The position numbers and the translations under genes are program-made. Positions 1 through 48,290 of a DNA stretch of 48,290 nucleotides are shown piece after piece. This DNA is from Promethearchaeota archaeon (GTDB lineage: Archaea; Asgardarchaeota; Lokiarchaeia; Sigyniarchaeales; SOKP01). The stretch covers positions 1 to 48,290 of the forward strand of contig JBHLMP010000029.1 in NCBI GenBank assembly GCA_048938025.1. Direction: 5' to 3'. The stretch's first letter is position 1; each line of letters starts with the position of its first letter. Under the pieces are notes generated by a model. That model saw only the letters and a list, made by a program, of their open reading frames with translations. It was not told the origin of the DNA and searched no databases.

Positions 1-129
1 TTGTATTTGAAAATGCCAACCCTGAAGTTTAGTACCAAATCCATGTACAAGGACTAAAATCTCACCCTTACCATTTAGGTAATAATTTATTTCGATATCA
101 TTTTGTATAAAAATTGGAATTAAAATCAC
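1..129 (-). CDS. Alpha/beta hydrolase, N-terminal part (runs off window)
   Basis: Manual translation (M)ILIPIFIQNDIEINYYLNGKGEILVLVHGFGTKLQGWHFQIQ shows the G.G..LVLVHG...W..Q hydrolase motif; true start may be ATT at 120. Confidence 0.8.
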   Translation of the reverse strand, partial: MILIPIFIQNDIEINYYLNGKGEILVLVHGFGTKLQGWHFQIQ

Positions 130-297
130 CCTTTACAATATTGTATATATAATTAAACTATTACCAAATAAAAACTATTTTAATAATTCAACACCCCACT
201 TAAAATGTTTCATAAATAGCTTGAAATTCTATTCCTCTTTAAATAATAACTTAATGAACATTTAGCTTTTCTAAGTTAAAGTTAATAGATAAAGTTT

Positions 298-669
298 TTA
301 ATCTCCTGTAGGTTTGATACTATATTTTTCTACTAATAAAACAGAGGTGCGTAAAGGAGCTCTTGTTCGATGTTTTATACCCTTTGGAACTGTAAAACCT
401 TGGTTTGCATTTAATTCAATAGTTTTACCTTCCAAATCAATTAAAAGGACACCATCGATAACATAGAAGAATTCATCTTCTTTCTTATGAATGTGCCAAT
501 GAAATTCTCCTTCTATAACGGCAAGCCTAACAACTGCATCATTCACTTTACATAGAGATAAATTTTGCCACTTTTTTGAGCTGTCAGCTATTATCGTTGG
601 AAAATCAATTATCTCTAATGGTTTAAATTTTATATCCAGATCAATTGAATATTTACTATAATCACTCAT
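298..669 (-). CDS. Cupin domain protein
   Basis: GEFHWHIH..EDEFFYVIDG and VPKGIKHRT cupin motifs. Confidence 0.85.
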   Translation of the reverse strand: MSDYSKYSIDLDIKFKPLEIIDFPTIIADSSKKWQNLSLCKVNDAVVRLAVIEGEFHWHIHKKEDEFFYVIDGVLLIDLEGKTIELNANQGFTVPKGIKHRTRAPLRTSVLLVEKYSIKPTGD

Positions 670-725
670 TTTTAATCACCTATAATTAAATTATAAAGCT
701 CTGAAATTAATAAAGATGAGAGAGC

Positions 726-1034
726 TTATGAATCACTTTTAGTTCGAGTAATTTTAAACACTACAGGATTATCGGGATCTGGACAACAAAGCATTGTTGT
801 ATCCTTATCTTCGGACCAAGGAAAAGAACCATCAAATCTTAAAGTGGTTATAAAAGGAAAAATCGAATTATAAGCAGCCTGGCAAATTTTACCGACATCA
901 TCGGGATATTTAAATTTATCACCGACTTTATGCCCCATAGGGCATTCTCCTCTTTCGAGGATTTTAACAATCTCTAAAGAAATTTCATACATTATGCTTC
1001 CACCTTTTTTTGATATATATTTTAATCTTTTCAT
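726..1034 (-). CDS. TIGR04076-like small Cys-containing protein (start probably ATG at 992)
   Basis: GECPMGHKVGD...IC..AYNSIFP...CCPDPDNPVVFKI pattern. Confidence 0.75.
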   Translation of the reverse strand: MKRLKYISKKGGSIMYEISLEIVKILERGECPMGHKVGDKFKYPDDVGKICQAAYNSIFPFITTLRFDGSFPWSEDKDTTMLCCPDPDNPVVFKITRTKSDS

Positions 1035-1143
1035 AAATTAAACTATTTCTTATCTTAAATAGGTTCACCAATATATCAAATTTATTAAAGGATTTTTCAT
1101 TGAAATCAGACGCTGAATTTACCTTTCAGATATAATTAACGAA

Positions 1144-1806
1144 CTACATTAATTCCATTCTAAAGTTATATTTTAATTTTTTTAATCCATTCAGTAGGAG
1201 ATTTAAATTGTTTTTTAGACTATTTTCCTTTATCAATTCAGCTTTAACCAATAAGTGTTTAAGATAATTAGTATTATGAGACGATTGTGTCATAATAGAA
1301 TTTATAAGGCTTATACAATGTTTAATTATAATATCTTCAGAGAGGTTAATATCAGTTTTAGAGTCCTTAATAAAAAAATCTTTAATGTTAGAGAAATCTT
1401 GCATGTTGATTTCCTGATTAGAAGTAATATTAACCATCATTTCTTTAATTTGGTTGCCAATTTTTTTCATTTTATCTAAGAAAGTTACATTTCCCTCATT
1501 TCTAAGTATTAAAATTATAAAACCAATGTTTACTACTTCAGAAAGTATATAGATATAATCATGATTTTGTATAATTGTAGTATTATAGGAACCATTTGAC
1601 ATTTCTGCATTAAATTGTTCTAAAGCAAAAAGTAAAGAACTTCCAATTGGTCCTATAATTTCAGGAGCAATTTTTAAATCGGTACTAGAACAATTTGATA
1701 TAGGGAGACCATCATTATTAAAGATATAAGAAGAAATATACTTGTCTCCAAATATCTTTTTCATTCCTTGTAGGAGATTATCTAAATTATCTTGAATATT
1801 ACTCAT
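1144..1806 (-). CDS. Roadblock/LC7-like domain protein with C-terminal extension
   Basis: SYIFNNDGLPIS...IIGPIGSSLL...helix followed by three strands. Confidence 0.6.
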   Translation of the reverse strand: MSNIQDNLDNLLQGMKKIFGDKYISSYIFNNDGLPISNCSSTDLKIAPEIIGPIGSSLLFALEQFNAEMSNGSYNTTIIQNHDYIYILSEVVNIGFIILILRNEGNVTFLDKMKKIGNQIKEMMVNITSNQEINMQDFSNIKDFFIKDSKTDINLSEDIIIKHCISLINSIMTQSSHNTNYLKHLLVKAELIKENSLKNNLNLLLNGLKKLKYNFRMELM

Positions 1807-1908
1807 TTAACTAACACAAGATTTTACACTTTTAATTATATATTTCAATTTAATTTTTTAAAGTACTTTCTTTTAAGACCAAAGATCTTAAATTAGCACC
1901 ATAAATTT

Positions 1909-2175
1909 TTAACAAAAAGAGTTATCTTTTCTTCTTCTGACATCATTTTCAATGAATTCACTGAATTCCTTGTTATCTACATCAATAAATTCCCAGAACT
2001 CTTCATAGATATTTATTAATGCTATTTCTTTCTTTTTTTGATTATTGTTATTTTGAAGTTTCGATTTTCTCGGTTTATCTTCAAGATAATTTCCTTCTAT
2101 GATTAGGTTTTCAAAAAGATCATCGTTGGAATCATTAAAATCTTTGAATTTATTATTTTGATTATTTGAGCATTT
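1909..2175 (-). pseudogene. 5'-truncated paralog of 3909..4433 (C-terminal half only)
   Basis: Open frame KCSNNQNNKFKDFNDSNDDLFENLIIEGNY...IYEEFWEFIDVDNKEFSEFIENDVRRRKDNSFC*, bounded upstream by TAG with no ATG/GTG/TTG; near-identical to ~3930-4170. Confidence 0.75.
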
Positions 2176-2283
2176 CTATATGCTGAATATTCGGAATTTA
2201 ATCTAATTATCTTGGACAAAAATAATAAATATTTATTTATAATCTTTTTACATAAAAATCTATACATTTTTGATAAAAATTAA

Positions 2284-3762
2284 ATGAAATTAAAAATAAA
2301 AGTAAATATATTAATTTTAGGAATTTTTCTCGCTTTATCACTCATTGTTATCACTAATCACAATTTTAATAGTGATAAACGTTTAGAATATAGCGATAAA
2401 ATTAATTTAGATTTTAAAGATTTGAAACTCTCAAAACTATCGGGAAAAATTCATATTGACAATAATTGGACTGAGGCTAAGGATGCGGAGATATGTACAG
2501 GGAATGGTACGTATTCTGACCCTTACGTCATAGAAGATTTCGAAATAGATGGCGGAGGTTCGGGAAGTTGTATCTTGATTCAAAATTCTGATGTTTATTT
2601 TAGGATTGAAAATTGTACGGTCTACAATGCTGGAGGTGGCCAAAATGCGGGGATCAAATTATCTAATGTTACTAATTCTCAATTAACTGATAATAATTGT
2701 TCATCTAATTCCAGAGGAATATATTTAGAGAATATTTATAACAGTACTCTTTCGGGAAATACCGCGAATAATAATAACTATGGGATATATTTAGAGAGTA
2801 GTGGATTTAACAATGTTTCGGGAAATAATGTAAACTATAATGGTAATGATGGGATATATCTACACTATTGTTATAATAATAACGTTACAGAAAACAACGT
2901 TAGTTACAATGTCAATCTTGGGATACAATTATACTATAGTCATGATAACAACATTTCCGGAAACATTGCAAATAATAACACGGGGTGTGCGATATGGCTA
3001 GCTTATAGTAATAGCAATAATATTTTGGGAAATGTCGCTAATAACAACAATGTTGGTATATATTTATCTTATATTCAAAATAACACCGTTTCGGGAAATA
3101 CCGCAAATAACAACGATATTGGAATAACTTTAAGTCATAGTGGACCTAACGATGTTTTGGGAAACATCGCAAATAGCAACAGGGATCTTGGCATATATTT
3201 AATTATTAGTTCAAATAACACAGTTTCCGAAAATAATGTAAGTTATAATGATGATGGTGGGATATATCTATATTTTTGTTTTAATAATAATGTTACAGGA
3301 AACAACGTTAGTTACAATGATGATGGGATATCTTTATATTTTAATACTAATAACGAAATTTCGAGAAACAACGTTAGTTACAATCAGGATGCAGGGATCT
3401 TTTTAAGTGAAAGTGATTCTAACACTGTTTTGGGAAATGTCGCTAATAACAACAATAATGGGATGTATTTATACGATAGTTCTAAAAATGATATATCGGG
3501 AAATACCGCGAATAATAATAACTATGGGATATATTTAAAGAAAAGTAATTATAACATTGTTTCGGGAAATATCTTACTGGGAAATGATAAATGCATCGTA
3601 GAAGATAATTGTCAAGGAAATGAGTTTAGTGATAATGGTTCTTGCGAACCTTACCAATTAGGCGATGAAAAAGGAGAAATTCTTGGTTATAATCTATTCT
3701 TACTCCTTGGCATTTTATCCATGGTAACAATCCTAATAAGTAAAAAGCTAAAGAAATATTAA
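2284..3762 (+). CDS. Secreted right-handed parallel beta-helix (NosD/CASH) surface protein with Loki-CTERM-like anchor
   Basis: Signal peptide, GNGTYSDPYVIE motif, many ~22-aa GIYL..S.NN.VSGN repeats, C-terminal ILGYNLFLLLGILS..ILISKKLKK. Confidence 0.85.
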   Translation: MKLKIKVNILILGIFLALSLIVITNHNFNSDKRLEYSDKINLDFKDLKLSKLSGKIHIDNNWTEAKDAEICTGNGTYSDPYVIEDFEIDGGGSGSCILIQNSDVYFRIENCTVYNAGGGQNAGIKLSNVTNSQLTDNNCSSNSRGIYLENIYNSTLSGNTANNNNYGIYLESSGFNNVSGNNVNYNGNDGIYLHYCYNNNVTENNVSYNVNLGIQLYYSHDNNISGNIANNNTGCAIWLAYSNSNNILGNVANNNNVGIYLSYIQNNTVSGNTANNNDIGITLSHSGPNDVLGNIANSNRDLGIYLIISSNNTVSENNVSYNDDGGIYLYFCFNNNVTGNNVSYNDDGISLYFNTNNEISRNNVSYNQDAGIFLSESDSNTVLGNVANNNNNGMYLYDSSKNDISGNTANNNNYGIYLKKSNYNIVSGNILLGNDKCIVEDNCQGNEFSDNGSCEPYQLGDEKGEILGYNLFLLLGILSMVTILISKKLKKY

Positions 3763-3908
3763 TTTTTACATTCTCTCAATTAATTATTTATTATTCACCT
3801 CAATTTTTAATTGGCTGATTAAATACTTGATCCTGATTAACTTTCTAAGACCACTTCGAATACATTCAATGATAACCTTATGGTGAGACCTGTATCAGAA
3901 CTCTGGAA

Positions 3909-4433
3909 TCAGAATAAATAAAATGAGTTATATTTCCTTCTTCTGACATCATTTTCAATGAATTCACTGAATTCCTTGTTATCTACATCAATAAATTCCC
4001 AAAATTCTTCATACATATCTTTTAAGGTCATTTCTTTCTTTTCTTGAATATTTTCATTTTCAATTTTCGACTTCCTTAGATTATATTCAACATAATTTCC
4101 TTCTATAATTAAATTTTCAAAAAGCTCATCGTCTGAATCATTGAATCCTTTAAATTTGTTATTTTTTGTTCCACCTTTTTTATTTTCAAATTCAAAATCT
4201 ACTTTTTGGTAACCTCGTACGTAAAATTTTTTATCAACGAATGCTTGAAATTGGTGTTCACATACCAATCCTTTTGCTATTGACATTGTAGTTAGCTGTT
4301 TTGCTTGATTGATGACTGATTTAGGAACTTTTAACACTTTCTTAGATTTACACACAGGACAAATAAATTGGATCTTCATATACTCATTTAAAGTGCCAAT
4401 ACTTACTTTATTACTAACTTTTGTCACTGCCAT
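3909..4433 (-). CDS. Hypothetical zinc-ribbon protein
   Basis: CPVC...CEHQFQAFVDK motif. Confidence 0.65.
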   Translation of the reverse strand: MAVTKVSNKVSIGTLNEYMKIQFICPVCKSKKVLKVPKSVINQAKQLTTMSIAKGLVCEHQFQAFVDKKFYVRGYQKVDFEFENKKGGTKNNKFKGFNDSDDELFENLIIEGNYVEYNLRKSKIENENIQEKKEMTLKDMYEEFWEFIDVDNKEFSEFIENDVRRRKYNSFYLF

Positions 4434-4647
4434 TTTCCTTACTCTCTAGAGATAATTTTAAATAATACATAAAAAGTCCATTATTCTTTCATAAAAATCT
4501 AATTCTTGACTAAATTCTAATACGAAATCGGATTAAAAATTTAAAAATTAATTAACTCTCTTTTATTACGTAATTTTAAAACGTTTTGAGATGCAAATAG
4601 AAATTTCTTTATATTTAAGAATAATTAAAAAGCAATTGAGGCGAAAA

Positions 4648-5217
4648 TTAAAGATTATTTGGATCGAACCTAAGGTTCATATTATTCTTATCTAATTCGA
4701 AGTTAATTTCTATACCAGTAATGAAATCACTTTCAATTTTAAAAATATGTTTACCTTCAGTTACTTTTTCCAAGGAACTCTCATCTAATTTTAAAATAAC
4801 ACTAATACTATCTCCTAGGGCTATAGTTCTTCCACTTAATTTACCTTCCACAAGATCATTCAATTTAAACAATTCTTCTCCATGATATATCATTATTCGT
4901 TCTTGGATTGCGTTTAAACTTATAATTTCTTTAGAAAGATTTAATGGTTCATCATCTAGGTAAATTTTTGCATATTTTGAGATGTCAATGTTATTTATAT
5001 CAAGGTTGTTCATATCAAAGTTTTGAATATTAAAATCACCAATTTCAATGTTCTCAGGAACAACAAAGGGAATAATTATGTTAATAGCCTTAATTTGGAC
5101 TGAATCGGCTTTCCCATTACCTGTTGTGTCTAAAGTATAAACACATTTTTTAGGAGGAAAAATTTTTTTTATTAAAATTTTAAATGCAGATAAATCATAG
5201 GGCTCTCCCATCGACAA
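4648..5217 (-). CDS. Hypothetical protein
   Basis: 189-aa ORF 8 nt downstream of the dehydrogenase, likely co-transcribed. Confidence 0.6.
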   Translation of the reverse strand: MSMGEPYDLSAFKILIKKIFPPKKCVYTLDTTGNGKADSVQIKAINIIIPFVVPENIEIGDFNIQNFDMNNLDINNIDISKYAKIYLDDEPLNLSKEIISLNAIQERIMIYHGEELFKLNDLVEGKLSGRTIALGDSISVILKLDESSLEKVTEGKHIFKIESDFITGIEINFELDKNNMNLRFDPNNL

Positions 5218-5225
5218 TCTCCTTT

Positions 5226-6284
5226 CTATGGTTTTGTAATTACCTTAATACATTTGTGTTCTTTCATTAATTTAAACCCTGTTGAGATTATTTCTTCTAG
5301 TGGAATTTTATGGGTAATAATTTTATCAATATCTATAACCTTATTTGCGATCAATTCTATTGCATCTAAAAAATCTTCAGCATAACCTATATAAGATCCC
5401 ATTATTTTTCTCTGATATCGCACAATATCATTAGGTTTTATCATTGCTTCAGCCCCGAAATCTTGTCCAAATAAGATAAGTCTAGCACCTGGCGCCCAAA
5501 TTCTTAATGCATTCTTAAAGGTCTCTGAAATACCTACAGCATCAATTATAACATCAGCACCTTCTCCATTGGTTGACTTCATTATTTCTTTCTTAATATC
5601 TTGACTTCTTGGATTAATAACCTGATCAGCTCCTAGTTCGTATGCCTTTTTAATTCTCCATTCATCTATTTCTACTGAAATTAATCTCTTTATTGGATGT
5701 TTTCTAATAATAGACTCTATTATTAAACCCATTGGTCCTGCTCCCATAATTACTATATTATCAGATTCTTTAACATCAGCAATGTTATGACAATGAACTG
5801 CGCAAGAAAGGGGTTCTACTAAAGCTGCTGAGGTTAAATCAATATCATTTGGAAGTTTAAATATGGCACTCCTTGGAACAACGCAATATTTAGCAAAACC
5901 CCCATTCTGAAAAATGCCAAAAGTCGTACCAGACGCCATATAATCACAGAGATTTGATAACCCTCTTCTACAGTTAATACAATAACCGCATTTCTCATTA
6001 GGGTCTATGACTGCTTTATCTCCTAGTTTTAAATCTTGTATATCACTACCTAATTCTTTAACAACACCCACAAATTCATGACCTAAAATAGTATTATCAT
6101 TTGCAGGATGTCCACCATCTAGTATTTTTAAATCTGTCCCACAGATACCACATGCTTTTACTTCAATTAATATTTCATTATTTTTAGTGATTTGAGGTAT
6201 TTCTAACTGTTCAAGCTTTATTTCACCGCCACCATTCTCTTTAGTTTTATGAAAAACGGCCGCAAGCATTTTATCCATATACAT
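5226..6284 (-). CDS. Zn-dependent MDR alcohol dehydrogenase (sorbitol/threonine DH-like)
   Basis: CGICGTD, GHE, CGYCINC..C, GAGPMG motifs. Confidence 0.9.
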   Translation of the reverse strand: MYMDKMLAAVFHKTKENGGGEIKLEQLEIPQITKNNEILIEVKACGICGTDLKILDGGHPANDNTILGHEFVGVVKELGSDIQDLKLGDKAVIDPNEKCGYCINCRRGLSNLCDYMASGTTFGIFQNGGFAKYCVVPRSAIFKLPNDIDLTSAALVEPLSCAVHCHNIADVKESDNIVIMGAGPMGLIIESIIRKHPIKRLISVEIDEWRIKKAYELGADQVINPRSQDIKKEIMKSTNGEGADVIIDAVGISETFKNALRIWAPGARLILFGQDFGAEAMIKPNDIVRYQRKIMGSYIGYAEDFLDAIELIANKVIDIDKIITHKIPLEEIISTGFKLMKEHKCIKVITKP

Positions 6285-6438
6285 CGCCTTAATAGAATCT
6301 TTTATGTATAGAAATTATCTCTCACAATTATAATTTATTTGTATTATTATTCATTTTAAATTAAACATTTAAATTAGTATAAATTAATCTTGAAATATTA
6401 ATTAAAAAAATCAATTAATCAATAAAATTGTTGATTTT

Positions 6439-7644
6439 ATGAGTAAAGAAAATGTAGAAGTTTATGGATTTCGCTGGGTAGTTCTATTGCTTTTTATGCT
6501 AGTAAACATAACAATGCAAATATTATGGATAAGTTTTGCTCCTGTCAGAAGTGTTGCTGCAAGTTTTTATGAAGTTGATGAACTTTTTATTGATTTGTTG
6601 GCAATGAGTTTCATGGTGGTATATATTCCAGTAACTTTCTTATCGGCTTGGATGATTGATAAATTTGGATTCAAGATAGGGGCGGGATTAGGAGCTATAA
6701 TTGCAGGTATATTCGGTCTACTAAGATTTTTTGCATTTGAAGATTATTTTCTTGTGTTGTTATTTCAAATAGGAATTGGCTTAGGACAGCCCTTTATTCT
6801 AAATGCAGTCACAAAATTATCAGCTAATTGGTTTCCTGACAATGAAAGAACAACAGCTACGGGAATCGCATTAATCTCACAATTTCTGGGGATTGCTCTC
6901 GGTATGTTTATGACTCCAATACTTGTTTCTGGAGATAATTTATTACCTATGCTACTTATTTATGGTGTTATATCTCTGATAACAATGATACTTTTTGTAG
7001 TATTTGTGAAAGATAAACCGTCAACTCCTCCTTCAAGAGATGTTATAGAAGAAAAAGTATTAATGTCTGAAGGTCTAAGGAAATTATTTACAAATAAACA
7101 CTTCATTATGCTCTTTATTCTTTTTTTCTTGGGTTTAGGGATTTTTAACACCATTACCACATATATTGAAGGTATAGTAGAACCGAGAGGGTATGACACT
7201 GATTTTGCAGGAATTTTAGGTGCTCTAATGCTATTAGGAGGAATCGTAGGATGTGTTATAATGTCTACATTATCAGATAAATTCAAAAAACGTAAAATCC
7301 TACTAATAATATCCATTTTTATAGCAACAGTTTCTCTATTTATGATTACTTTCACAGAAGAAAAAATAATGTTAATTACATATGGATTTCTACTAGGATT
7401 CGGCTTACTTTCAGCGGGTCCAGTGGGTTTGGAGTATGCTGTTGATATAACAAAACCTGTACCAGAAGCAAGCTCTACTGGAATGTTAATGATGGTCGGG
7501 CAAATAGGAGGAATTCTATTTATTCTTAGCCTTGAAGATGTCAAAATAAATAATGATTATTGGCCTGCTCTATTAATACAAACAATTTTGCTTGTTATAG
7601 CTTTAATAATAGTATTCTTCTTGAAAGAGAAAAGTAAGAAGTAA
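6439..7644 (+). CDS. MFS transporter (FLVCR-like)
   Basis: About 12 TM segments; RWVVLLLF, WFPDNERTTA, LSDKFKKRK motifs. Confidence 0.9.
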   Translation: MSKENVEVYGFRWVVLLLFMLVNITMQILWISFAPVRSVAASFYEVDELFIDLLAMSFMVVYIPVTFLSAWMIDKFGFKIGAGLGAIIAGIFGLLRFFAFEDYFLVLLFQIGIGLGQPFILNAVTKLSANWFPDNERTTATGIALISQFLGIALGMFMTPILVSGDNLLPMLLIYGVISLITMILFVVFVKDKPSTPPSRDVIEEKVLMSEGLRKLFTNKHFIMLFILFFLGLGIFNTITTYIEGIVEPRGYDTDFAGILGALMLLGGIVGCVIMSTLSDKFKKRKILLIISIFIATVSLFMITFTEEKIMLITYGFLLGFGLLSAGPVGLEYAVDITKPVPEASSTGMLMMVGQIGGILFILSLEDVKINNDYWPALLIQTILLVIALIIVFFLKEKSKK

Positions 7645-7720
7645 ACAAATTAATTTATTTTTTTATCTTTTATTACATATATAGTAGTTAGAAAAATCTA
7701 ATATAATAAAATCATTAAAA

Positions 7721-8899
7721 ATGAAAGCTGTTGAATTATCGGCTGTGTGGGATCCCAAACCTGAATATAAAACTAGCTCTAAAGATATTAATGGAAAATT
7801 AACATATTTAGGTTCTCAAGTTTGGAGAAATCCAACAGTAAAAATTGTTGATAAAAATAGCCCTCAAATTAAGTCCAATGAAGTGTTAATCAAAGTAAAA
7901 AGATGTGGAATATGTGGTTCCGATGTACATATGGCTCAAACATATAATGATGGATATATTTATTACCCTGGTTTAACAGCTTTCCCTGTGACTCTTGGAC
8001 ATGAATTTGCAGGTGAAATTGTTGAAGTTGGGAATCAAGCAATTAATAAAAGAACTGGTAAACTTTATGAAGTGGGAGAACCTGTGACTGTTGAAGAAAT
8101 GGTATGGTGTGGTGAATGTAAACCTTGTTGTGATGGTTATCCTAACCATTGTGAACGATTACAAGAAATTGGTTTTTCCATTGATGGCGCATATGCTGAA
8201 TACATTGCTGTACCAGCAAAATTATGCTGGAGTTTGAAAAAATTAGAAAACCAATATAATGATATTTTTAAAATTGGTAGTTTGGTTGAGCCAACTTCAG
8301 TTGCATATAATGCTGTTATAGAAAGAGGTGGTGGAATTCGACCAGGTGAGAATGTGATTATTTTAGGAGCTGGTCCTATTGGTTTAGCAGCAGTAAAAAT
8401 TTTAAAGAGTGCTGGAGCTGCTGTATGTATTGTATCAGAACCAGAAGAAAGTCGAGCATCGTTAGCGAAAAAATTGGGTGCTGATTACGTAATCAATCCT
8501 TTAAAAGAAGACTTTGTAGAAGCAACAAAAAAGTACACTGATAGTGAGGGAGCTGCCCTCTATCTTGAAGCTACGGGATTACCTGATATTGTTACAGATG
8601 ATATACAAAATGCAATATGGGAATGTAAATCAGTTAATAGTACGGTGGTTATTGTAGCTAGAGCCGAACAAAAAATGCCGGTATGTGGTGAATATTTCCA
8701 AGTAAGGAGAGCTCGCATCGTAGGATCTCAAGGTCATTCGGGACATGGTAATTTTCCAAATGTAATAAATTGTATGGCAAATGGAATGGATTTAACTCCA
8801 ATAATCACAAAAGAAATAAAAATTGACGAAGTACCTGAAAATCTTAAACTTCTGCAAACTGATAAAGAAAATTGTAAGATTTCTATTAGAATAAGTTAA
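7721..8899 (+). CDS. iolM: scyllo-inosose 3-dehydrogenase (IolM-like)
   Basis: MDR motifs plus characteristic WDPKPEY..GKLTYLGSQVWRNP N-terminus and GSQGHSGHG. Confidence 0.85.
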   Translation: MKAVELSAVWDPKPEYKTSSKDINGKLTYLGSQVWRNPTVKIVDKNSPQIKSNEVLIKVKRCGICGSDVHMAQTYNDGYIYYPGLTAFPVTLGHEFAGEIVEVGNQAINKRTGKLYEVGEPVTVEEMVWCGECKPCCDGYPNHCERLQEIGFSIDGAYAEYIAVPAKLCWSLKKLENQYNDIFKIGSLVEPTSVAYNAVIERGGGIRPGENVIILGAGPIGLAAVKILKSAGAAVCIVSEPEESRASLAKKLGADYVINPLKEDFVEATKKYTDSEGAALYLEATGLPDIVTDDIQNAIWECKSVNSTVVIVARAEQKMPVCGEYFQVRRARIVGSQGHSGHGNFPNVINCMANGMDLTPIITKEIKIDEVPENLKLLQTDKENCKISIRIS

Positions 8900-9027
8900 A
8901 TTTGTTTATTACAACTGTTTTTTCTTATTAAGAAAGTATTAATACAATTTTACAATCAAAACTTTTTTATATCATTTTCATCTATTTTTGTTATTCAAAA
9001 ATAATAAAATAAGAAGAGATCGATATT

Positions 9028-9633
9028 ATGAATGAAAATCAAGATGAGGAAGAAGGTTTTGAATTAAAGGAAGAAGCTGAAAGTAGAGAGCAAATACTTG
9101 AAAACAAGAAAAAGGAGGAACAAATTGCTTTAAAAAGAACTGAAACCTGTCACTTTAAAACTGAACATCCAGAATCTCTAGAAATTACGCAAAATGAACC
9201 CTTTTATAGAATTCCGTTGACTAATATTATAGAAAGTGAGGATGTTTTTTATATTCTTATGGAATTACCAGGATTAGACAAAAAGAATGTTAAAATTTCC
9301 TTACAAGAAGGAATTCTAGAATTAATTGGAGAAAAATCAATAAAAAACAAAGAAAAAAAGGAAGAGAAAAAGGAAAAAGAAAAAGAGAAAGAGAAAAAAG
9401 AAAAAAAGGATGAAAAGAAAGATAAAGACAAGAAAAAAGAAAAATATAAAGAAATAAAGGGTGACTATTTAAGAAGAGAAATTCGAACCGCTAACTTCTT
9501 TAGATGTTTTCACTTACCTGAAGATATAACTCCTGAAGAAATTGATGCAAGCTTTAGAAATGGTATCCTACAGTTAAAAATTCCGAAAAAATCAGCAAAG
9601 ATTAGTGAAAAGAAAGTAATAGAAATTAAATAA
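9028..9633 (+). CDS. Hsp20/alpha-crystallin small heat shock protein with K/E-rich insert
   Basis: ELPGLDKKNVKI, F.RCFHLP, ASFRNGILQLKIPK, C-terminal IEIK. Confidence 0.9.
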   Translation: MNENQDEEEGFELKEEAESREQILENKKKEEQIALKRTETCHFKTEHPESLEITQNEPFYRIPLTNIIESEDVFYILMELPGLDKKNVKISLQEGILELIGEKSIKNKEKKEEKKEKEKEKEKKEKKDEKKDKDKKKEKYKEIKGDYLRREIRTANFFRCFHLPEDITPEEIDASFRNGILQLKIPKKSAKISEKKVIEIK

Positions 9634-9714
9634 ATTCTATTACCCATAATTCTCTTATTTTTTATTGTTCTAATTAATTTTTTTAAATTTTTAATAAGAT
9701 CTATCATTTTAATT

Positions 9715-10527
9715 CTATAAAATTAATCGAAGATATTCAGAAGATTCTCTAGCGACTTCCTCAAACGAGGGTTTCATAATTGTTTCAATTGAAGCAAACC
9801 CATTATAACCTGCATTTTTAAATATATTTAAGAAGGTTCTAAAATCAAAATGTCCTGTACCAGGTGCTCTCCGGGTGCAATCAGCTAAATGAATATGAGA
9901 AACATAATGAGCAATTTCGTTTAAATAATCCCAAATAAAACCGGGATCTTCTTCCAAATAAATATGATAAGAATCAACTAATAATCTCAAGGAATTAGAA
10001 CCTATCTCTTTTATTAATTCTACCGATTCTGAGATAGTATTATAAGAATCCATTTCGAATCGATTTATAGGTTCAATTAATAATTCTACATTGTTATTTT
10101 CTGCTAACCTACAACATTCTTTTAAGGATGATTTAATATTTGTTTTCTCTTTTTTTTGACTACTTTCAAAAGTATAACGACCCCTAATTAATCCAATAAT
10201 GACTTTTGATTGTACTTCACGGGCAAATTCAACGTATTTCTCAACTCTCTCAATTGCTTTTCTCCTTATTGATTCATCAATATGACCAAGTGAATAACCA
10301 AAACGAATAAAAGTATTCCCTGTTCCCAGTGCTGGTATTTCTAATTCATAAGAATCTTTAATTTCATTTATTTTTTTAACATCAATTTTTTCTGGTTCTA
10401 GTAAGCTTAATTCAACTCCATCATAATCTAGTGGCTTTAAAAAGTTACAGATAGTAGAGAATTTTTTACTTATTTCTTCTTGATTTTGTTTGGATTCGTT
10501 AAGAGTAGATACAATACTCAATCGCAT
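9715..10527 (-). CDS. iolO: 5-keto-L-gluconate epimerase (IolO-like, xylose isomerase-like TIM barrel)
   Basis: ALGTG, IIGLIRGR, IEPINRFE, DSYH, HLAD..R.APGTGHFDF; context with iolM/iolN. Confidence 0.75.
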   Translation of the reverse strand: MRLSIVSTLNESKQNQEEISKKFSTICNFLKPLDYDGVELSLLEPEKIDVKKINEIKDSYELEIPALGTGNTFIRFGYSLGHIDESIRRKAIERVEKYVEFAREVQSKVIIGLIRGRYTFESSQKKEKTNIKSSLKECCRLAENNNVELLIEPINRFEMDSYNTISESVELIKEIGSNSLRLLVDSYHIYLEEDPGFIWDYLNEIAHYVSHIHLADCTRRAPGTGHFDFRTFLNIFKNAGYNGFASIETIMKPSFEEVARESSEYLRLIL

Positions 10528-10544
10528 ATAATATTTAATTATAT
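10525..10544. repeat. att-like direct repeat, left copy (overlaps iolO start codon)
   Basis: Identical to 13016-13035; internal dyad ATATAAT-N5-ATTATAT. Confidence 0.7.
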
Positions 10545-10646
10545 AAAGATAATTAAATATAATTATTAAGACAAGACATATTTATTGGTTCTTATAAAAT
10601 CAAATCTAACAATACATAAGAGTTTTAAGGATTTTAATTTTCAAAA

Positions 10647-10826
10647 TCACCAAAAATCTATTCTTCCAATTTTGGTGAAATTACCCGAGAAATTCGAATC
10701 GAATTTTTCGGCATACTTTAATCTAATGATATGATAACACCACTTTTGAATAATATAATGGTTTGAAACAATATACAAGTGGACTTTAGATTAAAACTTG
10801 AAAAATCATATATTGATATTTTTCAA
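10647..10826. other. Four adjacent inverted repeats (possible structured RNA/DNA)
   Basis: TCACCAAAA/TTTTGGTGA; CCGAGAAATTCG/CGAATTTTTCGG; TTTAATCTAA/TTAGATTAAA with inner CCACTT/AAGTGG; TTGAAAAAT/ATTTTTCAA. Confidence 0.45.
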
Positions 10827-10845
10827 ATTTTCAAATATGTTATCT

Positions 10846-11019
10846 TTATAGAGTAGAACCCAAAAAATATGTTATATGACTTATATTTTCATGAACAGAA
10901 ATACCACTACCAGTCCATCTATATCCAAGAGTTTTGAAAAAGGTTTCTATTTTTTTATCCAATTCGGTATCTATACTATGTTCTACTTTATACTTTATTA
11001 TTAAATCCCCATTCTCCAT
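10846..11019 (-). CDS. Small hypothetical protein (57 aa, not in ORF track)
   Basis: MENGDLIIKYKVEHSIDTELDKKIETFFKTLGYRWTGSGISVHENISHITYFLGSTL*; preceded by the same motif as the neighbouring gene. Confidence 0.55.
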   Translation of the reverse strand: MENGDLIIKYKVEHSIDTELDKKIETFFKTLGYRWTGSGISVHENISHITYFLGSTL

Positions 11020-11050
11020 TTTTTTTTTCTTTTTGTTTAATTTTATTTTT

Positions 11051-11087
11051 ATTGGTGTTAAGGAAACCTAACACACTAACAACAAAA
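11051..11087. repeat. Hairpin-containing repeat, copy 1
   Basis: ATTGGTGTTAAGGAAACCTAACACACTAACAACAAAA; 29/37 identical to 12208-12244. Confidence 0.7.
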
Positions 11088-11110
11088 TAGAAATTTATTT
11101 AATTATTCAA

Positions 11111-12157
11111 TTATTCAATATCTTTCCTTTTTCTCCTGTAAAATACATAAATTCCTATACTAACAGCTATACCAATTATCAAAACAATTCCAAATACCAA
11201 TTGCCAGACTATAAATGCAGAAGCAGATGCTCCTATTAGATTACCATCTTTATCATAGAATCTATTTCCGTATATAGTAATATTATGACAATTTTCTAAT
11301 GTAATTGAAAATCCATCAGAAGATGTTTTTGGTTCTTCGTAATTATGTCCACCAAGCTCACAACCATATAAATCATTATTTGTTATTGTAGAATCATTAA
11401 CAGTGTAAAAATAGATTCCAGTTTCTACAACATAACCATATGTCGTTTCTATTCTATTATTATCAATGTAAATATTCTCAGCATCATAGACAAGTATTCC
11501 ACTGGCATAATTATATATATCATTATTAGAAATATTAACATTTTTTACATTAGAAACACCATAATTAATACCAAAATCTACTCCATGAATTGCAATAGCA
11601 GCTCCTTTTCCAGTACCCTCAGCATAATGAGAACCTATAAACTTACAATTATCTATTTTTATTGTATGTGTTATGTCTTCTAAACTACTTATCCCATTTC
11701 CTAAACTAATTCCTAAAGTACAATTTATAATCGTACAATTTTCTATTAATCCAAAAGTTCCATTTCCAATATATATTCCAGCAAATGTATGATGCCCAAC
11801 AGGAGCAATATAGTTGCTAACCGTAACATTTCGAATTATGAAATGTTCAACATTTTCAATCCAAATATGAGCTGTCATATTTTCATTTGTCACATGGATT
11901 CCTTCGATAATATATGGATCTTCTTCTGTTCCATTTCCACTACACCAGTCGTAATTCTCAACGTAATAACTCCAATTAGGATAATTACCATAAGGATAAT
12001 GATCACCAATGTTAATTGAGAAATTAACTGGAATTAAATCACCTGATGTAGATCCTTGAGATTTTTCTAGTATGTTGATTGTAGTTAAATTTCTGGTATT
12101 TGATATAGAACTGAAAATCATCATAACAAATACCATTACAACTAAACTTCCAATCAA
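11111..12157 (-). CDS. Membrane-anchored parallel beta-helix surface protein (start possibly ATA at 12172)
   Basis: Signal peptide, WCSGNGTEEDPYIIE, Asn/Ile-rich repeats, C-terminal TM followed by RRKRK. Confidence 0.8.
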   Translation of the reverse strand: MIGSLVVMVFVMMIFSSISNTRNLTTINILEKSQGSTSGDLIPVNFSINIGDHYPYGNYPNWSYYVENYDWCSGNGTEEDPYIIEGIHVTNENMTAHIWIENVEHFIIRNVTVSNYIAPVGHHTFAGIYIGNGTFGLIENCTIINCTLGISLGNGISSLEDITHTIKIDNCKFIGSHYAEGTGKGAAIAIHGVDFGINYGVSNVKNVNISNNDIYNYASGILVYDAENIYIDNNRIETTYGYVVETGIYFYTVNDSTITNNDLYGCELGGHNYEEPKTSSDGFSITLENCHNITIYGNRFYDKDGNLIGASASAFIVWQLVFGIVLIIGIAVSIGIYVFYRRKRKDIE

Positions 12158-12207
12158 TTTTTTATTTTTTATAATTTTTGCCTCTTTTTTATTTAAATTT
12201 TATTTCT

Positions 12208-12244
12208 ATTGGTGCTCAGTAAATCTGGCACACTTACAATAAAA
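12208..12244. repeat. Hairpin-containing repeat, copy 2
   Basis: ATTGGTGCTCAGTAAATCTGGCACACTTACAATAAAA; stem GTGC-T-CAG/CTG-GCAC. Confidence 0.7.
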
Positions 12245-12414
12245 AAATATTTAATTATATAGTTTTCGACTTTTTTGTGTTATATTTTTCCCTCTCTTCT
12301 TTAGAAAATTTTAACTAATCATTTAAGTAAATTTTTATATCTATTTGTTAATGATTTCTACATTTCTAACTTTAATATGTCAAAAACTATAAGTAGAATT
12401 TTTGAAATGTATGT

Positions 12415-12963
12415 TTACAGACATCTCTTATAATTAATATACATATATCTAATCAATACCCCTTCATACATAACCATTAATAAGGTTCTCACCTTTAAAC
12501 AACAATGTTTCAAAATTAATTCTAAGTCATCTCTTGTTATTAAATCAGTTTTACTCAGTACCTTCTTTTCTTCTTTGAATCTTTTTTTACCAATTGCTTT
12601 TACTAAATCTTTTCTATCAGAGTATTTCAAATATTTTTTAATTGCAATCAAACGATGATTCTTTGATTTGTTTGATAAATTATTAAACCACTCACATTTT
12701 AAGAAATCATTGATATACTCTGTTGTTAATTGATTTACATCTACATTTTTTATAGGTTGAAGTTTTTCTTCTTTTACTCTTCGTCTTCTATTTCTTTGTT
12801 CATCAGTTTCAAACAATTTACAAATTGTTATTAAATAAGCTAACTTGGTTCTATTGGATAATTTGCGTAATTCCTTATTGTAATATTCATCTATGTTACT
12901 CTCCCCATTCCTAAGTTTGAAAAGATACTTTTCTATTTCAGAAATTAAATTTTGATTAGTCAT
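12415..12963 (-). pseudogene. Truncated tyrosine recombinase/integrase (core-binding domain only)
   Basis: LS.RTKLAYL..., LSNKSKNHRLIAIKKYLKY, DLITRDDLELILKHC..KVRTLLMVMYEG, then breaks at the first catalytic Arg box; no HxxR or Tyr. Confidence 0.7.
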
Positions 12964-13015
12964 TTTTCTAAATATTATAAATTAATGAACCTATTTAAAT
13001 ATATTTGATAACCCT

Positions 13016-13035
13016 CATATAATATTTAATTATAT
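13016..13035. repeat. att-like direct repeat, right copy
   Basis: Identical to 10525-10544; about 50 bp upstream of the integrase ATG. Confidence 0.7.
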
Positions 13036-13112
13036 GATGATTAAAAAGTTTAACATATATGTACCCCTTTGATAATTATTACAATTCATTTTAATTGAGA
13101 TGATTATTAAAA

Positions 13113-14078
13113 ATGAGTAAGTGGAATTTACCACCGAAAGGTGGACATATGGATTTGCCTGATGGGATATATCTCCAGACAATGTCAATCTTAGAAATTA
13201 ATGAACGCTTAAAAAAAAATGATGTTATAATTATTCCAGTTGGTTCCACTGAAAATCATGGCCCCGCTGCTTGTATTGGAGAAGATACATTTTTAGTAAC
13301 AAGGATGGCTGAATTGATAGCTCAAAAAACAGGTTGTACTGTTGCTGAACCAGTTTGGTATGGAAGCCATCCTTATCATCATTTAGGAATGCCAGGTTCA
13401 ATTATTGTACCAGAAGAAATTTTTAAGGGTTTGCTGCGAGCTGTGATGGCAGGTTGTTGGAATATGGGTTTTAGGAAAATGATTTTGTTAAATGGACATG
13501 GGCAAGAGTATGTTATACCTTCTGCTATCCATGAGTTTGCAAAGAATTATCAATTGCCAATGTTAATTTGTAATGTGAATTGGTATCATGCTATACCAAA
13601 ATATTGTATGGATGAAGAACATGGAGGACCATTTGAAACTCCTTTTATACATGCAGATGAAGCAGAGACGTCATTTTCATTGGTATTATTTCCTGAAATG
13701 ATTAAAGTAGATAAGGCATGTGATAATGAACCAATCGGTTGGATGCCAGATGGTCATGTAGACAAAGCTGGAAATATTTATCAAAGACCAATAAAATGGT
13801 ATGGACAGGTAGGATTTGGCCCAATAGAAGTAAGTGCATATCCAGAAGGGAATGTAGGATGCCCAAGCAAAGCCAAACTAGAAAAAGGGCTTCCAGGGAT
13901 CGAATCACTCTTGGATTATCTAGAAAAATTAGTCAATGACATTTTGAAAATATTTCCTCCAGGGAAATTACCACCAGTAGAAGGTATTACGCAGAGAGAT
14001 CCTAAAGAAGTTGCAAAATATATCAAGGGTCCTTTAAATGGGGGAAAAAGTATATATGAATTAAGATATCCACCTTAA
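13113..14078 (+). CDS. iolN: 3-dehydro-scyllo-inosose hydrolase (IolN, creatininase family)
   Basis: IPVGSTENHGP, GEDTFLVTRMAE, LNGHGQE, ETPFIHADEAETS, DKAGN..RPI.WYG. Confidence 0.88.
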   Translation: MSKWNLPPKGGHMDLPDGIYLQTMSILEINERLKKNDVIIIPVGSTENHGPAACIGEDTFLVTRMAELIAQKTGCTVAEPVWYGSHPYHHLGMPGSIIVPEEIFKGLLRAVMAGCWNMGFRKMILLNGHGQEYVIPSAIHEFAKNYQLPMLICNVNWYHAIPKYCMDEEHGGPFETPFIHADEAETSFSLVLFPEMIKVDKACDNEPIGWMPDGHVDKAGNIYQRPIKWYGQVGFGPIEVSAYPEGNVGCPSKAKLEKGLPGIESLLDYLEKLVNDILKIFPPGKLPPVEGITQRDPKEVAKYIKGPLNGGKSIYELRYPP

Positions 14079-14111
14079 TAAAAAAAGTAATAAATAGTAT
14101 GAATTTGAGAA

Positions 14112-14618
14112 TTATTTCATGCCAAACCACTGACCGCCATTTAGATCTTCAAAAAAATAATCTCTGTCATCTTTTTTTGCGATTTTTTCTCCTGCTTCTT
14201 GTGCTAATTTAAAATATTTCTTAAAATCATTTTTATTTTTTGATAATGCTGAAGCTCGAGCCATAGCTTCATAAGCAAATCCTAAATCAAAATCTCTTAT
14301 ATTATGTTCTTCTGTTAATCCCAAACAAACTCTTGCATGATAAAGTGCAGGTTCTGCTCTTTGTAAAATTGTATAAACACGTGCAATCTGCCATTCACCT
14401 CTCTGAAGATTAAGAGGAGTTCCCTTTCCTTTAGAAACTAATATACCCCAATGGTATCTTGAAGCATGAGCTGTGTGAATCATATTTATTTCTTCTTCTG
14501 GACTCCGTTCTTTTTTATCAATTAAATCCCATGTTTGATTAAAACAACCTTTAGCCATTTTTTTATGGTATTTAAGATCTAAGTCCTCATTTTCCTTAGG
14601 CATAATTAGAATCACCAT
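14112..14618 (-). CDS. Conserved hypothetical helical protein
   Basis: FNQTWDLIDK..MIHTAHASRYHW..RGEWQIARVY..AYEAMARA, a widespread uncharacterised family. Confidence 0.7.
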   Translation of the reverse strand: MVILIMPKENEDLDLKYHKKMAKGCFNQTWDLIDKKERSPEEEINMIHTAHASRYHWGILVSKGKGTPLNLQRGEWQIARVYTILQRAEPALYHARVCLGLTEEHNIRDFDLGFAYEAMARASALSKNKNDFKKYFKLAQEAGEKIAKKDDRDYFFEDLNGGQWFGMK

Positions 14619-14788
14619 TTAGTTTTATTAATCCTCAATATTTTAATTTTACAGTTTTAATTTAAAAAAAAATATTTAAAACAATAATCTAAACACCTTT
14701 AAAGAACCTATGTAGATCTTCTACTCTTAAAATAGATTTTAAGACAATAAAAATAGCTTTTTAAAATTAGGAAAAATAAAAAAAAGAT

Positions 14789-15271
14789 TTATATTTTAGC
14801 ACCACAATAAGCGCAAAATTGTGCTGATTCTTTACTTATAGGGGTTCCACAATTATAACAATATTTACCCCTTTCTTCTGAGCTAACAGGCTCTTTTTGA
14901 ATTGATACATGTTTTATTTGCCCTGTTTTTGTTGAAAATTTACCAATTAATTGCCCTGATGCTTTCAGATCTAGTATAATTGCTCGAACATCCTTTCTAG
15001 AAATTCCAGTTCTCATGCTAACATCTTCTATTGAAGCATCTGGATTTGTTTGGAATTCTTGCAAGACTACATTCCGCAATTTACTCCTATTAGCTATCGC
15101 AACAATTTGGCTGGATAAAATAGCAGCACCAATACCAATCGCAAAAAACCCCCACCATGACCACTTATCCCATGGGATAAAGCTAGTAATACCCCACCAT
15201 AAAAAAGCACCAGCGATTATGAATGTGCATATTGAGACACTATCATTATATTGATTTTTTTCATATTTCAT
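14789..15271 (-). CDS. Membrane protein with winged helix and C-terminal zinc ribbon
   Basis: Two TM segments, SIEDVSMRTGISRKDVRAII, CYNCG...FCAYCG. Confidence 0.7.
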   Translation of the reverse strand: MKYEKNQYNDSVSICTFIIAGAFLWWGITSFIPWDKWSWWGFFAIGIGAAILSSQIVAIANRSKLRNVVLQEFQTNPDASIEDVSMRTGISRKDVRAIILDLKASGQLIGKFSTKTGQIKHVSIQKEPVSSEERGKYCYNCGTPISKESAQFCAYCGAKI

Positions 15272-15342
15272 TTTATTATACCTAAGTATTTTATATGATA
15301 TTAGTTATTAGAATATAAATATTTTGAAAAGTCCAATTTTTA

Positions 15343-15696
15343 TCAGTTTGTTTTTATACATGCATTAATTACGTTAAAGACATTGCTAAAATCAATCTGA
15401 TCTTCCATTAATATAATAACAATTTTTTCTAAGATTTTAATTGATAAGATATAAAAATTATCTGAATGAATTACGTTAAAATCCGGACTGTGAATTCCAA
15501 TTTCTGATGTTACTTCTTCAGCTAACTCGTACAATTGAGACATATTTAATCCTATTGAAGATTTATTAAATTCATCACTAATGTAAGATTTTATTATTGC
15601 GCCATTTTCAGAGGTAATTAATAAAAAGTAGACTCCTGAACCTAATTCCTTTAGGATATTATCCAAAACTAGGTCAACGTCTAAACAAACAGTCAT
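15343..15696 (-). CDS. Roadblock-like domain protein
   Basis: 117 aa; helix, LLITSENGAII, helix, three strands. Confidence 0.55.
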   Translation of the reverse strand: MTVCLDVDLVLDNILKELGSGVYFLLITSENGAIIKSYISDEFNKSSIGLNMSQLYELAEEVTSEIGIHSPDFNVIHSDNFYILSIKILEKIVIILMEDQIDFSNVFNVINACIKTN

Positions 15697-15846
15697 TGTT
15701 ATATATATTAATTTTTTTATTTATAATTCTAATTGAATATCAATTATTCAAGTTAAATTAACAGATTAAAACTAACTTTCCTATGAGATTAATTTAGGAT
15801 AAACTGTTTTAGTAGTTTTAATTTTTTATGGATAGAAAAGAGATTT

Positions 15847-16665
15847 TTAGATTATAAAATATTGCTCAATTATATTTTCAAATTCATGAAATGGCGTAAG
15901 ATCTCCATTAAAATCTTTTACATGAATCTCATAATACTTATCTACAAATTCTTCAGATATTAATTCAATATATTTTTGCATCTTCTCTGTTTTTTTTTTT
16001 TTTTCGACTAAATAAGCAAAAATAACATCATTTTTAAAATTCATATAAAAATTTGCTTTCCCGACGTTGATTGCTTCAAGCTTAAATCCAGATTCCTTAC
16101 CACCAATATAGTCTTGCGAAAAACATAAAATCGCAGATATGAAACCAGCGATTTGAACTTTGTTTTGTGAGATACAATTCTCTTTTTTGCTAACTTTTGA
16201 ATAATATAAGAATCCTGCTTCATCAACAATAAACATCGCCAACATTCCTTCAACTTTAGGAATCTTAATTATTGTATGGCAAATCTTTTCTATTTCTAAA
16301 CTTGAAATATTTGAGCATATTCTCTGAAATAAGCTTTTTGAAAAATGATAAAGTTTTGTATAATCCATCCGATTTTCTTTATTATCTATATAAATTATTA
16401 CTAATATATCTCCCTGTTTCTTATCAAAAAAGTGGATATAGATTGTAAAGTTATCAATTAAATCCTTAATATAACCTTGTTTTTTTTCGATAATTCTCTC
16501 TTTATATAAATCAATGAACTTTTGAATACATTCAATTGTCATGCCTTTATGGAAAAGAACTTCATGTTTTCCTTCTGGATTTATCTCAGAGAGACTGAAA
16601 CTTTCCATCTGAAAGATCAGAGAAGATTTATCCAAATTTTGAAAATTATCTTCCAAACTTATCAA
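15847..16665 (-). CDS. Longin-like domain protein (Asgard type)
   Basis: C-terminal MFIVDEAGFLYYSK..IAGFISAILCFSQ..EEFVDKY..FNGDLTPFHEF. Confidence 0.6.
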   Translation of the reverse strand: MISLEDNFQNLDKSSLIFQMESFSLSEINPEGKHEVLFHKGMTIECIQKFIDLYKERIIEKKQGYIKDLIDNFTIYIHFFDKKQGDILVIIYIDNKENRMDYTKLYHFSKSLFQRICSNISSLEIEKICHTIIKIPKVEGMLAMFIVDEAGFLYYSKVSKKENCISQNKVQIAGFISAILCFSQDYIGGKESGFKLEAINVGKANFYMNFKNDVIFAYLVEKKKKTEKMQKYIELISEEFVDKYYEIHVKDFNGDLTPFHEFENIIEQYFII

Positions 16666-16696
16666 TTTTTAAACCCCTTTTTTGACTAAATTATTT

Positions 16697-16721
16697 TGTA
16701 CAAAAATTTCTTTTTTGTACA
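16697..16721. promoter_or_regulatory. Palindromic putative operator
   Basis: TGTACAAAAA-N5-TTTTTGTACA about 30 bp upstream of the longin-like gene. Confidence 0.4.
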
Positions 16722-16981
16722 TAAAATGTAATAATGTTATTATATTTAAAACTTATTTATTAAAGGGTATGTTCGTCTCAGAGTATCAGATTTTTATATA
16801 TTTTCCACTAATATATACTAACTATTTTATACAAATAAAAAAACAAATATAAAATTTTGTATCAAAAAATGATCTTTTTTATCAAAAGATCTGCATGAAA
16901 AAAATTTTGAGGAGTAGAATTAACAAGCAAAATACAACTAGAGTTAAGAAAGTCTCTTACCGATTAATTTGTTTAATTTAT

Positions 16982-17074
16982 CGGGCCTGGCAGGATTCGA
17001 ACCTGCGACATCCCAGTCCGAAGCCGGGCACCCTTTCTGGACGAATATTGTTATCCAGACTAGATTACAGGCCC
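16982..17074 (-). tRNA. tRNA-Arg(TCG) with 18-nt D-loop intron (17035-17052)
   Basis: Acceptor GGGCCTG/CAGGCCC, anticodon arm CCCGG-CTTCGGA-CTGGG, T arm GCAGG-TTCGAAT-CCTGC; BHB with CTGG/CCAG helix. Confidence 0.9.
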
Positions 17075-17241
17075 AGATTTTATATATTTGTTATGTATAA
17101 ACTATGGACTTTTCATTAAAAAAATCAATAGGTTACAATATCCTCATTTATTATTTCTAAAAAATCTTATTGTAAATAAAAAAATGAATTAACAAAAAAA
17201 ACTTAAACCTGATTGAAGAAAATTAGGAAATCTCTACTGAA

Positions 17242-17673
17242 TTACTCTTTTTTAAAATTGTTTTTAATATATTTCAAGAGCAATCTGAAGACTTTTATAT
17301 ATCGCAAACCTTGAGTAAGATCTCCGTCTACCTTGATTATTCCTTTCATATAAGCTTCATATCCATACATTTTATATTTGAGGATTTTAATGATAATATC
17401 TTTAGTATAGATCACTCTAAAAGTAGCATTTGGATTTATACCTCTTTTATACATAATCGATCCTCTTGAAACTTTCAACCAAAAGTTAAAATTAATATCA
17501 GATACTTGAATTTGATAAATGTAATCATAATCCATTATCTCTTCTCTCAACTCTTCTGTATTCTGTACGAAATTTACTCCTATTTTTACAATTTTATCTA
17601 AAATGGCGATAAATTCTTCTTCCTTATTTTCCAATTCATGAATTACAGAATTGAACTTCTTTGAGTCGAGCAT
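17242..17673 (-). CDS. SCP2 sterol/lipid-binding domain protein
   Basis: FWLKVSRG...AYMKGIIKVDGDL. Confidence 0.8.
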   Translation of the reverse strand: MLDSKKFNSVIHELENKEEEFIAILDKIVKIGVNFVQNTEELREEIMDYDYIYQIQVSDINFNFWLKVSRGSIMYKRGINPNATFRVIYTKDIIIKILKYKMYGYEAYMKGIIKVDGDLTQGLRYIKVFRLLLKYIKNNFKKE

Positions 17674-17847
17674 GAAATCTTATCTATTAAAGATTAAATT
17701 ATACTATATCCTTATACCAAAGATATTCTTATTATCTACATCGCCTTCTATCAATTTAAATTTTTCTATATAGACTAAATGACGAGCTAATATAAAAAAA
17801 ATTTTTATATTTTCCTGTATTTCTTTAACAAAATATCTATACTTTTT

Positions 17848-17957
17848 GCGGCTATAGTGTAGCCCGGTCTAGCATTCGGGACTGTCACTCCTGTTCATTA
17901 ATAGATGGATGTTAATTGAGGAGAACGACGCGGGTTCAAATCCCGCTAGCCGCGCCA
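17848..17957 (+). tRNA. tRNA-Asp(GTC) with 32-nt intron at 43/44 (17894-17925), encoded CCA
   Basis: Acceptor GCGGCTA/TAGCCGC, anticodon arm CGGGA-CTGTCAC-TCCTG, T arm GCGGG-TTCAAAT-CCCGC; BHB-like CTCC/GGAG helix. Confidence 0.9.
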
Positions 17958-18148
17958 TTATCATAATGATTTATTCAACTTTGACTCACTTTAATTTGAT
18001 TTGATGAGTAACCCTCAATAAAAACTTTTACTTTACTATATTCATCCTAAAAAAGAGAAATAAAACCTTTTTAAATTTTCCATTGTTATTATAATCACTA
18101 TTTAATGTATATAATTTTCAAAATGGGTATAAAAATAATAAAAATAGG

Positions 18149-18592
18149 TTGAAAACTAAAATGGTTGATGAATCTTTATTAAGTGATATAAAAGCAATTA
18201 TGGATAAAGGAGCTAGCGGTGCAGCACCTGCTGACACTCTGAAATATTACGAATTTATCAAGCAGGTCTCGAAAGAAAACGAGGATCTTAAAGAAGAACT
18301 CGAAGATATGGATATTGCAATTCAAATGATCATTACCGATAAAGAGGCTAAATATTGGCTTACAGTAAAGGAGGGAACTCTCGATTATGGCGAGGGAGAA
18401 GTTGATAATCCTTCATTTACTATGTCCTCAACTCTTGAAACTGGTGCTGGTATCCTAATGGGTGAAGTTGATGCGACTAGTGCTTATATGGCTGGTGATA
18501 TCACCGTAGAAGGTAATCTTCAAGATGCTATGGCTTTTCAAGAGATTGTAGAACTTGCTGGAGAAGCTCTCGAAGATCTTCTTGAAGATTAA
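18149..18592 (+). CDS. Acidic SCP2 domain protein (start likely ATG 18161)
   Basis: GEVDATSAYMAGDITVEGNLQDAM. Confidence 0.88.
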   Translation: MKTKMVDESLLSDIKAIMDKGASGAAPADTLKYYEFIKQVSKENEDLKEELEDMDIAIQMIITDKEAKYWLTVKEGTLDYGEGEVDNPSFTMSSTLETGAGILMGEVDATSAYMAGDITVEGNLQDAMAFQEIVELAGEALEDLLED

Positions 18593-18942
18593 TAAAATAT
18601 GTTTGAGAAGATATTTCCGTTAAAAGACTAATCTTATTATTTTTTTTATCTTTTTTTTATAATCAATATTTTGTATATATTTTAAAATATTTATTTCTTC
18701 AATCTTATAATAGTAAAATAAAAAGAATTTTCGAGTACAAGTTTTTATATTTATTTTCCATGTATGTAATGGCATGTTTAATTTCAGAATTCTTATTAAT
18801 CTAAAATATAAGACTAATTTAATATCAAAATGTACAGAACGAAATAAAACCTTTTTATATATTAAAAGGTTATAATAAATTGTAATTTTTTTCAATTATA
18901 AGTAAATAATTCTAAAAAGTTGTTATAAAATTATTAAGAAGG

Positions 18943-19389
18943 TTGATAATTAAAATGGTTGACGAATCTTTATTAAAGGATTTAAAGGCAGCCCAAGATG
19001 CTGGGGCAGCTGCAGCAAAGCCAGAAGATTTGATGCGAGTCTTCAAATTTATAAAGGAAATCTCTACAGAGAATGAGGATCTTAAAGAAGAGCTCGAGGA
19101 TATGGATATAGCTATCCAAATGATAATTACTGATGCGGATTATAAATTCTGGTTAACTGTGAAGGAAGGTGACCTTGATTTCGGAGAGGGTGAAGTTGAC
19201 AATCCTTCATTTACTATGTCTTCCAATCTTGAGGTTGGTGCTGGTATTATGATGGGAGAAGTTGACGCAACTAGTGCCTATATGGCTGGTGATATAACGG
19301 TAGAAGGTAATTTACAAGACGCTATGGCTTTCCAAGAGATCATCGAATTGGCACTCGAAGCTTATGAAGATCTTGCAGAAGATTTATAA
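18943..19389 (+). CDS. Acidic SCP2 domain protein, tandem paralog (start likely ATG 18955)
   Basis: Same motif; long stretches identical to 18149..18592. Confidence 0.88.
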   Translation: MIIKMVDESLLKDLKAAQDAGAAAAKPEDLMRVFKFIKEISTENEDLKEELEDMDIAIQMIITDADYKFWLTVKEGDLDFGEGEVDNPSFTMSSNLEVGAGIMMGEVDATSAYMAGDITVEGNLQDAMAFQEIIELALEAYEDLAEDL

Positions 19390-19473
19390 GATTAAGTCTT
19401 ATTTATTAGCCAATTCTATATAAACCTTTCTTTTTTTTCTTTAAACTAATTTTTAAATTATTTTTAATTTTTT

Positions 19474-20730
19474 TTAATTTCTTGGTTCTAGCTTAAAGAG
19501 TTTATCATTTTTTTTTACTGGCTTATCTACTAATATTCCAATAGTAATTGATTTTCCTTTTGAAGCAATTGGAGTTTCAGTTAAATTTTTCTTCTGTTTA
19601 ATTTGAATTGACTTTATTGTTTGCCGCAAGTAAGTTTCTGTATGAGTTCCGATAATAAATATTTCCTCGCCTAATTTTAATTGACCCGTAGTTAAAAGGA
19701 TTTTAGCAGCTTGTTTTTCTGGATAATAAGAAAGAATTTTTCCGATCTGTATTTTTTTAAAACTTGAGACACTTCCTTCTCGTTTTGCTTCAATTTCGCT
19801 CCCTTTAGGCAATTCAAAATAAAATCCCGTTGAGAATCCTCTATTATATACTTTTTCTAAGCGTTTAAGCCATTCTTGAACTTTCTGGGGTGTAAAGGTA
19901 TTATCATAATAAGCATCAATTGCTTCTCGATAACATTTAGTGGACTCTTCAATATAAATTGGATCTCTCATTCTACCTTCAATTTTAAAAGCATCAATCT
20001 TTGCTTCAATTAGTTTAGGAATATGTTCGATCATACACAGGTCTTTAGTGTTGATAAAGAATACACCATCATAAAGTAATTCATTATTTTCATCATCATA
20101 TACTCTCCATCTTCTCCGACAAGGTTGAATGCATTTACCCCTGTTTGCAGAATAATTTTGAGAGTTACATATTTCCGCTGAGAAATAACATCGCCCTGAA
20201 ATAGATGTACATTGTGCTCCATGAATAAATACTTCAATTTGACTTTTCTTAATTATGTTTTTTATTTCAGAGATTTGGTTCAGTGATAATTCTCTCGCAA
20301 GTATCAATCTTTCTGCTCCAAGAGATTCATAAAATTTAGCTGAAAGAGAATTAGAAATATTAGCTTGAGTAGAAATATGGAAATCTAGACCTTTTTCTTT
20401 TGCTAACTCAATAGCACCGATATCATGAACGATAACGGCATCAATTTCTGCTTCTAAAGCTTTAGTTAAGATTTTATCTATTAATTCAATCTCATTTTCG
20501 TATATTATTACATTTGTCGTCAGGTAAGCCTTTATATTATTTTCATGGCAAATATTAACAATTTTATTTAGTTCTTTAAGTTTAAAATTATCGCTAAACA
20601 TTCTCATATTTAGTGATTCAATACCAAAATAAACTGCATCTGCACTTTTTAAAACAGCATTTAAGGATTTATAATTTTTTAAAGGTGCCATTAGTTCGAC
20701 TTTTCTATCTTTATCAATCATGATTTTCAA
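19474..20730 (-). CDS. Peptidase U32 family protein (RNA hydroxylase-like Fe-S protein)
   Basis: ELMAP, HISTQANISN, ILARELS, HGAQCTSISGRC, NRGKCIQPCR, KIEGRMR. Confidence 0.9.
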   Translation of the reverse strand: MKIMIDKDRKVELMAPLKNYKSLNAVLKSADAVYFGIESLNMRMFSDNFKLKELNKIVNICHENNIKAYLTTNVIIYENEIELIDKILTKALEAEIDAVIVHDIGAIELAKEKGLDFHISTQANISNSLSAKFYESLGAERLILARELSLNQISEIKNIIKKSQIEVFIHGAQCTSISGRCYFSAEICNSQNYSANRGKCIQPCRRRWRVYDDENNELLYDGVFFINTKDLCMIEHIPKLIEAKIDAFKIEGRMRDPIYIEESTKCYREAIDAYYDNTFTPQKVQEWLKRLEKVYNRGFSTGFYFELPKGSEIEAKREGSVSSFKKIQIGKILSYYPEKQAAKILLTTGQLKLGEEIFIIGTHTETYLRQTIKSIQIKQKKNLTETPIASKGKSITIGILVDKPVKKNDKLFKLEPRN

Positions 20731-20828
20731 GTTTAATTTTTATGATGATTTATTACTTATTTTATTAGAATTAGTAAATAAGAATCTTAACAAAAAATAT
20801 AATAAAGAAAATAAAAAAGAATTTAGAA

Positions 20829-22511
20829 TTAAATAATTGCTTGAAACCAAAGATAGAGAAATAATACTCCAAGCAAGAATTCAAAAAACACCCAGATATA
20901 TCGCATATGTTTTGCATAGTTTCGATGTCTAGCACCAGATTCAGATTCTATCGTATCTACTTGAATATAGGGGGATGGTCCTCGTCTATACCAGCCTTTA
21001 ATTCTAACTCGTTGCCCTATTAATCGTTTTACTTTAGAAATTGCAAAAAAGAAATCTACAATACCTATACCAAATCTATAATCTATATACATTAAGCCGG
21101 TGTGGTCTTGGAAATACATATCATCACTAAAATAATATCCAGGAATTCCTTTTCCAATAATTTTACCTTCAACAATTGCAGGAACATTTCGAATAGGCGA
21201 AACTTTAACATTTGTTACTAGATCCAGCACTGTTTTTGGTTCAAATCCGCTTTTGTACATGAATTTGGTTTTAATAATGGCACCAAAGCCAATCAAATAG
21301 AAACCAATAGCCCAAAGTAAAAGTATATTCTGTGCGGTTAAGAATCCAATTGTAAAGAATCCAGCAAGAGCAAAAATCCAAACGATTGTTATTGCTAGGA
21401 GTGCTATGAATATTAAAGTTGGAAGAGATTTTACGAACAAATCAGTTAAAAATTCATCTGTCATTGATTTCCCTGCTTGTTTTTCTTTTAATTCCTTAGC
21501 GAGTGAGAAATCTATTTCTGGAGTAAGACCATATGTTGCACATTGTTCATTTAGTCGCATAATTCTTTTTGCTGGTAATGGGTGTGTTGAAAAGGCTTGA
21601 TAATATTTTGCCCATGGATTGAATAAATCCCATGCTGCTGCTGCTTGAATTGCGTCTTGGGAAAATTTTCCTTGAGATCCAACACTCATGATTCCTAATC
21701 CTTTTGCGGAGCTAGGATCAAAAATACCTAAGCCTCGAAGTCCACGAACTCTTGACTTCTTTCTTTCTTCAACTTTACCATCAACTAATAACCCATAAGC
21801 AATCTTTACTAGTCCTGTTGATAAGGCATTTGGATCCTCTAAGACTTCAGCAGAATGTTCATCAGCATAATATTCACGAATCCTACTAACTATCAAAGAT
21901 ATTAAATATCCTATATAATAGCTTACATAACTTAAGGCAGCGATTACTATTAGTGCAGCTGTTATTGCAGATGCCTCATCACTATCCCTTCGACTAGAAC
22001 GTGAAAAAAAGCTAGCATAATATGCCCAACGAGCAATTGTCAATAAAACAAGTGGTATAGCAAACACAATTGTCATTAAGATAAAATCTGAGTGCACAAC
22101 ATGACCTAATTCATGAGCAAATACTGCATTTTGTTCCTTTTCATTTAAGTATTTAAGTATTCCATCCGTAATTACAACTCTAGCATTATTTTTAGTATGA
22201 CCAAACGTAAATGCATTAGGATTACCATCGTGAATAATGCCGAGTCTTGGTACTTTAATTCCATTTATTGAAACAACCTTGTCAAGAGAATTTGCTAAAT
22301 GTGGATAGCTCATTGCAAATTGTTCATAAGGGATCCAATCAATTTTATAGAGCCAGCCTATTATATAAGGCGATATTAAGTATTGGAATAATACCATGCC
22401 AACCGTGATTCCAATCATTATTATTAAGCCCCAAAATGAAGAGGGTAAAAACCAAACTCCGATAACAAATACAACAGCGTAAATGAGCGCAAATAATGCA
22501 GTAATTGCCAA
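20829..22511 (-). CDS. htpX: HtpX-like M48 zinc metalloprotease with C-terminal extension (start possibly ATC 22535)
   Basis: PNAFTFG, AHELGH, SRIREYYAD, STHP. Confidence 0.88.
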   Translation of the reverse strand: MAITALFALIYAVVFVIGVWFLPSSFWGLIIMIGITVGMVLFQYLISPYIIGWLYKIDWIPYEQFAMSYPHLANSLDKVVSINGIKVPRLGIIHDGNPNAFTFGHTKNNARVVITDGILKYLNEKEQNAVFAHELGHVVHSDFILMTIVFAIPLVLLTIARWAYYASFFSRSSRRDSDEASAITAALIVIAALSYVSYYIGYLISLIVSRIREYYADEHSAEVLEDPNALSTGLVKIAYGLLVDGKVEERKKSRVRGLRGLGIFDPSSAKGLGIMSVGSQGKFSQDAIQAAAAWDLFNPWAKYYQAFSTHPLPAKRIMRLNEQCATYGLTPEIDFSLAKELKEKQAGKSMTDEFLTDLFVKSLPTLIFIALLAITIVWIFALAGFFTIGFLTAQNILLLWAIGFYLIGFGAIIKTKFMYKSGFEPKTVLDLVTNVKVSPIRNVPAIVEGKIIGKGIPGYYFSDDMYFQDHTGLMYIDYRFGIGIVDFFFAISKVKRLIGQRVRIKGWYRRGPSPYIQVDTIESESGARHRNYAKHMRYIWVFFEFLLGVLFLYLWFQAII

Positions 22512-22662
22512 TCCAGATGCTAATCTAAGTCCGATAATTTATCACCTTTAATTTTTAATATATTTTTAAAATTTAGTTTTTATTTGTTAGATTTATGATA
22601 AATATTAAATCTTAGTATTTTTATTATTTGGTTAGAAAAAATAAGTATCATAAAATTCAGAC

Positions 22663-23307
22663 TTGAGGTGTTTAAATATAAAACTTGTTGTAGAAAAATT
22701 ATATCGTACAACTGATAGTTTGATTAACCAACAGTTTTATAAAGAAGGTCGTGATTTGATCATTGGTAGAACACCTGAAGTCGCTGTAAAAATTAGTAAT
22801 TCTGGACAAATTGTAAGAAAATTTAAAGATCTATTTAATCAGAATTTAGACTTATTCTTAGAGGGTAAGTATCTGAAATTTTTAAGTCATTTTAAGAGAA
22901 TTAAGGGAGTAGATGAAATACTTTTAAAGGAAGTCTATCAAGATCTTCAATTAAAATTTGAACATTTAAAAGATGCGGATCAAGATCATGTAAATATTGT
23001 AATTTTATATACAATAGTTCTTAATTCTATTATTTCAAGTATAAGGGATATTAACTTTAATGTTGCTCTTGAAGAGATAAGAGACAGAGTAAGAAAAAAG
23101 TTTCATACTACTAATAAAGTAATTCAACAGGAATTAGATAATATTTTCATGAGAAACGATAAGAACATCTCAATTTTATACAATATATCTTATCTTGATA
23201 CTTTAGCGGAATCGTTTAATTTTAATAAGGTTGCTCATGTTTGTAAGATTCAAAAAAGTAAATTTATTAATCGCATTGTCGATTCCATAATTACCGCAAT
23301 AATTTAA
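22663..23307 (+). CDS. Hypothetical protein
   Basis: 214-aa ORF; GAGGTG RBS suggests start at ATA 22678. Confidence 0.65.
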   Translation: MRCLNIKLVVEKLYRTTDSLINQQFYKEGRDLIIGRTPEVAVKISNSGQIVRKFKDLFNQNLDLFLEGKYLKFLSHFKRIKGVDEILLKEVYQDLQLKFEHLKDADQDHVNIVILYTIVLNSIISSIRDINFNVALEEIRDRVRKKFHTTNKVIQQELDNIFMRNDKNISILYNISYLDTLAESFNFNKVAHVCKIQKSKFINRIVDSIITAII

Positions 23308-23530
23308 ACCTTTTTCGAATTATTTCAAATTCGAGAATAGAATTCTTTTTTTCTTTTAAAAGGTAGAGAAAGAGAATATAAAGCAAAAAATCCCCTTAGA
23401 TTTCTAGGATCTTTGATTATATGAAAAATTTTATAGTTCATAGTGGATTCGAAGAAATCCTAAAAGAATCTGAAGAATAATGATTGATATTTCAAAAATA
23501 ATAAATTTTGTAAAAATAATATGAATTTAT

Positions 23531-24193
23531 ATGTCATATATTTATATGAAATCTTTAGAAAAAAAGGCAGAAAAATACGATAAAGGTATAAAGATTTTAA
23601 CATTAGGCAGGTTACCAAAAATACAACAATATATTGTTGATAATTATTTAAAAAAAGATGAAATTTTATTGGATATTGGAATGGGGACCGGAACATTTGC
23701 TATATTATGTGCAAAGAAAGGTTTAAATGTTGTAGGAATTGACTTTTCAGAAAAGATGTTAGATATAGCTAGAAAAAATATTGAAAAAGAAGATTTAACT
23801 GAAATTATTAAAATTGTTAAAATGCCAGTTATAGAATTGGATGAAAAATTTGCTGATAATTCATTTGATAAGATAACAGCAATTTTAATATTCAGTGAGC
23901 TTTATTTTAAAGAACAAGAGTTTTGCTTAAATCAAATTTTTCGTATTTTAAAAGAAAATGGAGAATTTATATTGATTGATGAAGTTAAGCCTAAAATATT
24001 TTGGAAAAAGGTTTTATATTTTATAATTAGAATACCACTAGCTTTAATAACATTCATAAAAGCACATGTATCGACTAAATCATTAGAGGATATCGAAAAA
24101 AGGTTGGAAAATCATAGTTTTATAATTATAGAAGAAAAGTTATATTTACTAGACTCTTTTAAAATTATACGTTCAAAAAAAATTATTCCATAA
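23531..24193 (+). CDS. Class I SAM methyltransferase (corrinoid-protein-associated, CpaM-like)
   Basis: LLDIGMGTG, GIDFSEKML; 15 nt upstream of the HgcAB-like gene. Confidence 0.85.
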   Translation: MSYIYMKSLEKKAEKYDKGIKILTLGRLPKIQQYIVDNYLKKDEILLDIGMGTGTFAILCAKKGLNVVGIDFSEKMLDIARKNIEKEDLTEIIKIVKMPVIELDEKFADNSFDKITAILIFSELYFKEQEFCLNQIFRILKENGEFILIDEVKPKIFWKKVLYFIIRIPLALITFIKAHVSTKSLEDIEKRLENHSFIIIEEKLYLLDSFKIIRSKKIIP

Positions 24194-24208
24194 TAATTTA
24201 GAGTAGAT

Positions 24209-25303
24209 ATGAGCTTAAAATCTAAATTGAAATTATTTGGAGCTTATTTTTTCAGGTGGTTAGGCTTTTCAATTGAACCCGATCTTAGAATAATTGGAAA
24301 TCCTAATCGTGATAGCCCAGTATTACTAACTTGTAATTTTAATCTAACTGTAAATAGAGTATTAAAGGCGATAAAGGATTTAGATTGTTACTTATTAATT
24401 GCTCCTTCAAATGGAATAAATGTGTGGTGTGGAGCATGCGGTGAGGATTTTAAAACAGATTCAGTAATATCTATTATTAAAACAAGTGGTATTAACGAGC
24501 TTGTATCCCACAGAACTTTAATATTACCTCAATTAGGTGCTCCAGGATTAGAGCCTATTGAAATTAAGAAGAAAACAGGATGGAATGCTAAATTTGGTCC
24601 CGTATACGCTAGAGATATTCCTGCATATGTGCATAATAATTTTGAGAAAATTGATATGAATCAAAGTGAAGTAAGATTTCCAATTTCTAAGAGGTTGGAA
24701 ATGGCAAATTTATATTTGTTTAGTCTATTTATTTTATTTTCCACTTTTTATTGGATTACTTCTATCTTTTTACCATTTCTGGATTTGTTTCTCTATTTAG
24801 ATAGTATCTTAATTCTTATTATAATCATTAATGGTTCATTATTGATTCTTCCCAGTTTTAAAACAAAGACAGGAAAAGTAAAAGTGTGGATTTACGAGGT
24901 AGTTATTTTAATATTAATCTTATTTTTTAGTTTGTTTCTAATCTATAACCTTTTCTTTTTAATTTGGAATATTACTTTATCAATTCTTATCTCCTTGGTT
25001 ATGTCAGAAGATTTTCACGGGCTTACTCCAACATATAAAAGTGAATTGGGAGAAAAAACTTGGAAAAAAGGAAAAGATAAAATGAAATTTCTTTTCAGTG
25101 AATATAAATTACAACCCTATGGAATAATTAATATAGAGAGGGAAAAATGCATTGGTTGTAAGATGTGTATTGAAGTATGTCCAAGAAATGTATACTTTTT
25201 TAATACGAGAGAAAATAAAGTAGATATTAAATATTCCGAGAAATGTATTAATTGTAATGCATGTGTAAAGCAATGTTTAGCTCATTGTTTGACGATTATC
25301 TAA
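24209..25303 (+). CDS. HgcAB-like fusion: corrinoid-binding domain, TM helices and 2x[4Fe-4S] ferredoxin
   Basis: GNPNRDSPVLLTCNF, GINVWCGACG, LILPQLGAPG, FGPVYARDIP; CIGCKMCIEVCP and CINCNACVKQC. Confidence 0.85.
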   Translation: MSLKSKLKLFGAYFFRWLGFSIEPDLRIIGNPNRDSPVLLTCNFNLTVNRVLKAIKDLDCYLLIAPSNGINVWCGACGEDFKTDSVISIIKTSGINELVSHRTLILPQLGAPGLEPIEIKKKTGWNAKFGPVYARDIPAYVHNNFEKIDMNQSEVRFPISKRLEMANLYLFSLFILFSTFYWITSIFLPFLDLFLYLDSILILIIIINGSLLILPSFKTKTGKVKVWIYEVVILILILFFSLFLIYNLFFLIWNITLSILISLVMSEDFHGLTPTYKSELGEKTWKKGKDKMKFLFSEYKLQPYGIINIEREKCIGCKMCIEVCPRNVYFFNTRENKVDIKYSEKCINCNACVKQCLAHCLTII

Positions 25304-25427
25304 AAAAACACATTCTAAAGGAATTTTAACCTTATTGATTATAAAATCCTCCTCTTTTTATGTTTGTTGATTATATTTAAAATCATTTAAGACTTTATGA
25401 TAAATGTAAATGATAATAATACCATAA

Positions 25428-27347
25428 GTGATATCAATGGCGAATGACTTTAATGAAGAAATTTCATCATTAATGAACAAATACAGCAAGAAGAAAGTTT
25501 CAACAGATAAAGCAATTAGAAAATACATTTATCCAGGAAATCGTATTTTTATTGATTCTGGTTGTGCAGAACCCATTGATTTAACTGCTAAGTTAATAGA
25601 ACTTGGTCCTGAACTCCCAGATGTAGAAATTCTGCATTTTCTTAGTCTTAGTGATCTTGATTACTATGAAACTGCTGGAGGTATAGAAGATTTATTTAGA
25701 CACAATGCATTTTTCATAGGAAAATCCCTACGTAAATATATTGAAGTTGGTCAAGCAGATTATACTCCAATGCTCCTTTCAGAAATACCTTGGTTGTTCA
25801 AACTTGGTCGAATGCATCTAGAAACAGCTCTTATTCAGGTTAGTCCTCCAGATAAATACGGCTTCTGTAGTTATGGGATTAATGTTGATATTGTTAAACC
25901 TATTTGTGAAGCTGCCGAATATGTTATTGCTGAAATTAATCCTAAAATGCCTCGCACATTAGGCAATTCCTTTATTCATATAGATGATATAGATGCATTT
26001 GTTCTTTCAGATCATGAAATAATTGAATTCAATTATGATCCCCCTGGGGAAATCGAGAAGAAAATTGCTAAATTTGTAGCATCACTTATTGAGGATGAGT
26101 CAACAATTCAAATGGGAATAGGGACTATTCCTAATGCAGTTACTTCAGAATTAGGAGTTAAAAAGGATTTAGGTGTGCATAGTGAGGTATTTTCTGATGG
26201 GATTGTAGATCTTGTAGAGCAAGGAGTAGTTACGTGTAAAAAGAAAACGATTCATAAAGATAAGATAATTTGTTCTTTTGTTATGGGTTCACGAAGACTG
26301 TATGATTTTGTAGATGATAATCCTATGGTTGAATTCCATCCTTGTGACTACTGCAACGATCCTTATATCATCAGTCAAAATAAGAAACAAGTAGCAATAA
26401 ATGCTGCTTTAACAGTAGATCTAACAGGTCAAGTAAATGCAGATTCTCTTGGTCATCAATTTTACAGTGGAATTGGTGGTCAAGTTGATTTTGTAAGAGG
26501 TGCTGGACGTGCAACAGAAGGAAAACCTATTATGGTTGTTCCTAGCACTGCAACATTGGACGATGGTACTGTTGTTTCTCGAATTGTTCCTTATTTACAA
26601 TCAGGATCTGGAGTTGTTATTACTCGCGGTGATGTTCATTATATTGTATCTGAATGGGGCATCGCTTATCTTTATGGAAAAAGCATTAGAGAAAGAGTTC
26701 TTGAGATGATTAATATAGCACATCCCGATTTTCGAGAAGAATTATTAGAACATGCGAAGAAATGGAAATATGTATATTCAGACCAAAAATTACCCATATC
26801 CATAGATGGAAGAATTGCTGTATATCCTGAAAAATATGAAACAACACTTAAATTAAAGAATGAAAAAAAAATAAAAATTCGCCCTGTTAAACCGACTGAT
26901 GAGAGGTTGATTCAAGAACTTCATTATTCGCTTGATGAGAAGGATAGATATTTAAGATTTTTTACTCCTGTTCATGATTTTCGTCATAAGAAAATGCAAC
27001 CGTTTGTAACAATAGATTACACTACAGATATGATTTTGGTAGGGGAAGCCAGTGAAGGGGGAGAAGAAAAAATTGTGGCTTTAGGAGCATTTTTTAAAAC
27101 CGTTCAGCCCTCAGTAGCAGAAATAGCTTTTGTAGTTCATGAGAACTGGAGAGGTTTGGGAATAACTAGATTTTTACTAAATTATTTAGTAAAAATTGGT
27201 CGTGAGCTTAATTATAAGACTTTTGGAGGTTCAATTTTACTTGAAAATAAACCTATGCTTCATATAATAGATACATCGGGATATAAATTAACATTTAAAA
27301 ACATTGAAAGTGGAGTTGCTGAATTTGCATTTAATATCTCAAGATGA
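25428..27347 (+). CDS. Acetyl-CoA hydrolase/transferase fused to GNAT acetyltransferase
   Basis: QMGIGTIP, GVHSE, SGIGGQVDFVRGA; C-terminal AEIAFVVHENWRGLGI. Confidence 0.9.
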   Translation: MISMANDFNEEISSLMNKYSKKKVSTDKAIRKYIYPGNRIFIDSGCAEPIDLTAKLIELGPELPDVEILHFLSLSDLDYYETAGGIEDLFRHNAFFIGKSLRKYIEVGQADYTPMLLSEIPWLFKLGRMHLETALIQVSPPDKYGFCSYGINVDIVKPICEAAEYVIAEINPKMPRTLGNSFIHIDDIDAFVLSDHEIIEFNYDPPGEIEKKIAKFVASLIEDESTIQMGIGTIPNAVTSELGVKKDLGVHSEVFSDGIVDLVEQGVVTCKKKTIHKDKIICSFVMGSRRLYDFVDDNPMVEFHPCDYCNDPYIISQNKKQVAINAALTVDLTGQVNADSLGHQFYSGIGGQVDFVRGAGRATEGKPIMVVPSTATLDDGTVVSRIVPYLQSGSGVVITRGDVHYIVSEWGIAYLYGKSIRERVLEMINIAHPDFREELLEHAKKWKYVYSDQKLPISIDGRIAVYPEKYETTLKLKNEKKIKIRPVKPTDERLIQELHYSLDEKDRYLRFFTPVHDFRHKKMQPFVTIDYTTDMILVGEASEGGEEKIVALGAFFKTVQPSVAEIAFVVHENWRGLGITRFLLNYLVKIGRELNYKTFGGSILLENKPMLHIIDTSGYKLTFKNIESGVAEFAFNISR

Positions 27348-27450
27348 TTATAATTTGGTTTATTTCTATGAAACTTTTTATAAAATATAGTAGGTAAGTT
27401 AATTTTACTTCTTTAATATGCCTACTTATGATAAATTAGGGTGATATTAA

Positions 27451-28311
27451 ATTCTAATTACAGAATTTCATAAGAAATATAAAGAAAAAGGTTTAATCGA
27501 AGAAGTAATTAATTCATTTCAAAATATAATATACTCATATTATAAACAGAGTGGTCGAAAGTTTCCTTTTAGAAAAAATCTTTCACCTTATTATGTTTTA
27601 GTTTCAGAAATAATGCTCCAACAAACACAAACTAGTAGAGTGTCTGAAAAGTTTTTAGAATTCATTAATAAATTCCCAGATTTTAAAACCTTAGCAAACG
27701 CCCCTTTAGATTCCATATTAGGAGTCTGGCAAGGATTAGGGTATAATCGAAGAGCTATTGCATTAAAAAAAATTGCACAAATTATAATTGAGGATTATCA
27801 AGGAGAATTACCAGACTCAAAAGAAGTTTTAGAGACTTTTCCTCAAATTGGGAAAGCAACAGCATCTTCAATAATTGCTTTTGCTTTCAATAAGTCAACA
27901 ATCTTCATAGAAACAAATATTCGAAGAGTCTATATTTATTTCTTTTTCTTTAACGATAGCAATGTTAATGATAAGCAGATCCTTCACATTCTGGAAAAAA
28001 CTATTGATAGGGAAAATCCTCGTAAATGGTATTATGCTCTCATGGATTATGGTGTAATGCTCAAAAAGAAACACCCAGATCTTCATAAAAAGAGTGCTCA
28101 TTATGAAAAACAAGCTCCTTTTAAAGGTTCCAATAGAGAAATTAGAGGTAAAATCTTAGATCTGGTAATTAAAAACAAAAGTATTACTCAATCAGAAATT
28201 GAGAGAAATTTAGAAATTGTAAATAATCAGAAGATAACGAAAATCATCCAACAATTAGAAAAAGAAGGTTTTATTAATGTTAATAAAGAAAATATTGAAA
28301 TTGCTAGATAA
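27451..28311 (+). CDS. mutY: MutY-like A/G-specific adenine glycosylase lacking the Fe-S cluster
   Basis: In-frame upstream YYKQSGRKFPFR..PYYVLVSEIMLQQTQ, WQGLGYNRRA, HhH; no Cys cluster; frame opens at ATT 27451 (track ATG 27613 is internal). Confidence 0.85.
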   Translation: MLITEFHKKYKEKGLIEEVINSFQNIIYSYYKQSGRKFPFRKNLSPYYVLVSEIMLQQTQTSRVSEKFLEFINKFPDFKTLANAPLDSILGVWQGLGYNRRAIALKKIAQIIIEDYQGELPDSKEVLETFPQIGKATASSIIAFAFNKSTIFIETNIRRVYIYFFFFNDSNVNDKQILHILEKTIDRENPRKWYYALMDYGVMLKKKHPDLHKKSAHYEKQAPFKGSNREIRGKILDLVIKNKSITQSEIERNLEIVNNQKITKIIQQLEKEGFINVNKENIEIAR

Positions 28312-28317
28312 TATTAT

Positions 28318-29616
28318 TTAAGATAGTTCTCTATTTTTTAAATATTTAGAAATTTTCAGTGCTATTCGTTCTTGTCGCTTCCAATCACCAAACGCATATC
28401 CCCTTGAAATTAGATTTTTCATCTCTTTTTTATATACCTCACTAATATGCTTAGCTGATTTTTTCTCAAATGGCGTTTGAGGTAAGGGAATAAAGGAATG
28501 TGCATGAATTCTTGCACCTAATTTTGATAAATCCTTCATCAAGTTAATTGTAAGCTCAATATCTTCATTGGATTCTCCGGGTAATCCAAAAATGAAATCT
28601 ACATTAATTTTTAGATTAGATTTTATAGTTAAATTTACAGCATTATATACATCATCGATTGTATGATCTCTATGGCATAATTCCAATATTTTTTGACTTC
28701 CTGATTGTGCTCCAATTGTTATATTATCATTATTAGCATATTTTAAAACTAAACTCAATGTTTCTTGAGTAACATGTTCTGGTCTTACTTCTGAAGGGAA
28801 TGAACCAAAAAAAATTCTTCCATTAGGAGCAATGATCTCCTTGATTTTAGTTAATAATTCTTCTAGTATTGGAATATTTAGCGTCTTTCCATCTAAAGAG
28901 CCATAAGAGAAAACATTGGGCGAAATAAATCTTATATCAGTAAGATCTCCATAGTAATTTTTTAATTCTTGTACATATTTACAAATTACCTCAATACTTC
29001 TGTGCCTTGGATAAACTCCCGAGAGATAGGGTGTTTGACAAAAATAACAAACATAGGAACACCCACGTGTTATTTCTATTGCTCCTGCTTTTGCATTTTT
29101 TATAGGAAAGGGTGGATAATCATCTAGATTAATAGGTTTTCGCTTACCAGTAAAATTGTATTCATTCGACTCATTTAAATAGGCAATTCCCTTAGTTTGT
29201 GTAAAATCTTTTCCCTTATCTATTTTTTTCAAGAGTTCTATTATAGTTTCTTCCGCTTCTCCAACTACAACTATATTAAATCCTAATTTAAGCGTTCCTA
29301 GAGGATCTCCTGTTGGATGAGGTCCTCCCGCTAAAAGAATCACATTTTTTGAGTATCTTTTCTTTAAAGCGGTAATGAAATTATAAATTTCCCATAATTG
29401 TGTAGTAAAAAAAGATATCCCAATAACAACTTGTTTATGCTTATTAATTATATCCTTCAAGTTATGAATAAGCTTATCTCTCTTTCTGATAAAATATATG
29501 GGAAATTGATCAAAATATTTATCCGTTTCTAAAGCTCCGATTAGAGCGTTAAAACTGTATATATTATTTTTATTATAATAAACAACAAAAGCAGTACTCT
29601 GAGACAAATTTTTCAT
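28318..29616 (-). CDS. B12-binding domain radical SAM protein (TIGR04013-like)
   Basis: AGGPHPTGDP, EITRGCSYVCYFCQTP, GSFPSEVRPE. Confidence 0.88.
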   Translation of the reverse strand: MKNLSQSTAFVVYYNKNNIYSFNALIGALETDKYFDQFPIYFIRKRDKLIHNLKDIINKHKQVVIGISFFTTQLWEIYNFITALKKRYSKNVILLAGGPHPTGDPLGTLKLGFNIVVVGEAEETIIELLKKIDKGKDFTQTKGIAYLNESNEYNFTGKRKPINLDDYPPFPIKNAKAGAIEITRGCSYVCYFCQTPYLSGVYPRHRSIEVICKYVQELKNYYGDLTDIRFISPNVFSYGSLDGKTLNIPILEELLTKIKEIIAPNGRIFFGSFPSEVRPEHVTQETLSLVLKYANNDNITIGAQSGSQKILELCHRDHTIDDVYNAVNLTIKSNLKINVDFIFGLPGESNEDIELTINLMKDLSKLGARIHAHSFIPLPQTPFEKKSAKHISEVYKKEMKNLISRGYAFGDWKRQERIALKISKYLKNRELS

Positions 29617-29748
29617 CCTTATTCATCAAATAAACTCTAATCTAGGTTTATTATATTATTTTTAATGCACCTTTCTGGTTCAGTATAATACTTAAACTTA
29701 AATTAGTTTTACGTGATTAATTAATAAAATTCAAATTAGGAAAATAAC

Positions 29749-30213
29749 ATGTTATTTAATGATTGGATAGCCACAACAATAGAAGAAGTTGGGATCTCTT
29801 TCTTTGACTTCTATTCGATAGGTCATATATGTTTTGGGGTTGGACTTTTTCTATTTTTTTCATTGTTTTATACTATACCAAAGAAAAGAGGGAAAGTTCC
29901 AATATTTTCATTGCTATTCGTGTTTATTCTCACTATGTTCTTTGTAATTCTATGGGAAATTATTGAAAATACTGTTTTTATATTTCTTGACTGGAAATTT
30001 GAAGGACGGGCTGATAGTTGGCAAAATCTTACTACAGATATTCTTATGGGTGCTATAGGAGGTCTTGGATCTTGGCTCTTCGCTTATTTAATTTTTGAGA
30101 AAGATAAGAATGCTTGGGGTTATTATATCTTTGGTTTTATAGGATTTGCACTGTGGCTCAGTGTTTTCATAGTATTGCGTTATTTAACTCTTAAAAATTC
30201 TCCAATTATTTAA
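29749..30213 (+). CDS. Hypothetical membrane protein
   Basis: Four TM segments; DFYSIGH, WEIIEN, DSWQN..TD motifs. Confidence 0.7.
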   Translation: MLFNDWIATTIEEVGISFFDFYSIGHICFGVGLFLFFSLFYTIPKKRGKVPIFSLLFVFILTMFFVILWEIIENTVFIFLDWKFEGRADSWQNLTTDILMGAIGGLGSWLFAYLIFEKDKNAWGYYIFGFIGFALWLSVFIVLRYLTLKNSPII

Positions 30214-30258
30214 CTTTTTTTTTATTTTATAATATTAAATTACTAAGTTGTATTAGTA

Positions 30259-31005
30259 ATGAATTTAGATAAATATATAACATTTGAAAAAGGATCTATT
30301 CCATTAATTTTATCAGTTCCGCATGGAGGTACTTTAGAATGTGAAAAAATACCTAAACGGGCGAATGGAGTTCTTGGAATAGATAAAGGTACTATTGAAT
30401 TGACTCAAAATTTGATCACTTATATTAAAAAAAACTCAGAAAATAAGATGATACCCTCATATATAATTTCAAATGTATCTAGGAGTAAGATTGATTTAAA
30501 TAGAGAAGAAAGTAAGGCATTCATCCAAAATTCATCTTTAGCTAAACAAATATATCAATTTTATCATAAAAAGATTAAAGACTTGATTTTAGAAAATATT
30601 ACCATTTTTGATAATTCACTGTTATTAGATATTCATGGTTTTGAAATTAGCAATCGCCCATCCGGTTTTAGGGATGTAGATTTAATCTTAGGGACTAATA
30701 ATTTAGAATCATTTTTTTCTAAGCCTATTCCGAAAAGACTTTGGGGGAATAACATTAGAGGGATAATCATAAAAAAATTTCTAGCATTAAAAATTCCAAT
30801 TGCTCCTGGTCATCCAAGGAGAAGAGAATATGCCTTAGCTGGAGGTTATATAACTCAATTATATGGTACTTCAAATATTTTAAAGAGTAAAACAATGCAA
30901 ATTGAGTTTTCTGACAGAATAAGGATTTTTAACAAGAAACTAAAAAAAATCGTACTTAAAACTCTCGCAGAAATAATAGTCAATGAATATACAAAAATTA
31001 ATTAA
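30259..31005 (+). CDS. N-formylglutamate amidohydrolase-like protein
   Basis: LILSVPHGG, SRSKIDLNR, LLDIHG, GGYIT, QIEF. Confidence 0.8.
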   Translation: MNLDKYITFEKGSIPLILSVPHGGTLECEKIPKRANGVLGIDKGTIELTQNLITYIKKNSENKMIPSYIISNVSRSKIDLNREESKAFIQNSSLAKQIYQFYHKKIKDLILENITIFDNSLLLDIHGFEISNRPSGFRDVDLILGTNNLESFFSKPIPKRLWGNNIRGIIIKKFLALKIPIAPGHPRRREYALAGGYITQLYGTSNILKSKTMQIEFSDRIRIFNKKLKKIVLKTLAEIIVNEYTKIN

Positions 31006-32207
31006 GATGATAATGGAAAGGTTCCATAAACTCTCCATATTGCTAAATCTTCGAATCCTAAAATTTCTGCTTGCGTTAATTGCCCATTACATGTATCTTT
31101 TAATTTTTGCCATAAATTTTTTGATATTTCATCAATTGATTTATTTTCAGTTATAATTTTTGAAGCATCTACATCAATATTACATCTCATCCATTCACAA
31201 GTTTTTGGATTTCCACAAATTTTAATAACTGGAGTTACAGGATTACCTGTAGGTGTACCTTGTCCTGTGGTCATTATAATAACTTGAGCTCCTGCCGCAG
31301 CAAGGCCTGTCATCGATTCTACATCAATTCCAGGCTCATTCATCAACCATAATCCTTTCCCTTTAGGTTCTTCGGAGTATGTGATAATGCCTTGAATAGG
31401 CGATACTCCTGCTTTAGCTATTGTTCCCAGGGATTTTTCTTCGATTGTTGTTAAACCTCCTTTTATATTTCCAGGAGTTGGTTGGATACCTCTGAAATCA
31501 ATTCCTAATCTCATTGTTCTTTCTAAAAATTCATTTAAAAGATTTTTAATTTGTTCAGCAGTTTTTTCATCTTTTGCTCGCTTTTTTAATAGATGTTCAG
31601 TTCCTATCCATTCCGTAAATTCTGGAAGAATACTTGTGCCTCCTAATTCAATTATTTTATCAGAGATCATCCCTACTGTGGGGTTAGCTGTAATTCCGGA
31701 TATTGAATCTGATCCGCCACACTCTAAACCTAAAACCAAATGTGAAAAGTCAAATGATTCGCGCTTTAATTCTTTCGCCTCCTCTGTCATTTTTTTAGCT
31801 AATTTTATACCTTTCTCAATTGCAGCTATTGAACCACCTTTAACATCTTGCACATTAAAAAATTCTACTGGTTTTTTCGATCTTTTTATTTGATTTGCTA
31901 ATTGTTTGCTAGTAAGATTTTCACAACCTAATCCAATGACTAAGGCGCCATATACATTGGGATTTTTGGCTAGCCCCGCCAAAGTGCGGAGTGTATAAGT
32001 AAAATCGCGTCCGAATTGACCACACCCAAGAGGATGGCAAATTTCAACAGAATTTTCCACATTTTTTGCGATTTGCCTAACAATATTATTAACACAAACA
32101 ACGCTCGATAAAATCGAAACTTTGTTTCGAATACCTACTTGCTTATTTGAACGTTGATATCCTAAAAATTCCTCAGTCATTCTCTTTTTCCCCCTCGAGA
32201 TAGGCAC
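31002..32207 (-). CDS. UxaA family (altronate/galactarate/sulfolactate) dehydratase, large subunit (start likely 32180)
   Basis: VGIRN, HPLGC, GLGCE, GLECGGSD..SGITANP, PGNIKGGLTTIEEKSLG. Confidence 0.9.
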   Translation of the reverse strand: MPISRGKKRMTEEFLGYQRSNKQVGIRNKVSILSSVVCVNNIVRQIAKNVENSVEICHPLGCGQFGRDFTYTLRTLAGLAKNPNVYGALVIGLGCENLTSKQLANQIKRSKKPVEFFNVQDVKGGSIAAIEKGIKLAKKMTEEAKELKRESFDFSHLVLGLECGGSDSISGITANPTVGMISDKIIELGGTSILPEFTEWIGTEHLLKKRAKDEKTAEQIKNLLNEFLERTMRLGIDFRGIQPTPGNIKGGLTTIEEKSLGTIAKAGVSPIQGIITYSEEPKGKGLWLMNEPGIDVESMTGLAAAGAQVIIMTTGQGTPTGNPVTPVIKICGNPKTCEWMRCNIDVDASKIITENKSIDEISKNLWQKLKDTCNGQLTQAEILGFEDLAIWRVYGTFPLSS

Positions 32208-32466
32208 TTTTAATATTATGCGTATGAATCCAATCTCCTTTCATAATATCTTTTGTTGCTAATCCAATAATTTCGCCATATTTAAAAATAAATTCTCCTT
32301 TTTTGATGTTGCTTAAGGCAACTTTATGACCATATGGTATAACTTGATTTATTTTAATTGTCTGATTCTTGCTAATTTCGACTATCTCATTTTGGGAAAT
32401 TTCTTCTAAAATTGTGGCGCAATTATCATTAGGATTCATTTTTATGAATTTTTTTCTCATAAACAA
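32173..32466 (-). CDS. UxaA family SAF-domain small subunit
   Basis: DNCAT, IPYGHKVAL, KYGEIIG, GDWIHTHN. Confidence 0.9.
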   Translation of the reverse strand: MFMRKKFIKMNPNDNCATILEEISQNEIVEISKNQTIKINQVIPYGHKVALSNIKKGEFIFKYGEIIGLATKDIMKGDWIHTHNIKSAYLEGEKEND

Positions 32467-32596
32467 TCCTGTTTTTTAATAATATTCTTAAAATATTTAT
32501 TTAAAAGATATATTTCAAATTTTTAATAAATATAATAAATATTTAATATTATTCTAGGTTTTACTATTAATAATTGAGATTATTCTAAGTTTAAAT

Positions 32597-32941
32597 ATGC
32601 CAGATGATCAAATTGACATTGATGATTTAGAGTCGTTCATTGATGGTCTAAAAACATCTTTAGACACATTAGAAGGCGCTAATCCAGAAGAAGTACGGGG
32701 ATTTCAGGCTCAATTAGCGAAAACTATTTCAGATTTAAGGATAAAGAAATCTGCTAAATTTGAACCCCTACCAAAATATATTGGTCATGTTACGAAGGAA
32801 GATCTTAAAAATTATTTGATGAAAGAATTAGAGGATCTTAGGAATCTTTTAGATACTGATGAATATTCTCCTTATCCAAGAAGGAAATTTAATCTAATAA
32901 TGAATATTACTAAACTTAGAGAAAAAATAAGTAGAATGTAA
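32597..32941 (+). CDS. Hypothetical protein
   Basis: 114-aa helical ORF filling the intergenic gap. Confidence 0.65.
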   Translation: MPDDQIDIDDLESFIDGLKTSLDTLEGANPEEVRGFQAQLAKTISDLRIKKSAKFEPLPKYIGHVTKEDLKNYLMKELEDLRNLLDTDEYSPYPRRKFNLIMNITKLREKISRM

Positions 32942-33047
32942 TTTTTATCTTTGTTTTTTCTTAATTTAACAGTATTTATATATAAAGACGAGTAATTTAT
33001 TATAACCGATATTCAATAACATTAAAACATTAAGAGATAAGTTAGAT

Positions 33048-34157
33048 ATGTTTGATAATTATTGTGAAAAATTGGCAAAATTAGCAATTAACTATTCTAT
33101 TGAAGTAAAAAAAGGAGATAGGATAGTAATTACTGGACCTGATTTAGCCAAAGATCTTTTCCGGGCACTCTACGTTGAAATATTAAAAGCAGGTGGTCAT
33201 CCATTTGTATTACAAGAACTAGAAGGAGAAGAGGAATTATTCTTCAAATATGCTACTGATGAGCAATTAGCTTATTTTGATGATATTTATATTACTATGG
33301 CAAAAGAATTCGATGGTCTAGTTCAAATATTTGGTGATTACAATATTAAAAGATTGTCTTTGGTTGATCCTAAGAAAATGAGAAAAAATCGTGGTGCTGC
33401 AAAAAGATTTGAGTTCATGAAAATATTTAATGAAAGGGAAGCAAAAGGAGAATTTAATTGGGTAGTCATACCATACCCATGCCAATCATTTGCTCAAGAA
33501 GCTAATATGGATTTACATTCTTACTTAAATTTCATAGAAAAAGCACTTTTCTTAGATAGGGAAAATTCTATAGAAGAGTGGAAGAAAATTCGTAAAAGAC
33601 AGGAAGAGATTGTAGACTACTTGAATAATGTAAAAAATGTACAGGTATTAGGTGAAGAAACTGATTTAACGTTATCAGTAGAAGGGAGAATTTGGGATAA
33701 CTGTAGTGGTCAAAAGAACTTACCTGATGGTGAAGTATTTACTGGTCCAGTTGAAGACTCCGTAAATGGACATATTAGATTTACATATCCTGGAATATAT
33801 CAAGGTAGGGAAGTTGAAAATATATATTTAGAATTTAAAGAGGGTAAAGTTATTAGAGGAACCGCTACTAAAGGACAAGAACTACTACAAGAAATATTAA
33901 AAATAAGGAATGCTAATCAATTAGGAGAATTTGCTATTGGCACTAATTTTGGAATTACCCAGTTTACTAAGAATATGTTATTCGATGAAAAAATTGGAGG
34001 AACAATTCATTGCGCTTTAGGTTTAGGGTTTCCTAAGACAGGATCCAAAAATTTTAGTGCCATTCACTGGGATATATTAAAAGATATGAAATTGCCAGGT
34101 TCAAAAATTTTAGCGGATGATAAGGTTATTTATGAAGAAGGTAAATGGAAAATCTAA
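33048..34157 (+). CDS. Aminopeptidase, M29 (AmpS/T) family
   Basis: NLPDGEVFTGP, LGEFAIG, LFDEKIGGTIHCALG, SAIHWD. Confidence 0.92.
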   Translation: MFDNYCEKLAKLAINYSIEVKKGDRIVITGPDLAKDLFRALYVEILKAGGHPFVLQELEGEEELFFKYATDEQLAYFDDIYITMAKEFDGLVQIFGDYNIKRLSLVDPKKMRKNRGAAKRFEFMKIFNEREAKGEFNWVVIPYPCQSFAQEANMDLHSYLNFIEKALFLDRENSIEEWKKIRKRQEEIVDYLNNVKNVQVLGEETDLTLSVEGRIWDNCSGQKNLPDGEVFTGPVEDSVNGHIRFTYPGIYQGREVENIYLEFKEGKVIRGTATKGQELLQEILKIRNANQLGEFAIGTNFGITQFTKNMLFDEKIGGTIHCALGLGFPKTGSKNFSAIHWDILKDMKLPGSKILADDKVIYEEGKWKI

Positions 34158-34246
34158 AATTATTTCTAACTTTTTTTATTTATTAAATACAATAGATTCT
34201 AGAAAAATTGCTAAAACCAGTCACATAATAAAGAATTAAAAGTACT

Positions 34247-35020
34247 TTGGTCTTTAAGATGTTAATTGATATCCACTGTCATGCTAATCTTTACTTAGCT
34301 ATTGATGAAATTATCCGAGAAGCTAAGAATGCAGGTGTTGAAAAAATAATTTCTGTAGGCATGAGTGCTATAAGTTTAGAAAGAGTCTTAGAAATATCAA
34401 ATCAATATGAGTCTATATATCCATCTTTAGGAATTCATCCAGAAGAAGTCCAAATGAATGAGCAAATTGAAAATCAATTAGATTCTGTAATTGAATTAAT
34501 TAGAAAAAATAAAGAAAATATTTGTTCTATTGGTGAGATTGGGTTAGATCATCATTTTGTAAAAAACGAGGAATTATATCCTCTTCAGAAAAAGATTTTT
34601 GAAAGGATGCTTTCACTTGCCCAAGAACTTCAATTATCTGTCAATTTACATACCAAAGGCGCAGAAAAATTAGTTTTTGATTTATTACCTTCTTATAAAC
34701 TTCCTAATGTAAATATTCATTGGTATTCTGGTCCTGAAAGTTATTTAAAATTAGGGATCGATCGAGGATATTATTTTTCCATTACTCCAGCAATTTCCTA
34801 TTCTCCAGCAGTGAAAAAAACTGCATTAATGGTTGATAAAGAGCATTTATTACTTGAAAGTGATGGTCCTGTAAAATATGCTGGAACAATTGGTACACCA
34901 GCAATGATTAGAGACGTATTAAACTCAATTTCAAAATTTAAAGAAATATCTGTAAATGAGTTAGAAGTTCAATTATATGAAAATACAAAAAGAATTTTTC
35001 CTAAAATTTTTGAAAAATAA
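34247..35020 (+). CDS. tatD: TatD family hydrolase
   Basis: IDIHCH, GIHP, IGEIGLD, LESDGP. Confidence 0.9.
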   Translation: MVFKMLIDIHCHANLYLAIDEIIREAKNAGVEKIISVGMSAISLERVLEISNQYESIYPSLGIHPEEVQMNEQIENQLDSVIELIRKNKENICSIGEIGLDHHFVKNEELYPLQKKIFERMLSLAQELQLSVNLHTKGAEKLVFDLLPSYKLPNVNIHWYSGPESYLKLGIDRGYYFSITPAISYSPAVKKTALMVDKEHLLLESDGPVKYAGTIGTPAMIRDVLNSISKFKEISVNELEVQLYENTKRIFPKIFEK

Positions 35021-35033
35021 GCTGAAAATGGTT

Positions 35034-36872
35034 TTATAAGTTATCTAATCCTAAATTTTTTAATTTTTCCTCATTAATTTTGCCAGTTTCCAAATCAAAC
35101 CCTCTATATTTATAATAAAATTCTTTTAATTTCTGAAAGTCAGGAGATTTTCCTGCCGCTTCACTTTTTTCCAAAGGCTTAAGAAGGATTTTTGGTAATC
35201 GATCGTCTGATGGTTTAATTCCCATTTTTAAATTAAATAAACGTTTCATCATGTAATTTCTCTCACCTAAGGTCTTTAGTTTTTCTAAGTTACAGTCTAT
35301 GCCCATACTTGTTTGTATCAGTTCAGCAATAGTTGATAGCATAGGATTAGCAAAAACACATATGGTCAAGGAACTATAGAGTGCTCTTAAATCTTGTAAT
35401 CTAGCACTCATAATAGCCATCTCTTCATCATCCTTAAATTTATCTATATATTCAATTCCAAATTCATCAAGTGGAATACCTAATAAAATAGTACACATAT
35501 CACATGAATTGTGACAAGGGCCTCTTGGAGTTCCTAAAGCATAAGCAACACTCATACCAAAATTACTTCTTAAATCATGATAGGGAACTTCCATCCCATA
35601 AACAGTTGCGATTTCTTCTTGATTAATTTTGAACCGTTTTCCGAATGCATCTGAACCTTCTGCAAGCAAATTCCCAACACCTTCCCTAAATGATATTTTT
35701 CTAATAAACTCAAATACAGGTTTAATGTCACCCCATTGTAATTTTAAACCATCAATATTCTCGGATTTAATTTTATTATTATTATAAAGATGATATAAGA
35801 AAGCAATTGCGCTACTAGTAGTTAATAGATCAATTCCATAATCGTTACATAAAATATTTGCTTTTACAATAGATTCCAGATTATCATTTAAAATCATCGA
35901 ACCAAATCCGGCTAGAGCTTCATATTCCGGTGATTCTACTTCGCCATCTGTTTTATATTCTCCCTCTTTAATAATTGCTTTTTTAGCACAACCTATTGAG
36001 CATGAAAAACAGGGATATTTCTTCACAACAATTTTTTCGGCAGCAGTATTACCGGAAATATTGTGTGCTCCGTCCCACTCATCACCCATTGTCCAATATT
36101 TCTTAGGCAATTCTCCTGTTATATTCCACAAATCTACTCCAGCAGTTGTACCAATATCACCATACATAGTAGTTGTAAAAGCAGTATTAACAGTATTTTG
36201 GGCTTTTTTAACAGCTTGTTTAAATCCCAATGGATCAGCTGGTTCATAAATTCTTTTTTTACCTCGAACTGTTATAGCTTTTAATTTTTTTGACCCCATA
36301 ACTGCTCCCATACCTGTTCTACCTGCAGCTTTTTCTTCTGAAGCAATTATCGCATATTTTACCAAATTTTCTCCTGCTTGACCGATACATGCCACTCTTG
36401 TTAAATTAGATCCTGATTTCTCTTTAAGTATTTGGGATGTTTCCCGTATCCCTTTTCCCCATAGATCAGTCGCATCTTTAAGTTCAGAGGAATTTTCAGT
36501 AATTTCAAGGCAAACTGGATGATCTGAAGCACCTTTTATGATGATCCCGTCATAGCCTGCTTTTCTTAATTCGTTACCAAAATAACCACCACAGCTAGAT
36601 TCCCCCCAAATTCCTGTATATGGAGATTTCGCACAAATAGCAATCTTAGCACTCGAAGGAGCATTAGAACCACATAATAATCCTGTCATAAACATTAAAA
36701 TATTTTTTGGAGATAGGGGATCTGTATTTTTATCCAAAAAATCATATAAATATCTACAACTATATCCCGCACCTCCTATAAATATCTTAGCAAATTCTTC
36801 ATTCAGTGGCTCGATAATAAGATCTTTTTTGCTTAAATCTACTTTTAAGAGTTTCCCTATAAATCCTTTCAA
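35034..36872 (-). CDS. aor: Tungsten aldehyde:ferredoxin oxidoreductase family protein
   Basis: AKSP.TG..GES, CIGQAGENLV, AGRTGMGAVMGSKKLKA, CFSCSIGC, PEYE. Confidence 0.92.
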   Translation of the reverse strand: MKGFIGKLLKVDLSKKDLIIEPLNEEFAKIFIGGAGYSCRYLYDFLDKNTDPLSPKNILMFMTGLLCGSNAPSSAKIAICAKSPYTGIWGESSCGGYFGNELRKAGYDGIIIKGASDHPVCLEITENSSELKDATDLWGKGIRETSQILKEKSGSNLTRVACIGQAGENLVKYAIIASEEKAAGRTGMGAVMGSKKLKAITVRGKKRIYEPADPLGFKQAVKKAQNTVNTAFTTTMYGDIGTTAGVDLWNITGELPKKYWTMGDEWDGAHNISGNTAAEKIVVKKYPCFSCSIGCAKKAIIKEGEYKTDGEVESPEYEALAGFGSMILNDNLESIVKANILCNDYGIDLLTTSSAIAFLYHLYNNNKIKSENIDGLKLQWGDIKPVFEFIRKISFREGVGNLLAEGSDAFGKRFKINQEEIATVYGMEVPYHDLRSNFGMSVAYALGTPRGPCHNSCDMCTILLGIPLDEFGIEYIDKFKDDEEMAIMSARLQDLRALYSSLTICVFANPMLSTIAELIQTSMGIDCNLEKLKTLGERNYMMKRLFNLKMGIKPSDDRLPKILLKPLEKSEAAGKSPDFQKLKEFYYKYRGFDLETGKINEEKLKNLGLDNL

Positions 36873-36945
36873 ATCTCTAACACCAATTCTTTATTAAACG
36901 TTAAATTTATCACTCTAAATTTAAGAAAAAAAGAAAATTATTGAA

Positions 36946-38145
36946 TTAAAAATCAATATCTTTCCCTTCGAAAGCATAATTAAAAAGCTTTCTAAAATAT
37001 TCATCCGTTATTGATCTAGGGGACATTACAACTGTTGCATCTTCAAAGCAACACGAGACCAATAAGTCTAAGTATTTCTCTAGATCTTCCCTTGAGATTC
37101 CTAAATCTTTCAGTTTCGTAGGGAAATCGACCTTTTTCTGAAGTTCTTTAATTTTTTCAATAACTAAAAAAGCAGCTTTCTTTTCCTCTTCATCCCAATT
37201 AGCCCAACCTAGCTGTTTTGCCATTTTTGCATAAATTTCTACTGTATTATCCCCCTCATCAGGGTTATTTAATAAAAATTGAGTTACATAGGGAAGAACA
37301 ATACCAACAGCTCTCCCATGAGCCGTGTTAAAAACAGCACCCCAACTATGACCCATCCCATGACCTATATGTAACTGAGAATTACTAAAGGCTAAACCCG
37401 CCATTGTTGCAGCTTGATGTAAGTAATCTCGAGCCTCTTGGTTTTCACCATCTTTATAGACAACTGGTAAATATTTAAATACAAGCTCTATCGATTTTAA
37501 TCCAATTGCATAAGAAAATTCATTTCTCCAATTTGAAACCATTGCTTCAATAGCATGGGAAAGCGCATCAAAACCAGTATCAACCGTTAATTTTGGAGGC
37601 ATACCGAGCGGAAATATTGGATCTACAATTGCAAATGTGGGTGTCAATCCCTTATGAGTGTAAATAAATTTTTTCCAAATATCATTTTCTAATCTTGAGA
37701 TAATAGCAGCATTAGTAGTTTCAGAACCTGTTCCGGAGGTAGTTGGTATAGCTATAAATGTTGATCTTTTACCAATGTCGTATAATTTATTATTAAAGGG
37801 GTGAACATCATCTATTGTAAAATCAGGAAATTCATATAATGCCCAAACAGTTTTGGCTGTATCGATAACGGAACCTCCACCTAAAGCAATGATAAAATCT
37901 GGAGCATAAGAGATACATTGCTCTCTTGCTATTAACACGCCCTCTTCGCGTGGATCGGGAATTACTTCCTTAAAAATTTCATAGATCTTACCAAACTTTT
38001 CTAACTTATCTGTTAAAATCTTTAGATAGCCTAATTTTTCTATAATTTTATCAGTTACTATAAAACATTTTTCTCCAGTAATATTTTCTAAAAAATCTAT
38101 GCTATCTTCCCCATATATTATATTAGGACTGTAAAAATACCACAT
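36946..38145 (-). CDS. Iron-containing alcohol dehydrogenase
   Basis: GGGSVID, IPTTSGTGSE, DALSHAIE, HGMGH. Confidence 0.92.
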   Translation of the reverse strand: MWYFYSPNIIYGEDSIDFLENITGEKCFIVTDKIIEKLGYLKILTDKLEKFGKIYEIFKEVIPDPREEGVLIAREQCISYAPDFIIALGGGSVIDTAKTVWALYEFPDFTIDDVHPFNNKLYDIGKRSTFIAIPTTSGTGSETTNAAIISRLENDIWKKFIYTHKGLTPTFAIVDPIFPLGMPPKLTVDTGFDALSHAIEAMVSNWRNEFSYAIGLKSIELVFKYLPVVYKDGENQEARDYLHQAATMAGLAFSNSQLHIGHGMGHSWGAVFNTAHGRAVGIVLPYVTQFLLNNPDEGDNTVEIYAKMAKQLGWANWDEEEKKAAFLVIEKIKELQKKVDFPTKLKDLGISREDLEKYLDLLVSCCFEDATVVMSPRSITDEYFRKLFNYAFEGKDIDF

Positions 38146-38282
38146 TATTTTTTTATTCCTTCTTATTTTTTATTATTTAAAGTGTAATTGATTTTAAATA
38201 ATAAAAGGCTTAAATCTTTTTTTAAATGACTTAAAAGAATTTACATTTATGAAAATAAAAAAAATTGTTAAACTCACTTTTA

Positions 38283-38696
38283 TTATAAATAATCTGTTTT
38301 AAACATCCCAAGACTTTCGATTATTTCTTGAGCGGCTTTTGTATGGCGCATTAAGTTTGCCATGTTTCCCTCAAGTCTTAACTGCCCTGCCATTATTGCC
38401 CTAATAGGGTCGATTTCCTTTTTCATTACTTTTACAAAGTTAACATAAGGTCCAGCCATTATATATTCTGTTTCTACTTCTTCTCCTTCTTTTACTAATC
38501 TTGCCTCTGTGCATTCTCCATGGTAAAGACCTAAAAAAACTCTTACTTCATGATCTAAATTTCCACTTGGTTCAATAACGAGAAGCATATCTCCTTCCCA
38601 AGTTAACGCAGATGGTTTATAATTAGGATTTTCATTAATGGCATTTCCAAATGCTTTAACCCATTCTTCAGTTAACATTTTCACCATTTTTATCAA
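38283..38696 (-). CDS. SCP2 domain protein
   Basis: EEWVKAF..INEN..Y, IDPIRAIMAGQLRLEGN. Confidence 0.85.
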   Translation of the reverse strand: MIKMVKMLTEEWVKAFGNAINENPNYKPSALTWEGDMLLVIEPSGNLDHEVRVFLGLYHGECTEARLVKEGEEVETEYIMAGPYVNFVKVMKKEIDPIRAIMAGQLRLEGNMANLMRHTKAAQEIIESLGMFKTDYL

Positions 38697-38868
38697 ATTT
38701 GAAAATTTTATTTTATTTTTATTTTCTTTAAATTAAACATTTTAATTAAAGAGTTGTTTATAAATAACTTACAAAGACAAAATTAAAGAAACTTTTTATA
38801 AACTATGAGATCACATTAGGATATAATAGATATTAGAATAGTTAATTAGAAAATAAAAAGTTGAAAAA

Positions 38869-40161
38869 ATGGCAAAATTAGCATGGTATGAAACTGAAAT
38901 CGCACGCAACATGATGAGCAGGATGGGTGGCAGAGCTATACGAGGTGTGTTATCAAATTATTTCTCGTCAAAGGGAATATATACAGGAAAACTTGGATTA
39001 ATTCAAGTAACCAACTTTTTGCAAGCGGCTCTTAATCCTGAAGAAAGAAGGACTTTAATAATAGTAGATGATTATACTCAAAGATTTGTTAAAAAAGTCA
39101 CAAATTATTTAGAATCTATAAATATGGAATATCATATTTGGTCAGGAGTTTTACCGGAAGTACCTATGAACACAATTGAAGAAGGAGTTAAAATTTGTGA
39201 AGAGTTTAAGCCCAAAGTCATATTTGGGATTGGTGGAGGTAGTGTTATGGACACTGTTAAAACAGTATTAATAAAATATGAAAAACCTGAACAAGATCTT
39301 TTAACAATTTTACCCTACTTTAGTTCCTTAGGATTGCGGAATAAAGTTAAATATTGGATAGCTATACCTACAACATCGGGGACTGGTTCTGAAGTTGCAC
39401 AAGCAGCAGTAATTACTGATACCAGAAGAGATCCCCCTAAAAAAATAATTGTTGTTAATGATGAATTACTTGCGGATATCGTAATACTAGATACCGATTT
39501 TGTAAAAGATATGCCACCTTTTTTAACTATGGCAACAGGTTTAGATGCACTTGCACACGCAATCGGTGCTTTTGTATCAAATTGGAGTAGTCCCTATGTA
39601 GACGCTTTAAATAAAATGGCTATAAAAGAGATTGTAAAATTCCTTCCCCGAACATATAAGTATGGAGCAAATGACCTGGAAGCTCATAATCATATGCAAA
39701 TGGCAGCATTAATGGCAGCTTTGGGAGCGCAGGGAAATATGACTTCTGGGATAGATCATGCTTTAGGACATAGTTTTGGAAAAATATTTGATGTACATCA
39801 CGGACTGTCGGTTGGAACTTTCCTGCCATATTCTATTGGATTTCAAAGAAATGTGACAGATAGATGGAAAAAATTATGTCCCATATTTGGAATAGAAAAG
39901 GAAAATAAAAATAGAGATGAATTGTTTAAAGAATTTATCCTAGCATTAAAGAATTTTATACAATCAATTGATGGACCTACTAGTATAAAGGAAATAAAAA
40001 ACCCTGTAATAAAAAAAGAAGAGTATTTTGAAAAACTTGACTTACTGGTGGATTATGCTTTTAATGATGCAGTTACTCTCGCATCTACTCGTCAGCTTAA
40101 TATAGATTTGTACAAAAAAATATTTACATATGCCTGGGATGGTAAAAACATTGATTTTTAA
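38869..40161 (+). CDS. Iron-containing alcohol dehydrogenase
   Basis: GGGSVMD, IPTTSGTGSE, DALAHA, HALGH. Confidence 0.92.
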   Translation: MAKLAWYETEIARNMMSRMGGRAIRGVLSNYFSSKGIYTGKLGLIQVTNFLQAALNPEERRTLIIVDDYTQRFVKKVTNYLESINMEYHIWSGVLPEVPMNTIEEGVKICEEFKPKVIFGIGGGSVMDTVKTVLIKYEKPEQDLLTILPYFSSLGLRNKVKYWIAIPTTSGTGSEVAQAAVITDTRRDPPKKIIVVNDELLADIVILDTDFVKDMPPFLTMATGLDALAHAIGAFVSNWSSPYVDALNKMAIKEIVKFLPRTYKYGANDLEAHNHMQMAALMAALGAQGNMTSGIDHALGHSFGKIFDVHHGLSVGTFLPYSIGFQRNVTDRWKKLCPIFGIEKENKNRDELFKEFILALKNFIQSIDGPTSIKEIKNPVIKKEEYFEKLDLLVDYAFNDAVTLASTRQLNIDLYKKIFTYAWDGKNIDF

Positions 40162-40186
40162 TAATAAATAAAAAGAGGTCAAAAAT

Positions 40187-42064
40187 ATGAGACAAAATTT
40201 AATAGGTTATAATGGAAAGATTGCTTTTGTAAACTTAAGCGTAGATAATGTTGAAATTAAGGGCTTAAATCCTCAAATAGCTATAGATTTTCTAGGTGGT
40301 ACAGGATTGAGCGCTAAATTAACATATGATCTATTAACAGATAAAGATTACACAAAATTAAAAATTAATCCTTTTTCAGAAATTAATCCATTAATTTTTG
40401 CGACTGGTCCTATTACTGGAACAATTAGGCCTTCTTCAGGAAGATATTCAGTTACAGGAATATCTCCTCTCACAAGAATTTGGGGAGAAGGTACAGCAGG
40501 AGGTACATTTTGCATATCACTACGGAGTAGTGGTTTTGATGCAATTATAATTACAGGAAAGGCTAAAGAGCCGATGTACTTATATATTCATGACGATATT
40601 ATTGAATTCAAAGAAGCAAATGATTTATGGGGTAAAGACACTTATGAAACTCAGGAAAAAATAAAAAAAGAGTTAAATGATAATAGGATTAGAGTGGCAT
40701 GTATCGGTCAAGCAGGAGAAAATTTGGTAAAATATGCTGGTATAATAAATGATGAAGGAAGGGCTATTGGAAGATGTGGTTTAGGAGCGCTAATGGGGTC
40801 AAAAAAATTAAAAGCTTTAGTAATTCTAGGTTCTAATAAAATTCAAATAGCTAATAGTAAGCTTAGTAAAGAATTATATACCCAAGCAGAACAAGAATTT
40901 AGAGAAGATTTTCTAAAAAAAACTATATTTTATGTATATAATTTATATGGCACTAACTCGTATTTAGATATTGGAATGGCATTAGGAGATACTCCAGGAT
41001 ACTATTTTACCGAAACGGAGTATCTAGCAGAAAAATTAACAGGGAAGACTTTAAAAGAACTTTACCCTGTCCTTAATTATGGTTGTGCTGGATGTACATT
41101 ACGGTGCGGTAAAACAACGATTATTGAAGACAATGGTAATGAAAGTAAAGTTGATGGCCCTGAATACGAATCTGTTGCTTCTTTAGGACCTATGATAGGA
41201 GTCTTTGATCCTAAAACTGTAATATTAGCATCCCATAAATGCAATATTTATGGATTTGATACTATTTCTGGGGGAGTATGTATATCATTTCTCATATATT
41301 TAATTGAAAATAATATAGGAATAGAGAAAATAAAGCAATTCTTGAAAGATATTAGAATTGAAGACATTAAATGGGGAAATTCAGAATTATTATTAATGCT
41401 AATTGATAAGATTTCAAAAAGAGATGGAATTGGAGATATATTAGCTGAAGGGGTTAAAATTATGGCAAAAAGGTTTGATGTTGATCCAGAGTTAGCAGCT
41501 CATGTTAAGGGTTTAGAAATTCCTATGCATGAACCAAGAGCCTTTGCTGGGCAAGCTTTAAGTTATATGACTTGCTGTGTAGGGGCTAATCACGAGAAAT
41601 GTGATTGGTATGGCACTGAACTTGGTTTTTTTAACTATCAAAATTTGCGTGTTAAACAAGGTGATAGGTTTAAGATAAAAGGACGCGAAAAAGGGGTAAT
41701 TAATCTTCAAGATCTTAGAGCTATCGATGATTCTGCTGTTAATTGTAATTTTAGAAATCCTTCATTTGAACATATAATTGGATATATAAATGCTGCTACT
41801 GGATTTAACTATAATATTAAATCTATAATGCGTGTTGGAGAACGAATTAATAATATTAAAAGATTAATTAATTGTAACCTTGGTATAACTCGAGAAGATG
41901 ATAAATTGCCAGGGCATTTCTATAAGATTTTAAAAAAGGGGAAAATAGCAGGAGTAAAACTTGATTTAGAACAAAATTTAAAAAGGTATTATCAAATACG
42001 AGATTGGGATTGGGAAACTGGTAGACCTAATGAAGAGAAATTAAAAGAACTTGGAATAATTTAA
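40187..42064 (+). CDS. aor: Tungsten aldehyde:ferredoxin oxidoreductase family protein
   Basis: CIGQAGENLV, GRCGLGALMGSKKLKA, CAGCTLRC, GPEYE. Confidence 0.92.
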   Translation: MRQNLIGYNGKIAFVNLSVDNVEIKGLNPQIAIDFLGGTGLSAKLTYDLLTDKDYTKLKINPFSEINPLIFATGPITGTIRPSSGRYSVTGISPLTRIWGEGTAGGTFCISLRSSGFDAIIITGKAKEPMYLYIHDDIIEFKEANDLWGKDTYETQEKIKKELNDNRIRVACIGQAGENLVKYAGIINDEGRAIGRCGLGALMGSKKLKALVILGSNKIQIANSKLSKELYTQAEQEFREDFLKKTIFYVYNLYGTNSYLDIGMALGDTPGYYFTETEYLAEKLTGKTLKELYPVLNYGCAGCTLRCGKTTIIEDNGNESKVDGPEYESVASLGPMIGVFDPKTVILASHKCNIYGFDTISGGVCISFLIYLIENNIGIEKIKQFLKDIRIEDIKWGNSELLLMLIDKISKRDGIGDILAEGVKIMAKRFDVDPELAAHVKGLEIPMHEPRAFAGQALSYMTCCVGANHEKCDWYGTELGFFNYQNLRVKQGDRFKIKGREKGVINLQDLRAIDDSAVNCNFRNPSFEHIIGYINAATGFNYNIKSIMRVGERINNIKRLINCNLGITREDDKLPGHFYKILKKGKIAGVKLDLEQNLKRYYQIRDWDWETGRPNEEKLKELGII

Positions 42065-42069
42065 AATTT

Positions 42070-43059
42070 TTATATTAAATCAACAATTTCTTCAGGAAAT
42101 TCTTCCCCTTTATTTTTCATACGATTCAACATATCTTTCACTTCTGATATTGTATTTCCATAAATATGAAGAGAATTACTAAAATCTAAATAATGTCCCA
42201 TTTCTACACCTAGTTGTTCTGCTATTTTCTTTTGTATTCTTATCATACCATTTACATTTGCTTCCCATGCTCGAAATAAATCTCGACTTCTCCAGGTTGT
42301 CTGCATTATTAATTGACCATCTTTAATCCGCATATAAATTCTTTGTAAACATGGAGGATCCACATGATACGGGTCGACTAGAGGCCTCCAGGTTATAGCT
42401 TGAGCCCTACGAGTGTATGGTTTATCTCTTAATTTTTGAATGATATATTCTATTTGGTTAATTCTTGGAAAGTTGAAGATACTAATAGGTAATTTATCTA
42501 TTCCAATCTGTTCTGAGATAGTTTTGTCCAAATCAAATTCTACTCCCTCTTTGAGCTTCCAAATATTTGATTCTGTAACTTTTTCTGCTTTTTTTAATTT
42601 TTGGTGCTTTTTTACAAATTCATTATCAACAAGGTGTAAATCATAATTCTTATGGATAGTATCTTCTAAGGAAAAGGGTGTATAATTAAAAATTCTGTCA
42701 TGATAAGAATAGGGAAAACTAACGCCTGAATCCCATAAATAATGATCATTTACACCGTCCATGATTTCTTCAATATACCCACTTTGAATAGAGCCAATTA
42801 AGTAAGTATCTGCCATACAACCATAAACTTCATAAGAATTATCGTATTTAGATCTGATTTTCATAACTTTATCTCTTCGCGTTATTGGACTGCTTAAAGG
42901 TTCTTTAATTTCAATTAATACAGAAGCATCCTTAGAGGGAGGGTCTTCAGGTTTATCATATTCCGTCTTTATATCATCACCATTATATAAAACCTGTGCT
43001 ATAGCTGAGAGCCATGCATCTCGAACATTATTTTTTGAAATGAAAAAAACTTTTGCCAT
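42070..43059 (-). CDS. thyA: Archaeal-type thymidylate synthase with internal insertion
   Basis: YSYHDRI, TRRAQAITW, DPPCLQ, WRSRDLFRAWEAN, SLHIY. Confidence 0.85.
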   Translation of the reverse strand: MAKVFFISKNNVRDAWLSAIAQVLYNGDDIKTEYDKPEDPPSKDASVLIEIKEPLSSPITRRDKVMKIRSKYDNSYEVYGCMADTYLIGSIQSGYIEEIMDGVNDHYLWDSGVSFPYSYHDRIFNYTPFSLEDTIHKNYDLHLVDNEFVKKHQKLKKAEKVTESNIWKLKEGVEFDLDKTISEQIGIDKLPISIFNFPRINQIEYIIQKLRDKPYTRRAQAITWRPLVDPYHVDPPCLQRIYMRIKDGQLIMQTTWRSRDLFRAWEANVNGMIRIQKKIAEQLGVEMGHYLDFSNSLHIYGNTISEVKDMLNRMKNKGEEFPEEIVDLI

Positions 43060-43295
43060 TTTTAAACAATCTCATAAAAATTTTTTTTTTAATACTATTA
43101 TGGAAAAGTGTGACACTCTCCATTATAATCTATCTGTTTAAAATTTAATAAAATTTCATTGAGTATCAGAAATTTTTAATTCAAGTCTTTAGATATCACA
43201 ATATTTAAAAAAACTGACCCTACATTGCAATTATAAGAATATATCAATTAATTTATAACAAAAATATTAATAATTATATAAAAAAGTGTGAAAAT

Positions 43296-43469
43296 ATGGG
43301 TGGACTAGGCAAAAAATTGAAAAAGGGATTTGCTAAGGCAGCTGGCGGTCTCGTGGAGAATGTAACTGGTAGTGAAGCTCTCGGAAAAGGTGTGAAAAAG
43401 GGTATAAAGAAAGGAAGTGTAAAGAAGGGTTTCGAAAAGGCGGTAAAAGAAGCTAGTGACGACGATTAA
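43296..43469 (+). CDS. Small Lys/Gly-rich protein (57 aa, not in ORF track)
   Basis: MGGLGKKLKKGFAKAAGGLVENVTGSEALGKGVKKGIKKGSVKKGFEKAVKEASDDD*; G-rich island with TATA-like TTATATAAA upstream and T-tract downstream. Confidence 0.75.
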   Translation: MGGLGKKLKKGFAKAAGGLVENVTGSEALGKGVKKGIKKGSVKKGFEKAVKEASDDD

Positions 43470-43574
43470 AAGTATTTTTAAATCTATTTTTTTTTATTTT
43501 TTATTATCATCAAATTTTTAATACTAAATTACTTTAGAATTCTTAGGTTAATTAAATAGAAGATTTTTATAGAA

Positions 43575-43865
43575 ATGAAGCTACACCTTGAATTTTCTCC
43601 TCCATTCAATGAAGTAACTAAAGAAATTTATACAACATTTGAATTTGATAAAGAATTAACATTAAAAGAGTTATTAGATTTCTTTAAAAACAAGTATGGA
43701 AACGAATTTATTGATTTGGTCTGGGAAAAAGGAAAGGAGGGAGAATTTAACAAGCTTCTCTCTCTTATTATAAATGGACATAGTTATCGTCATGATAAAT
43801 TTTTAGACACTATATTAAAAGATGAAGATCAGATAGTATTTATCTACATCTATTTTGGCGGTTAA
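43575..43865 (+). CDS. MoaD/ThiS/SAMP ubiquitin-like sulfur carrier
   Basis: Beta-grasp pattern, LIING, ILKDEDQI, C-terminal GG. Confidence 0.85.
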   Translation: MKLHLEFSPPFNEVTKEIYTTFEFDKELTLKELLDFFKNKYGNEFIDLVWEKGKEGEFNKLLSLIINGHSYRHDKFLDTILKDEDQIVFIYIYFGG

Positions 43866-43881
43866 ATCTTTTAGAAAGAAT

Positions 43882-44925
43882 CTATAATATGAATATTAAC
43901 CACATTCCAAATCCAGTTAATAAAGGATTTAAAATATTATCTGAAATATTTTTTGTATATGCATCAACTATTAGAAACAATAGTGTTGCCACAGTAGCCA
44001 TTAAAAGAATTTTCACAATACTTACTGGCATCCAAACATGATATAATATTGTAATTATAAAAACAATTAAGAATGTTGTAAAACCACCAGCAATAAAACC
44101 CTCAATTGTTTTATTAGAAGTTTTTCTAAGGCTATGTTTTCCGTACTTTTTCCCTATTATGCAAGCTGCCGCATCTGCTCCAGTAGTTATTAAAGCTACA
44201 GAAGCAAATATGGGGAATGGAGTAAAAATAAAAGGAATAAAAGACAAAACTAAAGGTGTTGAAGCTATAAATGTATATAATTCATTTTGCTTCATATCTA
44301 AGTACCATCTCTTAGCCCAATTGGGAATCATATAAAATCTATTTAATCGTGCTAGATCTGCTATCTGAAACATAATTATAAATCCAAAACCAACTGTAAT
44401 TATCAACCAATATGCAAAACTATAATTATCTAAACCGAATTTATTTAAAATTCCTAGATCTTCGAGTATAACTCCCAGTGTCCAAAAAAAGAAGATAATA
44501 AATGTAGTAAATAAGTGTAAAAATTTTCTTCCTAATTCGCTTTTCAAATCATCAACCCAATTTTCATTAAATTCTTCACAATATTTACTATAATCTCTTT
44601 CTTTCATAATTTCAGGATTTCTTTTTGAAATTATAGTATTATAAATTAGAATACCAAATAAAATTCCTAATTCTACAAGGAATATGGTAGAGGTAAAAAA
44701 CCACATGAAATTTAAAGACTCTGATGATAAATCAGGGGAATGAAATTGAAACATAAACGGAAATAAAATGCCTGCTATTAAAAGCAATGCTACTATTAAA
44801 AGTTCATTTATGAATAAGTGATTTTCAATCTTTTTTTTTTTGTTTCTGATAACATAAATAAATGTAATGATTGTATACCCAAAAAAGATTAAAGTCGTAG
44901 GTAAATACAACATGATGTTAACCAA
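43882..44925 (-). CDS. CTP-dependent polyprenol/diacylglycerol kinase family (SEC59/Dgk1/VTE5-like)
   Basis: ELGRKFLH, GADAAACIIGKKYG, NKTIEG, SDNILNP. Confidence 0.8.
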   Translation of the reverse strand: MVNIMLYLPTTLIFFGYTIITFIYVIRNKKKKIENHLFINELLIVALLLIAGILFPFMFQFHSPDLSSESLNFMWFFTSTIFLVELGILFGILIYNTIISKRNPEIMKERDYSKYCEEFNENWVDDLKSELGRKFLHLFTTFIIFFFWTLGVILEDLGILNKFGLDNYSFAYWLIITVGFGFIIMFQIADLARLNRFYMIPNWAKRWYLDMKQNELYTFIASTPLVLSFIPFIFTPFPIFASVALITTGADAAACIIGKKYGKHSLRKTSNKTIEGFIAGGFTTFLIVFIITILYHVWMPVSIVKILLMATVATLLFLIVDAYTKNISDNILNPLLTGFGMWLIFIL

Positions 44926-44975
44926 TAAAGTCGAATAATTTAAAAATTTTTATTAATCTTATTTGTTCTTTTCTA

Positions 44976-46082
44976 TTAAATCCATGCCAAAATAATCGAG
45001 TAATAATTAAAACTAAAAATGAAACGTATAATCACGTATACAAGGCTAGATCCAATTGGGATTAATAAATTATCTGATAAATTTAGTGGTTTATTTGTTA
45101 TTACATCAAAAACTAAAAAACCAAAAGAAAAAATTAATGACCAGTAAAATCCCATGAAAAAGCTACAAATTATAAATGATACAATTGTCCCAGCAGTAGT
45201 TCCCTCCCATGTTTTGTTTTGATTCCATGAAATATGTCTCTTACCAAATCTAATTCCAATTTGACTGGTCATTAAATCACTAATTGAGCTCATTCCTAAG
45301 ATTGCAAAAAAGACCATTGGAGGACACAGAAACGCAGCAAACATATGCCCTATCGTAAAATAAAGGTAAGTACCATAACTTTTTTTTTCCTCTTCAGTGA
45401 GATAAAATTTAGAAAAAATATTAAATGGAAATGAGAGATTTTTAGATTTTCGCGTAAATTCATTTGCTAGTATAAACAAGCAAATCGTGTAAAAAAAGAA
45501 AAATAATGCGTAATAAAGCCATCCAAAATTAAACAGAACCTGTTTAATTGAATTTGGTTTAATTAAAATTTTAAAATATAGCAATAACATATTATTTTCT
45601 TCAGGAATCATACCTTCTGTTGTCCCGGTATAGGATTTTACAATATACACGCCAAGACTCCAAGCACTTAATAATACAACAAATATTAAAACATGGTTAA
45701 TTTTTCGATAAACATCTTTCCTAACTTTACTCCTGCTTTTTATTTTTTTTTCAATTTTCTTTCCCATATCTGAAAGGTCTTTTTTAGAAATCCTTTTATA
45801 AAAATAAGCGAATCCCGTTGATAATAAAATTAAAATACTTATACACAAAAAGGGTCCATTAAGAGTTAAAAGCATAATGGGAAGAATAATTTCATGAAGT
45901 TCTACTTCTAGACTCAATAAAAGGAGAAATAGGAGGATATGGATGAAAATAGAATACATAGCACTAAAACTAACAATAATATTTAAAAAGTCAGGTTTAT
46001 GAGAGAAATGTATGTATATATATAGAATGCAAAAATAAGAAGCTAGTAATGTAATAAAACAAGGATAAAAATATTCCATCAT
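44976..46082 (-). CDS. CTP-dependent polyprenol/diacylglycerol kinase family, second paralog
   Basis: DVYRKINH, SDLMTSQIGIRFG, NKTWEG, SDNLLIP. Confidence 0.8.
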   Translation of the reverse strand: MMEYFYPCFITLLASYFCILYIYIHFSHKPDFLNIIVSFSAMYSIFIHILLFLLLLSLEVELHEIILPIMLLTLNGPFLCISILILLSTGFAYFYKRISKKDLSDMGKKIEKKIKSRSKVRKDVYRKINHVLIFVVLLSAWSLGVYIVKSYTGTTEGMIPEENNMLLLYFKILIKPNSIKQVLFNFGWLYYALFFFFYTICLFILANEFTRKSKNLSFPFNIFSKFYLTEEEKKSYGTYLYFTIGHMFAAFLCPPMVFFAILGMSSISDLMTSQIGIRFGKRHISWNQNKTWEGTTAGTIVSFIICSFFMGFYWSLIFSFGFLVFDVITNKPLNLSDNLLIPIGSSLVYVIIRFIFSFNYYSIILAWI

Positions 46083-46262
46083 GATTTTGAATTTAACAAT
46101 AAATTCTTTCTAACAAATTATGTTGGTTAGCACCTTTAATTAAATGTATATGTTTTTCATCCAATTGAAATTATTAAGTTCAAAATAATCTTCTTAACAA
46201 AATTTACAAAAAATTGAATCTTATAAGTATATAGGTAAGAATTTAATAAATTAAGGTGATAA

Positions 46263-46877
46263 TTGTTGAAAAGTATTATTTTAGCCTCAAAATCGATCGA
46301 TCGAAGCAAATTGTTTAAAGATGCTAAAATTCCAATTGAAATTTTAGGTTCAGATATCGTTGAGGAGAATTTTAAAAAAAAAATAGGGGAGCCTATTAAA
46401 CTTGTAAAGGAATTAGCCAAAGCTAAAGCTTTATACACAAAAAATCTTTTATCAGAAAGTAAAAGAGATGCATTCATAGTAGCAGCAGATACTATTATAG
46501 AATTCAATGGAGAGGTGATCGGGAAAGCGAATGATGAGCAAAAAGCTCTCCAAATCTTAAAAAGATTAACAGGCAATGTTCACAATTTATTAACAGGGAT
46601 TGCAATCACAAGATCTATTGATCCTAAAATTGTTGTTGATTATGAAAGCACTGTTGTAAAATTTCTTGAATTGTCAGATAAAGAAATTAGGTGTTATCTC
46701 AAATCTGGGGATTGGAAGGGGAGAGCTGGAGCATATGCAATTACTGAAAAAGCAAGTCTATTTATAGAGTATATTCAAGGATCCTTTTCAAATGTAATTG
46801 GGTTACCTATGCATAAAATTTATCTAATATTGAAAAACCACTTTAATTTGAATTTATTAGAAATTACAGAAATTTAA
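46263..46877 (+). CDS. maf: Maf nucleoside triphosphate pyrophosphatase
   Basis: IILASKS..R, AKAKA, AADT, GRAGAY, NVIGLP. Confidence 0.92.
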   Translation: MLKSIILASKSIDRSKLFKDAKIPIEILGSDIVEENFKKKIGEPIKLVKELAKAKALYTKNLLSESKRDAFIVAADTIIEFNGEVIGKANDEQKALQILKRLTGNVHNLLTGIAITRSIDPKIVVDYESTVVKFLELSDKEIRCYLKSGDWKGRAGAYAITEKASLFIEYIQGSFSNVIGLPMHKIYLILKNHFNLNLLEITEI

Positions 46878-46885
46878 GTTTAAAA

Positions 46886-47461
46886 ATGAGAAACATTAAA
46901 ATTTGTGTTGGATCCTTAAATCCTACAAAAATTTATGCTGTAGAAACAGGATTCGGGAAATATTTTAAAAAAATTGAAGTTTTTAAGATAAAAGCAAACT
47001 CGAAAGTCTCAAATCAACCTATAGGAATGGAAAAAATCTTAAAAGGAGCCACTAATAGAGCTAAAACCGCTTTAGATTATCTTTTAAACGAAATAAATGA
47101 AAAACGTGATATATTTGGAATAGGAATTGAGGCAGGATTAGTTCCAGTTCCCCTTACTAAAACTGGATATATGGATTTTCAATTTTGTGCTATAATTGAT
47201 GAAAACTATAAAATTTCCTTAGGTTCGGGTATCGCCTTTGAATATCCTCATTTTGTTATTAATAAAATTCTAAACAACAATGATTTAGAAATTGGTCAAA
47301 TTGTAGGAGAACTTGCTGGTAATCTGAATTTAAAAAATGAATTAGGTGCTATTAGTTTCTTAAGCAAAAATAGAATAAAAAGATCCGAAATTTTAACTCA
47401 AGCAGTAATTTGTGCATTGCTTCCATGGATCAATAAGAAATTATATGAAGAATCAAAATGA
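46886..47461 (+). CDS. yjjX: Inosine/xanthosine triphosphatase (YjjX/DUF84)
   Basis: VGSLNPTKI, VSNQP, GATNRA, GIEAG, GAISFLS. Confidence 0.9.
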   Translation: MRNIKICVGSLNPTKIYAVETGFGKYFKKIEVFKIKANSKVSNQPIGMEKILKGATNRAKTALDYLLNEINEKRDIFGIGIEAGLVPVPLTKTGYMDFQFCAIIDENYKISLGSGIAFEYPHFVINKILNNNDLEIGQIVGELAGNLNLKNELGAISFLSKNRIKRSEILTQAVICALLPWINKKLYEESK

Positions 47462-47475
47462 TATAAAATTTAGCA

Positions 47476-47646
47476 TTAATCCATAGATATATCTTTCCAA
47501 ACTTTTAGATCTTCATAGAATTTTAATATCTTTTCTAGATTGATTGCTAAATCCTCATAATAATTTTGATCTGCATATTTTCTCTTAGCTAAGGTTTTGG
47601 CAAGTTTTAATTCAGTTTTATATCTGATAATTTTATCTTCAATCAC
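47476..47646 (-). CDS. Small hypothetical protein (probable true start near 47646)
   Basis: Protein-like C-terminal part of the 85-aa track ORF: (V)IEDKIIRYKTELKLAKTL...KFYEDLKVWKD. Confidence 0.45.
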   Translation of the reverse strand: MIEDKIIRYKTELKLAKTLAKRKYADQNYYEDLAINLEKILKFYEDLKVWKDISMD

Positions 47647-47769
47647 ATAGGGTTTACAAAAATTAGTATATTTGAAATAATGAAATATCGAGATAATATG
47701 AAGAAAAAAATGCATTTTTATGCAAATTTTCAATTTATATCTGAAAATCTTACGGTTCTCGAATGTTCC

Positions 47770-48101
47770 TCAGTCTGAGGGAAAAATCTTAATTGCTTCT
47801 TTTATAACATCCATTCTTAAAGTAGGTTCTCCACCAGTTAAAACTTTGTTCCTAATTTTCTATGGTATTTAAAAACCTTAATCCATTCTTCGTTTGATAA
47901 TTGCGTTCTTTTATTTTTTAATTCCGTTGTTGATGAGAAAAAATAGCAATGTTTGCATTTTAAGTTACATTGCCAAGTTAAATCATAATTCACATAAAAC
48001 GGAACTTTTCTTACTATCGACTGTAAAAATGATGGACTCATGCAAATAAGACTTATTATATTTTTCACAGTAAATAGTCCCATAATCAATATAAGATTCA
48101 A
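47770..48101 (-). pseudogene. Radical SAM pseudogene (frameshifted and truncated)
   Basis: CNLKCKHC motif, stop at 47838; LTGGEPTLRMDVIKEAIKIFPSD* continues in another frame; rest of the barrel is missing. Confidence 0.8.
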
Positions 48102-48290
48102 TATTTTAAAAATAAGTCTTAAAATATAATTAATTATTGCTCAAATTCAATCCCTAATAAATATGGATGAGAATATCCAATCAACTGAATTGTCCTATAA
48201 TAATTTCACCACCCTCTCAAAACAAATAGAAATTTAAATCAATAAAAAAAATATTAAATGCTTATATAATTTAAAATCTTTATAAAAATT

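Follow-up and report, generated by a model that had tools for sequence, protein, structure and literature searches.

Introduction

In the Promethearchaeota archaeon studied here, an iolO-like gene and the iolN gene stand head-to-head on either side of 2.5 kb of AT-rich DNA, and the question raised by this locus is whether this interval is an ordinary spacer or the trace of an insertion. A reading made from the sequence alone (hereafter the sequence-only reading) had proposed an integrative element, bounded by a 20-bp repeat, at the start codon of iolO. We followed up this proposal in the whole stretch of 48,290 nucleotides to which the locus belongs (the window), in its assembly, G000 (3,523,697 bases, 88 contigs, 29% GC), in related genomes and in the contigs of metagenome runs X1 to X4. 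The interval is, with a probability that we put at about 85%, the remnant of a small integrative element, integrated by a tyrosine recombinase and later internally deleted. The locus is organised as follows.

9715 to 10527, minus strand: iolO-like gene, xylose-isomerase-type TIM barrel, intact, 270 aa (Pfam AP_endonuc_2, 6.1e-39)
10525 to 10544, no strand: attL, the left att core, exact 20-mer; one homologous copy in the empty sites of G012 and G018
10545 to 13015, minus strand: inserted DNA between the two cores, 2,471 bp; lacking in G012 and G018, present once in G000
13016 to 13035, no strand: attR, the right att core, exact 20-mer, followed by native iolO-iolN intergenic DNA
13040 to 13061, no strand: conserved intergenic block ATTAAAAAGTTTAACATATATG, invariant in G000, G012 and G018
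13113 to 14078, plus strand: iolN, 3-dehydro-scyllo-inosose hydrolase, creatininase fold (NCBIfam NF041098; Pfam Creatininase, 9.9e-46)

Of the two gene names first given to the flanks, iolN holds and iolO does not as a firm name. The matches to the NCBIfam models IolN (NF041098, 510.8 bits, cut-off 245) and IolM (502.2 bits, cut-off 450) are both above threshold; IolO is the best match of the other gene, over its full length, at 233.1 bits for a cut-off of 300, so that "iolO-like" is the safer name. Its product is matched over residues 1-270 in 12 genomes of the genus. The attribution to an inositol pathway rests on the names of the NCBIfam models (Thermotoga-type IolM/IolN/IolO equivalogs); a literature search on the Thermotoga IolM/N/O pathway gave nothing relevant.

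The core repeat

The exact 20-mer pair on which the proposal was based is confirmed by sequence search: CATATAATATTTAATTATAT occurs at 10525-10544 and 13016-13035, with the dyad described earlier (ATATAAT and ATTATAT around ATTTA, 7-5-7), and the left copy, read on the minus strand, ends at 10525-10527 with the start codon (ATG) of the iolO-like gene. These are the only exact copies in G000, and no further one was found across 54 genus genomes, so the 20-mer is not a common sequence of these organisms. Versions with two mismatches lie at two further sites of the assembly, on other contigs. Near-matches (one or two mismatches) are a common background, present in 42 of the 54 genus genomes, and a reversed control pattern likewise matches many of them; a two-mismatch version near the integrase of G069, in apparent coding DNA and devoid of a partner, was taken as chance. 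When the window was shuffled 200 times, composition being kept in 100-nt blocks and repeat spacings of 300-10,000 nt being counted, an exact direct repeat of at least 20 nt appeared in a single trial (mean 0.005 per shuffle). The 15-bp partial copy mentioned by the sequence-only reading was also found: it is the exact part (12246-12260, the last 15 nt) of a third site at 12241-12260 that has 3 mismatches.

Empty sites in relatives and in metagenomes

Among relatives with both flanking genes, the two closest, G012 and G018, have an iolO-iolN spacer of 96 and 94 bp respectively, versus 2,585 bp in the window: the 2.5-kb spacer is not kept by these relatives. In G012, the closest of all (95-96% amino acid identity for the flanking genes, 95.1% and 92.6% nucleotide identity for the collinear flanks), the left flank is followed by a single core-like copy and directly after it by the window's right flank, which aligns from 13036 onward just past this copy. 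Comparison by blastn of window positions 8213-10557 plus 13016-14086 with G012 gives two collinear alignments that overlap at the core only. Excision had been expected to leave iolO and iolN head-to-head with less than 100 bp between them; deleting 2,491 bp in silico (one repeat plus the interior) indeed leaves 94 bp between the two start codons, for 94-96 bp in the relatives.

The empty site is present in metagenomes as well. One contig of run X2 joins 10546 to 13036, and one of run X3 runs past 10545 into TGATGATTAAAAAG, which is the right flank. In every empty allele seen the core is 2 nt longer than attR here (TATATAT versus TATAT); because of this difference, these alleles have the appearance of sites that were never occupied, not of products left when this copy excised. 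As to a circular form, the contigs of runs X1-X4 show no back-joint, contigs being prone to drop rare forms, and viral contigs contain no exact match to the attR junction. As neither attP nor a circular junction was seen, we infer the identity of the attP core with the 20-mer.

The insertion site contains neither a tRNA gene nor any Rfam family, in line with the claim that the target is not a tRNA. Identical repeats at both junctions with a single copy in the empty site, as for an element integrated by a tyrosine recombinase, and the conserved arms described below support the insertion reading for the 2.5-kb interval, and with it site-specific integration at a presumed metabolic promoter.

Content of the element

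The element has three ORFs, all oriented toward iolO, and a GC content of 23-31%, versus 32-38% for iolN (400-nt windows). From left to right it contains:

10576 to 10673, minus strand: integrase-distal non-coding arm, conserved in related elements (blastn)
10846 to 11019, minus strand: 57-aa ORF (from the ORF list)
11019 to 11099, no strand: repeat D1 copy 1, 81 nt, directly upstream of the 57-aa ORF
11111 to 12157, minus strand: 348-aa parallel beta-helix (NosD-like) protein (Pfam Beta_helix 1.2e-13, NosD 6.4e-9)
12176 to 12256, no strand: repeat D1 copy 2, 81 nt, 73% identical to copy 1, upstream of the beta-helix gene
12261 to 12453, no strand: 193-bp segment from D1 copy 2 to the integrase breakpoint, without homology to intact integrase loci
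12454 to 12963, minus strand: N-terminal 170 codons of a tyrosine recombinase (tblastn, alignment A2)
12964 to 13006, minus strand: integrase-proximal non-coding arm with the promoter region of the integrase, shared with related elements (blastn; upstream regions of 8 metagenome loci)

A truncated tyrosine integrase had been placed about 50 bp inside the right repeat copy; the ORF concerned (12415-12963, minus strand, 182 aa) begins 52 nt inside it. Its residues 1-170 align to PF00589 proteins of 415-447 aa with up to 89% identity: by tblastn, residues 1-170 of one of them, P0001 (428 aa), match 12963-12454 at 88.8% identity, and 12 unrelated codons then extend the ORF to 12415. The match ends at residue 170, before R171, so that the catalytic domain of PF00589 (R-K-H-R-(H/W)-Y) is missing from the window copy; in Pfam the latter gives only a sub-threshold SAM-like match (19.2 bits, threshold 22.3). 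R171, K198, H264, R267, W290 and Y300, which we take to be the catalytic residues, are nearly invariant across the intact relatives of alignment A2. As the catalytic domain is missing while intact relatives keep it, the window copy is a decayed member of the family. Nothing of residues 171-428 was found anywhere in G000, nor does this assembly contain any intact integrase of the element's family. The element is thus non-autonomous, as proposed: having lost codons 171 to ~430, with every catalytic residue, it cannot move by itself. In run X3, contigs with loose ends before 12453 carry on as an intact integrase.

The intact protein P0001 is recognised by PF00589 (E 1.6e-14) and by a PHROG integrase profile (2.3e-24), and the solved structure closest to it in sequence is that of an archaeal XerA-type recombinase (PDB 4a8e, XerC-like, E 4.3e-7). 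Its best NCBIfam match, recomb_XerA_Arch, reaches 64.8 bits for a cut-off of 220; therefore P0001 is not a XerA. Proteins of this type are ~140 aa longer than XerA, with a C-terminal CxxC...CxxC segment and a tail, and their genes are found in mobile elements whereas XerA acts at the chromosome dimer-resolution locus. The NCBIfam integron integrase model gives 30.1 bits for a cut-off of 265, so that the element does not qualify as an integron, with its IntI-type integrase and array of attC-bounded cassettes.

Homology to G051 and G043 (blastn) extends to 13006, 10 nt short of attR, and family homology resumes at 10576-10673, ~30-50 nt from attL; thus both conserved arms lie just inside the repeats. 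The distal arm matches L090 (74.5% over 102 nt, E 7.5e-13), L038 (82% over 56 nt, E 2.9e-8) and L071 (78% over 46 nt), and bears a hairpin-like inverted repeat, TCACCAAAA...TTTTGGTGA. The 193-bp segment recurs, with 0 differences, in contigs of runs X3 and X4; a 32-nt match of 12276-12307 to G043:C82, low in complexity and coding-like, was dropped.

The beta-helix protein has hydrophobic segments at its N- and C-terminus and is predicted to be membrane-anchored. Its best non-self match in 53 genus genomes is partial in length, at 36-43% identity, and a run X3 contig joining 11055 to 12217 represents a variant without this gene, a strain-specific cargo that has no close ortholog in those 53 genomes. 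The two D1 copies flank the gene, and both precede co-oriented genes. Most of the 15-nt partial core lies within copy 2; being inside an 81-nt internal repeat, this partial copy need not be an att remnant. The 57-aa ORF has no match in Pfam or PHROGs, and no paralog in G000.

The displaced upstream block and a proposed history

The block at 13040-13061 is conserved across three species, and in the empty site its complement, TTTTTAAT, would occupy positions -29 to -22 relative to the ATG of iolO; we presume that it is the native TATA/BRE of iolO. In the filled allele this TATA-like block is 2.49 kb from iolO, whose reading frame and preceding 17 nt are intact. That the insertion parted iolO from its native promoter, as the sequence-only reading stated, therefore stands as regards the conserved upstream block, now 2.49 kb off; its promoter role is suggested by conservation in three species and by position. 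Upstream of the 1,504 long ORFs of the genome there is a weak TATA-like peak at -35 to -26, and in most genes a Shine-Dalgarno-like G peak at -14 to -7, so that a leaderless iolO is not the default expectation.

We propose the following history. A circular form whose attP core matched 20 bp of the host site would have met attB, made up of the iolO ATG and the 17 nt in front of it; recombination of attP with attB by the tyrosine recombinase of the element itself would have duplicated the core as attL and attR. A later internal deletion or rearrangement, with the breakpoint visible at 12453/12454, has taken away integrase codons 171 to ~430. At about the native TATA-like position relative to iolO, the end of the element presents a TTTAATTA stretch: iolO would now have to be transcribed from this AT-rich end, or by read-through from the co-oriented genes of the element. 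From this arrangement we infer that its expression may have been altered by the insertion.

Related elements

The integrase family is patchy: it occurs in 12 of 161 genomes of the class, all of one family, with several decayed copies. Among the genomes searched the element family is thus confined to one Lokiarchaeial (Promethearchaeia) family. Sizes are very small, about 2.5-3.7 kb for the element and for relatives that are intact, and the cargo varies between members. The integrated relatives G051, L090 and L088 have intact integrase genes, of 434-438 aa. It had been suggested that the same core be sought beside full-length integrase homologs; related elements appear to use other, shorter cores, those of L087-L092 being, as read by eye, about 11 nt and TATTTTTATAA-like. 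At five intact-integrase loci in other genus genomes (~10 kb per side where the contig allowed) no direct repeats of at least 20 nt were found, and because only 15-16-mers were present no boundaries could be called. Relatives of P0001 were not found in viral contigs, and five short metagenome contigs with relatives show no terminal overlap indicative of circularity.

The shorter cores of related elements and the longer core of the empty alleles weigh against the reading proposed here, and so does specificity: for a site within a poorly conserved promoter, a 20-bp core is unexpectedly specific.

These elements might together form an undescribed minimal family of Lokiarchaeia (about 2.5-3.7 kb) inserting at gene starts, with an outward end that rebuilds the promoter; each member would combine two conserved non-coding arms, an integrase bearing a zinc ribbon in its C-terminal part, and membrane-protein cassettes that can be exchanged. 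We advance this as a tentative proposal, rather unlikely when all its parts are taken together.

Alternative explanations

The interval could also be a composite or tandem array, made of a beta-helix element (10545-12245) and a broken-integrase element (12261-13015) split by the partial core at 12246-12260; in a variant of this scheme the beta-helix gene would be a cassette added at a secondary att-like site. The partial copy is exact over 15 nt, where the expected number of 20-mer matches with at most 3 mismatches is only 0.27 per window; two X3 contigs match up to 12245 and diverge exactly where it starts, and a third is the one that passes from 11055 to 12217 without the beta-helix gene. 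Tandem integrations at one site are moreover described for Thaumarchaeota (in the account given by PMC6563490). However, the other D1 copy, at 11019-11099, has a weaker version of the partial core, which from its place in the 81-nt repeat (73%) may thus belong to a promoter or leader module that was duplicated. In addition, the conserved arms of the family have no counterpart in 12158-12245 or in 12261-12453, and shuffles commonly contain direct repeats of 14-mers (mean 13.3 per window). We thus consider a composite structure distinctly unlikely.

A direct repeat around an insert has the same appearance when it results from target-site duplication, here by an insertion of transposase or casposase type with the integrase fragment as a passenger. 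One copy in the empty site and two around the insert fit such an event equally well, and the 20-bp core is not common to related elements. What makes it very improbable is the element itself: its three ORFs hold no transposase or Cas1 domain (Pfam, PHROGs), and its ends no convincing terminal inverted repeats, the 41-nt pair I1 (73%) being largely the palindromic core; on the other hand an integrase 52 nt from the junction and two arms conserved in relatives correspond to the anatomy of an attP. Besides, target duplications of 20 bp exceed the usual length, and to our knowledge tyrosine recombinases make no duplications.

Split integrases of the SSV type are widespread in archaea (as described in PMC7253208), and the integrase ORF here is incomplete and at one end of the element, so that "suicidal" integration, with att inside the integrase gene and the 182-aa ORF as the Int(N) half, had to be considered. 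It is refuted by the position of the core, 52 nt upstream of the ATG and outside the ORF, by the C-terminal half, found neither at the other end nor anywhere in the assembly, and by the intact genes of the integrated relatives G051, L090 and L088; nor is the break at 12453 beside a core copy. A chance AT-rich repeat in an old, vertically inherited spacer, conceivable in a 29% GC genome with isolated repeats of at least 20 nt elsewhere in G000, is likewise refuted by the empty sites of G012, G018 and the metagenome contigs, by the rarity of such a length in shuffles (1/200) and by the uniqueness of the 20-mer pair in the genome.

Comparison with known elements and significance

Returning to the remnant of an integrated element, some of its features are known from bacteria. 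In cis-mobilizable elements (CIMEs), intact attL and attR surround cargo devoid of its own recombinase, and mobilisation in trans has been demonstrated; by analogy, the present copy may be compared with them, for it has identical cores and both arms without a working recombinase. The comK prophage of Listeria, in active lysogeny, excises reversibly by means of its working integrase and so switches the expression of a host gene. This prophage and the present copy are both located at a host gene, but the latter, with a dead integrase, cannot excise.

In archaea, the element joins a known kind, the cryptic integrated elements. Those of Thaumarchaeota, as described by Krupovic et al. 2019 (PMC6563490), have a tyrosine recombinase and direct repeats with a median of 17 bp. 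Among the 68 whose site is defined, 15 lie between genes and 14 within protein-coding genes; boundaries were checked against empty sites of relatives, and many copies are inactivated. Compared by this description, the present element shares with them short direct repeats, a non-tRNA site, the empty-site proof and inactivation. The differences are its size (about 2.5-3.7 kb, relatives included), its Asgard host and the part of the gene concerned: according to the same description protein-gene targets are 3'-distal regions in Thaumarchaeota, whereas the present core extends over the start codon and the 5' flank. Yucahu-i of Atabeyarchaeia (Valentin-Alvarado et al. 2024, PMC11529989) is, as portrayed there, alike in its Asgard host, its tyrosine integrase and its short AT-rich attachment motif (11 bp, AATTAACTTAT), and for both elements integrated forms were traced in population metagenomes. 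By that description it coexists in circular form and carries 11 ORFs, a helicase among them; the present element is limited to 3 ORFs, none of them a replication gene, and its integrase is dead.

The existing knowledge of how such elements work is unchanged: the type of event is ordinary, and is seen here very clearly. The locus provides a clean, fully bounded case of site-specific integration outside tRNA genes in an Asgard archaeon, whose empty site is documented by sister species as well as by environmental contigs. Beyond the single locus, it indicates a family of very small elements that bear an integrase and whose surface-protein cargo varies; among the genomes searched, this family is restricted to Lokiarchaeia. 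Finally, nature here supplies two alleles, one of which has 2.5 kb lying between a metabolic gene and its conserved upstream block; together with transcript data, if these are obtained, the pair could help to map promoters in organisms that are difficult to cultivate. If the tentative proposal of an undescribed minimal family were true, the filled and empty alleles found side by side in sediment populations would be natural regulatory variants of an Asgard inositol-catabolism gene.

Empty sites in related genomes

The insertion between the iolO-like gene and iolN is real. From start codon to start codon the spacer of the window measures 2,585 bp; minus 2,491 bp, it is reduced to 94 bp, and the comparison with relatives finds this empty site in G012, the closest genome (95-96% amino acid identity, spacer of 96 bp), and in G018 (94 bp). 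In G012 the left flank is followed by CATATAATATATAATTATATAT, then by GATGATTAAAAAG..., which is the right flank of the window. By blastn, window 8000-15600 aligns with G012 in two collinear blocks, 8213-10557 (95.1%) and 13016-14086 (92.6%), which overlap in G012 over the core repeat alone.

Of 41 related genomes, that of the window (G000) counted, 15 yielded an IolO-like gene and 15 an IolN gene. The spacer is 212 bp in G011; in eight genomes further removed it reaches 1,001-1,017 bp and is occupied by a gene of ~273 aa. The two genes are on separate contigs in G001 and differently arranged in G030, and G010 gave IolN alone. The ~273-aa gene, without NCBIfam match, is conserved in G005 (L012:2064-2879), G015, G020, G008, G021, G014, G016 and G009, and absent from G000, G012, G018 and G011.

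The genes at and around the site are as follows:

7721-8899, plus strand: IolM (NCBIfam 502.2 bits, cut-off 450)
9715-10527, minus strand: iolO-like, xylose-isomerase-like TIM barrel (best NCBIfam model IolO, 233.1 bits vs a cut-off of 300)
between the repeats, minus strand: 57-aa ORF without matches
between the repeats, minus strand: beta-helix/NosD-like protein of 348 aa with hydrophobic ends
between the repeats, minus strand: 182-aa ORF, sub-threshold match to a SAM-like integrase N-domain
13113-14078, plus strand: IolN (NCBIfam 510.8 bits, cut-off 245)

The three ORFs between the repeats thus all lie on the minus strand. As to the names proposed by the sequence-only reading, IolN holds, but IolO stays below its cut-off although it is the best model. 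A target other than a tRNA had also been proposed, and indeed there is no tRNA gene in 8000-16000, nor any Rfam family in 9500-14200.

Two other features of the window may be mentioned. A second stretch specific to G000 spans 14087-14728 (642 bp; in G012, 14086 adjoins 14729) and holds a 168-aa ORF at 14112-14618, minus strand, without Pfam match; contigs of sequencing runs X3 and X4 likewise diverge past 14086. Multiple exact repeats of 20-65 nt, spaced 405-2,006 nt, occur in 1931-3937 and probably reflect genes that are tandem paralogs or have internal repeats.

The core repeat and the start of iolO

The 20-mer CATATAATATTTAATTATAT, with the 7-5-7 dyad described from the sequence, occurs with zero mismatches at 10525-10544 and 13016-13035; the partial copy noticed earlier, 15 exact nt, is the end of a third site, 12241-12260, which as a whole has 3 mismatches. 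The 20-mer is not common across the genome: the whole assembly (3.52 Mb, 29.3% GC, the window being its entire contig C23) holds these two exact copies only, and no further one was found among 54 genus genomes. Relatives with 1-2 mismatches are present in 42 of the 54, and a reversed control pattern also matches many, so that near-matches carry no evidential weight. When the window was permuted within 100-nt blocks, 1 of 200 shuffles produced a perfect direct repeat of 20 nt or more with its copies 300-10,000 nt apart; genome-wide, 180 repeat seeds of this kind were counted, mostly within paralogous genes. Past the core, 11 of 18 nt are identical between the two junctions, giving with the core 82% over 38 nt.

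The core ends in the iolO-like start codon, which is conserved, the 12 genus orthologs all aligning from residue 1; the ORF is intact in the filled allele. Across G000, G012 and G018, in the empty arrangement, ATTAAAAAGTTTAACATATATG stays invariant within a spacer that otherwise varies. Read as its complement, this block has TTTTTAAT at -29 to -22 relative to the iolO ATG, and the 17 nt preceding this ATG contain no G-rich stretch; the arrangement would suit a leaderless or near-leaderless iolO transcript made from an archaeal TATA box. In the filled allele ATTAAAAAGTTTAACATATATG lies 2.49 kb from iolO, and the element end offers TTTAATTA at a similar distance from the start codon. In the upstream regions of 1,504 long ORFs of G000, G reaches ~25% at -11 to -9 within a Shine-Dalgarno-like peak spanning -14 to -7, and TATA-like hexamers are only slightly enriched, at -35 to -26, which suggests that the mRNAs of this Lokiarchaeon are mostly leadered.

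Environmental alleles

Empty junctions are also found in environmental data. A 431-nt contig of run X2 connects 10546 directly with 13036, and a contig of run X3 goes on after 10545 as TGATGATTAAAAAG. In run X1, the probable source, the element is a single unitig (10516-13060, depth 22.5) between flanking unitigs of depths 32.2 and 46.5, and one contig carries 'TA' inserted after 13030 at depth 14.5 of 37. These values, contig depths and not cell fractions, agree with a source sample in which both filled and empty alleles are present. Compared with G000, the flanks of the empty contigs show 11 changed letters of 185 (X2) and 13 of 160 (X3). Excision of the window copy is the less satisfactory origin for the empty alleles: the core of every one observed (G012, X2, X3, and X1 by inference) ends in TATATAT, two letters longer than attR, the right core, which favours sites that were never occupied, or variants made by (TA)n slippage.

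The broken integrase and its family

The integrase fragment has 11 longer homologs (325-444 aa), and precomputed annotation assigns PF00589 to all of them. P0001 (428 aa, 89% identity), the best of these, matches PF00589 (1.6e-14), a PHROG integrase (2.3e-24) and the solved structure 4a8e (4.3e-7), and remains below cut-off for the archaeal XerA (64.8 bits vs 220) and integron-integrase (30.1 vs 265) models. By tblastn, its residues 1-170 match 12963-12454 and the rest nothing in C23, which bears out the truncation; below E 1e-5 the assembly gives one further match, on contig C33, to a distant paralog. In the family alignment the window protein departs directly after YEG(A/V)L, one residue ahead of the first nearly invariant Arg, so that the catalytic domain is entirely missing. 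Contigs of X3 that align from 12453 to the right differ from the window to its left, where their translation continues as an intact integrase; relatives with a complete gene thus exist in those sediments. The intact integrases have a C-terminal CxxC...CxxC zinc-ribbon-like segment (alignment columns ~330-350, P0001 ~331-349), then a variable, coiled-coil-like tail, which is unusual for PF00589 recombinases.

With the window fragment as query the family appears in 9 of 54 genus genomes; with P0001 (E <= 1e-30), in 12 of 161 class genomes, all within one taxonomic family. Among the 15 matching places listed, 5 have stop codons, and one more is the truncated copy of the window itself. Decay after integration thus seems common in the family, copies with stop codons or fragments being G016:C76, G014:C121, G018:C19, G043:C82 and G043:C40. 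Gene content varies between three of the relatives:

G051:C140 (L071): intact 434-aa integrase, 53-aa ORF, 425-aa membrane protein (weak transglutaminase-like match), 92-aa membrane protein
L090, metagenome contig, ~2.5 kb: 438-aa integrase, 71-aa and 158-aa ORFs
G043:C40, decayed: 66-aa integrase fragment, 276-aa zinc-ribbon membrane protein

The contig G051:C140 ends at 18534, ~40 nt past the conserved distal arm and just where the second att junction should fall; allele heterogeneity may have broken the assembly there.

DNA homology of the relatives to the window covers 12453-13006, to 10 nt from attR, and 10576-10673, near attL. Both conserved non-coding arms hence lie just inside the 20-bp repeats, as expected where integration has split an attP. 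Related elements have different and apparently shorter cores, ~11 nt as judged by eye.

The element is present in one copy in G000. An 81-nt repeat (73% identity; 11019-11099 and 12176-12256) stands on either side of the beta-helix gene, each copy upstream of a minus-strand ORF, and the 15-nt partial core sits at the outer end of the second. One X3 contig represents a variant that lacks the beta-helix gene, passing from 11055 to 12217 by way of four other letters, and two more diverge past 12245; the 53 other genus genomes contain no close ortholog of the protein (best 36-43% identity, partial length). The variants may reflect either gain of a cassette or its loss by recombination between the 81-nt repeats. 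Imperfect repeats of 29-40 nt (79-80% identity) also bracket cargo in L071 (11241-11280/13318-13357) and L038 (157-185/1285-1313), which may point to a module boundary that recurs across the family.

Comparison with known elements

In Thaumarchaeota, integrated elements bounded by short direct repeats and verified against empty sites are well described, with a median att length of 17 bp; the 68 with defined sites lie in tRNA genes (39), intergenic regions (15) and 3'-distal gene regions (14), and most are 'cryptic integrated elements' (PMC6563490). Among Asgard archaea, the integrated elements known from Atabeyarchaeia combine tyrosine integrases with an AT-rich motif of 11 bp (PMC11529989), those of Heimdallarchaeia are inserted beside tRNA genes (PMC8813620), and a 2026 preprint reports no integrases for its Asgard viruses from enrichments (10.64898/2026.08.12.739948). 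In a non-systematic search of the literature, these works included, we found no name for the Lokiarchaeial mini-element family.

Altogether, the observation of the sequence-only reading is confirmed and its interpretation as an integrative element supported. What lies at the site belongs to a known kind of archaeal integrative element and has decayed; it stands out by sitting exactly at a start codon, by being small and by having documented empty alleles.
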